A stretch of DNA of 64,000 nt from NCBI GenBank assembly GCA_964035545.1, contig OZ037766.1, positions 32,168,773 through 32,232,772 on the forward strand, written 5' to 3'. The position numbers were made by a program, and so were the translations under genes. The notes under the pieces are model-generated. The model worked only from the letters and a program-made list of their open reading frames with translations. It made no database searches and was not told the origin of the DNA. The stretch comes from Bugula neritina (lineage: Eukaryota; Animalia; Bryozoa). Of this stretch, positions 1 to 64,000 are shown in pieces (position 1 is the stretch's first letter; every line of letters begins with the position of its first letter).

Positions 1-339
1 TAATAACCTTTCAGTATTGTAGAGCGAGTTCCATCAAACATACCACCAGATAGTTGGGTGCGGCAGGATCTACACCTTTTTGCATGCAGAGTTATTATGT
101 GTATTACTACGCCAACCTTTCAGCATGTTACCCAGAGATCCTATACGCAGCTTTATTCAATATTCCAAAACTTTTGATAAAAATAAATTAAATTTAATTA
201 TCTACTAATTTCACTACAACCATGTTACGTTGTAGCATAAGGGAGTTAGGTGTCAAGACTTGGATAAATTCTCAGTAACTAGATAATAAGTACTGTAAGG
301 TAAGTATCATATAAGGTAAGTAAAGTAAGTGCGGTGTTG

Positions 340-3300
340 CTATAGTTTCAGCAAGTAGATGTAGCATTTGTTTGGTTTGCAATTGCTGAAAGGGTTGAGG
401 CCTCCTTGTACGCTGTACCTGTGTAACTCAGGACTAGTGAGGGAGAGCTTAGAGCCACCCGGAATGTATACCAAACCCGACACAGAATTTGTCTACAAAG
501 AAATACAGCCATTTCTAGTATTTCTGATAAACAATTTAGAAACTGTCAATAATTTTTGCTAAAATATTTTTTCACATGTTAGTTTACAATGTGAGAAAAT
601 AATGTCCAAGAAATGTCCTTTCATTTGCCTTTAAACAAACCATTTTGATTTACTTTTTATATCGTGTATTTTTCTGGTATGCAACCCATATGATTATTAT
701 TTATGCCAGAAATATTTAGAGATAGAAAGTAGTACTAAATACACCCTGCAATATACTGTACCTGTATCAAGTAGCAGTGAACAGGTAAACATCTTTAGAG
801 ATTGGCAGTCATATTAAAGTATATATAAATATGACTACCCACTAAACAGAAAGAAAAGTCTGTAGAGAAAGAAGCTACAAACTGTAGAACAAGGAGATGA
901 AATACAGAATATGGAACATACGTGGGAGTTACCTCACCTGAGTTACCAACTCCTGGTCTATTCGAGTCGCCCACTTCATATTAGCAGACTTTAGGATAAC
1001 CGTCTCACCGGGCACGTGCGGCTTTTTCAGCATGACTTGTATAATGTTAGTAGCGTCTGGTTGGCTAATTTCATCCAATTCACTGTTGGTATAGAAGGCT
1101 GTCAGCTGGAACAAGAAGCAAATTCAGCCAATCAAACACCAGCGCTATTACACAACGTAGATTATAACAATAAAACTTAAATTTTATATCAAATATCTTG
1201 AGCAACATTTTGAAATAAAAATATGCTGTTGTTTATTTAAGTCAACATGATGTATAAAATGAAGTTCTGATCAAAGATTAGGTCCTCCAAAGTATCTGAT
1301 TGTGTATATGAACAGGCAATACTAAAAGGGAAATAGTGTCATACACATAGATCCGTGCAAATGTACACAACAATATAGAGCTTGCTTTTGATGAATGTAG
1401 TGTACATTATATGGCATGCAAACATTTGGCAGGGCTGTATAGGGTTTATTGTATATTTCTTTGGAAGGAACAAAGATGGTTCATTATATGAAAAGAATAA
1501 TACAAATAGTAGAGGAATCAAATACTACATTAATTATTAAAGCAATAATTATTTACTTTGCTGTAATAAAATACTTTAGCTAATTGAATATTTAGAATTA
1601 ATTTAGAGCTTGGTGTGTTAACTGATTGACAAAATAATGAAATAAAAAGAATTTATTTCTTAAGAATTAAAGTGCCTAAAATGTCATCATTGACACTACG
1701 GACAGTATTTGCAGGTACTCCTCAACGCTACCGACAGTCTAAGCAGGTGCTTCTTGACACTACTGACAATGCATGCAGGTACTCATTGACACTACTGACA
1801 GTGCATGCAGGTGCTCATTGACATGACTGACAGTGTATTCTCTCGGTTCAACTTACCATTCCATAGACTAAGTAGTATCCACCAACTTCTATGTAAAGTT
1901 GGTCTCCATTTGACCCGCTGGTGACGCTCAAGCCGGGAGTAGTATGAGTCATAGACAGCGTGTCATTGGTTATGTAGGTGAACTCTAGAAAACAAATTAT
2001 GTTAGTTACTCCCTGTTCAATTCGTCAGCGTTGCATGAGTTACCAGTAAATTTTAAGTTTTTATAGCAGAACAGAAATTCTAATTCAACCATCTCAACTT
2101 ATTTTATGCCTTTTATAGGCGTTCACTGAATTTTTTGAATACGTTTTGTAATTTTACTCTATTTACTTCTCAAAAATCATGCAATAACTTGGATCAAACA
2201 CGTACCATTGTTAGGCCACACCTTGCTAGACAGGCCAACGTGGGCAGACACTCTATTCGTAGACGAGTACGGTGCAGAGTGGGAGAAATCTTTCTCCATG
2301 ACTACATGAAACAATTCAATATGATAAAAAATAATCTTGTAAAACTCGATATGGTATTATGTCAACATGCTGCTTTAAAGTTTTTTTTACAAATTATGTT
2401 CTGGAAGGCTTTAAAAATTTCAAAAGGTGTTCCCTTTTCCCCTTGCGGATGGAATTGCTTTTTAATTCCATAAAATCAAATTAGTCACAACACACCAGAT
2501 CTAGTGTGACTGCCACAGCAGCACATACCTAGGTTCAAGCAGGGGTGTGCAGGGAGGGGTTCAAGCAGGGGTGTGCAGAGAGGGATTCAAGTGATGCGGT
2601 GCTAACAGCTTATTATTATTTTGCAAGCATACAGTAAATTAAGAAGTAAATTTTTAACAAAACATTCAATCCATAGACTGTGCTAATAACAGTTGGCCAA
2701 TCATCCATGTTTATTAGAGGGGATAACTCTTAAATAACCAATTACCTTCTTTTACTTTCAAACTTGTGATTTGTTCTGCAATCTGTAACAATAATAAAGC
2801 AAGTGTTATCTGAAGTCTATCATTCAAAGAGGGGAAGTAACTCTAATAGATTTTGTCAACAATAATACAACAGAAAATATCACAGAAACCTATGAAAACA
2901 TTTCAAAACGCTCCACTAAGAACATGCTACTTAATTTAGGTCGCATTGCATTATATAATACATATTATACAATCCAGGTGTCCTCCAAGGTTAGCAATAA
3001 GTAGCATTCTTAATGCCAAGTACAAAATAAAATAAGTGTATTAGTAGGTCCCCAGACAGTCACAATTGTATGATACACTAAGTATTCGAGACTAGCTGTC
3101 AATTTGACAATCAATATCAATACATCTCCGCTCTGAAATACATCCAATTACTGCTTATTTCCCTTTAACTGGCTTATTAATTATTTATTGATATCAACAC
3201 CAAAGAGTATGAAAGCAGTAATGGATATTCCCATCATTACGATTATTTGCAGATATTTAATTCCATCAAGATTCCATTACACTAATTGTCTGCATTTTAA

Positions 3301-6300
3301 TTGTCTGGTTGCCTTGAAAGCAGTGAGAATTAATCTCAGTATATATGTGTCAACAGGTAGTGCATATGTGTAAGCAGGTAGTGTACATGTGTCAACAGAT
3401 AGTGCATATATTGTGTCAACAGGTAGTACATATGTGTCAACAGGTAGTTTACATGTGTCAGCAGGTAGTGTGCATGTGTCAGCAGGTAGTAGGCTATATA
3501 ATATGTGTCAGCAGGTAGTGAACATGTGGCAGCAGCTAGTGTAACCAGTGAGAGCTTTTAATTTTGAAACAAACTTGAGCCTGAACAGATGATCAGTATT
3601 TAATCAGATGGCTCTTAACGCCTGGCAGGTAGCCCTATGGTGGTTGGTGAACGGTGGCATTACATACCAATCAGGTATGCCCAGCTCTCACTAGTAATAT
3701 ACTTGTACATAGGTTAAGCACTGCTGCAGCACACATTAAATGTTAACATAACATAGTTATTCATGGCAATACATTCAGAATGTGGAGACTAGAACCCCTA
3801 GGGTAATGTGACATTGTATCACATCCCTATTCTACATGCAGTGCGAATAACAAGTTATGACATATTCCCATATAAATCAATACACAGTCATATAAGCCAT
3901 TCTGCAACTTCTATAGACACTTAAATACCAGCATGAGAAAACTGCTCACATCAAACCTTGTATTATTGTCAATTGCTAATTTATTGCTTGTCATAAGTAA
4001 TAGATTTAACTTGACAGATAAGTTGCTCTGATGTCGGTGAATGCTAAGTTATAACTGCAGAAAAATATATAGCGATCTACTCGACTAACCATAAATTGTA
4101 CTGAAAGCTGTGAAGGAAAACAGTTTTTAACCCAAACCAAGATTTCCTGGTTTGGGCTCATTCAAGCGTAAAACACAAAGATAGTACCTGCTACATCAAT
4201 CAGCTTCACTTGCTTTTCACTTACATATTTATTAACCTAAAATCATGACTAGTTGTTGTTTACTAGGTCGTATTTAGCAAGATCAGCGTATTGCATTTGG
4301 AAGGACAACTCTATAGCTCTACAGATACATACACACTTCCTCACTCACTGTATCCCAACTTTTCAATGTATGGTAAACACTTTATTAGACATTATTTGCC
4401 AGGCAATTGCTGTGCAAATAGATTTATATGTAATTCAAGCATGACTTTTATGCTGGTTTATTTTCCTACAATTTCCAAATTACAATAGTATACAGGGTAA
4501 TGGAGATTTATAAATTGCCAGCATATTGCAATCCCCACATACACCATGATTTTCATACAATGTATAACACTCTTTAATAAATGTCAATAAAACATGGTGA
4601 TACTCCACACCCAAGCAACCAAAACTAGCAGCTTATAAAATCAGGTTGACCATCAGAAACAAATACTAGCTGCACCTTGTTCTAAACACAAGTTTGATCT
4701 CAAGGTAAGGAAATCTAGCCAATATCTGTGTTTATTGGCAGCTGACTGTTGAGGTAAGCAACTTGTGTAAATAATTATATACTAGCCACATCACAATGCG
4801 TGGCATTAAGTTGAAAATGCTGTTGGTGAGTTAGAAACGCTGTTGTTGGGCCATCTGATTGATGGTTGTGTTGCTGCTGTGTAAGCAGTGTGTGTTCGTG
4901 TGTGTGCGTGTGTGTTTGTGTGTATACTACTTGTTCCTACTATATTACTGTCCATTATGAATATTATATTACTGTTACTATATTGTCACATTATATTACT
5001 GTTACTATATTGCCACTTTATATTACTGTTACTATATTGTCACATTATATTACTGTTACTATATTGTCACATTATATTACTGTTACTATATTGTCACATT
5101 ATATTACTGTTACTATATTGTCACATTATATTACTGTTACTATATTGTCACATTATATTACTGTTACTATATTGTCACATTATATTACTGTTACTATATT
5201 GTCACATTATATTACTGTTACTATATTGTCACATTATATTACTGTTACTATATTGTCACATTATATTACTGTTACTATATTGTCACATTATATTACTGTT
5301 ACTATATTGTCACATTATATTACTGTTACTATATTGTCACATTAGATTACTGTTACTATATTGTCACATTATATTACTGTTACTATATTGTCACATTATA
5401 TTACTGTTACTATATTGTCACATTATATTACTGTTACTATATTGTCACATTATATTACTGTTACTATATTGTCACATTTTTAAAAGCCTGTAGAGTTATT
5501 AACTCTTCATACCAGAAACAGTCAGCAAGTTACAACATGCCAAGGCACGAGATAAGAAATCTGGTAGATAAAAGAAACTGCTAACTTCTCATCCAGCACT
5601 AAATGATGGCACAAGTAATTCAGCTATACAATGAGCTCTTTATTGGTTTAGTACAGTCCAACTGTGTGCTGACAATGAAAGTCTGATTATTTCATGAACA
5701 CTTACCTCCAGCACTGGATAAGGTACAAATGTACTAAGGCAGAGCCAGGATACACGTATATACACAAACAAAAGTAAGTACACACCAAAACAGGTACACA
5801 TACACACCTCTCGAGTGAAAGTAAGTACACACCAAGACAGGTACACATACACACCTCTCGAGTGAAAGTAAGTACACACTAAGACAGGTGCACATACACA
5901 CCTCTCGAGTGAAAGTAAGTACACACCAAGACAGGTACACACATACACACCTCTCGAGTGAAAGTAAGTACACACCAAGACAGGTAAACATATACACACC
6001 TCTCGAGTGAAAGTAAGTATGTCTTCCAACTTCAGGCAACATTCTCCAAATCTTTTAGAAGATTCTGTCCACTCTCTGTATTGAATAGCTTTTTCATCAC
6101 AGGGGAGACAAACCTTACCTGCGAATATTTCACAAGATCTTAGTTTGAGCAGAAACTCAAACTAAAAGTTTTTAGAAAAACTCTTTCAGAGACAAAGTCA
6201 ACAGCAATATAAATCAGGCTGTGGTCCATAACCAGTATCCATGAAGCTCACCTGGGGAGGGGGGGGAGACAGCATAAGCCTCAGATCTAAGACTACTAGT

Positions 6301-7312
6301 ACTAAAGTTCTGAGTGCTAACTATTTAGTATTTAAAACAGCTGGTTGCATTGTATTTATATGGAGTTGATGAATTTGCAATGCAGCCACATTCATCAAAA
6401 ACAGCTTTTGATCTAACCTATTTGAGGTTTGATTGTGTAAAGCTGAAAACTATATTCGTAGTTAGACAATGCTGATACAAATCACAAAAGTATTTAAAAT
6501 ATTTTATTTGAAAGTTATTTAGTGACACTGACTGGACTGCAGGCTAGGGATTGCATTCATTTGTCACAGTAGCAGTTACAATTGAGAAAACAATCTTCAC
6601 CAGTTTCTAAACAAAATGGAATAGTTAATCTAACTAGTGATAGCCTACTAAGTATAACCTGTTGGTTTTAGTCAGGTAGTTTAATAGGTAAACTAAGGGT
6701 AATTGATAAATTTAAAAAGGCTTTGTTCTAGATAAGAAAAACAACAAAGGAAGTTATTTTCTTACAAGCATGACAACCAAAACTTATAGGCAATGGAAAA
6801 CTTGGGCTATCAACTGTATCAAGAGTACCTCTTTTAAATACAATAATAATATTCATATCAACCATGACCCCAGGTGCCAAGTTAAAATAATGGTCATGTT
6901 TTGAGGCTCAATGCTCAGCTAGTAATTTCATATGACAATGATGTAAATGTATACTGTTAGATATATTCAAAAACATGCCACTCTTACCTCGGTTTTCCTT
7001 TGCTGCATGCAACTCTACAGTCATTTCGTGATACTTTGCACAGGTGAAAATAGATATGGATAGTGAGGTTAGTGTCAACAATACACACAACGCTACTGCT
7101 ACTGTGGGAAATCGGCACCAGTAACTCACGGCCCCTCCCTTTACACACTGAGAACTGTGTCTCGATTCACATTCCTCATCTGATATATTTCTGTGAAATG
7201 AGTCATCAACGTTGAGGGCTTTTTCTTCTTCCACCCCATCTTGATCTCGGCTGGAAGGTTGTGCAGATACGAACATATTTTCTCTACCCTTATACCCTTC
7301 GTATACACTCAT
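340..7312 (-). CDS. TNF superfamily ligand (type II membrane protein), multi-exon
   Basis: Exon 6988-7312 encodes a cytoplasmic N-terminus and a TM helix (VAVALCVLLTLTSLSISIF). Phase-consistent exons 1857-1984, 938-1105 and 340-492 encode ...NGDQLYIEVGGYYLVYGM|LTAFY...VILKSAN...|TNSVSGLVYIPGGSKLSL...CYIYLLKL*, matching the TNF homology domain pattern (L-x-I-xx-G-x-Y-x-V-Y; GxFxLxxGDxL; terminal aromatic beta strand). A 37-nt exon at 2746-2782 also fits. Stalk exon(s) between 2783 and 6987 are unresolved. Confidence 0.8.
1695..1835. repeat. Degenerate ~31-bp intronic minisatellite (tgacactactgacagtgcatgcaggtactcat-like)
   Basis: About 4-5 copies immediately after the donor of TNF exon 1857-1984. 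Confidence 0.75.
3345..3545. repeat. ~21-bp minisatellite (atgtgtcaacaggtagtgcat-like)
   Basis: About 9 degenerate tandem copies in a TNF gene intron. Confidence 0.8.
4940..5478. repeat. 27-bp minisatellite (attatattactgttactatattgtcac)
   Basis: About 20 near-identical copies; explains the spurious HYITVTILS and HIILLLLYC ORFs. Confidence 0.95.
5770..6020. repeat. ~46-48-bp minisatellite (aagtaagtacacaccaagacaggtacacatacacacctctcgagtga-like)
   Basis: About 5 copies, each with CTCGAG. Confidence 0.9.
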
Positions 7313-7407
7313 GTTGTATTCTGTCTAATTTATGATCAGTGCAGTTCAGAGAGAAGAGAGTGCAGGTCTGCTAGGTGTTATAGAGCAGGTACTTGTAGAC
7401 AAGGCAA

Positions 7408-7620
7408 TGCAGGTGCTTGTAGAGCAGGTCTGTTAGGTGTAGAGATGACAGTGCAGGTACTTGTAGAGCAGGTCTGTTAGGTGTAGAGATGAGAGTGCAG
7501 GTGCTTGTAGAGCAGGTCTGTTAGGTGTAGAGATGACAGTGCAGGTGCTTGTAGAGCAGGTCTGGAAGGTGTAGAGATGAGAGTGCAGGTGCTTGTAGAG
7601 CAGGTCTGGAAGGTGTATAG
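7408..7620. repeat. 44-bp minisatellite upstream of the TNF start codon
   Basis: About 5 copies of gtgcaggt(a/g)cttgtagagcaggtctg(tt/ga)aggtgtagagatga(c/g)a. Confidence 0.9.
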
Positions 7621-8559
7621 CAGGCAGTTCAAGGTATATGCTGCAATCTACTCAGGTTTCATTTCTAACTACACAGCAGTAGTGCAGTACAAACAATATA
7701 GTCATGCAGATGTGATAAAGCTTGTTTGTCTAATGACTAACCGTACACAACTGTCCATACTTTCTATTCCACTGTTTTATATTCTTGTTTTTATTCTAGC
7801 CGAGCAAAAACATTCGGTAGCTAATTGAAATTTGATTGGCTGAAGTTGTCATTAGCTGCAATCAATTGAAAACCGTTTACTGTAGTTGGCCACAATACTG
7901 AAGGTTATGGAGTGAAATATGCAAAGGTCAATCGTTCCAACAGCAGCGGTGTTGGTTTGTTTGCCAGACTTAGAAATGATGTGTTGAGGCGAGTTACACA
8001 GACTATTTGAAAGTTATTGAGTGTACGCCATTGCCAGGGCTATTGGGAAAATTACAGGAGAAATTGTAACACCCTTTACTGTAGTTAGTATAGTTATGTG
8101 GTCAGGAAAACCCTAATTTCCTATAGGAATCTAATATTTGAATCCCACCAGCTATCATATATGTGAACAGTTTCAAAATTAGTACATCCACAGATCCAAG
8201 TGTGGCTGTTTATTCAAAATGTTGCAAAATTTTAATGAACTGTTCAAAATAACTTGTGTGCTGACAGAAAGGGTGAAAGAAACATGTTAGCTTCACAGTA
8301 ACGTTTGGTACTTTTATTAAACAACAACAAAACAAACAGCGAGCATAGATTAGGTCAAGGAAAACACCCTAAATCAATGTGCACAACAATCAAATCAGAA
8401 CAACAAGTAAAAAAGTTATGAATAATTTTACAAACAGATAAATGTATAACGGCAAGTCATATACTTAGTCGGCCATAGAAAGGCACAAGTCAGTGAAACT
8501 TCTAACTCAGCACAGCAGGCTGAGATATGACAACTCCAGCTGTGGTGAGGACTGGAGTA

Positions 8560-11500
8560 TCACAACTCTAACTGGAAATGATTCAGAGAGCTCAACATAT
8601 CTCTAATTTTACCGGGAGTTGCGAGTTTCCTGTAAAATGTTGACAATTCAAATAAATTATGGGAGAATATATTATTTCTATAAAGCTTGTAGCTACTGCA
8701 CACCACAATACTTATGGTTGATTGCTTTAGCCTTGAAAGAATTAATTTAATTCTTTGTAAAGATAACTCCCATGGTGTACGGCAAAGCAAAGAGTTTAGC
8801 CAATAGAATACTGTGGTTTGTCTAACACTAAAACACACCCATTTGCCATATGAAATGCACTCTTCTAGGACAAATAGAAAATAAAAACAAAATATGAGGA
8901 AAGATCCAATAAACAAGCTGGTTCATCATACAAACTGACAGGAGTGAACTTTCAGCCTTGCTGTGATGATTTGAATCACACGCATCAATGTTACAGAGTA
9001 ATTTCTTTGGCCTGGACAGATTACAGGGTGTGACTTGTGCTGTATTTACATATATCCAAATCGTGAAGACTTGAAGGTCAAGTTATTATTGTCATTAACA
9101 TTGAAGTTTAAATGATAGCCACCACATATGCTAGTTCAACTAGATGCTATTAGTCATCTCACAAAGTACAAACTACATGTAAACAAATCCTTTAATAAAC
9201 ATGCAGCAAATGTGGACAGAGAAATGCAAGTGTAAAAAGCTCCACACCCAATGACATAGTGCAGTAACAGCTTATATTATGCATGACTTCTGCGGTTGGC
9301 CATATACCAGTGCCTTGAATGTGGAACTCCCACACACATACAGCTCACAGTGCTTCACCTTGGTATAAGTTATGACTGAGCTTCACCTTGGTATAAGTTA
9401 TGACTGAGCTTCACCTTGGTATAAGTTATGACTGAGCTTCACCTTGGTATAAGTTATGACTGAATGCCTTTATTTACAAGAGGTGGAGAAGAAAGAGGGG
9501 GAGTGGAGGTGGGGAAGGAGGAGGGGGAGTGGAGGTGGGGAAGGAGGAGGGGGAATATTAGGCTAATGAGTAGATGCCGCACAAGTCAGCACGCACCTGC
9601 GAGTCTTGAGTTGTCTGTTTGAAGGAAGAGTCAGCGGCTGGCTTTGACTGAGAGAGGTCTGACTGAGGTCGTCATCGCTGCCTAGTCTGTAGCCCGAGTC
9701 TACGTTGTAGAGTTTGCGGACAGAAGAGCTGGGCCCCCGACTGTGGACACCTACGGATATAAAGGCAGCAGGATGTGTTGTGTTGCTGCCTTTGAACTAT
9801 GCGAGAGGATGTGATGTCATGTTTTCATTACGAAAACATGAAATCACATTGAGAAATATACTTTACAATATATAATATATTGCAGTGTAAATAATATATA
9901 CCAGGCACTATGTACTATGTATACTATATATAATACACATTATATACTATGTATTCTGTAATATATACTATTGCTCTACACTAATGGGCATGCTAAAGTT
10001 GACTCCTTCTACTCAGTGGGAATTCATTCCTACTCAGTGCTGCCGGGAATTACCTGGTGCTGTCGGAGACAGCGGGGTTGTCTTGGCCTTCTTCTTGCTG
10101 TTCTCTTTTGGTTCACTAAGTCTACGCTTAGTGTCACCAGACTTTGTTTTCAGGGCGCTTCTAGCTGCGAGTTTCTCTCTCCTGATTGGTTGAGCTGGCA
10201 GAGAAGTTTCTACAGAAGATGAAGGGAAGAGCTGAAGCCCTGAGACGAGACTCCTGAACCCTACGCCTACAGCTCACATGGAGGACCAAGATATACCATG
10301 AAGTCTATGTGCTGCGAAATTTAGCCAACTTAATTTTTGAAAATGAAAATTTATGACAAATGACGAAAAATTTAAGATCAATAGACAAACACAAACAATC
10401 TTCCACCTTTCTGCTAAATATTCTGTCTGTATGTCTGTCTGCTCACCAATTTTACTATTAATGACAAACTATATATAGTAAATATGTTATATAAAATTAA
10501 ACTCACTCATCTTATGTTCCACTTTGATTGTAGAGAAACCGTCATTGTCTGGGCAGCTCTCACCACCTGCAGAGATTTACACACAATAATATAGACTGCA
10601 TGCATGTGTATTGATTAGCAGCAGAGATTTACACACAACAACATAGAGTATATATCATGTTGATTAGCAAGCGTGTCACATGAACTAATGGCTGACACCA
10701 ACCTGATATGTAAACTTACCTTTCCCTGCTACCTGTCTCCTAGCCATTGGTGGAGAACCTCCCCCCAGCTTCTTACTGCTATGCTGTGGACACTCCTTGT
10801 TGACAGACTTTGATGTGGCCTAAAAGCATTAAAATATAATATCACTGCAAGCATAGCAATATACTACCACTGCAAGCACTGCAATATACTACCACTGCAA
10901 GCATAGCAATATATTACCACTGCAAGCATAGCAATATACTACCACTGCAAGCATAGCAATATACTACCACTGCAAGCATAGCAATATATTACCACTGCAA
11001 GCATTGCAATATATTACCACTGCAAGCATTGCAATATATTACCACTGCAAGCACTGCAATATACTACCACTGCAAGCATAGCAATATACTACCACTGCAA
11101 GCACTGCAATATATTACCACTGCAAGCATAGCAATATATTACCACTGCAAGCACTGCAATATATTACCACTGCAAGCATTGCAATATATTACCACTGCAA
11201 GCATAGCAATATACTACCACTGCAAGCATAGCAATATATTACCACTGCAAGCATAGCAATATACTACCACTGCAAGCATAGCAATATATTACCACTGCAA
11301 GCATTGCCATGTATTACCACTGCAAGCACTGCAATATACTACCACTGCAAGCATAGCAATATACTACCACTGCAAGCATAGCAATATATTACCACTGCAA
11401 GCATAGCAATATACTACCACTGCAAGCATTGCAATATACTACCACTGCAAGCATAGCAATATATTACCACTGCAAGCATAGCAATATATTACCACTGCAA

Positions 11501-14500
11501 GCATTGCCATGTATTACCACTGCAAGCATTGCAATATACTACCACTGCAAGCATAGCAATATATTACCACTGCAAGCACTGCAATATACTACCACTGCAA
11601 GCATAGCAATATATTACCACTGCAAGCATAGCAATATATTACCACTGCAAGCATAGCAATATATTACCACTGCAAGCATAGCAATATACTACCACTGCAA
11701 GCATAGCAATATACTACCACTGCAAGCATAGCAATATACTACCACTGCAAGCACTGCAATATATTACCACTGCAAGCATAGCAATATATTACCACTGCAA
11801 GCATTGCAATATATTACCACTGCAAGCACTGCAATATATTATCACTGCAAGCATAGCAATATAATACCACTGCAAGCATAGCAATATACTACCACTGCAA
11901 GCATAGCAATATACTACCACTGCAAGCATAGCAATATACTACCACTGCAAGCATAACAATATATTACCACTGCAAGCATAGCAATATATTACCACTGCAA
12001 GCATAGCAATATATTACCACTGCAAGCATAGCAATATACTACCACTGCAAGCATAGCAATATACTACCACTGCAAGCATAGCAATATACTACCACTGCAA
12101 GCACTGCAATATATTACCACTGCAAGCATAGCAATATATTACCACTGCAAGCATTGCAATATATTACCACTGCAAGCACTGCAATATATTATCACTGCAA
12201 GCATAGCAATATAATACCACTGCAAGCATAGCAATATACTACCACTGCAAGCATAGCAATATATTACCACTGCAAGCATAGCAATATATTACCACTGCAC
12301 GCATAGCAATATACTACCACTGCAAGCATTGCAATATATTACCACTGCAAGCACTGCAATATACTACCACTGCAAGCACTGCAATATATTACCACTGCAA
12401 GCATAGCACATAGAACTGGTGTACAGCATAGGAGAGACTGCACTTAGTTCAGGGAAACATATGAGGAGTTGTGCTCCAGTGTGACAGTCTAAGCGCAGCG
12501 CTTTTCAAGTTCTGAAAGCCATCAAATTTCATACAACTGATAAAACTGGGAAACTATATATTTTAGTGAGTAATAACACATTCACTGTTAAGCAGACCAG
12601 TCCGCAAGGTCATTCTAGTGCAACTAGCATAACTGCAGTTGAATTTATTGCTAGAGAATACATTACAGTTATAACAGTTGCGGTTCTTGCACCTAACAAA
12701 TAGTATACCTCATTACAGGCTACAAGGAAAAAAGTTACTTGGCAGGTGCTTGTAACTTAGTAATACACTGGCACCAGTGTGAATAAATTAGTATTCAACA
12801 TTAGCATCAGGAAATTTTGGTGCTGAGGATTTTTGCCCACATTTATATTATATGCACATGACTGTAGAGGATACAGTGCAACTATTTATATACAGTAATT
12901 GCCAATGATATTGAATGACTATAGTGAGAGAATACAGAGTTATGGCTGCTAGCTATTAATAATATAGAGTTTACGATTTTCCACAATTCTACTTTCATTA
13001 GGACAGTTGTTGGTTAAGATGTGGTCAACAATGATGGCTAACATTCAGTGATCAAGTATCTAAAGACTGTACTTCACACGAATATGTAGAAATTTTAACT
13101 AATCTAATTTATTTCAAAGCTACTCTCCAATATAATAGCTACAGAATCAACACACTAAGCCTAGGGCCACACGGTGCGTATTTTCGCATGCGAAAATTGA
13201 AATCACAAGTAGCAAAGGTGTCCACTGTAGCGTCAGTGATGCGTGATAAATAAAGCTTTCATTTTTAAATCGCACTCGCTTTCAATAAAACGCAATTTAC
13301 TGGAATGTAGCACTAAAATAAAGAAATTGGGCTCGCTGAATAACTACCAGCCAATTAGGTGACGACGACAGAGACGATTCGCACCTGCGTTGAAAATGCA
13401 GAGCGACAAGTGCGAAGGTTTTCTCAACGCGCACAGTGGACACCTTTGCTACTTGTGATTTCAATTTTCACATGCGAAAATACGCACCGTGTGGCCCTAG
13501 GCTTAGACTATTGCCTGCGTATTAGCAAAACCATCAAACAAAAATATATGGGAGGGGGAATTAGGCAAGGAATACCATTGTTTACACAAGGGAGAACTTT
13601 TGCTGCTTTCAATGTAAGCTCGGTCAAATTAACAGTATAAATAATAAATGGAGTTATTTATTAATAGCACACTAAAAAATGACTGGCACTGTATTGCCCA
13701 ACAGAAATAGATTTCATCACATAATTTATCACTTGGACTCTACTCCAAACATAAACAAGCTTTTCTCTTCACAGACTGTGACTCAAGTTTGTAATATTTT
13801 TGCCAAATGTGTTTACCCGTAATGTGTGTACATGTTGACTATTGAGTGGAGCAGTTCACAGCTTAACAAGATGCTAAGACAACTCCAGAGTAACAAACAA
13901 ACTTACAGCTTGTCTCTTTTCTTAAAAACTATGCATACACACTGTACACTTATGTTAGTACAGAGTAATACTTATGTTAGTACAGAGTAATACTTATGTT
14001 AGTACAGAGTAATACTTATGTTAGTACAGAGTAACACTTATGTTAGTACAGAGTAATACTTATGTTAGTACAGAGTAACACTTATGTTAGTACAGAGTAA
14101 TACTTGTGTTAGTACAGAGTAATACTTATGTTAGTACAGAGTGCTAACCGGAGACTCTGGAAGGGAGTCTAGGGAGCTGCTAGTGATATTCAGTGAACAC
14201 AAAGTTTGCTGTATTTGAGTTCGATCACATCTACTGAAACATCTGCTGTGTAACGTCTGGGTGTCTTCTATCATAGAGCCGTCACTGAAGCTGTACGGGT
14301 CTCGCTGCTCTAACTTTAAGCTATAAACACGTTAGTTATTACTATATAATACCACTTGCTATACCAACGTACTGTAATACTCTTATTAATATTGTGTAAA
14401 TGAAATAAGAGTTACCTTCCCACATAACTAATCAAGTAAACCACATAATGGATGTTACACAATACATGCAACCTCTATTTTATAATTGTGTTCATACTGG

Positions 14501-17500
14501 TTGAAAGTCCTATGCACACAACAAAGGTAAGTAATTGCTAAGGTGATTGCTGCAGAGAGAAATAGTGCAACAGTTATATAATAATTTGATAGTCAACGTA
14601 TTGTACTTGATAGTTGAGATGAAGAAAGCTGTTTCAAGCTTTAAAAAAAAACAGCTTTGCTATTGTACAATGTTATATCTTTACAGAATACACAGCATTC
14701 ATATAACAAATATTTAGATTCTGTAACTTGAAATATAATGAATAACATAATTCCAAAACTGACATTTCAGTATTTTTATTCTTATGCAACAATTTATAAT
14801 TAGGCTAGGCTAATAATTGCTAGTAACTGATTAAACCTGAGGAAAAAATTCGGGGTTGACAACTTCTTGTACTATAAAACTGAACACTAAAACAGAATAA
14901 ACACTTGAATTCTGAGTCTGTATCAATGTGATGAATCACACACCTGTGAAGTTGAGCTGGCATAGATTGTCTCTTATCTGACTTCTTCATATTCTTATTA
15001 GGGGTAGTCTTGTTCCCTCTGTGAAGGGACAGGGAGTCTACAGTGGAGTCACACAATTTTATTGAGGGAAGACAACTCCCACAGAACTAGACTACTCAAA
15101 GGGCAACTGGACACCAGGTTGCAGTAGCTAATTGCTAGAGGCTCAAGAGTTATAGTCAATTATAACTGTAATATGACGGGCAATAATATCTCCTAACTTT
15201 TTAAACAAGTATGAGCTTAATAATATTGTGTTTATGTCAGAGCAACTTTGTGTACAATTTCCTTCGCACTTACAGCTTGAGCTCTAAATATTTTATATAT
15301 AGTCAACTATACGTTTTCAAAAATAATAAATGATGATAAGTTATGACATCATGTTAAAGCTAAATTGGCAATATGTATTGCTTCTGCGTAGTGTATACTA
15401 GGACCATAGATATGATAAATATATATACGTTGTGATGGTAATTCAGATAATGTCAAAAGAAAAATGGTGTAACATACACTGTGGAGTCCTGGATGTGAAA
15501 CTCCTTTTAGGTTTAACTCTGCATTTTGAAGAGGTTTTGAACCTGGATAACCGCTCATCTATGCTTTTAGAGAAGAACTGTGTACTGGGTCTGCCTACAT
15601 CAATATAAAACCATGTAAACTCCTAATCTATATGATGTATAACAACATATTAATATCAAATATGGTTGACTTTCGCCATACTAATAGACAAAGAAGTTTG
15701 AGGATGACGGTAACAGGAATCGGTAATTTTTAACCATTTTAACCAAATTTAGAGATTAATAAAGTAGTAGTAAAATGACTGCTTCACTATCAATCTGAAA
15801 TGGAAATGAAATGTCCCAGGAAAACTTACCTGTTGGCGGAGGTTTAGGTGAGGGTTTCTTTTTGGGGGATGAATCTTCTAAAAGGAACTCTCGTAGCTTC
15901 TTGTCAAAGTCATCAACTATCTTGCCATTCGAAAAATACCCATCTTCACATTTTGATTTGGCAGTTTTCTTTGTAGGCTATAGATATATATTAGAAACAA
16001 TTGATGCAAGATGGACCAACATATTTGTGTTAAGCTTTTTTCCACCAGTAAACTCTATATATATATGTAATTATTTTTAACACACAACTCACCTTTGATT
16101 GCTGAAAGAGCTTTATGTTAGTAAGCATTCCAGTAGGCTGTGTCAAAGACGATAAAGCCGTTGAATTATTTACAGTTTTGACTTGAATGTCTTGTTTTAC
16201 TGTCATAGTTGAGGTCTTTGGCTCAGATAAAGAAACAGTTTCTATCTCTACGGAGTCACTGCTAGGTACGTCAAGTGGAACGGGAGTGACGTCATCAGAG
16301 TGGTTGGGTGGGCCATTACAGCCTGGAGTCGTAGAACCTGAGCTTTTCAAGATCGATTTGATTTTAGTAGATTTTTTGCTGGTGGTAACATCTGGTGTAT
16401 CAAACATAGCTAAAATGGCATTGCCTCTGCTACAGGGTGTCATTGTGTTCAAGTCGTTGTGCATCACAGAACTAGCAAAAGAAACTCGGGCTTTAGAAGG
16501 TGCCAATTTGACTGATTCTACAAGGTTGGCAATATTCTTTTTATTTTCCACAGCAGATGGTGCAGATTTTGTTCTCTTTCTTTTAGATTCAGGAGCAGAT
16601 CGATTAGTGGGTAAATTAGAGAATATTGGAAGTGATTTAGTTCTAGACCTTGTTACTCTAATTGGCAGAGAATCATCCATTTGTTTAGTATTCAAAGCAG
16701 ATTTGCTATTGTGACCAGTCAGCTGACTTCTTGTTTCATTAGATTGAGAAATTGGGGAAGTTACCAGTTTCCTATCAGAAGAACCAGCGAAAGAATCAAC
16801 TTTATCACTTATAGAACCTATGAGTGGAGGAGACTTTACTGCAGTAGGCGCCTGCACCTGACACAGATTTGTCTCCGGAGGGGTTTGGGTTTCAGATACA
16901 ACTGAGAGCGATTCATCAGAACTTGCAGCATTACTATTAACATAGTTTATGTTTTTACCAGTAACACAAGGTGACTGAGAAATAAACCTTTTATCCGTCC
17001 AGGCACCAGGTTTGGGTTTAAAATTAGCTTCAAGAATAGAGTTTGCTTTCTCAAATTGAGACAAATCTTCAGTAACATTTGGCGGCTTTGTAGGTGATTT
17101 TAAGTTATGGCATTTGATATTGCTAGATGAGACATTATCTGCCGGTTTAATTTGCTGTTCTTCACACAGTTGTTCTTTCTGTATAGGCTTGAGCTTATCT
17201 TGGCTGCCAGTTTCCTCTAAGCTGGTATCACTTCTCTGAAAAGCATCTAAGAATGAAACAGAAAAGCTGCTTCCCCGACTGCTAGGTAGTCTTTTTTGGC
17301 TAATAAATGATACACTTGGACTCTCAAGATGAGCAGACGATGCACTGCTTTCCGCAACAGCAGGAAGTGCTTTTGACTTTGGCAATATATTTGAATGTTC
17401 AGCATTGCAAGCATTTTGATGACTAACTGACATTGCTAACTCTGTTTGTTTTACTTGATCAGATAGTTTCAATTGCAAATTGACAGTATTATCAAGGTTT

Positions 17501-20500
17501 GTTGAATTAGAAGAATTTTGCTCCACTTCTTTTTCAATAGTGTTTTGAGAATTTCCTAGGGTTTCAAAAAATGAGTTATCACCTTTAATAGGTAAACAGT
17601 TGATCATCTTCCGACTACTTATACGTTTAGTTGGAAATTCATTATCTGAAACAATTGTGGAAGTGTTTTTTAATTTTTTACTGATGGGCTTCTCATTTTT
17701 AGCATTTTCAGAAGCTACAGCTTCACCTTCAATGCTGAGTGCAGATGGCAGCCTTTTAACTGACAAATCAATTGGTGCATTTTTTACGCCACATACATTC
17801 TGAGAAGATTCTATGTGCTGGGAATGAGAAATGTTAGGGTCCATACTGTTTTCCAATTTTTCCATTACTTTTATAGTAGAATGTTCTGGAACACATAAAA
17901 TTTTGGCACTGTTATTTTCAGTAGGCAAGCCATCAGGCTTAACAGAAGGAGAATCCTCGCTATAAACTGTATCAAGAGATGAATTAAAATCATCAGCTTG
18001 AACATAGATAGCATTTGGCTCAGTTGGAGTTGAAGCAACGGATGTGGTAGGAACTTTACTGGAAGTTTCTGATGGCTCTTGTAATGCGTATCTAGCTTTG
18101 AAAGAATTGTTTCTAGCATTCACAATGCCTTGGTCCGTAACAGGCTTGCGTAAACTATTGTCTCCTTTCAAACCAGGTTTGTCAGCCAGTTTTTTAGAGC
18201 TATTGGTCAAACTATTTCCAAGTTGTTTAATGTTCCTCAAGCTATCATCATCATTATTCGAACTGCTGTACCCTGAGCCATTTGTATGATCGACAGAATC
18301 GGCTAACTTGCTTGATTGATTTGAAGGATTTTGTACGAAATTTGTATTTTCTTGCCATTTTCCAACTTCGGTACTTTCTGCCGAGCTTTTTTCAACTGTG
18401 AAAGTGATGTTCCTTGTGTTTTTGCTTATGGTTGTTGAACCATGCTGGTGAAATTCTGTCGATTGATGTGTTTTGTTCTGCACAACTGGTCTTTTCTGAT
18501 GAGCTGCATGCTTTTTACTACTAACTTTACTTTGTTTAATACATGTTTGTTTTCCATTTTCTACATTTTGTGCAATAACTTCTTTATACGCATTCTCTTC
18601 ACATTGTTCAACAACTTTTTTTGAGCCAATGGGTGAATTTTGCTGAATTACTTTTAAATTATCTTCTTGCACATGCTCCACGTGCTGATCCGTTTTGCTA
18701 TGTTTTATTGTCTTAGTGCATTTTGTCTTGCTACGCTGTTTTAAATACACATGCTTTTCTGTTTCTTGAAGTTGATTGGTAGCTTCATTTTCTTTGAAAC
18801 TCATCTCCAGTTTGTGTGAACTATTCCGCTGAGTAGCTATTCTCTGTTCTTCATTTGCATCTACTTTCCTGTTGGTTTCTAACGATGCTAAACGTTGAGC
18901 CCTAGAACTAACAGAAGAAGATCTTTGTTTAAACACTCTCTGCTTTTCCCATGGTAACTCTGACAATGTTTTCGTAGTTTTAGATGCTTTAGATCCTGTT
19001 TGGGACTTGTTGAGCAAGTCCTTATTTGAAACCAAACTATGATCATTTAATTGGTTTGTATTACAATTGATATGATGCTCAATAGAAGTTATTGATTCAT
19101 TTATTGGTGCATTTAATGCAGAATCTTTAGATGCAGAGATTGGAGCATCATTCTCTTTTTGGCGAGTGTTTTGCTGAGCAGACAAGCTTAAACTGGACTC
19201 TAATGCAGATAACATATTGCATGTTTTCCCTCTTTTTAGTATAGGGGTGACAGCTGGAGAAATAGAACACTGCTCTGTCTTGTTGGACTTCAAGAAATTA
19301 CTTCGATTCGGACATGGTGTTGAATGAGATCTAGATGTTCTTTCATTACTGCAGCCACCGAATGAAGCATTTAGTTTGGATTTTTGCTTAGACATAGGCA
19401 ATGATGGCTGCTCTACATTTGGTCCAGGCTGAACTTCATTCGAACTTTTAGATTTCTGTAAATCAGCACTATACAGATTTTGTGAAAATTTGGCTACAAG
19501 AGACGTTTTATTTTCCAAGTGATTCATTTTGACAATTTTTGATAAGGCATTTGCAGAGGCTTGCCTACGAGAACGCCTCACTATGACAGGCTTACTTTGA
19601 TCTGCAGGACTTTGATTTTCGCTTCCTTTATTTTGTACATTTAAAGGGTTGACTACACATTTCGATGCTAATCTTTTTGTCTCCTCTCTCCACATATTTT
19701 GTGATTGATTGATGTTGCAACTGCCACCAAATTCTACAGAATTGTTCAATACTTGCAGTTTTTGAGGAGAACTGACCTGCTCCAACTGCTGGCCATCTAG
19801 GTCATCTTCAAGTGAAGAAATGTCTAAACCCAAACATATTCGCTCACTAGAATGGCTAGTAATCTCTGCTTCAGCTGCTTTTGTCTCACTAATTCTATTC
19901 TGATTATCGACTTCACAAAGCTGCACTGCAGCATCTTCTGTGAGGACATCAACTTCAGCCGTTCCCACGACATTACAGGGTATTGTGGCTTCGACTTCAT
20001 TGTCAATACTGTTTACTTGATTTTCATCAACGCACTCATCATCTGCTAATGTTTCTACATTATTTTTGGAAACAGTTGCAGCTGAATCATTTTCAAGCTC
20101 TAGCATCTGTCTGATAGAACGTGAAGGGGTGGGAGTAGCTGAACCAAGCATGAAGTTTGATATCTTACTAGGAGGGGTACCCCGTGCCTCTCCTCCTTCT
20201 GAAGTAAGACAAGCATATAGAATAGTATGCTAAGTAGTATGTAGCATAGTATAGTATGTAGTATATTATGCAGTACATGCTATATTGTATCAGAGCCTGA
20301 CTGCAAGTATGTTGGTAGACAAATCTTAGCCAGAAGTACAACAAAACCCTAGAAAGTAGTTTAGTTGGCGCGTGTTTCTCATGTATTTGAAACACATTTA
20401 CAATTTATGCTTCTGCCATGATATGCCTTAACATGCAAAATACAATCACATGCATGAAAATTAAGCTATATAAATATATTTTTCTTGCTGTTATAGCACT

Positions 20501-23500
20501 TTTAGAACTATATCTTTAATTCTGTGGCCATAGAACTTCTGGTGGACATTTTAGTAGTAGACAATCAGTTAAACGATAAAAAGTACCTTCTTACAGGCAA
20601 GCGTTAAAAGGTAGTGTATAGTATACGAACAAAAGTGATGAACAACGTAACATATAGAGAAAGAAAATCTCACCTCCAGCCCCACACTCTGTGGATGACT
20701 CTGGGGGACTTTCTTCAATAATCATTCTCCGACATATTTGCCTCCTTTTGGAATCTGCTTTAAAAACAAACTAGGTTATGATAAAACAATCCTAGCTGAA
20801 GTTACGTAACTTTATTAAGTATATGAAAAGATTGAAAGATAAAATATGATTTTTAACATTATATTCATATTATTATCTCTGCATTACCAACACATATAAA
20901 TCCATGACCTGCAATTTAGTTGTTAATGGATATTTTAACTGGCTGTGTTTTTTTACGTTGTTCGTTTGGCTAACAGCACTGGTCACAACGCATTATAGAA
21001 ACTGCTCATACACTGTTGTATTTTCACACAGACTGAGTTAAAGAGCAACAACTCCTTACCTAGATTAGATTTTGAAATCCTTGCAGCATGTGATGATAAC
21101 TCTTCTGATTCACTGGCTGCAACATGAATTGAATACTTTGTGAGGGAAAAGAAAATTACCAATCAGAGAGAAGAATTCTCAGCTTAGTTAAATCAGATCT
21201 TCATTTAAGTTATTCAACTTAATAAACAGGTACTATAGATTTGCCAGGTAAGCTTTTTAATAAGTTAACGGTGAGGGCAAACAAACACTTGGAGAGAGGA
21301 AAGTGACACACAATTACTACAGAAAATCTTTCCTCAAGTGAAGATGATATGGAGGAGAATTTTCTAGACTGTGCCATCTCAAACTGGAGCACATGTCTGA
21401 GGCAGTTAAAACAGCACTTACAGCTGCTTGTGTTAATTCTCCCAATACATCTCCTCTGTCCTTTTGTTCTCCAAGACTTTGACTTCAGTAAGGCCTTCTT
21501 TCTTCGCTTACGACTAACTCTCTGTATCCCTTGAGTGTCGTCACCTTCAACCATTCAACAACTCATATATAAGGTTTTAAATAAATACGTCTAGAATTAT
21601 GTACACTCACATGCAAACACACGAGTACGCACAAACACAAGTACACACATGCACATACACACATTAGTACTTTACATTAAGTCCAGTAACAGCCTCAAAA
21701 ACTTACTGCTAGAAATTAGCCTGCCTTTATATTTCCTACTATGCCTTGTTTGTCTTTGCACTGAAACATAATCATATTATATTAGATGATATTGTATTAC
21801 CCAATATTTTATAACATTATATTATATTGTAAAACATTATATTATATTGTATAACAATACACAATATTTTATAACATTATATTATATTGTATAATAGTGC
21901 ATAATGTTGTATTATGCAAGTGTTACATCATGATATATTATGCAATATAAAATATTCTATGTCATGATAATGTATAACAGTGCATGAGATGACAAAAAGT
22001 TACAAAATTAAACTATATTATGAATACAAGGTTAAATATACTATAGTATAATACAAAAAATATGTTATATTATATTATAGAATATTATATCATACAATCT
22101 TGTGTAGTAACTATAGTGTATTACAACTGCATCTTATATACAAACTACTTTATTATATTATAAAATATTTAACAATACAATATATTATATTATACAGTAT
22201 TGTTATTATGCTACATATTACAAGCATCTTATGTGCTGTTAGAACATAACCAGATATCTAGTGCTGTTAGAAGCATCAAGTTCAAGTTATATATAAGGAA
22301 GGCATATATTTACCCAAAGGAGAAGACAAGTCTGACAAAGAGGAGTCTATGACTGGCTGTTCTACTAGAGAAGCAACTGCAACACAACAACAAGATGTTA
22401 AGGTAATATGAGGGGGTAGGGGAAGGTGGCTACCAGAGGGAGAGAGTGAAACAACTCCGTACATCATATGCTGGGAATAACCTTGACTAAAAGTTGAAAC
22501 ACTACCAGCTGAAATGCACATATAGCAACATTGCACACAGCTTTAAGGAAAATAGATTATGTAAACTAAATAGCAATGGCAGATTACAGGGGAGTGAGGA
22601 GATATGCAAAAATAGGAGTAATGATTAGTAGGTGAAGACCAGAAGGCAAGGCTAACAGAGGTGTGGCTTAGACAGGTGTGGCTAAGAGAGGCGTGGCTAG
22701 AAGAGGTGTGTCTAAGAGAGGCGTGGTTATAAGAGGTGTGGCTAGAAGAGGCTTAGCAGAGGCGTGGCTAAGTATGAAGTAAGACGCACAACCTCTGGAA
22801 GTCTGCAACATCTGTAACTCCATTTCTCTGATCTCCTCAAGAGCTGTCTCCATAGTCATGTGACCTTCCACAGGTGCTACGGGGCTGATGGGCGGAGTCA
22901 TCTCATTCACTTCCTGTGTAGCCCTAGTATCCTCGCCATAACCCTGACCGTTCTCGTTGTTAAGATACTCGGCTATATGAGGACTCGCGTCCTTCAGCAA
23001 CTTCTCACCAATAGTGAGGGAGACCCTGTCAGCCACCGGGTCAGGGGAGTCAACTACAAACCGGCATGTGATTGGCTTACAGAGACATGAGTGTGTAGTC
23101 ATGGCAACAAGAAAGCATCAACAACTTCACTACCTCTAGACTGGAAAGTATTTGCACGAACTAACCTGCTTCTAGCCCATTCAGCTCCACCTGTATTCTG
23201 GTGTCAGTTTGCACTGATTCTCTCACCACCCTGTCTGTGTGCTGCCCTCCATCTGCCTTCTCCAGCATCTGTATGCTGTCTCTACTCACCAGCAGCATGT
23301 CCCTCGTGCTGAATCGCATCCTATTGGCTGACCAGCTGAAACAGGGAGTCGGAGACAAATTTATATTCAGATAGAAGCACTACATCGACTTGTGGCCAGA
23401 CAATGCTGATATACTAGAGGCTTCTAGCTAGTATACATATATAGTTATTATATACTTTTAGCTAGTATATATAGTTAAATTCTACACATTATATGTGATT

Positions 23501-26500
23501 TTAGGTAAAGATGGCACAGGTAATAATCGCACAAGTAGAAAAGTAGGTAAAATAGCACACAAATGCTAAATTTTCCCGAACCACAGGCCCTAATATTGAA
23601 ATGGGCCATTATTACAGGACACTGTAATTTGTATTGCAATACTTACTAATACCATTGTATTGTGTATAATATAGTGTGTAGGTGTCCGATGTCACCCAAG
23701 GTATAAGATGGGTTACAACTCTGGTAGCACAGAAATGGTGAACATACAACCGGGTGTATAATAAACCATGTCAACATAAGATAATACAACACCTCAGCAG
23801 CTAAGAGCTGATGGCAGAGGTCCAGGTAGACTAGACAACTCACCAGATCTGTGGCTCTGCACGCTGTTGAGTGTGGTGAACGTCTCTCTGGTCAGATACT
23901 TCTCGGTTAAAGTCCTGCAGAAGGAAGGGACTTTTGCACGTGTAGACGGCCCTGACAGGCATCAGCTTGTGTGTGAGTGGGACAATGTCTGTCTCCACGT
24001 GCTCAGTGTCTGCAGGTGCTAACTCAGCACAATTTCTGATGACATCACAGCTGCGTTTGGTGACATCATCATCATATACCGTCGATTGAGTAGATCTACT
24101 TCCATCTGCTTTTAGTTTAACAAGTTGACAGTTATTTGGCTGATTGAAATCAGAAATATTCATTATATGCTGCAACTATCAAAACAAAGTTAGAGAAATC
24201 TTCACCTATTGATGCACGTTATATTTCATACAATTATTATAGGTCAACATACAATTTCCCAAAGCAGCACTGAATAGACTATATAAGAGAAAGGGAAGTT
24301 AAAACCCACCCAAGTGAGAAGGGAAGTGATTGCTGTCACCATAGACAGTAGACTCGACAGCTGAGGAGGGATCTGAAAGGTAATAACAGTTTTATAAATG
24401 CATAACACAAGACATTTTTGTTATATTATATCTCAGTGTCCCAGAAAGAAAACATGAAAAACTATATGTTCATTATTCTTGAGAATATGCAAATGTTTTA
24501 CAGAAATTGTGGGAAAAGTGATCCAAAATGAACATTCAGCAAAGCTATTACAACACAGGATGAGTTGGTGGAAGTGAAGTTAACAGACCTTCTCTGGTGT
24601 AGGCTGACTCGTTGGTCTCTCCGAGTAACAGACTGTCAGGTGGATGACACTCGACGGTTTCGTTTGTAGAGGTCTGCTCCACCACTGTGTGGTATGAAGT
24701 ATATCCACTGGTCATATGACTCCCAGTGTTCTCATTTCTCAAATTAGAAATGTTCGGAATAGAAGCAGTGCCGTCATATACTGTGCTAGTATAGCTCTGC
24801 TGAGATGCAGCTAGATTTTGCATGCTAGAGGTAAGATTGTCATTCTGTGTATCACTAGTTTTGTTATTGCATTGCGTTTCCATGGTTCTATTAGTATACT
24901 GCGTATCCATGGTAACATTAGTAGTACACTGTGTATCCATAGTAACATTAGTAGTATACTGGGTATCCATGGTAACGTTAGTAGTACACTGCGTATCCAT
25001 GATGGTGACATTATTAGTATACTGCGTATCCATGGTAACATTAGTATACTGCGTATCCATGGTAACATTAGTATGTTGGGTGTTTGTAGTAACATCAACA
25101 TGTTGTGTATTGTTAGTATTGCTAGAAAACTCCTCCACTGTATTCTCAGAGAGCTCACTTTCTTGCTCTGTGGCCGACGCATGTGTGCTTCCATATGTAG
25201 TCTCTGGTAGACAGTCTACTCCAGACACGCATGACTCATCACCTGCGGAGTATGACTCATAACTTACAGAACACGACTCATAACTTACAGAATATGACTC
25301 ATTACATGCAAATTGTTAAAGTGTGAAATGTACTAGAAAATTGTGTCAACTATGATACACTACAATAAAACATGTATTTTGTACATTGCAAACATAGTTT
25401 TGTTCATTACTCAACTTAAATTTTATAAAAAAATTGAATTAGGTTTAACACATCATGTCTTAGTTTAAACTATTTTATGGGGGAACTAATAAAGTACAAA
25501 GAGTTAAAACCTACAAGATATTCTACATTTACAATCTGTTGGGCAATACCATAGCCATTTTCAGACTAAAAAAGCTATAGAAATGAAATATTTATGCCAC
25601 ACAAATTGTGCCATGCTACTGTAACAAAACACATAAGTGCTTATTTGAAAGCTTTTATCTAGCTTTAAAATGTGCAATGCAGATACTATTCCTTGCCTTT
25701 AGATATCTATAGATAGTGTGGGACTGAGATGTTTAACTGCTTACATTTGATAGTTTTAGCATAAGTACTGGCAGTTCTGGTACTAGCTGGGTAGTCTGTA
25801 CAGTCATACTGGCCATCTCTGGCAGGGGTTGCAGGGAACACTAGAAAAGACCACCACATGAGTGCAGCCAACATTTATAGTTAAAAATAGTAAATGAAAC
25901 TTTAAAAAATAAGCTTGTGAAAATCCACTGCAGCTATGAATTCTCAGAAAAATATATATACACTATGTTAATAAATAAACCAAAATCTGTTTTTAAAGTT
26001 AGCAAATTTATTTTAAAATAACAAAATGACAATATTTGACTGGGCTAAAAGTTTTGCAACAATAAAAGCATCCTACAATATCTATTAACAAGTTTAATTA
26101 AATTTCATCAAAACAGCATTCATTCCAATTTGGGAATGAATGCTGGGCATTCTACACAGGCATTCTAATACAGTTTCTATAGCAAAGTTTATTGTATAAC
26201 ATAAAATAGGAAGGGAATTGTTTACCTAAGGAGCTGCTATCAGTAGAAAGGTTTTCTTGACAATTCTCAGACTGCAAGATAATTCTATAGTATATCAGGG
26301 AAGAAATATCTTAAATTTATATTCACTAAATATTGACAAGATGTAGTAAATGTAATGTATTATGTATAAGACAATTATCCTAGCTCAATCACATGTATCA
26401 AATTAATATGACTCTTGATATAAATTTTATTAAGCTGAGAACAATAAAACAACTTTACAAACTAGTAAATATTCAAGTACAAGAAGCAGTGAGTTAAATC

Positions 26501-27500
26501 TGTCACTAAACCACTGCAGTGGAAGCTGTGAACTTGGTACCTGCAACAGAAGAGGTGATTTACAGGTGAAAGTGGGTCTCCAGTTAGCATGCAGCAGGTG
26601 ATGGTCAAGTGATAGCAGATGATGGTCAGGTGCAGCTTGGTGTGCATTGAGGAGGCTTTCTGTGGCAGTGATGTGGGGTATGAGAGGGTCCTGGGAGTAA
26701 GCTACGCTCTGTGAGTGTACGTTATCATAACTACAATATCATATGATAACTACAATATCATATCATAGCTACAATGTCATGTCATAGCTAGAGTATCATA
26801 TCATAGATGTGGGATTACAAACTTCTGTCTCAACTTGCTTGCATAGTTGAAATCCAATGAAGGCAGTATTTTTTATTATGCACTATTTTATTGTTAAACA
26901 GCACTATTCGAAATTTCTCTAGCTGATCCTTATTCATAACTACCTCAAACATTAAAGTTTATCAGGACAAAGCTACAATATGTATCAAATAAGGGAAAAT
27001 AATTTCTGATTATTTACAGTAAAATGGTGTGCAACATATACCCAAAACACTAAATGTTATTGCATGATTTGTAACAAATGTTCAAGTATCAACAGTTAAC
27101 AGGGGTAGTTGGTGGCAAGCATTTTCTAATTAATGGCTATAGGTATCAGAGGTATCTATAGTAGTTTGATAACTTTAAACAGTGTAAAGTGTGAGACTAC
27201 AGAAGTGTACGGCAGCATACGTAGTAGAAAAGTGCTCCTCTATAGATTGATATTCTTCAGAATTAACGCCATATCTCTGGCAGAGTAAAGGAGTTGAGGC
27301 TGTGAAGCATTGCCTGTTAGATTGACTGATCACTGGACTAGCATAGTGTGTTTCTACAGAAAGAGAAAAACATCTCACGGTCAAGAATAAACAATGAAAC
27401 AGAAATTTATTAAAACATCTGATGTCTACTTAACAAACTAAAGTTGAATTTTGTAAAGGTTTAATAAGCTCTCACCTTGTGCTTTACCAGACATATCCAT
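8560..27500 (-). CDS. Large (~2,550 aa, ~25 coding exons) intrinsically disordered S/T/K/N-rich protein, family unrecognised; probably nuclear
   Basis: ATG at 27500. Phase-consistent GT-AG exons include 27476-27500, 27221-27353, 26541-26730, ~26226-26271, ~25745-25841, ~24588-25241, ~24308-24372, ~23844-24105, ~23166-23335, ~22793-23052, ~22313-22509, ~21707-21760, ~21421-21544, ~21060-21116, ~20674-20757, 16093-20198 (4.1 kb), ~15830-15977, ~15478-15594, ~14944-15037, 14149-14320, ~10720-10819, ~10507-10566, ~10054-10266, ~9597-9750 and 8560-8629 (ends ...RKLATPGKIRDMLSSLNHFQLEL*). NLS-like RKRRKK and many S/T-P sites. Confidence 0.8.
9352..9462. repeat. 28-bp minisatellite (gagcttcaccttggtataagttatgact) x4
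   Basis: Near-perfect tandem copies in the last intron of the large gene. Confidence 0.9.
10838..12408. repeat. 25-bp minisatellite (accactgcaagcatagcaatata(c/t)t), ~60 copies
   Basis: 1.57-kb homogeneous array abutting the acceptor of exon ~10720-10819. Confidence 0.97.
13158..13503. mobile_element. MITE (non-autonomous DNA transposon), 346 bp
   Basis: ~71-bp terminal inverted repeats (AGCCTAGGGCCACACGGTGCGTATTTTCGCATG...GGTGTCCACTGT) with one mismatch; flanked by TA on both sides; no coding capacity. Confidence 0.9.
13948..14141. repeat. 22-bp minisatellite (tacttatgttagtacagagtaa) x9
   Basis: Begins a few bp after the donor at 14148; each unit reads TACTAAC on the transcribed (-) strand. 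Confidence 0.92.
22655..22772. repeat. 15-bp minisatellite (aagagg(c/t)gtggctag-like)
   Basis: Degenerate copies just past the donor at ~22792; produces the PLLAT tail of the ORF-track protein. Confidence 0.8.
23496..23620. mobile_element. Degenerate copy of a short dispersed repeat (same family as 39796-40010)
   Basis: Shares tgattttagg...atggcacaggtaataa...aaagtaggta with the copy near 39800 and has the inverted gccattattac end motif. Confidence 0.55.
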
Positions 27501-28329
27501 ACTGGAATATCAGAAACACTCTGAATTCAATAATCACATTTATCCTAGTCGAACTGTAAATTGACATATCACATATAAGAGTATTATACATGTTATAGCA
27601 GTGGTAGATCATATAATTAAGCAACACTATGTTATGCAAATTGAAATCGAAAGCCCCGAGACTTTTTAAATAATTTTTTATTCATACATGATTAATGTTA
27701 TTATAGTTTAAATTTGGCTTAACAGTGATAGTGTTTTAACCTATTAGTCATTAGTTAGAGTTATAGTCATTAGTTGCTTATAATCACACTGGGCAGTTTT
27801 TTTGTCACTAATAATGATACCCATTGACATATTGATATTAATGTTACATTAATAGTAAATATAATATTAATAATAATACTAATACTAATAGTAATACCAC
27901 AGGCACATGTCTTAATATACTAGCTAGAGTAAAATTACGTGCAAGTATTTATAGCATACCCACATATACTTATAGTGACCATGATTGTGAAACTCATATG
28001 ATTATCGATACTCATACTGTGTTTATCAATCACTGTCATATAATTATATTAAGATCTATAACTCATATATTATAAGTATAAGTAATAAAATTAAATTAAT
28101 TTGAATCCCAATTTGAATTAGTCAATTACTAAGAGTTCCAAAATGAAATATTGAAATGATAAATATTAAATGATGGGATATTGATACATATGTCATTAAA
28201 ATAGTTAAAGTAAAATTGAAAATTACTCAAAGTCAAACTCCGTGACATTTATTGATTTAACATTGAGTTTCAGTTTGGGGTAGAATTAGATGGAAACTGA
28301 AAGTGAAAATCAAAATGAATGAGTCACCG

Positions 28330-28907
28330 TTAGCTATACTTTGTTCAAATGATTTCCGGTTTTAACTAAAGCCAGACACCATGACTATATATTAAAACTT
28401 TTGAACATAGTAAAATTTTCAGAAAATCACAAAGCTCAATTTATCATGTTGGTTAGATAAGCGACTTTTATTGGAGTTTAAAACACCGTTTTATTTTTCT
28501 AAGATGAAGTTGCCAACAGCAGACGAGAGATCGAGATTATTTGGCCTTGCTTTTTCAAATAAGGTTGAATAAAGCCAATCCCAGAGTTTAATCTAAAGAA
28601 ACATAATTTCATAACAACAAAGACGCAAAGGCTAAAATTATAGCCAAACACGATGCTTTATTTTTCGGAAAAACTACTTAATTAAACCGAATTTATTTAC
28701 AGGTATCGAACAAGATATCTAAATTACTTCTATTGATATGACAGAGTGCGCAGTACTAACATAGAAGAGTACAATGCGGATGTGACGAAAGGTGTTACTA
28801 TAAACAACGAAACTTATTTGCCATTCAATCATCAATGCAAGTTGAACTAACGCTTTACAGCATCAGAGTCATTTTCATTCTGTCGTGTGATAATTTTTTT
28901 TTAAAAG
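28330..28907. promoter_or_regulatory. Putative bidirectional promoter between the large disordered-protein gene (-) and CFAP97 (+)
   Basis: Divergent gene starts 1.4 kb apart; likely 5'UTR donor on - at ~28327; locally more CpG; CCAAT at ~28575; TTTGAA (CHR-like) on - near 28345 and 28555; weak X-box-like GTTACTATAAACAAC at 28794-28808. Confidence 0.5.
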
Positions 28908-30091
28908 ATGAGCGACGACATAGATTTTGATTTCTTTGACTCTCCTGGGCGAACATCTCCAAATAATCTTAGCGCCAACTCGGCTGACAACTCGACTGAA
29001 TCTGCCTCAAGGAACCCCAACTCTCAAAGTCAAACTCAAAGTGAGGTCGATACTTATACTAACTCTAATGGTAGCAGAAATAGCAACACTAGATCTGACA
29101 GTCAAAGTGAGAGTCAACTGGTAGATCAAAGTGCCCAGCTACGCCGCAATAATAACCAACGTTATCATAAATATGATAGTCAAATTGAGAAAGATTTTCA
29201 AACTGAAACTAACTCTCGCCATCACGATCGTCATGATCGTCATTCAGATAGTGATATGGTAAAGCGCTCCGATAAAAGCAAGAGTAAGTCAACATCTAAA
29301 ACAAAAGTTAGTTTGCCAAAATCTGACACATATTCTAAAAAAGTTAGCAGTCATGGTTCTAGAAATAAGCGTTGTGATTACAGTGAAAAGGTGGTAGTGC
29401 AAGCTTCTATTCCTTCGGTGATGCACGAGTCTTCTTCTAGTACAGAAGATAGTGACAGAGATTTTTTTAATATGGCATTAAATGAAGATGATAGCAATGC
29501 TAGATGTAAATCTGATAATCGCAATACAAGTAAACCACCTTTACCTCGTAATGCCAAGCAACCAGATCGTTACTCAGTAAATCGCAATAAACATAAATAT
29601 CACAAAGACTCCAAACACACAAAAACAAATCATTCTAAATACGAAAAGAGAAAAGAACAACAGCTTAGTGATGAAGAATTCAGTGACAGTGCATCATCTT
29701 TTGAAGAAGAAGTACGATTTCATCGTCGAACTAGAAAGGATCTTAAAATAGATCTAGGCGACTTAAGTCCAAGGAGTGATAGTAGTGAAACAGACAGCCA
29801 TAGGTCAAGGAAAACAGACAGCCATAGGTCAAGAAGAACAGACAGTCATAGATCAGGAAGCAGAAGTATTTCGCCTGATTGGTCAACAGGTTAGAAACTT
29901 GGGATTTACTTTTTTCATTTAGTTTTTTTAACACAATCTCTTGGCTACTAGTATTACTATTACTACTAGTAGTACGACTTACTACTAGTAATAGTCTCAC
30001 TTTTATTACTACAACTACTCTAGTATTATTATTACTATCAGCACCATTACTCATAGTGGTAGTATTGAAGGTAGCGTCACTACTACTACTG

Positions 30092-30153
<62 letters not shown>

Positions 30154-33100
30154 ACTGCTACTGCTGCTGCTACTGCCACTATTGTCGATACTGCCACTAT
30201 TACTTTTGCTGCTGATGCTATTACTACTAATGTAGTTACTACTAATACTACTAGTTGTTGGTACTAGTAGTTGCTATAGTATTTTGGTATATCACTACTC
30301 TGAGGTAAAGGTTATATAAGAACTCTTCTTTAGGTTCAGAAAGAGGAAGGCGAAGTTCTAGATCCGCAGAACGTCCCTCTACAAGACGAAGTCGTAGAAG
30401 ATCTAGTAGTTCAGGAAGCAGTATTTCTGTTTCCTCCCTCTCTGATGAAGGTGGTCCTTCTCACAGCTCTAGAGGTGGTTATTACTTTGTTATCAATATT
30501 TAGCCGGCTTAGGTTTTGTGAGTTTAGAAATTAACAAAGGTTACATTACTGAGTGTGTACGTAGGGCTACATGTAGAATTGGTTTCATTAGTTTCATGTA
30601 GCTTCACATGTACCTCTGAACATTATGATTTAAATCTTGAACTAATATCGGTTGTTGATTATAATTGTTATCAAAAATTATTCAATTTCTTTCACAAAAC
30701 ACTTGAAATTTTATTAATGGCATTATTTTTATTAGTAATTTGTTCATCTTTGTGGTGAAACTCCAAATTATTTTATGTCGTAAAATTCTAGTTTTTAATA
30801 TAAAGTTTATACCGTAAGTAATATTTGAAGTTCTAATATACTATATAGCTTACAATCATTTCTCAAAAAAGTCATTGTATCTGACTTTAACTTAATGTTT
30901 CTATTTGGAGCTCCAATATTTCAGCTCCTACAAAAATACTGTAACTTTAATTTGCTCTGTACTCCATGGCATTTTGTGTATAGTGGAAGCTTAATATCAG
31001 TTAGTGTAAAACTCTGTGAGCTTTTCCAACTCATGGTCTACTAGTTAGAAGAGCTGTTTGCGTTCTAGTAAGTTAGTTAGCCTGATATTGTTGTGCAGGT
31101 AAAAGTAATGCAATTACCACTATTGTTCACTTGTTTTCAAAAGGATATTATAGGCAAACATTTTCAAGTTGTCAAGTTGTTTACATAAATAGAATGAAAG
31201 GTTTGAGTACAGCTTTTCAAGCTAGATATTGCTTGATCCACACTTCATGTGTGATATCCATGTGAAAACTGTTCATCATGTAAACATTACACTTATAATT
31301 CAGTTCAACCATAAGCTAGCAGAGAGGTTTGTGAAGTAAAAATGTATGCAGTTACTGGTATATATTTTTACATTGTCTGCAGGTAAATATTTTTCAGCTG
31401 CCTGTTGTTATTCTAGCAAGCTAATTAAACAGGCAATAATACTAAAATAAAAATCATAAATTTGAAAAAAATGACTAACTTAGACTAAAACCCTACCTCT
31501 GTTTCTGTAAAATATAACTGAATCAATTTTAGCTACTATTCAGTATACGTTGATGAATAGCAATGATAGCTTAACCTATCACTTGACTGTAACAATGCAA
31601 GTTTGATTTATGAGTCATGGTTATTGCAGCTGATGAGTTTCATTTGTAGAGGTCACTTCTTCGCAGAAGATAAGGTTTAACGAATCACCCGACAAAGACA
31701 GGTTGAACCTTGAACTTTTGCTGGCAGCGCTGCTTGAAGATGATAAAATTAAGGCAAGCAGCAGACAGAAGGCACTGCTGACTAAATCTTCCCAGAATGC
31801 TTCTGGCCATCGGGCAAATTACACGTTTACGTCGGAGAGAGCGAGGACGATAGACCAAGAAAACCAGCGACTTCTGAATGTAAGTTGTTTACAGCTGTGT
31901 AGTAGAGCTCTTTGTACCTTTCCATATAGTGATGGTAGAGCTCATTGTACCTTCCCATATAGTGGTGGTAGAGCTCATTGTACTTTCCCATATAGTGGTG
32001 GTAGAGCTCTTTGTACCTTTCCATATAGTGGTGGTAGAGCTCTTTGTACCTTTCTATATAGTGGTGGTAGAGCTCTTTGTACCTTTCCATATAGTGGTGG
32101 TAGAGCTCTTTGTATCTTCCCATATAGTGGTGGTAGAGCTCATTGTACTTTCCCATATAGTGGTGGTAGAGCTCTTTGTACCTTTCCATATAGTGGTGGT
32201 AGAGCTCTTTGTACCTTTCTATATAGTGGTGGTAGAGCTCTTTGTACCTTTCCATATAGTGGTGGTAGAGCTCTTTGTACCTTCCCATATAGTGGCAGTA
32301 GAGCTCTTTGTACCTTCCCATATAGTGGTGGTAGAGCTCTTTGTACCTTTCCATATAGTGGTGGTAGAGCTCTTTGTACCTTTCTATATAGTGGTGGTAG
32401 AGCTCTTTGTACCTTTCCATATAGTGGTGGTAGAGCTCTTTGTACCTTTCCATATAGTGGTGGTAGAGCTCATTGTACCTTTCCATATAGTGGTGGTAGA
32501 GCTCTTTGTACCTTTCCATATAGTGGTGGTAGAGCTCTTTGTACCTTTCCATATAGTGGTGGTAGGGCTCTTTGTACCTTTCCATATAGTGGTGGTAGAG
32601 CTCTTTGAGCGGACAACTTCACTTGAACAATACTGCTAGAATTCTTTACTTGCTATTCTATTAACCAAGAAATTGTTGAAACTTGTTTCTAATAACAAGA
32701 AGGGGTGTTCAATAAAGTAATATATTGAGAATCTGTTGGTCACATCTCATAGTGAACGGTTTAACTCACAATGCCGGTTAAACTCAGATCATTTGCCTAG
32801 CGACTGTATTGCGCATGTGTCTTGGTGCCAGCTGTAAGCAAACAACCTTTTCTAGAACATACTAGCACAGCGGGCTAGTCGCTCTCGTAAAGACGGGAGG
32901 CCTTCCTCGGCCACCAGCTCCGGGACCACACAGAAACCTAAATCCAAGGCTAAGCCAGCTGCAAATCCTCCAATGAGAGTCACGCCGTTCTCCGTGAACA
33001 GAATGAGAGAGCAGCAGCGAATAGAGCGCGAGAACCTGGTGAGTGTCGCTCTCAGCGTGTCATGTGTGCTATGCTGACTTTGGTCAGCTTCAGATATGTC

Positions 33101-33867
33101 ACATCTGCTCAGTCTAACTAACTTGATATCTTATAAACTTTGAAATTATCACATTACGCTGAAAGACAAAGATGCCCAATAAGGTATCATGTAACTTTGA
33201 ACAATGCTATGATTGTACAAGAGATGCTGACGTGTTGTAGGCGCTGCTGAAACGACTGAACAAGGTGAAGCCGTCAGCGGATGTGAGCCGAGACAAAGCG
33301 CTGACAGACTATCAGAGGCAGCTGGCGTACTACTGTCCAGAATTGAGAACAGCCGGCTCTGGAGACGGTTACGGAGCTAGAGGTGAGAGGTTGTTATCGT
33401 ATTACTGAGCTGTTTACGTGTTGCTAGGCAACGTAATGTAATTAGCATATATGCTAATGTTGCTATGCTTCTCAAGGAGTTTATTGTATAGTTGTGAAAA
33501 TAATATTAAATTTTAAATACAATAATACTGGTGATATTAGTGTAGACCTTCAAGTATTTGGCAGCAGTCGTCTGATACTTTACTGTCATAGTTAACTGAA
33601 ACGGAGTTCAGGCTTTGTACTGTTTATATCTCAGCTGGAGCCAAAGGTCGTCCGGGCAGTGCTGCGTATACCAGGCCTGGAAGTGGCTATAATCAATATT
33701 CCAGGACAGCTAGACCCGCGAGTGCCACAAACAGACCTAATAGCGCCACAAACAGACCTAATAGCGCCACAAACAGACCTAATAGCGCCACAACTAGACC
33801 ACTTAGTGCCACCGGAAGGATAACTTCATCTGTGAAAAGAAGACCAGAGTGGCAAACAGGCTGGTAG
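28908..33867 (+). CDS. CFAP97: Cilia- and flagella-associated protein 97 (KIAA1430/hemingway family)
   Basis: Exons 28908-29889, 30334-30474, 31650-31879, 32856-33038, 33241-33382 and 33635-33867 are all phase-consistent. N-terminal DFDFFDS, then NYTFTSERARTIDQENQRLL and SVNRMREQQRIERENLALLKRLNKVKPS...DYQRQ, which match the KIAA1430 domain as recalled. Confidence 0.9.
29945..30275. repeat. (CTA/CTG)n-rich microsatellite region, CFAP97 intron 1
   Basis: Pure (CTG)n run at ~30103-30151 inside a CTA/CTG-rich tract. Confidence 0.9.
31900..32606. repeat. 33-bp minisatellite (agagctctttgtacctttccatatagtggtggt), ~21 copies
   Basis: Starts ~20 bp after the donor at 31880 of CFAP97 intron 3. Confidence 0.96.
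33712..33811 (+). repeat. Coding 21-bp repeat (RPxSATN) in the last CFAP97 exon
   Basis: RPASATN RPNSATN RPNSATN RPNSATT RPLSAT. Confidence 0.9.
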
Positions 33868-34870
33868 TGGCCCACTGCTTCTACTACCACTTACTATTGA
33901 CCTCTTCAGTTTTGACATTGTGGTTTTCTTCTTAAAACACTGACTTCCTGTTTGGCAACGTCTGCTGGCGCTTTGTTTATTATAATCCGGTGTAATTGGA
34001 AAGACAATCCCTCACTGTTTCCTTTATATCTGCTTGTATTGTTTATTATTTGTTACATACTTTTCATTAGTTTGACTTTTCTCAGTACAACTTGTAACGA
34101 CATTATTTTGCTCGGAGTTGCCTCACCTAATGAGTTATATTCTATTTGGAGTTCTCTTACGGCCATAATTCTCTCTAATGAAGCTGTCTTATTACAAGCA
34201 ACTCCTTCTCTTCCTTTTTGAAACTTCTTTTCGTACAGCTACAGTTTTTCAATTTTAGTTCTATATCTTTTATTTCTTTATGTATTCTCTTATTTTCTTT
34301 TAGATTTTCGAATGCAGTACACTTGTTGTAAGCTAGCACCTCTGTTCAAACTGCTGCTAAACTTATAATATTCTGTGTTATAAAAGTTAAAATAAATACA
34401 AAAAAACTAAATCAGCTGCGTAATGTCTGTTGCTATGATGTTTACTCGAGTATTGCTACAACTCACGCATCAGAAAATACGTACAGATACTCTCAGTATA
34501 GATACACGTAGTCCAGCTTACGCTATATGCATGTTTATGTATTAAATTTATAAAAATAAAAGTTTTGATATATAATAATTAACTAAAAGATAACAAAGAT
34601 ATACTTTCATAATAGCACCAATTACTACACTGTATATAACATTATAATATAATCAATAATATCTTCACACTGGAGAGGAAATATAATTCTGCACAACATC
34701 CTGCATTTCTATGTAAAAGTTTGAATAATATAATCAAATTCAACTGAAGCAAATCATATATTTATCTCCCAATGGAGGATACAGCATATCACTTAGTTTT
34801 ATGAATTAAAAATACAATGTGTACAGCTAGTTAGCCTTTGAAATATAATTCACTCCGAACCCTCAACTAT

Positions 34871-37800
34871 TTACAGAAGTTTAGGTTGCTGAGATCTTTT
34901 TCTGTAAATCGTATCTCGCAGTGATCGAGCAATTTTGACGCTCTGAGGTCGATCTTGCATGTCATCCAGGTTCTCCGGAGATGTCTTAATGCAGTGAATA
35001 ATTTCAATGTCAATCAACTCGGTGTGAACACTCTTAGCCTCTTTTTCAATTTCCTCGAGACTGTTTGTGAAGGAGTTTAGATCAGCCGTGATGGTGCTGT
35101 GACTAGTTGTGTTCTGCTCCAGCCTCTTTCTCATCTCGACTTTCTTCAGTGTCTTCTGCTGCAACTCCTCGTTTACCGTCTGCAATTCACTTTTGATCTG
35201 CTCTAACTTCTACAACAACCAATCAGGGCTTCTGATACACAATATAAACTTCTACAACAACCAATCAGGGCTTCTGATACACAATATAAACTTCTACAAC
35301 AACCAATCAGTGCTTCTGATATAAACTAGATTTAACGATTCCTATTATTAAAACTTCGTTACACAATATTAATTGTAATTATAAAACCTTATTTAAAACT
35401 AAAAGTGAAAACAACAAAATTGTGTGAAGACTTTCCATGAAAGCATTTCCTGTTTCGAGTCATCAGCTTAATAAAAGATAATAAATAGAATATTGATATA
35501 AATATTTTTTACTGATTCATCTTCTGCTTATATTAAAACAGTTCTAAAAATTGACTAACATCAACGCTACTTCTAAAAAAAATTATTCTAACTTTTTCTA
35601 AGGATTTCCTTGTTTTGAGCAAATGCTGGCGTTTGATGAGCAGCCTCTGGTTTCGTTTGGTGGAGGAAATGGTGTGGTTGAGAAAGTCTATAGCATTCTG
35701 CTCTCTCTCCATCTCTACTTCGGTAGACTGTATGATGTTCTCCTTGTTGTTCAGCTGAGTCTGGAGCTCATCCATTTCCTGGTCCAACAGTTCAACTTGC
35801 TCCTGCAACATAACATACAGTGAAACCTCAACATAACAAACAGTGAAACCTCAACATAACACGTAGTGAAACCTCTTGCATATCTATCTGGAGGCTGAAC
35901 TACAATCTAGATGCAGTTTTACACAAATAATATAAAATTCTAGTACCTATAGCTACAGATTATGAGTGAATTAGAAAATTAAGTTGATGAAATATAAAGG
36001 TTGTGTCTATGTTTTCAACATTTGTACGGCACAATAAGGGTTATTGGTCCTTTAGCACGGCATGCAGAAAAGCATCTTAGCAAATTTATTTAATGGCTAA
36101 CTACACAATTTAAATGCAGTATTATAAAAATAAATTAGATTGTTCAATACACAAAACAAGTGAATTAGAAAATTAAGTTTATAAAATATTTACTGTGTGT
36201 CTGTTTTTCAACAATGTTTCACTGCATAGTCATGATTATTTTAATAGTGTTTACTTTTATAAGCTTAACTACAATGTGGAAACATTGTTTTGTCAACTAT
36301 AGGAAGAACGATCAACCAGATCTAATTCCAGATAAGCTTCTTATTACTGAAACATGTTACCACACACGGTTCATCTGCTATAAGTAGCGGAATTAAGTTT
36401 TTGTTCAAACATTAAAATGAGACAGGCCAATTCATCTCACTGGGTTTATTTTTAGAGTAGAAATAAATCAATACTATTGTACCCACAGCCAGATGCAAGT
36501 ATGTATCATACTGTTTTAGATTTAGTAGGTATGTATTTTCTTATTCAAAAGGCTTATTATCATTATCAAGCTTTGAATTAAACAATGGCTTTCTTTCACA
36601 TATGCCACCATGCAACTTCTAGCTGAAATTAGACTAATATATATCGTCTATCATATCTCTTTAAGAATGTAGAGTTAATCCTATGGCATCCAACTTTGTG
36701 AACCATACAACATTAGTACTCAAATACTTACTTTATATGCTATGTGAGTATGCAATATTAAACTTAGATTTATTACTATTATGTGCACATAGCTACAGGC
36801 TATGTGGCAATGCAATGCTAACTTTTGTATGTTATGTGACTATACAATACTAACCTTGTTCTGCTGTAGAAGTAATGTTGCCATGACTACATGTAATGTG
36901 ACTATACAATGCTAACCTTATTCTGCTGCAGAAGTAATGTTGCCATGACTACATGTAATGTGACTATACAATGCTAACCTTATTCTGCTGTAGAAGTAAT
37001 GTTGACATGACTACATGTAATGTGACTATACAATGCTAACCTTATTCTGCTGTAAAAGTAATGTTGCCATGACTACATGTAATGTGACTATACAATGCTA
37101 ACCTTATTCTGCTGTAGAAGTAATGTTGCCATGTACACGCTGTTTATCTTGTCTAATTGTAGTTGCCGTTTCTCTGACAATGCCACTTCGCATTCAACTT
37201 TCCTCTTCCGGCATTCGGTCATCACGGTTGCTATTTCCGTCACAAAGTGCTCTTCTCTAAATTAGCATAAAATAGATTAACGCGAGTTGCCTATAACCAC
37301 TTCTTGCTCCTATTCAAAACCCAAGTCTAATGAACAATTGGAACCTAGTCTATACATTGAAAAGTAAACTGTGGTTAAAGGATCATAATTCTACCACAAA
37401 ATTCTGTTTAAAACTTGGGCTAAACAAAATAAATATGCTTGATGAAAAGATTAGGTAATATTTCCACCCAAACAACATCAGGGTTTTAAAAAGTAAAATT
37501 TCTTTATTGTTTGATAAATAAAACTGGCTGTAATTTTGATGAAAAGTTGCTAGGCTTTGCTGACTTTTGGACTAATAATAAACTCAAAGAAGCCGCATCT
37601 TGCAGAACTTTCTTATACAAATATTGTATGCAATGCAGCAAACATTTCTCTAATATTTATTTATCAACAATACATTTGAGATCTCCTCAAGTGCTTGATT
37701 AAAGATAAGTTTATACAAATATATTTCATATCAAAGATCACAAGCTGTTGTTGCTCAGTGAAGGTGACTTATATTGAAGCTGTCAGCTTTATTTAGCTTA

Positions 37801-38932
37801 ATCTTTGCACTCGTCTATATTCATACCAATAACATGTAAACTATATTGACTTTAGGTGCAGCACTGCAAGAAATAATTGTTATACAAATTAGCAATTCCG
37901 AGGTTCAAAATTTTGCATAACCATACCTGCTACCTTATTTCAACACATATATCTACTTGAGAAGCAGAAAAATGTTATATCAAAGAGCAATTAAATAAAC
38001 TTGCATGTGTTTTAGATGTCAATTGTTAAAAAATAGTCATGCTTGTTGCGTACATTTCAACTTGTGTCTCAAAATAAACATTCGTTAGAAGAATGAAAAT
38101 ATTTAGATTCTTAGAAATTAAAAATACTGCACCAAATTGAACAATTACATTGAAACAGACATCTATAAAGCCTTATAAAAGCAGAAGTCAAAATATGAAT
38201 TATTATACCAAAGTGCATTTATGTAGAATAACTAAACAATTAACAATGTTGCTGCCACAGCTTCCTGTACCTGTTTAGAAGGTCATTGGAAAGAGATGTC
38301 AATATTTTCAGCTTTATGATAGAATCTCGAGGTAAATGCATTATCAGGAGTTGTCCCTGCGTAACTTTCTCCAGTAGATTTCTGTAAATATGATTGAAAC
38401 TGACACCCACTGACACCTCAATACTACTGTCCATAATATATTATATGATATACATGACAGTTGACTGATACCTGGTGACACCTCATTAGATTAATCAAAC
38501 TTGATACATGTATCCAATGTAGAAACTGCAAAAACAGAGCCTTTAGCCATAGTACCATAAATGTCGCTTGCCAACCCACAAGCACCTAAGGCTAGCTAAG
38601 ACCATCCAAGGCTAGCTAAGACTCACTTGTCTACTTTAGTTTGATACGTCTGGCACTGAGAAATTAGTCTGTGGTGCAGCTTTTCCACCGTAGACATCTT
38701 CTGCATGACTTGTCTGCTGTATTCAGCTGTTAAACTTGTGTTGGTCTCCGTGGGAAACACCATCTGGTTGTTGAACATTAGCAGCAGTTTCGACAGCACC
38801 TGCAACCAGGTAGAGTATAGATACAAATATATATAAATAGCTGTAGACATCAGGGAAGGTGAAGAGCAAGCTATGCAGGAATAAACACACAGACACACAG
38901 AGAAATATATATATATATAAACATACAGACAT

Positions 38933-38987
<55 letters not shown>

Positions 38988-40481
38988 TACAGACAGACGG
39001 ACGGACAGACAGACAGACACAAAGTGTAAAATATCACTCATAACACAGATCTGATTCAACAAGAAGCTGATGACATACCACACTCTGGTAGCCACTCCTG
39101 ATGTCATTTATATGCTGCATGACGGCATGGAACTTTTCCCAGTATTGAGTGGCAAAGGAAATGAGTTCAGCCTCAGCTCCGGTGGCTCTCAAATCATTTA
39201 TTAGGGTGAGCATCCGCACCTCACAATCCACACTTATGATCTTCAAGTTCTTTTCAGCTAAAAACTAAGTAAAGCATTTTAATTAAAGGTAAATATCTGT
39301 TAGTAAATTAGCTAGGTTTTGCCTGCCTGTCAAACTTTCTTTGATTATCTACCAGAAAGGCCTTCTACAAGTAGTAGGGGGATTGCAACTTTAGAGTATT
39401 TTACACTGGGAGTATAATATACTGTCATGAAATCTTTAATTAAACAAAAGGTGGCTTTAAATTTAATGTTACGTAACATTGTGTCAAGTTAAATATTTTT
39501 CATGATTATCTAGCATTACATAACAATTCAAAGGAACAGGAGGTAATAGTAATAGAATAGTAGGAGAGAATGGTTTCTCTGAACAGTGAAATATATATAA
39601 TATTATGTAATCGTTATACAAGCAAAGTCTACTAAACTAATCTGCTCAAAAGGTTTAGAGTTTAGACTATAGCATATTCTCATTCAAATGACATTTCAAT
39701 AATACAGATTTAGTACAGAATCCTAGAGCTAAATGGGGCTAAGTGGAGCTAAGATCTAATAACAACTTGTGATGTCACAGAGTAGCTGTTATACACTGAT
39801 TTTAGGCAATAATGGCACAGGTAATAAGGACACAGGTAATAATGGTACAAATGGCAAAGTAGGTATAAATGGCATTTTTTCAATATTAAGGCAAAGGGTG
39901 GGAGTTGGAGGTTTAGATGGGGTTTGCTGTATAGGATGGGGGCATAGGTTTGAGGATGGAGATAAAAGTTTGTGCCATTATTACCTGTGCCATTATTACC
40001 CATGTGCCAGTTTTGTCTTATACACTAAGAGCTGATGCAGTAATTCATGTGTGAATGCTGAGGTTTCAAATACCTGAATTTTGTTTCCCTTAATCTATGC
40101 GCTGCATAAGACACACCTTCAGTTAGCTACACACATAACCTGTGATCCAGTAGTTATCCTAACACATTAAATGTTACTCACAGGCTAAAGTATATTATAG
40201 AACTGCAGTGAGCTACCCTGTGAGCTACCCTGTGGGCTACACAAAACCAGTAACTAACTCTTAGTTTTAACTCTTCTATCTAGAAGGTAAGCCATAGACT
40301 GTATTCTTACCTCTAAACACCTGGTAAACTGATACTCCGTCTCTGTCCACCCCTGCTCAGTAGTGTAAACAGGGTAGAGCTTTTCACACTCAGCAATATC
40401 AGTCTGCACTGAAAGCACCTTTGAGCGGAGAGAGTGTATATTAGCGAGGTATTCCTTCTCACCCCCACTTGTCCCTTCCAT
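34871..40481 (-). CDS. Uncharacterised alpha-helical / coiled-coil protein (~450 aa)
   Basis: Phase-consistent exons 40311-40481, 40140-40158 (19-nt micro-exon), 39079-39257, 38627-38799, 38271-38381, 37103-37256, 35593-35802 and 34871-35209. C-terminal half is heptad-rich (EQVELLDQEMDELQTQLNNKE...). Likely 5'UTR exon with donor at ~41049. Confidence 0.8.
35206..35321. repeat. 42-bp tandem triplication of a 3' splice site
   Basis: aacttctacaacaaccaatcag(g/t)gcttctgata x3, spanning the acceptor at 35210. Confidence 0.9.
36835..37132. repeat. 62-bp tandem repeat of an exon end plus 5' splice site (x5)
   Basis: Unit tgtgactatacaatgctaaccttattctgctgtagaagtaatgttgccatgactacatgtaa; on - it contains ...CAGAATAAG|gttagc. 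Confidence 0.92.
38920..39020. repeat. (ACAG)n microsatellite
   Basis: Tetranucleotide run in an intron. Confidence 0.95.
39796..40010. mobile_element. Short non-autonomous element with inverted subterminal repeats
   Basis: ggtaataatggcaca-type motifs repeated at the left end and inverted (tgtgccattattacc x2) at the right end; related copy near 23500. Confidence 0.6.
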
Positions 40482-42573
40482 TTTACTAAAAAATAAAGCT
40501 ATCATTAAATCGATTTCAAGACAATATACGCAACATTTATAATGATTTATAACTTGAAAAAAGTGAAAAATGAAAAGAATATGACAAATCACTGTTAGTG
40601 GTCCACATTAAACTAAAACTTAGGCTATGACTATACTTAGCCCATAGGCTTGAACCTGTCCAATGATGTATGGAATCAAAATTTTCAATTTATCAGGAGA
40701 TTCAGCAATAGGTATATGCAGAATTCAAGCTTGTTTGTGACTTTCAAGGATAAGCATAGATAGATGTATTGCAGGGTATTCTTACAAGCACAGTGCTATA
40801 ATAAGCATTCACTACTCTTAATTTAAAAAACAGCTACAAAGTACTAAACATTTTCCAACATTCTTACTGAAATAATAGTCTCAATAAAGATATAACCGTT
40901 GTTCAAATTAATATTGAATTATATTAGAAAGTTTTCTTGTGTAACAATACGATTTGACTCAGAATTTGACGAACCCTTCACACTGTTTAGAAAAGAAATT
41001 GACAAAACTGGATGTTAGAAGTGAGGAAACAAGGTTATTAGTCACTCACCTGAACTCAAGTGATTGTAATACTGGCAGCAGGTTTGAGTCAGCCAGTGTC
41101 AACAGAGAATCTCATTGGCTGAAGTCAGTTGATATACTCAATTGGTATGTACTCATGGAATTTAATATACTCACTACAGATAAGCCTCTGCGCTAACTTA
41201 CAAACTAATTCTATGTTTTAATCTCAAATTATGCTTTTGCTGACTTGCGAACTATTTAGCCAATGTTCCTTGAATTACTTATATCGATTAGGATTAGTTA
41301 GTGGGGGTCCCTGCTTACAAAAAGTGCTCATGCTAACAAATAAATTTGCATAGAATTTCACAATGAGCCATGCAAATGCATAGTGATATGTAATGTTGAT
41401 CTTAGTTTAACTATTGTTATAATTCCTTTATTTATAAAGGCCTGTATTTACTTTTACAACACAGTGAAACAATGGCTGTGAGCTCAACTTAATATTTTAT
41501 ATACAAATAATAAAAGTGATTCAGTTGGACTGTTAATATAATACCATTCTATTCAAAGTCCAAATGTTTTTTCTTCTATTAGAATACTTCAAATTTGACT
41601 TTTTAACAGTTCTTTGATCTACAACAAGCTATGTTGTTCTAAATAACCTAATAATAGTTGAAAAATGTTTATGGATACTAAAATTAGTGTAGGCCTGCAA
41701 TTCCTATGCAGCCAAATATCTGAAAGTAAAGTTGCAGCCATAATGTAAGATGCAAAGCAGTCATAAGTTTGGACATGTAAACTAAAGAAAAACAATTTAA
41801 GTTGCATACTTATTTTAATATCATTGATTCATTCAAAAATTTAAATAAGTCTAAATTAGCAGACAATTTAAAACAACTCAAATATGTTGAGTTAACTATA
41901 CTTCACAATTTTCATTTTATATTAAAATGCAACTTTACTTAAAAATATTATTCTAAAATTCATGTTTCTGCATCAATTCTCTCCCGTGGCTTTCTAATAC
42001 TTTTTTTCTAGCTGTAGGTGCACTTGTTTTGCAAACCATATTACATAGTATTTAGGGCTTAGACAAACAATACAACTTTATAAAATGAAGTAACTTTAAA
42101 TAATAAGAAATTCAACAGTTTCAACACTTGAAAACTGAAGGTGTATGCACACACGTTGAGAGTATCATCACAACACAAGGTTTTCAGTATAGTAACTGCG
42201 CATTCACTAAGTCTAAACCAAAGCTAGTCATGTATAAACAGCAAAACTTTGTCCATGTTACAAATGCATCATCTAAGTACTTCATTATTTTGAAATGAGT
42301 AGATTCTAACAGCTGTATTTATTGAGAAGCACAATGTGCCATGGGAGAGTAACTCCAAGCTGAGCAGTTCAATAAAACGTTTGATAAAACATGTTGATAT
42401 TTTGAGTTAGTTTTTATTTCCCCAAACCATAAAGCAAAAACACAACTTTGAAAGGCCGAATAATTGAATAGCAAGCAACTAACTGCATGCAATTAACAAC
42501 AATGCTTGAATACTTTAGCATATTATTGCACTTACAAATTTAACAGAGATGAAAAATAAGCAAGAAGCAATAA

Positions 42574-45500
42574 TTACTGTACTGAAATTAGAGTGTTGAC
42601 TCTCTTATACATCTTGAGTGTAAACTCCCCTGTTTCAACACAGTCTGGAACGCAGGCAATCTCAAACAAGCACACGTCTTCCATCTGGTCTATGATTCCC
42701 ACTTTGCAAGCAGCATATACGCTTTCCGGAAAATTAGTAGCAAACTGACTCAGTGGTCCAAATGGGTTATCTTTCAAGTCCAATAAGACGTGGACATAAG
42801 TTTGTTCAAAGGCGGCGAGATCCTTCTCTGAAAGTACTTTTGACCACATCAGAACTTTAGGGACTCCAGAGCTGTAAGCGTCTATGAGGGTCACACACTT
42901 TGGTTTAAATGCACTTTTTGGATTCTTAAGATGGTAAATCTTCTTTAGCCAACATTTAGCTGATTGCAGCGGGAAGTTCAGATCACTATCAAGTACCTCG
43001 CTGCAATATTCTACATATCTATCCCTGAAGAAGGCAGCATCCGCTTGTAGCCTTTTTACCGTTTCTACAAGATCACTCTGAGCACAATCAACACGCTTTA
43101 TTGGAATCTTAGAATCCTCCTCGTGGTAGCCGTCATACATAGTAGCTGTGAGCGTAAGACGTGGCTTGCTGGTTTCTTGACTACTTTGCTCAGATTCTGT
43201 AATGGCAATCAATGGAAGTGTGATGGCAGCTAGACGCACTCTCCAAAGACGGGTGTAAGCCCTCAGCACTTCTTCTACAGAAAACCACAGGAACCGGTCG
43301 AGCAAATCTAACCAGTGTTGCTTCTTCTTTTCTGTATCCTCTAGCAAAACCAATTCATTAAGAATAAAGAAGTAAAGGTTGGCTGACAATACTACAATTT
43401 GTATAGCAATTATCGGATGGTTCTCGTCTGTATTACAACACATAAAGAATGCAAAGGCATTGCATTTTTTCCTCAGCTGATCCAGTTTTTCTTTTTTTGA
43501 AAGAGTGTTGTAAATAGCAAGAAAAGAAATAAAGTCATTTATCATCGTGCATGATTTATCCAATGGTCCTCCAGTCATAAGTGAGCCATACATTTCACCC
43601 AATACAAATCTCAGCTCATCATTAACATTAAAGTACAGATTTTTAAACAACAAACAGCATTGGTGAAGGTCGATTGGTGACTCTTGGTCAAGAAGGTTCG
43701 CAAGTTTGCCAATTAGAATGCCAAGGCTTTCTGTAGAGAATGCAAGTCTTGTTGCTACAGACTCAGTCTCCACAGTGACAGCATTATCAGAGATGGTCTT
43801 TATTAGCTCATCTACAGACATGGCTGCCACATTGTCAGGGTGGGTAGCTTCGGAGCTGGTAGCTTTGTTCTATAAAATATTATTTCTACAAATTGAAAAG
43901 CTAAAAAAAGATAATGTACTCACTGGTATAAAAATAGCAGCATATACAGAGACAATCCATTTGTTTAATTACCATAATATTTAGTAAAACTTTTAACAAA
44001 AGCTATTAATACTATTCAAATTGTAATCCATAAAAACTGTTTCTAAAATTTAGTTTTCATTTTACTATTTGTGCAGTATCTAAGATGTCATATGATAGTC
44101 AATTTGAAAGAGTTGTTATTAACACATCACACAGTTTTCATGCTTTAAGTAAAAGGCTGCAGCTGGTTAAATCAAGCTACCAATAAAACTGTTTCTTACC
44201 TGAGAATTTTGTTCAGCCTGCATCTCTTGTCTCATCAGCTCATCAAACCCTTCCATTACTTTTTTTGAAAATGCCAATAAAGTAGACATATCCTGGTGAT
44301 CAGTTGTAGAGCTAAAATAGTACTCTGCCCACATCCATCCATCATATACAACGAATGGAAGTGGTGAAAGAGAGCGCATATTTGTACCCGATTCATTACT
44401 AACCGGTTCTTCACTAACCGGTTCTTCACTAACCGGTTCTTCACTAACCGGTTCTTCACTAACCGGTTCTTCACTAACCGGTTCTTCACTAACCGGTTCT
44501 TCACTAACCGGTTCTTTACTAACCGGTTCTTTCCTACACGATTCCTTACTATCCAGTTCTTCAATAGTCTCATGTCTTGCTTCTTCTACGGAGCTAAACT
44601 GTTTAGTAGCAGAGGAAGCTTGCGTAATTGTATCAGTAGGTGAAGGAGAGCTGCAAACTTGCCGACTGGTGGAGAGTTTGTCATGTAACTGGTTACACGG
44701 AGCTGAGGATGTAGCAGAAGAATCTGTAGAGGTAGAATCACCAGAGCTGGGAGGCACTTTGTCTTCAGAGTTTTTATGTGAACTAGCTTGCTCTATAGCC
44801 ACAGTGGGAGCAGGAGAGTTTTCTTGGCGAGGTTGGGTAGCCAGGGGTATGGAAGGATTAGAGGTCTCTGTAGCTTTAACTGGCTGTGTAGTGACTGTAA
44901 GGATTGCACTTGCAAAGCGGTCTGTGAGATTATAAACATTCTCTGCCCACTACAATATAAAGTTAGCTTACTCAGTTCTTAGAATACACGGTGAGTCATA
45001 AGGTGAGTCATAAGGTGAGTCATAAGGTGAGTCATAAGGTGAGTCATAAGGTGAGTCATAAGGTGAGTCATAAGGTGAGTCATAAGGTGAGTCATAAGGT
45101 GAGTCATACGTCAGAAAGAGATAGAACATATTTACCTAATTCTATTTAGGAACAGTAATGGAAAAGTTGAGATAGCCTATGTTCTTTAATTATATTATCA
45201 AATTTTTGTTTGGGGCATGAGAAAATAACTTCTTATGCTACATTACAGTTACTAACCTAGAACACAGGCTTTTCTGAATTTCTCCATTAGTATTATTAAA
45301 CTTACCTCCCTATTTCTTCAGTGGAGTTAAATGAGAGTACGTGTATTATTTACAAAAAATTCTAGTAGTAGTAGTAGTTTACAGTGGTAAATAATATTAT
45401 GATAATTGAAAAGACAATATTATGAATATAAAACATGAATATTTTATCAACATAAAAATTGCTGGTTACCTATGCATAATATACTATTACTATTAGTATT

Positions 45501-45858
45501 ACTAATGCTAACACTAATTCAGTAATTGAACTGCCTATTAAAATATTAAATTGAATAAATACTATGTATACTCATAGTGATAGTGATAGTTATACATTTA
45601 TACTTCAAGTTATAACTGTATATACTATTAATATAAGAATTAATATACTAAATAACTACATATATAGTTATATACCTACAGAAGTTATAAGTAATACTAT
45701 GACTATAAGTATATACTATTAGTATTACTGCTAACAATAATTTACTATATATTCATTGAGAATATTTTTGAAAGATTTGCTACGATTAAGAAAATGTTAC
45801 TCACGGGTTCTCCAGTATGAGTTTCACACCACCTAGAATCTTCAAAGTAACGTTCCAT
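42574..45858 (-). CDS. ~699-aa protein: S/T/E-rich disordered N-half with EEPVS repeats plus a C-terminal helical domain resembling Cry/delta-endotoxin domain I (paralogue A)
   Basis: Exons 45805-45858, 44200-44949 and 42574-43869 join in phase 0 (an upstream in-frame ATG at 46014 is also possible). C-terminal domain aligns by eye with ORF 47352-48530 (FKNLYFN/FRNLFKN; IAIQIVVLSANLYFFILNELVL/VALPLFILTAHLYFLTLQSLAL; PLQSAKCW/PLESCVCW; FEIACVP/IEIACFP). Confidence 0.75.
44395..44532 (-). repeat. Coding 15-bp repeat, (E/K)EPVS x9
   Basis: ctaaccggttcttca tandem array, in frame within exon 44200-44949. Confidence 0.92.
44990..45108. repeat. 12-bp perfect tandem repeat ggtgagtcataa x10 (each contains AP-1 consensus TGAGTCA)
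   Basis: Direct count of 10 copies in intron 1 of paralogue A, just upstream of its branch point and acceptor. Confidence 0.95.
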
Positions 45859-46030
45859 CGCTTTGCAGTTTGCAGGAGACTGGGTTATTCTATTATCTGT
45901 ATTTATTTGAGATTGATCAGCTATTTTGAGTGTAAACTGAAGAGTGGCAAAGCTTGTACTACCTTCACGTAGCACGAGCACAGCTGTTATGCCTTTATTA
46001 CAGCTTCTAACCATAAAGCTCTCTTTAGTC

Positions 46031-46167
46031 CACGTGTTACATTACGTAATAAGTGGGAGGGTATTGTAATTAAAGCTTGCTTTGAATGAATAGAAATTCC
46101 CCACATCAATACTGGTGCTAAAGACCCATGACTTTCCAACATTACGTAATGCGTTAAAGCAGCCAAT
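46031..46167. promoter_or_regulatory. Putative promoter motif cluster of paralogue A
   Basis: CACGTG at 46031; perfect palindrome ATTACGTAAT at 46041-46050 and 46141-46150; kB-like GGGGAATTTCT on - at 46092-46102; CCAAT at ~46163. Confidence 0.45.
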
Positions 46168-47351
46168 ACAAAATAGTAAACTCAAGTGGTGAGAATAAAT
46201 ATATAACAAGAAAGTACAAATAGAAAATAAGTAAAATATTAGTATAGTGATTTACTAATGTTTCTAGCTTTGCTCAACTACACAAATAATAATATTAGTT
46301 TCTCTAATAGACTAGAATATAGACAGAACTGCTGTCTACTAACACTAACTAGTCCAGATTGCACCCTGCTTCTGCTATGTATGTTGTAACATAACTTAGA
46401 GTCATGTAAAGCTCCAACAGCTAGCAGGTTACAAAATAGTTCCCAGAGTAATAGCTAAGTGTTATAGCAAAAACTAAACTATAATTAAGTTGGATTTGTG
46501 TTCAAAACCAGCATATACTGTGATAAAATGCTTTTGTTTTGCAGCAAAGCAAATGTGAATAGTTTTGCTTTATTCTCTATTGTGAAACCTGAATCAATTA
46601 ATTTCGTGTTAGAATAATTATAAAAGAAGCTTGGAGTTTTTAACTTGTTTTGTGACACAGAAAAAGCTGATGATTCTATACTTCCGCTTTTGGTAGCATT
46701 TCACATATTTTTAAATTATATAACTCTATAAACCTCAACTCTGATTTCTTATTTAATTTGTCTTAACATTCTTTAGTATTCTAAACTGTTTGTTATGTGC
46801 TGCACATTATTTTTTATAAGAGTAGAACTAGTAGTTTGCTCAATTAGTTTTAAGAACTTATTTATCCAAGTTATATTAATTTTTAGGCTGTTTCCTAGAG
46901 TTGTGTTTCCTATTTGTAAAATAATGTTAATATCTAAAATAATGATAGTTGGTGAACAATTCTACAAGATGTTTTATTTACTTTGTATCTGCCATTTTAT
47001 AAACACAAGTTTGTTCAAATAAAACAATATTATGTGAAGTAAATAGAAACTGCTAGGAAATCTGACAGAATTTATTGCAAACTTTAACAAACCACAAAAC
47101 ACATAAATAAGACATAGAGTCTATTTCACTAGTTTAAATTATACTCTACAATGAAACAAGCAAATTCTGGTAGACTTTAGAGTAAATGAAATATTTTACT
47201 ATCAGTATACGTACATATTACCAACATTCCCTAAAGTCATTTCAACAAAAACACAAACAGGCCAAAACATACTTGACTAAACCAAACTATTGGAGTTTTA
47301 ATTAATGTTTGTGACAGTATTCCATAAAGTAGTACCTATTACATACATTAT

Positions 47352-50300
47352 TCAACTGGAGGCTTCAACTTCTGGGAAACAAGCAATTTCAATCAGTGGT
47401 AATACCTGAGTACTATCAGGCTTGGTATGAGTTGCACTGAGAACATAACTATACTGGTCATCACTGAGGTTTGAGAGAAAACATTTCACTCCATCTGAAG
47501 GTCCTACTTTAGAGTCAAAACTAATGAGAGGAACAGGTTGTGAAGAACCTAAAGTTTGTTTCTGTCTGGAAGTTTTTGTTGAATCAACTTTAAAAGATTC
47601 TATTTCATGACCACCTGAGTATACGGATATCTGATGCTCTAGTGAAACCGTGTCTTGAAAAGATACAGGATTTACTAGCAGGCTCATCCAGCATACGCAA
47701 GATTCTAGAGGTTTATACAAAACATGGTTGAGCTCGGTGCACTTCATCTCAAGATATTGCTCTCTGAGTAACTGAGCTTGTGGTTGCATCTCCTTCAGAA
47801 CATCATCTAAGTTCATTTCTTCACACATGCGTGAACAACCAAGTTTAACATCTGAATGTTCCACATATATGTCAACAAGCTTTGTTTGGAGCTTGTAGCA
47901 TGGAAGTGTTGCACCTTCCAACCCACGGAGCCTAGCTTGCTCCGGCTCTACAAATGTCTTCAAGGTCATTGCTGTGGTGCCGTCAAAGCGCTTTTTCAAA
48001 AGTTTGCTAAACGCAGTCAAAACGTAAGTGATGCACTGGCTTGCGACTTCTCTGATTTTTACCAAAACTGATTGCATTGCTTCCTGATTGCGAGTTTCAA
48101 AGCTGATTAGTGCTAAACTCTGGAGAGTGAGAAAGTAAAGGTGAGCTGTTAGAATAAAAAGCGGTAGAGCAACGTCTGGGAATGACTCATCATCCATAAT
48201 CTTCTGCAGCTGAGCTTCTAGAATGTTTCCTGTAAGCTCCAACTCATTTCTCTCTTGGCACTCACTGTTTTCTACGATGGAGTTCAGAGATGTGTATAAC
48301 TCTATTAGTTTTTCCTCTGGAGCAACAGGGTCATACGTGTAAAACATAATGTCTTTCAGAGGTGTCAAATAGTCGGCAGAGTGGTTTTTGAATAGATTGC
48401 GGAATACATTTATTCCCTGAGAAGGACAGCCTGTAAGTGTGGAAAGCAGCCTGGAGATTATTACATTATACTGCTCATGACTAGAGCGAGCGATAGACTG
48501 AGGAACATACTCCCAGTTGTTTCTTCCCATACTAGCTCTCTGCCTTTGTGCAGCATCATATCTGCTTCTGTTACCCTAAAATATATACATACAGAAAACT
48601 GTAAAATCAAATTGATTAGTGTGACTGAATTAGCTAAAAAAATTTTTTAGTGTTATGTAAAGAAATGAGTACTTTTTGTTTTAAAATTTCTGTAACCGCA
48701 TGAAAGTTTGACACCCTCAGAGCTCAGGGCAGTTTTCAAAATGATATGTACTTCAAATCAAAAGATGTTATTATTTTTATGCTACATAATGCTGCATCTT
48801 GAATTATATAAAATATTATTATATTATATAATAAAGAACAAAGCATCTCAATATTGATGTAAATGCAAGTGTTGATGTACATGTAACTACAATTATTTAA
48901 ATAGAGACAAGCAGCTGTCTGAAAGGCAAGCTTTTTGACCAATCAGTAGCACAGCTAGTAATGCTGAACACATGTTTTGGCAGCATGTCAATAAATAGTA
49001 TTTATAAAAAGATGGTTGTGCACTAAGCTGGTGGTAAACTCTGGAACCTTCTAAGAGAAGATAAAGGAGCTGTATTATTATACTTGTAAAGGAAAATGCT
49101 GAGATACTTTGAATAAAACTGGAATCTCTACAACACACCAGCTGTTACATTCAGCATGCAGAATCAAGTAGAGCACTGTTTACTTACATTTTTGATAGTA
49201 AATGCTGGTCTAATTTGAAATTTTTTCTTGGAAGGATCCCGAGCGTCATAAAACCCAGAAACTCTTTGAAACAGTCGAAGAAGCAGCAGTATATCTCTTT
49301 CTACATGAGTCATTTCAAACTTGTCATCATTCTGTAAAAAGAGAAAAAATATGTTGTTATGTTTGTAATACGTTTCAAATCAAATAAATAAATTATTACA
49401 GATACAATAATATTGCAACGCTGCTACTCAGTTTGATAGATACACGCGCCCTATAACTTCTGAATTACTGACAGATAAAAGCAATTAAAATAAACTTTAA
49501 AATAATATTTTTAAGAAACAGAGAAACTATGAAATATTATTCACTCATTGAAAGCTATGAAAATACTATAAAAATATTTTCAACAAAATTAATTTTTATT
49601 GATATTATTAACAGAATTATTTTAAAAAAATTTAATTGCCATAAATGAATAAATTGCAGATATTGTGAGAATGTGAATGAGTGACAGTAGACACTATTGA
49701 TCATCTGCAGTGTTTATTCTGCTCTATAATTGTTTTATTTACCTAAAATTATAAATTACCATCACACAGCATTGCCATTGCCTTAAAGCACAAACAAGTG
49801 CTGTCTAATTTAATTACAACTTATAAAAAATGTGGATTTTATGATTCTAAATTTGTGCTGCAGAGAGAATGTTTTCAATAGAAATACTTACACTGGTAGT
49901 TTGTGTTGAGGTAGTTGTCTGCTTAGGTGCTGCCTCTGCTGCTGCTTTAGATGATTCTCCAGCTGCTGCCTCAGGTACTGGTTCAAGTGTTGCCTCAGCT
50001 GCAGGCTCAGGTGCTAGCTCAGGTGCTGCCTCAGGTGCTGGCTCAGGTGCTGGCTCAGGTGCTGGCTCAGGTACTGGCTCAGGTGCTGCCCTTATTGATG
50101 GAGTTTCCTCAGGTGCTGGTTCAGGTGCTGTCTGGGGCGCTGGCTCAAGTTTTGCCTTGGATGCATGCCCAGGTGCTCTTTCGGGTACTGCCTGAGGTGC
50201 TGGCTTAGGTGTTGCTTCAGGTGTTGCCTCAGGTGCTACCATTATTGTTGGAGTTGCCTCATCCTCCGGTTCAGGTATTGCTTCAGGTGCTGGCTCAGAT

Positions 50301-53300
50301 GCTGCCTGAGGTGCTGGCGCAATTGTTGCCTCAGGTGCATGCTCAGGTGCTCTTTTATGTGCTGCCTGAGGTGCTGGTTCAGGTGCTGCCTGAGGTGCTG
50401 GATCAGGTGTTGGTTTTTGTTCTGGTCTGCCAAAACCCTTTCCAGGAGATAATTTGTACCCAGACATGTCTGATGATATGGTTGATAACTTAGCTTGTCT
50501 AATTTTCCTGTATTGTGGTGTCCCAAAAGAAACGTTGAATGAGGCTCCAAGCAGAGCTGTGTCAGAGAGAGCCCTAGCAACAGTAGAGTCTTCAGTACCT
50601 GCGAATAATAATTATGAATGTCATTTGTCAAATTAGTATCAATATCTAACCCTACTAAAAGCTAATTATTTTTGATATTACATATAAAAAGAAGACCTAG
50701 TCATCTATAATATAAGTAATCAAGGTAAACCAATAGAATTAATATTATGAGCAAGTTTCAAGAAAAGTTATGGACAATTCTAATACTTCTGTGACTTAAA
50801 CTTTAACCTAAAAACAGCAATTAGAGACCAAAAGTAAACACTTCTAAAAACTTCAAACTAAAATTAAGGAAAAATTAAACTCCACTTACCGGTTGTGCAG
50901 TTGCTAACTTGCTAGTGCTATGTCCAAACTACTAACTAAAATGATTAGAGTGCCCAGCCGTGTTGCACTTAACTGCATATTATGTAATCAGCCCAAACCA
51001 ATAGAATTCTTACCCCAAATTCTTACATAACGAAAGTCAAGAAAGCAGTCATTTGGAACACAAGAGGGTTTTTAAGTGCAGGAAGGAAAATAATTGTTTG
51101 AACATTATAATTTTCACTTGAACTGTGTTTGCTTCATTGCTAAGCTGCTCCTTTACAAAATTTTACTCAAAATAATAAAAAGGTGACCCATCGGCTCACA
51201 AGGTAGGATCTGAATGCTATATCACTGCAGTTACTGCAACATATATTATCTGGTAAAGTATTGATTACAAACTATAGTTAATAGCATTTCTCTAGAGTCT
51301 AAACCTAGTATTTTATATTAAAAAAGTAGCAGATATCTTTTTATATGTTATTGTGAAAACCTAACTAAGTTTAATCAAGTTGAGAGAGCTAATTAGTTTT
51401 TAATTTTCAACTTCATGGAAACCAATTAAAGAGTACCTTAGTTATGTTCCACATATTATTATATACTTATAGTATATTACTATTAGTTTTTCATTTCCTC
51501 CATTACTGCACCTATCTCAATGTATTAGTTCGTATTGATCATGACCTCTCAAACTGTGACGTTTATCAAAAGTTAACCAAGCTATACAATTTGTGATTTA
51601 AAACAATGGAAGAAATGCAAATTTCTTTAACCTCACCTGAAACTTTAGGGGCACCAGAAGCGGTGATAGAATCAGTATTTGGGTTTTCAGTTGCTGCCAT
51701 ATCTTGACCCGCTGAACCCTTTACAACACCGGCTTGCGTTATCTACAACAGTGCTATAGAAATAAAAATAAATATCCAAAAGGTCATGGAGATGACACCC
51801 ACTGACTATTCTGATACCTACTGATTATTCTAAACTCGATATTATTTTGACACATACTGATCAGAGTTCTGATAATAATTCACCTTGGGCTCATCAGTAG
51901 GGTCTGCTGTATCTGCCTCCACCTGCTTGGTTGCTGTATCTCCCTCCACCTGCTCTGTTACTGTTTCTCCTTCCACTTGTTCTGCTCCTGTATCTCCTTC
52001 AATCTGTTCTGTTACTGTATCTGCCTCCACCTGCTTGGTTGCTGTATCTCCCTCCACCTGTTCTGTTACTATATCTCCCTCCACCTGTTCTGTTACTGTT
52101 TCTCCTTCCACTTGTTCTGCTCCTGTATCTCCTTCCACCTGCTTTGCTTCTGTATCTTCTGTTGTTCCGGTGTTCTCTGCTACACCTTCCGAGGTGTTCT
52201 CTCTCATTCGAGCTGCTAGTTTTGTCAAAAGTTGGAGATCCTTAGCTAATTGTAAATCATTATTTCCTATCTCTTCATATATGGGAGAAACATCATCATC
52301 TACAATATAAATACCAACAACTCATCCTCTAATAACACAATCCAACATAACTATTTTCAAAAACTTTGGCAATGAAATTGTGTGCAGCATTTAATCAAAG
52401 CTACACTCACTTTTTATCTAATTTCAACAGGACTTTGAACATCATAGTAAGTATTTTTTAATTGAATGAAATTAAAAGCTTTATTGCTTTCTTTTTATCT
52501 GTTCTCAATTGCAGTGAAATCACACCATATCATGTATCTACACCACACTGGTCTGTTTTCAGATTACATTTTAATCGAAGAAATTAATTACAGTTTATTA
52601 AAATATCTTGTTACAAATATACTATAGCTACCTCAAAGTATTTTGACAACTGAAGTTTGTGGTCACCTGCAAACTACTGCTTATGTAAGGTGATAATTGT
52701 GCAAGCCATCAATAACTTGCAATATGTGATTAAACAAATACGAAGGTGTTCACTAACCTTGTGCAGAAGAATCTCCCCGTGAAGAACTTTGTGCAGATGA
52801 GCTTTCAGCTGAAACATTGTCTTTGCTCGGCTCTTTATCAGACAAATCTGCTGTCGGAGACTTGATTTTAGTAGTTTGTGATGCAAGATTATCATTGCGA
52901 CTACTTTCTTCAATCAACCTAATTTGCTGGTCCAAGATGTCAGTTGATATCTAAGACATTAAAACTATTGAGCTAGACACACTAGTAGTAGACTTAGAAG
53001 TATCTATTTATTGCACAAACAAAGATTAAAGATCTGATATTTTAGCGATAGTTATTAATTCTCTAGAAAAATTTACTTAAAAGTAAATTAAGTTGATCTT
53101 CTTTGATTAAACAGTAACATTAACATGAAATTGAGACACTTTTGGGTAACAAAGAACAATCTAAAATAAAGCTATAAAACCATGTTTTAACACACTGTAG
53201 AGATAAAATATATTTCGATAGGATCAACGGTTTTACCTGAAATCCAAGATTAATCAATTGGGCAGTGGGAGACTCTCTGTTACTGGTCTGTAGTCCGGTA

Positions 53301-56300
53301 GGCTCGGGCAGGCTGAAATTTCTCATAGAAAAGAAATGCTGTGAGATCAAACAATTAGCGTTGTCTGCCAATTCCAGTGTTAGTAAAACATCCCTGACAA
53401 TTTCAGGAACATCTTCTCTATTCTTGACACTTGAAGCATTTCCTGGAAAACTACCAGCTGCAAGTGTATTAACTTCCATCACTTGCTCTGTTCTTGTATC
53501 TCCCTCCAACTGTTTCGTTACTGTACCTCCTTCCACCTGCTTTGTTCCTGTTTCTCCTTCCACCTGCTCTGTTACTGCATCTCCTTCCACCTGTTTCGTT
53601 ACTGTCTCTCTCCCTACCTGTTCTGTTACTGTATCTTCCTCCACCTGATCTGAATCTCCTTTCACCTGCTCTGTTACTGTCTCTCCTTCCACCTGCTCTG
53701 TTACTGCATCTCCTTCAACCTGTTTCGTTACTGTTTCTTCTTCTACCTGCTCTGTTACTGTATCTCCTTCCACTTGCTTTGTTCCTGTTTCTCCTTCCAC
53801 CTGCTCTGTTGCTGCATCTCCTTCCACCTGTTTCGTTACTGTTTCTCCTTCTACCTGCTCTGTTACTGTACCTCCCTGTACATGTTCTGCTACTGTATCT
53901 TCCTCCACCTGATCTGAATCTCCTTTCACCTGCTCTGTTACTGTCTCTCCTTCCACATGTTCTGTCACTGTATCTCCCTCCACCTGTTCTGTTGCTGTTT
54001 CTGTCTCCACATGCTCTGTTACTATTTCTCCCTTCACCTGTTTTGCTACTGCATCTCCCTCCACCTGTTCTGTTACTGTCTCTCCTTCCACCTGCTCTGT
54101 CACTGCATCTCCTTCCACCTGCTCTGTTCCTGTTTCTCCTTCCACCTGCTCTGTTACTGTCTCTCCTTCCACCTGCTCTGTTACTGTCTCTGCCTCAACC
54201 TGCTCTGTTCCTGTTTCTTTTTCCACCTGCTCTGTTACTGTCTCTCCCTCAACCTGCTCTGTTCCTGTTTCTCCTTCCACCTGCTCTGTTACTGTCTCTG
54301 CTTCCACCTGCTCTGTTACTGTCTCTCCCTCAACCTGCTCTGTTCCTGTCTTTCCTTCCACCTGCTCTGTTACTGTACCTCCTTCCACCTGCTCTGTTCC
54401 TGTTTCTCCTTCCACCTGCTCTGTTACTGTCTCCCCTTCCACCTGCTCTGTTACTGTCTCTCCCTCAACCTGCTCTGTTCCTGTTTCTCCTTCCACCTGC
54501 TCTGTTACTGTCTCTCCTTCCACCTGCTCTGTTACTGTCTCTCCCTCCACTTGCCCTGTCACTGTCTCTCCCTCCACCTGCTCCGTCACTGCATCTCCTT
54601 CCACCTGCTCTGTTCCTGTTTCTCCTTCCACCTGCTCTGTTACTGTCTCTCCTTCAACCTGCTCTGTTACTGTCTCTCCCTCAACCTGCTCTGTTACTGT
54701 CTCTCCTTCCACCTGCTCTGTTACTGTCTCTCTTTCCACTTGTTCTGCTCCTGTATCTCCTTCTACCTGCTCTGTTACTGTCTCTCCCTCCACCTGCTCT
54801 GTCACTGCATCTCCCTCCACCTGCTCTGTTACTGTATCTCCTTCCACCTGCTCTGTTCCTGTTTCTCCTTTCACCTGCTCTGTTACTGTCTCTCCTTCCA
54901 CCTGCTCTGTTACTGTCTCTCCCTCAACCTGCTCTGTTCCTGTTTCTCTTTCCACCTGCTCTGTTACTGTCTCTCCTTCCACCTGCTCTGTTACTGCATC
55001 TCCTTCAACCTGTTTCGTTACTGTTTCTTCTTCTACCTGCTCTGTTACTGTACCTCCCTGTACATGTTCTGCTACTGTATCTTCCTCCACCTGATCTGAA
55101 TCTCCTTTCACCTGCTCTGTTACTGTCTCTCCTTCCACATGTTCTGTCACTGTATCTCCCTCCACCTGTTCTGTTGCTGTTTCTGTCTCCACATGCTCTG
55201 TTACTATTTCTCCCTTCACCTGTTTTGCTACTGCATCTCCCTCCACCTGTTCTGTTACTGTCTCTCCTTCCACCTGCTCTGTCACTGCATCTCCTTCCAC
55301 CTGCTCTGTTCCTGTTTCTCCTTCCACCTGCTCTGTTACTGTCTCTCCTTCCACCTGCTCTGTTACTGTCTCTGCCTCAACCTGCTCTGTTCCTGTTTCT
55401 TTTTCCACCTGCTCTGTTACTGTCTCTCCCTCAACCTGCTCTGTTCCTGTTTCTCCTTCCACCTGCTCTGTTACTGTCTCTCCTTCCACCTGCTCTGTTA
55501 CTGTCTCTCCCTCCACTTGCTCTGTCACTGTCTCTCCCTCCACCTGCTCCGTCACTGCATCTCCTTCCACCTGCTCTGTTCCTGTTTCTCCTTCCACCTG
55601 CTCTGTTACTGTCTCTCCTTCAACCTGCTCTGTTACTGTCTCTCCCTCAACCTGCTCTGTTACTGTCTCTCCTTCCACCTGCTCTGTTACTGTCTCTCTT
55701 TCCACTTGTTCTGCTCCTGTATCTCCTTCTACCTGCTCTGTTACTGTCTCTCCCTCCACCTGCTCTGTCACTGCATCTCCCTCCACCTGCTCTGTTACTG
55801 TATCTCCTTCCACCTGCTCTGTTCCTGTTTCTCCTTCCACTTGCTCTGTTACTGTCTCTCCTTCCACCTGCTCTGTTACTGTCTCTCCCTCAACCTGCTC
55901 TGTTCCTGTTTCTCTTTCCACCTGCTCTGTTACTGTCTCTCCTTCCACCTGCTCTGTTACTGTCTCTCCTTCCACCTGCTCTGTTACTGTCTCTCCTTCC
56001 ACCTGCTCTGTTACTGTCTCTCCCTCAACCTGCTCTGTTACTGTCTCTCTTTCTACCTGCTCTGTTACTGTCTCTCCTTCCACCTGCTCTGTTACTGTCT
56101 CTCCCTCCACTTGCTCTGTCACTGTCTCTTCCTCCACCTGCTCCGTCACTGCATCTCCTTCCACCTGCTCTGTTCCTGTTTCTCCTTCCACCTGCTCTGT
56201 TACTGTCTCTCCTTCCACCTGCTCTGTTACTGTATCTCCCTCAACCTGCTCTGTTCCTGTTTCTCCTTCCACCTGCTCTGTTACTGTCTCTCCTTCCACT

Positions 56301-58805
56301 TGTTCTGCTCCTGTATCTCCTTTTACCTGCTCTGTTACTGTCTCTCCCTCCACCTGCTCTGTCACTGTCTCTCCTTCCACCTGCTCTGTTACTGTCTCTC
56401 CCTCAACCTGCTCTGTTCCTGTTTCTCTTTCCACCTGCTCTGTTACTGTCTCTCCTTCCACCTGCTCTGTCACTGTCTCTCCCTCCACCTGCTCTGTCAC
56501 TGTCTCTCCTTCTACCTGCTCTGTTACTGCATCTCCTTCTACCTGCTCTGTTACTGTCTCTCCTTCCACCTGCTCTGTTACTGTCTCTCCTTCCACCTGC
56601 TCTGTTCCTGTTTCTCCTTCCACCTGCTCTGTTACTGTCTCTCCTTCCACCTGCTCTGTTACTGTCTCTCCCTCAACCTGCTCTGTTCCTGTTTCTCTTT
56701 CCACCTGCTCTGTTACTGTCTCTCCTTTCACCTGCTCTGTTACTGTCTCTCCCTCCACCTGCTCTGTCACTGTCTCTCCCTCCACCTGCTCTGTTACTGC
56801 ATCTCCTTCTACCTGCTCTGTTACTGTCTCTCCTTCCACCTGCTCTGTTACTGTCTCTCCCTCAACCTGCTCTGTTCCTGTTTCTCCTTCCACCTGCTCT
56901 GTTACTGTATCTCCTTCCACCTGCTCTGTTACTGTCTCTCCTTCCACCTGCTCTGTCACTGCATCTCCCTCCACCTGCTCTGTTACTGTATCTCCTTTCA
57001 CCTGCTCTGTTACTGTCTCTCCTTCCACCTGCTCTGTTACTGCATCTCCTTCCACCTGTTTCGTTACTGTTTCTCCTTCCACCTGCTCTGTCACTGTCTC
57101 TCCCTCCACCTGCTCTGTTACTGTGCCTCTCTCTACATGTTCTGTTACTGTATCTACCTCCACCTGATCTGTCACTGTATCTCTTTCCACCTGCTCTGTT
57201 CCTGTTTCTCCTTCCACCTGCTCTGTTACTGTTTCTCCTTCTACCTGCTCTGTTACTGCATCTCCTTCCACCTGCTCTGTTACTGTCTCTCCTTCCACAT
57301 GTTCTGTTACTGTATCTATCTCCACCTGATCTGTATCTCCTTCCACCTGCTCTGTTATTGTCTCTCCTTCCATCTGTTCTTTCACTGTATCTCCCTCCAC
57401 ATGCTCTGTTACTGTTTCTCCCTTCACCTGATCTGAATCTCCTTTCACCTGCTCTGTTACTGTCCCTCCTACCTGCTCTGTTGCTGAATGTCCTTCCACC
57501 TGCTCTGTTATGGTTTCTCCCTCCACCTGTTCTGTTACTATATCTCCCTCCATCTGCTCTGTTACTGTATCTCCATCCAGTTGATCTGTATCTCCCTCCA
57601 CCTGTTCTATTACTGTATCTCTCTCCACCTGCTCTGTATCTCTCTCCACCTGCTCTGTATCTCTCTTCACTTGATTTGTTTCTCCCATTAGATTTTCATC
57701 TCCAGCTGATTCGCATATTTCAGTAGTTTCTTTTCTTTTCATCCTATGACCCAGTCTCATCAACATAGAGACATTCTCTGCAAGTTCTTCCTCTTTTACA
57801 GTAGAGCTTTCAGTGGTCTCTCCACCTAAAATACAAACAATTTAACTTTTTAAAATTTCTTTATTATCAATTAATATTAGTTCAAAATGAACATAATTCT
57901 TGATTCTTGCTTGAAGGTTGTTATCTATAAGTCTTTGTTCTGACCTACAATAATCAATTTTACGGATAAATTGTTTCACATATTTGTATCAACTCCTCAC
58001 TCCACTACCTTAGCTCAACAGACCAACACACCTTCTCACAACTCTGCTGCTGGACAGTTTCTTGCAACAAACATAAATACCTTTGTTATATGCAAGGTTT
58101 AGACCCATAACATTTATTTATTACTAATGGAATTTAAGCTACACATAATTGTTTCATTATTTTTCCTCAATTAATTAATAATGAGATTAACAGAATAACT
58201 AACATAGTCTCTCAGAGTAGAAATCTATATAAGGGTCAATTATAAATTATTGTAATGGACTAACTGCCTTTTTTCACAGCGTTTTGAAATATGGGACTAA
58301 AAGGCAGTTTCAATAGCTTCCAGCAAATTGTTTTACAGAGCTAGCAGTTGCAGAAATTTACTGTGAAGCACACGAAAATGGTTAAAAGTTTAAGTTACTA
58401 ATATCTACATTTTGTATCAAAGTAAACATATATGGAAATAGTAATTTAAATTAATGCATGGCTTGTGAAAGTTTTAGTCCTTCTAGTCGTCTTTAAATCC
58501 TATGACTGCCAAAACATACGCTCGTCTTGGTTGCTTGGTATCAATGTTTTCTTTTGCAATTCACCACCTCGTTTGCAAATCGCAATGACTGGTTACAGCA
58601 ATTATATACCAGGCAACAACAGTTACATGAAAAAGTCATATATTAAAACTAGCTTGACCAATCACTACGAAACATTAACGATTAAAGTAAACTGAAAAAC
58701 TAAACCTGAACTTAGAGCCATCCCTGTGCGTTCAATGGTTTCAGGAGTTATCACCGCTTCCGTTTCCTGACTTTCAGTCCTAGCATCGCCTGCATCTTTT
58801 GGTAA
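47352..58805 (-). CDS. >=2,490-aa protein: giant acidic EQVEGETVT repeat stalk, PEPA repeats and a C-terminal Cry domain I-like helical domain (paralogue B); 5' end not resolved
   Basis: Phase-consistent exons 58706-58805, 53237-57825, 52758-52950, 51884-52299, 51637-51742, 49892-50598, 49188-49331 and 47352-48575. The first exon found opens with an acceptor, so the start probably lies further right, possibly beyond the retrotransposon. Confidence 0.75.
49930..50410 (-). repeat. Coding 12/24-bp Pro-Ala-Glu repeats (PEPAPQAA / APEP)
   Basis: In frame within exon 49892-50598. Confidence 0.85.
51905..52160 (-). repeat. Second, short block of the 27-bp EQVEG(D/E)TVT coding repeat
   Basis: About 9 units in exon 51884-52299. 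Confidence 0.9.
53490..57670 (-). repeat. Coding 27-bp repeat (TEQVEGETV), ~150 units, with higher-order duplication
   Basis: One uninterrupted reading frame. The variant block (...AKQVKGEIVTEHVETETATEQ...DSDQVEEDTVAEHVQGG...) occurs twice, 1182 bp apart. Confidence 0.95.
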
Positions 58806-58848
58806 CTGAATCAACATGAAAACTTTTAGTAAACATAATGTAGTGATC

Positions 58849-58935
58849 AGTTTACCCAGTGGGCCTTTGTAGCGTAATTGGTCAGCGCGCCTGCTTGCAA
58901 GCCGGAGGTCTGTGGTTCGAATCCCGGTAGAGGTA
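58849..58935 (+). mobile_element. tRNA-derived repeat (SINE head or pseudo-tRNA), copy 1
   Basis: A-box TAGCGTAATTGG and B-box GGTTCGAATCCC; T-stem mismatched and 6-nt anticodon loop; leader agtttacccagtgg. Confidence 0.65.
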
Positions 58936-59072
58936 ATTATTTTACAAGCTCTTTTGGCCTTTAATGAAATGTAGTAGCACTCTGAGAGAGTTGAGAGGCT
59001 ACAGAAGCCTGGAGATTGAAGGAGTAGTAGATAGGCCAGTGGAGTTCAGAGAACTTGGTGGGATAAGTAATT

Positions 59073-59157
59073 AGTTTACCCAGTGGCTCCCGTGGTGTAA
59101 TGGTTAGCATACTTGCTTGAATGCTGGAGGTCTCGGGTTCAATTCCCAGTGGAGGCA
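59073..59157 (+). mobile_element. tRNA-derived repeat (SINE head or pseudo-tRNA), copy 2
   Basis: A-box TGGTGTAATGG and B-box GGTTCAATTCCC; same leader agtttacccagtgg; 6-nt anticodon loop and stem mismatches. Confidence 0.65.
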
Positions 59158-59339
59158 AAATAATGTTTCACATAATCCACAGATTAGCTCACTTATGGTG
59201 TCTATTTCACTGATAAAAATATGTAATTATCAGCTTGTACTACTTCTTTTAAGTCCCAATCGTAAATAATATTTTCTGCAAGATGTACTTAAATTGCATA
59301 TGAAAATCATGCTTCTAATGGCAAATGATGCATGTCTAT

Positions 59340-59688
59340 TGTGATAAACTTGTGGGTTGAATGTAACTTAGTGCAGAACAAGATAGGTTGAAGTAGTAGA
59401 GTTCCAAATGTTTATTATAGTATAAAAATAATGTCAACTTGTCTAGGCGAGCTCCAGTAGTAGACTGGCTTAACACCGTAACTCGCCTGCTTTTATATAC
59501 AGCGAACAAAAGAACATAAAACAAAGAATCTTTTGTGTGTGTGGCCCGAAGTTCGGTAGCTCCGAAATTCGGCAGGCCCGAAGATCGGGGGAACCGATCT
59601 TCGGTCAAGCCGAAACTCGGAACTCCGAATTTCGGACCCCAATTAACATTATTGAACAAAAGAACAAACCAAGGCATAATCTATCACA
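59340..59688 (-). mobile_element. 3' LTR (349 bp) of the Gypsy element
   Basis: TGTGATA...TATCACA terminal inverted repeats; purine-rich PPT (ATAGGGGGTG on -) at 59691-59700 just upstream; TATATAAAA on - at ~59491-59499; AATAAA on - at ~59411-59416. Confidence 0.85.
59546..59635. promoter_or_regulatory. Array of six 11-bp CCGA-N3-TCGG palindromes in LTR U3
   Basis: Copies start at 59546, 59562, 59578, 59594, 59610 and 59625 (16-bp period), ~45 bp upstream of the LTR TATA box. Confidence 0.8.
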
Positions 59689-59897
59689 CACACCCCCTAT
59701 CGGAAAGCATGCTTTCCGATACGAGGGCGAATAATAACATAATAACAATGAGACAGACAATAAACAAAACAAAAAAAAGAAACAGAAGAGAGAGAACAAA
59801 GAAACAAAACAAAACAAAACACCAAGTACATAGTATAAGGGACAACGAATATGTATAACAGAGAATTGTCATGCCACCAGTCAGGGAGAGGCGGGTC

Positions 59898-62800
59898 TCA
59901 CTCCCTCCATGTCCCATCGTCGTTGTCGGTCTGACGTCGTTCCAGCCGGATCAGTCGTCGTCGCAATTGTGTCAGATCTTCCTCACACCGTGCCACGCGG
60001 CGCCGTAAGTGGCGCACCTCCTCTTCTAGTTGCGGTCGGGAGCGGAGTGTGTTGCGCTCCGGGTGTTGTCTGTGCTCTGGGTGGTGTCTGCTTGCCGCCG
60101 AGGAGCGGGGGTCCAGGTCCGATGTACCGGGTCTGGCACCATCCCCGACCCTTGTCAGCATGACCCGAAGAGGCTGGGTGGCTGCTGGTTGGAGGGCGGC
60201 GGCGGGTTCTCCGTCTTCTTCTTGAATTGCTCTGCACGCCGGAAACCCTTGGCCGAGGGTGGCACGCTTGTGGGGGTCCGCGACGTGCGGCAGGATGAGG
60301 TCCCGGAACTCCGGAAATGTGGCCTGATCCACGGTGAACACGTGACCTGGGTGGCAGCGCGAGATGCGCTGGTGGCGCAGCACATAATCCCGCTGGTAGG
60401 AGTATTCGCCGCAAGGGCAGAATACGTTGATGAAATGTTGTGGGGCGTGAACACGCAACCGCCGGGAGGAGGAGAATTTCCTCCGACATTGCCGGCAGAT
60501 GCGGTTGCCCGCTGCCCCGCATGCTTCACTAATCTTCTGATTAGTGTCGCGAGAGACCCAGGACTGGCGGGCGACCAGTGCCTGGGGTAGAGCCAAGGTG
60601 GGGGTGTCACCGTCTTCAGCTCGAGTAGAGGAGGGCACACCGCATAGTATTCCCTGTTCCTCCCCGGCGGCTAATTGTAGCTCAACTGGGTTGGCGACAG
60701 GGTCACTATTCATGGTGGATAGCACCTCAGTCCGGTCTGTGGCGACCCGCGGGCTGCAAGGAGCCGTCACGGGGGCTGGTGGAGGGGGGGAGTCGACTCG
60801 ACTGACCTCCACCTCATCACACTCCATTGCAGTGTCTACAATAGACAGCAGAGGCCGAGTAAGGCCGGTCTCGCCGTCGCCGAAATTCGGCATCGCCTTA
60901 TAGGGTACTTTGTGGGTGGTAGGGAGCCGAGGTGAGTCATGGAGAGTGACTGACCCTATGTCCTGGTCTAATAAAAACTCATTTAGAGAGTCTTCTCCAA
61001 AACTCACATCGACTTCCTCCGTTAATAAATTAGATTCTAACAAATCTAAACTAGCCCAATTAATTACAGTTGAGTCAGACTCCGGTACGGGAGGCTCTGA
61101 CTCTAATGAAATACCTGTGTTTGTAGTGTTGTTACCGGGAAGAGTAATACCCATATCCAATTCGTGATTAATTCGATTACAAGTTTCAGCTTTAAAATTG
61201 CGTGTTACTAGTGGGTTAGTAGTAGTGCAAATGGCCGAGCCTCGTGTTTCAATATTTTTACCTGCTACGCGATCGTGGGGAATTCCCATCGAGTTTTGAA
61301 GGGACAACTCAGACAATCGCGTGCCCTCCGAATTTCGGTTTGCAACTGTTCCTTTTTGTAGTGATTCTCCAGGAGGTTGGAAGAATTTACTAACTAAGGA
61401 GGAGTAATGGCCCTGGACAGATGGATTCCCACTTGGGGGGGGCAACCCTAGGTGTCCTATGTGATAGTCTGCCAGATATCTGGGTGGTTTCCTCGCTCGC
61501 TGGCTCCTTTCCAGCGGTGTGGGTGCTGGTGGTGCCAGTTGCTCCTCAGTTGCCACCGTAGGGGGGTCCCCGCCTTCACCCGTAATACGGGTGGGGGTGT
61601 CCTCCCCCCAGAGGGGTGGTGGCTCTGGGGCGTGTTGCTGCTGCTGCTCCTGCCTCTGTTGTTGTTCCAACTGTTCTCGTAGGGCAGCCTGCTCCTGCTC
61701 TGCCTCCCTTCGGATGACAATTTCCACCTCCCGGGGCCGGGTGGCTCTCCCCCGCTGGTTAGGCTGGCGGTTGGGCTCCAGGAGGGGTGGAGCCTGACCC
61801 ACCGCGTCTGGGCTGGCATGGTATGGTTTCAGGCGCTGTTCGCTCTGGACTGAGACCTGTCCAGAGCGCTCCACACGGTATGTGTGGTTGGCCAGCACCT
61901 CCACCACGCAGTAGGGACCCACGAACTTGGGCTGAAGTTTAGCCGACTGTCCGCGTCGCCTACGATAGCTCACCATCCAGACCCAGTCTCCCACCTGATA
62001 CAATGGGGGCTCTTCTGAGTCCTCTGTGCGGATCTGCCACTGCTGGGCCCGCAGTGCATCATGGGCTTTACCCATGATCTCTGTCAGTCTTTCGACGTAC
62101 TCATGTACCGGCGATTCGGGGGCGGGAACGTGGTATGTCAGGTGTTCCGGAACCCGCGTTTCCCGGCCTAGCATCAGGAAGTTTGGGGTCTCCTGTGTGG
62201 TGGAGTGTGGTGTGCTGCGGTAAGCCCGCATGATTTGTGGCAGCACCACGTCCCATTCTTCCTGACCTCGACCAAGGAGCAGGCTCCTGAGGGCGTCACC
62301 CAACATCCTGTTGTTCCGCTCGACGACTCCGTTCCCTTGTGGGTGATATGGGGTGGTCCGACTCTGGTTCACCCCCCATATCCGGCAGAGGTCTCCCATG
62401 AGCTGGGACTGGAACTGGGCGCCCTGGTCCGTATGTATCTGCTCGGGCAAACCGAGGTAACAGAACACATGTTGGTCCAGGGTCCGGGCCACCGTGGGGG
62501 CAGTTGCGTCTGGGATAGCCAGAGCATCCGCCCACCGGGTAAAGTGGTCCGTGAGCACCAGTATCCAGGTGTTCCCTCTGGCGGATAACGGCATAGGCCC
62601 GACAAGGTCTACCGCCACTACTTGCCACGGTCGACCAGCGTACAGCCGGCGTCGACCAGTGGTTTCCGTGGGGCGGCCATGCTTGCTAGCTTGGCAGACC
62701 TCGCATTGCCGTACCCGCAGTCGTACGTCCCGAGTCATTCCGGGCCAATACCAACGCAGCCGCAGACACCTGATGACCCGACTGACTCCAGAATGAGCCT

Positions 62801-64000
62801 GCTTATGGGTGTCCCAGATCAGTTCCCGTCGGAGGGCGCGTGGACAGACGACGCGGTCCCTCTCCTGCTGACGGTTGTCTGCTGCTAACGTTATCATCAG
62901 GAGGCCATCAGGACTGACCTTGAGGGCATCCCAGCGACGACAGAGGAGTTGGAACTCAACGTCTCCCTGCCGCTGCTGTTCCTCGCTAGGTCGTCGGCCC
63001 TCCTTCTTGGCCCGGAAAATGTCCGCTACCGGGCCGGGTAGCGTCTCCTGGAGTCGGCACAGCTCCTTGACATTCTGGTACAGAGTGGGGTTGGCGTGAA
63101 GCGCCTGGACGTCGTCTGAGTGGGTTTCGGTCCGAAGATGGCCGTGCTCCCACCGATAGACGGCGCCCTCCCCTAACTCTGTTTCCACGTCAAGGCGAGC
63201 GGGTCCCCCGTCCCGTTTTTCAATGTGCAGGCATTGCTTACAGTCCTCTACCGGCCGGCGGCTCATGCCGTCGGCGTTTCCGTGCTTCCGGCCAGCACGG
63301 TGTTCTATCCGGTAAGAGAACTCGGCAAGAATCTCTAGCCAACGAGCTACCTGGCTCGAGGGCTCCGCACGTTTACACAGCCATATCAGTGATGCATGGT
63401 CTGTTCGCAAACGGAACGTTCTCCCATACAGATATGGCCGAAAGTGCTTGACCGCCTTGACTACTGCTAGGAGTTCCTTCCTAGTGGTGCAGTAGTTCTT
63501 CTCGGCGGCCGCGAGAGTCTTGCTGTAGTAAGCCACGACCACCTCACTTCCACCCTGGACTTGAGACAGGACAGCTCCCACGCTGTGGTCACTGGCGTCG
63601 GTGTCCAGGATGTACTCCTTGGCTGGATCAGGATACGCCAGAATTGGCGCCTCCATTAGCCGTTGCTTGAGGTGGTCGAATGCCTGCTGCTCCTCCTGCG
63701 TCCACTGCCACCGGACCCCTTTTGCGGTCAGCCGATTTAACGGCTGAGCCACTCCTGCGAAGCCAGGTATGTACTGCCGGTAGTACCCTACTAGGCCCAA
63801 GAATGCGCGCAACTCAGGGAGGTCACGGGGGACAGTCCACTGCTTCACAGCCTGTACCTTCTCTGGGTCGGTAGCGACCCCATCACGGCCCACCACATGG
63901 CCCAGGTACGTGACTTCCGGCTGCAAGAGTGCACACTTGGAGGGCTTCAGCTTGAGTCCAGCTGCCCGGAGGCGGTCAAAGACCTCCCGCAGACGACTGA
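59898..64000 (-). CDS. pol: Gypsy Pol polyprotein (RT end, RNase H, integrase) with a ~520-aa C-terminal extension (acidic region, two C2H2-type zinc fingers, coiled coil)
   Basis: Frame open to the window edge (SRLREVFDRLRAAGLKLKPSKC...YLGHVV). RNase H LDTDASD, KELLAV, LRTDH, NADGMSR; IN HHCC (H..AH...CEVC); DDE (VDLVGP, TDQGAQF, VERNNR); GPY motif; RSQRARKPPRYLADY; then CRQC...H...H, CPC...H...C and LEEEVRHLRRRVARCEEDLTQLRRRL. Confidence 0.93.
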   Translation of the reverse strand, partial: SRLREVFDRLRAAGLKLKPSKCALLQPEVTYLGHVVGRDGVATDPEKVQAVKQWTVPRDLPELRAFLGLVGYYRQYIPGFAGVAQPLNRLTAKGVRWQWTQEEQQAFDHLKQRLMEAPILAYPDPAKEYILDTDASDHSVGAVLSQVQGGSEVVVAYYSKTLAAAEKNYCTTRKELLAVVKAVKHFRPYLYGRTFRLRTDHASLIWLCKRAEPSSQVARWLEILAEFSYRIEHRAGRKHGNADGMSRRPVEDCKQCLHIEKRDGGPARLDVETELGEGAVYRWEHGHLRTETHSDDVQALHANPTLYQNVKELCRLQETLPGPVADIFRAKKEGRRPSEEQQRQGDVEFQLLCRRWDALKVSPDGLLMITLAADNRQQERDRVVCPRALRRELIWDTHKQAHSGVSRVIRCLRLRWYWPGMTRDVRLRVRQCEVCQASKHGRPTETTGRRRLYAGRPWQVVAVDLVGPMPLSARGNTWILVLTDHFTRWADALAIPDATAPTVARTLDQHVFCYLGLPEQIHTDQGAQFQSQLMGDLCRIWGVNQSRTTPYHPQGNGVVERNNRMLGDALRSLLLGRGQEEWDVVLPQIMRAYRSTPHSTTQETPNFLMLGRETRVPEHLTYHVPAPESPVHEYVERLTEIMGKAHDALRAQQWQIRTEDSEEPPLYQVGDWVWMVSYRRRRGQSAKLQPKFVGPYCVVEVLANHTYRVERSGQVSVQSEQRLKPYHASPDAVGQAPPLLEPNRQPNQRGRATRPREVEIVIRREAEQEQAALREQLEQQQRQEQQQQHAPEPPPLWGEDTPTRITGEGGDPPTVATEEQLAPPAPTPLERSQRARKPPRYLADYHIGHLGLPPPSGNPSVQGHYSSLVSKFFQPPGESLQKGTVANRNSEGTRLSELSLQNSMGIPHDRVAGKNIETRGSAICTTTNPLVTRNFKAETCNRINHELDMGITLPGNNTTNTGISLESEPPVPESDSTVINWASLDLLESNLLTEEVDVSFGEDSLNEFLLDQDIGSVTLHDSPRLPTTHKVPYKAMPNFGDGETGLTRPLLSIVDTAMECDEVEVSRVDSPPPPAPVTAPCSPRVATDRTEVLSTMNSDPVANPVELQLAAGEEQGILCGVPSSTRAEDGDTPTLALPQALVARQSWVSRDTNQKISEACGAAGNRICRQCRRKFSSSRRLRVHAPQHFINVFCPCGEYSYQRDYVLRHQRISRCHPGHVFTVDQATFPEFRDLILPHVADPHKRATLGQGFPACRAIQEEDGEPAAALQPAATQPLRVMLTRVGDGARPGTSDLDPRSSAASRHHPEHRQHPERNTLRSRPQLEEEVRHLRRRVARCEEDLTQLRRRLIRLERRQTDNDDGTWRE

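Follow-up and report, generated by a model that had tools for sequence, protein, structure and literature searches.

Complex retroviruses, and some plant DNA transposons, are characterized by trans-regulators that bind DNA. Foamy virus Tas (Bel-1) is described as binding and activating both the LTR and an internal promoter upstream of its own gene (PMC7390438). VANC of the Arabidopsis VANDAL elements is a sequence-specific protein whose targets are tandem repeats in its own transposon; its binding and its anti-silencing activity are reported as demonstrated (PMC5735166; bioRxiv 10.64898/2026.08.24.746577). Accessory proteins have also been described in Gypsy elements. CERV, encoded by Cer1 of C. 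elegans, is an accessory regulator made from a spliced mRNA and needed for nuclear export of the genomic RNA (PMC10309623). The plant Gypsy elements Retand, with its TRP28 sequences, and Grande carry an extra open reading frame (ORF) between pol and the 3′ LTR; its product is predicted to bind DNA, and tandem arrays often lie nearby (PMC11963269). The initial annotation of the locus studied here knew of no self-encoded regulator of this kind in Metaviridae, a claim of novelty that was too wide in view of CERV and TRP28. For the narrower combination, a Gypsy C2H2 extension paired with an LTR operator, we found no precedent in the literature searched, outside which lie most subscription journals and Repbase reports. 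The finger domain itself is not described in the available text of PMC6338049, PMC8220671, and PMC6431247.

We analyzed a stretch of 64,000 nucleotides (nt) of Bugula neritina DNA, here called the window. It covers the 3′ part of an element whose 5′ LTR and gag fall outside the window. The following features were assigned (a minus sign denotes the reverse strand).

59340..59688 (-): 3′ LTR, 349 bp, with ends TGTGATA...TATCACA
59411..59416 (-): AATAAA, putative polyadenylation signal
59491..59499 (-): TATATAAAA, putative TATA box of the LTR
59546..59635 (no strand): U3 array of six CCGA-N3-TCGG palindromes with spacing 16, 16, 16, 16, 15; as a unit, the array forms an imperfect dyad
59689..59699 (-): probable polypurine tract, a purine-rich run immediately next to the LTR
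59693..59726 (no strand): 3′ untranslated sequence forming a hairpin or long palindrome (z -6.3) that includes TCGG and CCGA half-sites
59898..63998 (-): pol ORF of 1366 codons, open at the window edge; tail of reverse transcriptase (RT), RNase H, integrase, and extension, with no stop between them
59898..60827 (-): probable separate accessory product of about 309 residues, beginning at Met1058
59913..60038 (-): coiled coil at the C-terminus (residues 1321-1362), some six heptads
60231..60560 (-): two-finger domain of an unnamed family (C2H2 plus CxC..H..C, with flanking helices), residues 1147-1256
60819..61121 (-): acidic/hydrophobic segment of the extension, residues 960-1060, 19% D/E, in which the LLDQD and PYK motifs are conserved
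60836..60863 (-): probable 3′ splice site, with branch-like CTTAC, pyrimidine tract, and TAG ending at 60836
60880..60890 (no strand): internal palindrome 1, with 13-bp identity to an LTR copy
60897..60902 (-): TATAAG in the conserved PYK codons, a weak candidate for an internal TATA box
61328..61338 (no strand): internal palindrome 2, with 13-bp identity to the first LTR copy

This arrangement resembles that of foamy virus Tas in having LTR sites together with an internal site ahead of the regulator's own coding region, binding being hypothesized in the present case (PMC7390438). The two targets of Tas are described as little related to each other, whereas the LTR and internal sites found here are near identical (PMC7390438). 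Moreover, Tas has its own ORF behind env, whereas the candidate regulator is in frame with pol, in an element without env and with a pol far closer to Ty3. Like CERV, it would be a Gypsy accessory product with probable splicing and predicted coils; CERV has a cysteine-rich loop (PMC10309623). Compared by description only, CERV differs in acting on RNA export, and its account describes no LTR operator (PMC10309623). The plant TRP28 sequences share the extra coding capacity 3′ of the pol domains, the predicted DNA binding, and the nearby arrays, but their ORFs are antisense and separate, their arrays lie mostly in the spacer between pol and the LTR, and their function is putative; the word zinc is absent from the available text of the TRP28 paper (PMC11963269). 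VANC belongs to a DNA transposon and to another protein family, and its binding and anti-silencing have counterparts here only as hypotheses (PMC5735166).

The sequence belongs to a Ty3/Gypsy LTR retrotransposon, of which the window contains the 3′ half. Pfam recognized the RVT_1 tail, RT_RNaseH_2, Integrase_H2C2, rve, and SH3_Tf2-1 in pol, which is the Gypsy order RT - RNase H - integrase, and the best solved relative was Ty3-G (E 2e-76, vs a much weaker E 2e-14 for the foamy virus RT-RNase H). At the 3′ LTR, TG...CA ends and a preceding polypurine tract were found, as in Ty3/Gypsy elements (Metaviridae). The end at 59340 is backed by four contigs of one sequencing run that pass there into unlike flanks. 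Between the pol stop and the LTR, only about 210 bp apart, no env was found. Having neither env nor a retroviral RT, the element is not a spumaretrovirus or another complex retrovirus. Many diverged relatives were present in public DNA runs. The observed/expected ratio of CpG was 1.08 in the LTR (59340-59688) vs 0.37 in the host flank (window positions 1-53000), in keeping with a host that methylates and an insertion of recent date.

Other features of the window lie outside the element. Two tRNA-like repeats (58863-58935 and 59086-59157, forward strand), in which ARAGORN detects no tRNA, are located just outside the LTR and had very high contig depth in DNA runs; they are probably SINEs, and about 180 bp separate the second one from the insertion site of the element. 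At 53120-57841 (reverse strand), an open frame of 1573 codons consists mostly of a 27-bp tandem repeat (about 156 copies), encoding a very acidic nine-residue repeat, and a shorter array related to it was found at 51907-52157. Two long ORFs at 42574-43869 and 47352-48575 (both reverse strand) are related to each other (27% identity over 281 residues), and neither matched a Pfam family above the cut-off.

Eight CCGA-N3-TCGG palindromes were found in the window, vs 0.03 expected by chance, and all eight lie within the element (starts at 59546, 59562, 59578, 59594, 59610, 59625, 60880, and 61328), with no copy in about 59 kb of host flank. The count and positions of the six copies in U3 were as first annotated, but their period is not strictly 16 bp, the last interval being 15 bp. 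As annotated, the array is upstream of the TATA box: the nearest palindrome ends 46 bp upstream of TATATAAAA (59491-59499), and the array begins 54 bp from the U3 end of the LTR. The distance between CpGs is 5 nt inside one palindrome and 6-7 nt between neighboring palindromes. The copies at 60880-60890 and 61328-61338 are exact, and their identity to LTR copies extends to 13 bp rather than the 11 bp noted before. At least two internal palindromes occurred in 8/3000 dinucleotide shuffles, in 1/3000 with both identical to LTR 11-mers, and in 90/3000 protein-preserving shuffles. By this modest, post hoc test, the internal palindromes are probably not due to chance. The one at 60880 appeared in 10.8% of synonymous shuffles, that is, from the protein alone.

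The array folds as one long hairpin, for which Rfam gave only a sub-threshold, miRNA-like hairpin score. Pattern scans for palindrome arrays yielded 239 loci, none of them similar to the element by blastn or tblastn. The idea that CCGA-N3-TCGG is uniquely prone to form arrays was dropped, since control motifs gave 2 and 45 triplets in viral contigs vs 24 for this motif. Of 119 metagenome loci (set L121-L239), 14 (e.g., L146:2879-3275 and L177:2107-2505) have CCGA-N3-TCGG triplets next to terminal 8-mers that we take, from their motifs, to be hAT-like; two of the 14 also show a partner end at a distance of about 400 bp, together with a flanking duplication matching at 7 of 8 positions.

Beyond the integrase tail (about residue 850), pol is extended by about 500 residues, which comprise a variable stretch, the acidic segment, the finger domain, a linker, and the coiled coil. 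The acidic segment and the heptad coil of the initial annotation were recovered; its zinc fingers proved to be one canonical C2H2 finger (finger 1) and one atypical finger (finger 2, CxC-x12-H-x5-C), and its dimerization through the coiled coil is a prediction. Searches with the finger domain returned 147 matches, and a second search added 13. Across an alignment of 100 sequences, conservation is 86-99% for the zinc ligands and 58-74% for the Arg/Asp residues at the start of both finger helices. The structure model of the domain reached pLDDT 97, and its best sequence matches were tandem C2H2 fingers (E 5e-8). By fold the match was weak: Kaiso (Z 3.9, rmsd 2.8, 57 residues) tied with other DNA-bound finger pairs, fold searches gave nothing at E<=0.001 or at Z>=5, and a 220-residue query returned coiled coils only. 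Pfam names no family for the domain in the window; zf-C2H2_4 was found in 12/100 members at E<=0.01, and the window's domain is not among the 12. In the ESM Atlas, the matches were clusters without a name (0.95) and C2H2 clusters of a generic kind. Of the 59 family members in which at least 80 residues come after the domain, 31 continue into coil-like heptads, vs 0.46 on average in shuffles. At its N-terminus the domain has a conserved helix, which starts near 60560-60590 and which a fragment covering 59898-60500 would cut off.

By sequence comparison, the finger domain is an unnamed family present both in retroelement-linked proteins and in stand-alone genes of bryozoans. Integrase-tail or protease marks precede it in P0153 and P0154 and in the distant matches P0142, P0145, and P0170; in P0153 and P0154, the frame is unbroken from the integrase tail on. 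No long fused proteins were found among candidates of 751-2391 aa and 918-2620 aa, which is weak evidence. P0141/P0170 combine a retroviral-type aspartyl protease, a long spacer, and the finger domain, without a Pfam match for RT or integrase; they possibly represent a deleted, non-autonomous element that retained the finger. The annotations of Watersipora subatra and Bugula neritina include stand-alone genes that encode this domain, and two of them have an N-terminal region in common across Watersipora and Bugula. The host-annotated proteins P0005/P0148, P0082, P0165, and P0166 carry the domain, which in some is repeated in tandem and followed by a coil at the C-terminus. In a tree of 131 domains (quick method, midpoint-rooted, 114 columns), from which the direction of transfer between host and element is not readable, the window's domain falls in a clade of 19 rows (support 98) nested in one of 55 rows (support 98). 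One host-annotated pair is sister to the element clade in this tree (support 93).

The finger-coil protein is probably also made separately, starting at Met1058, as judged from comparison of relatives. This Met (ATG at 60827) is present in 16/20 relatives (12/16 without called starts), and a TAG (60838-60836) sits eight bases upstream of the ATG. Residues 1054-1055 are compatible with YAG in 11/13 relatives, despite an identity of only 4/15 and 1/13 at these two residues. Four of 148 columns score as high as the acceptor column, and these four appear to be conserved protein motifs. In P0006 and P0074, called in the +1 frame, Gln (CAR) stands exactly at the TAG of the window. When the 145 YAG sites are ranked by pyrimidine content, two of the top 15 combine a branch-like motif with the absence of an upstream AG, and the acceptor is one of them. 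A comparable pair was seen in eight proteins of the sister subfamily, the pattern having been defined post hoc. RNA contigs from four studies came from diverged relatives at low depth; they do not cover 60815-60915 or 61320-61420, contain no joint or start at 60836-60870, and speak neither for nor against one. Since both Met and acceptor are conserved, a spliced mRNA for the finger-coil protein of about 309 residues is preferred. An internal promoter is the lesser option, because TATAAG has no initiator-like motif at the expected distance and there are only 36 nt to the acceptor. From these comparisons we would thus rank splicing to 60836 before transcription from TATAAG, and the latter before release from Pol by the protease. 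Upstream of Met1058, about a third of the residues are identical in P0153; such coding constraint suggests that a fused form may be made as well.

Retention of the palindromes in relatives was assessed by reading DNA back through protein sequences; no DNA flanking the relatives was found in viral contigs, metagenome contigs, or prokaryotic genomes. P0022 reads on through the LTR of a relative and indicates at least four palindromes in the same register, with changed linkers that show no visible compensation (translation judged by eye). A diverged LTR, represented by one contig, shares the TATA region with the window, departs from it at 59512, and contains a palindrome some 20 nt farther on. 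Within pol, a palindrome at 60880 requires P-[NKTSRIM]-[FLIV]-G in frame. It is compatible with 9 of the 14 close relatives covering the site, in which N/K and F/I substitutions are confined to the free N3 spacer, and incompatible with five (P0002, P0009, P0080, P0157, and P0163). P0006, called in the +1 frame, has the same five residues there as the window, which fixes both wobble (third-codon) bases. At 61328, P0153 is compatible (4/8 residues identical at the site vs 3/32 just upstream), and P0154 fits only if aligned by eye, which leaves one clear relative. Read back in this way, the sequences show that palindromes were retained in relatives.

The expectation that the internal copies would be conserved in the family was thus borne out in close relatives at 60880, but not throughout. 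The palindrome is absent from P0009, whose finger helices are nearly equal to those of the window, and the sister subfamily (P0025, P0026, P0028, P0038, P0046, P0047, and P0072) has similar finger helices without it. The stretch around 60880 is also conserved as protein (18/29 residues identical in P0153), and protein constraint may explain the conservation of this site.

Two C2H2 fingers read about one half-site, and a zipper or coil can join two such units. On this basis, the two fingers of the candidate protein would take about one half-site, and the coil, on its long linker, would pair two proteins on one palindrome. The finger-coil mRNA would be spliced to the acceptor at 60836 from a donor outside the window. 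The protein would occupy the U3 array and the sites ahead of its own coding region; its effects, at a guess, would be activation or anti-silencing at the LTR and feedback at the internal sites. Such a feedback circuit, in which array binding, dimerization, and the sign of regulation are predicted, is suggested by the presence of palindromes in U3 as well as just upstream of the probable start. The initial annotation had likewise read the locus as encoding its own regulator. In favor of that reading are the tandem C2H2 model, the coil in 31/59 members, the retained palindromes, and the internal copies upstream of the probable start; against it are the absence of the 60880 site from sister lineages with similar helices and the existence of host candidates. 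We lean, tentatively, to the possibility that a finger-coil protein of about 309 residues dimerizes, binds the LTR and internal CCGA-N3-TCGG palindromes, and regulates transcription of the element.

LTR enhancers usually bind host factors, and the palindromes could be read almost as readily as sites of a SAND-domain protein such as DEAF1, or of a host gene of the same finger family, with the extension serving chromatin targeting or RNA handling. This is a serious possibility, though short of probable. Stand-alone host genes with the finger domain exist in both bryozoan species, sister lineages keep the fingers without the 60880 site, and CCGA-N3-TCGG arrays also occur in 119 unrelated metagenome loci without trace of the element. 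Each palindrome copy contains at least one TTCGG half-site, and DEAF1 is described as binding repeated TTCGGG half-sites with unmethylated CpG, so that the likeness extends to TTCG(G) half-sites with CpG (PMC4274154). The arrangement differs from that described for DEAF1, itself a host protein: its sites have 6-11 nt between the CpGs of a repeated motif, whereas the half-sites here stand head to head, with 5 nt between their CpGs (PMC4274154). The host flank is also devoid of copies, and a host factor alone leaves unexplained the copies just before the probable start of the finger protein. Other evidence bears on a finger that stays fused to integrase and, by binding the array as a repeat subterminal to the cDNA end, aids assembly of the integration complex. 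In this element the frame is open from integrase to coil, as it is in P0153 and P0154 beginning with the integrase tail; even in distant matches, the domain comes after integrase-tail or protease marks; the array starts close to the U3 end; and the same motif is arrayed beside the hAT-like termini mentioned above. BED fingers of hAT transposases reportedly bind subterminal repeats. We consider this reading unlikely: copies deep within pol would be pointless for recognizing ends, the conserved acceptor and Met indicate a short product, and the array is at a normal enhancer distance from the TATA box.

Last, the array could be a nucleic-acid structure, either an RNA hairpin at the 3′ end of the genome or a cruciform, or else a neutral inverted duplication, the internal copies being incidental. 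The single long hairpin (z -9.2) is more stable and more dyad-symmetric than rearrangements of the array's own spacers and linkers, of which 29/2000 were as low, and palindrome arrays are common, as the control motifs demonstrated. Nevertheless, the relative represented by P0022 retained half-sites and spacing while its linkers changed without visible compensation, and two internal copies of 13 bp are unlikely by chance, making this the most improbable of the readings considered.

Regulation of the element by its own finger-coil protein thus remains our preferred, tentative reading. If it is correct, the element could, with somewhat greater doubt, belong to an invertebrate Gypsy lineage that has its own spliced zinc-finger/coiled-coil transcription factor, an LTR operator array of CpG palindromes, and operators before its own gene. 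It is possible, and to us just as doubtful, that such a lineage represents a foamy virus-like or VANC-like circuit of independent origin in Metaviridae, with a finger family that is also found in bryozoan host genes. The Gypsy accessory proteins encountered in the literature searched act in RNA export or have a putative function. Because the finger domain is small and the candidate operator is defined exactly, at 11 bp, self-regulation of a retrotransposon becomes directly testable. Even if a host factor binds the array, an unnamed finger family that spans retroelements and bryozoan host genes would represent a case of gene capture or domestication.
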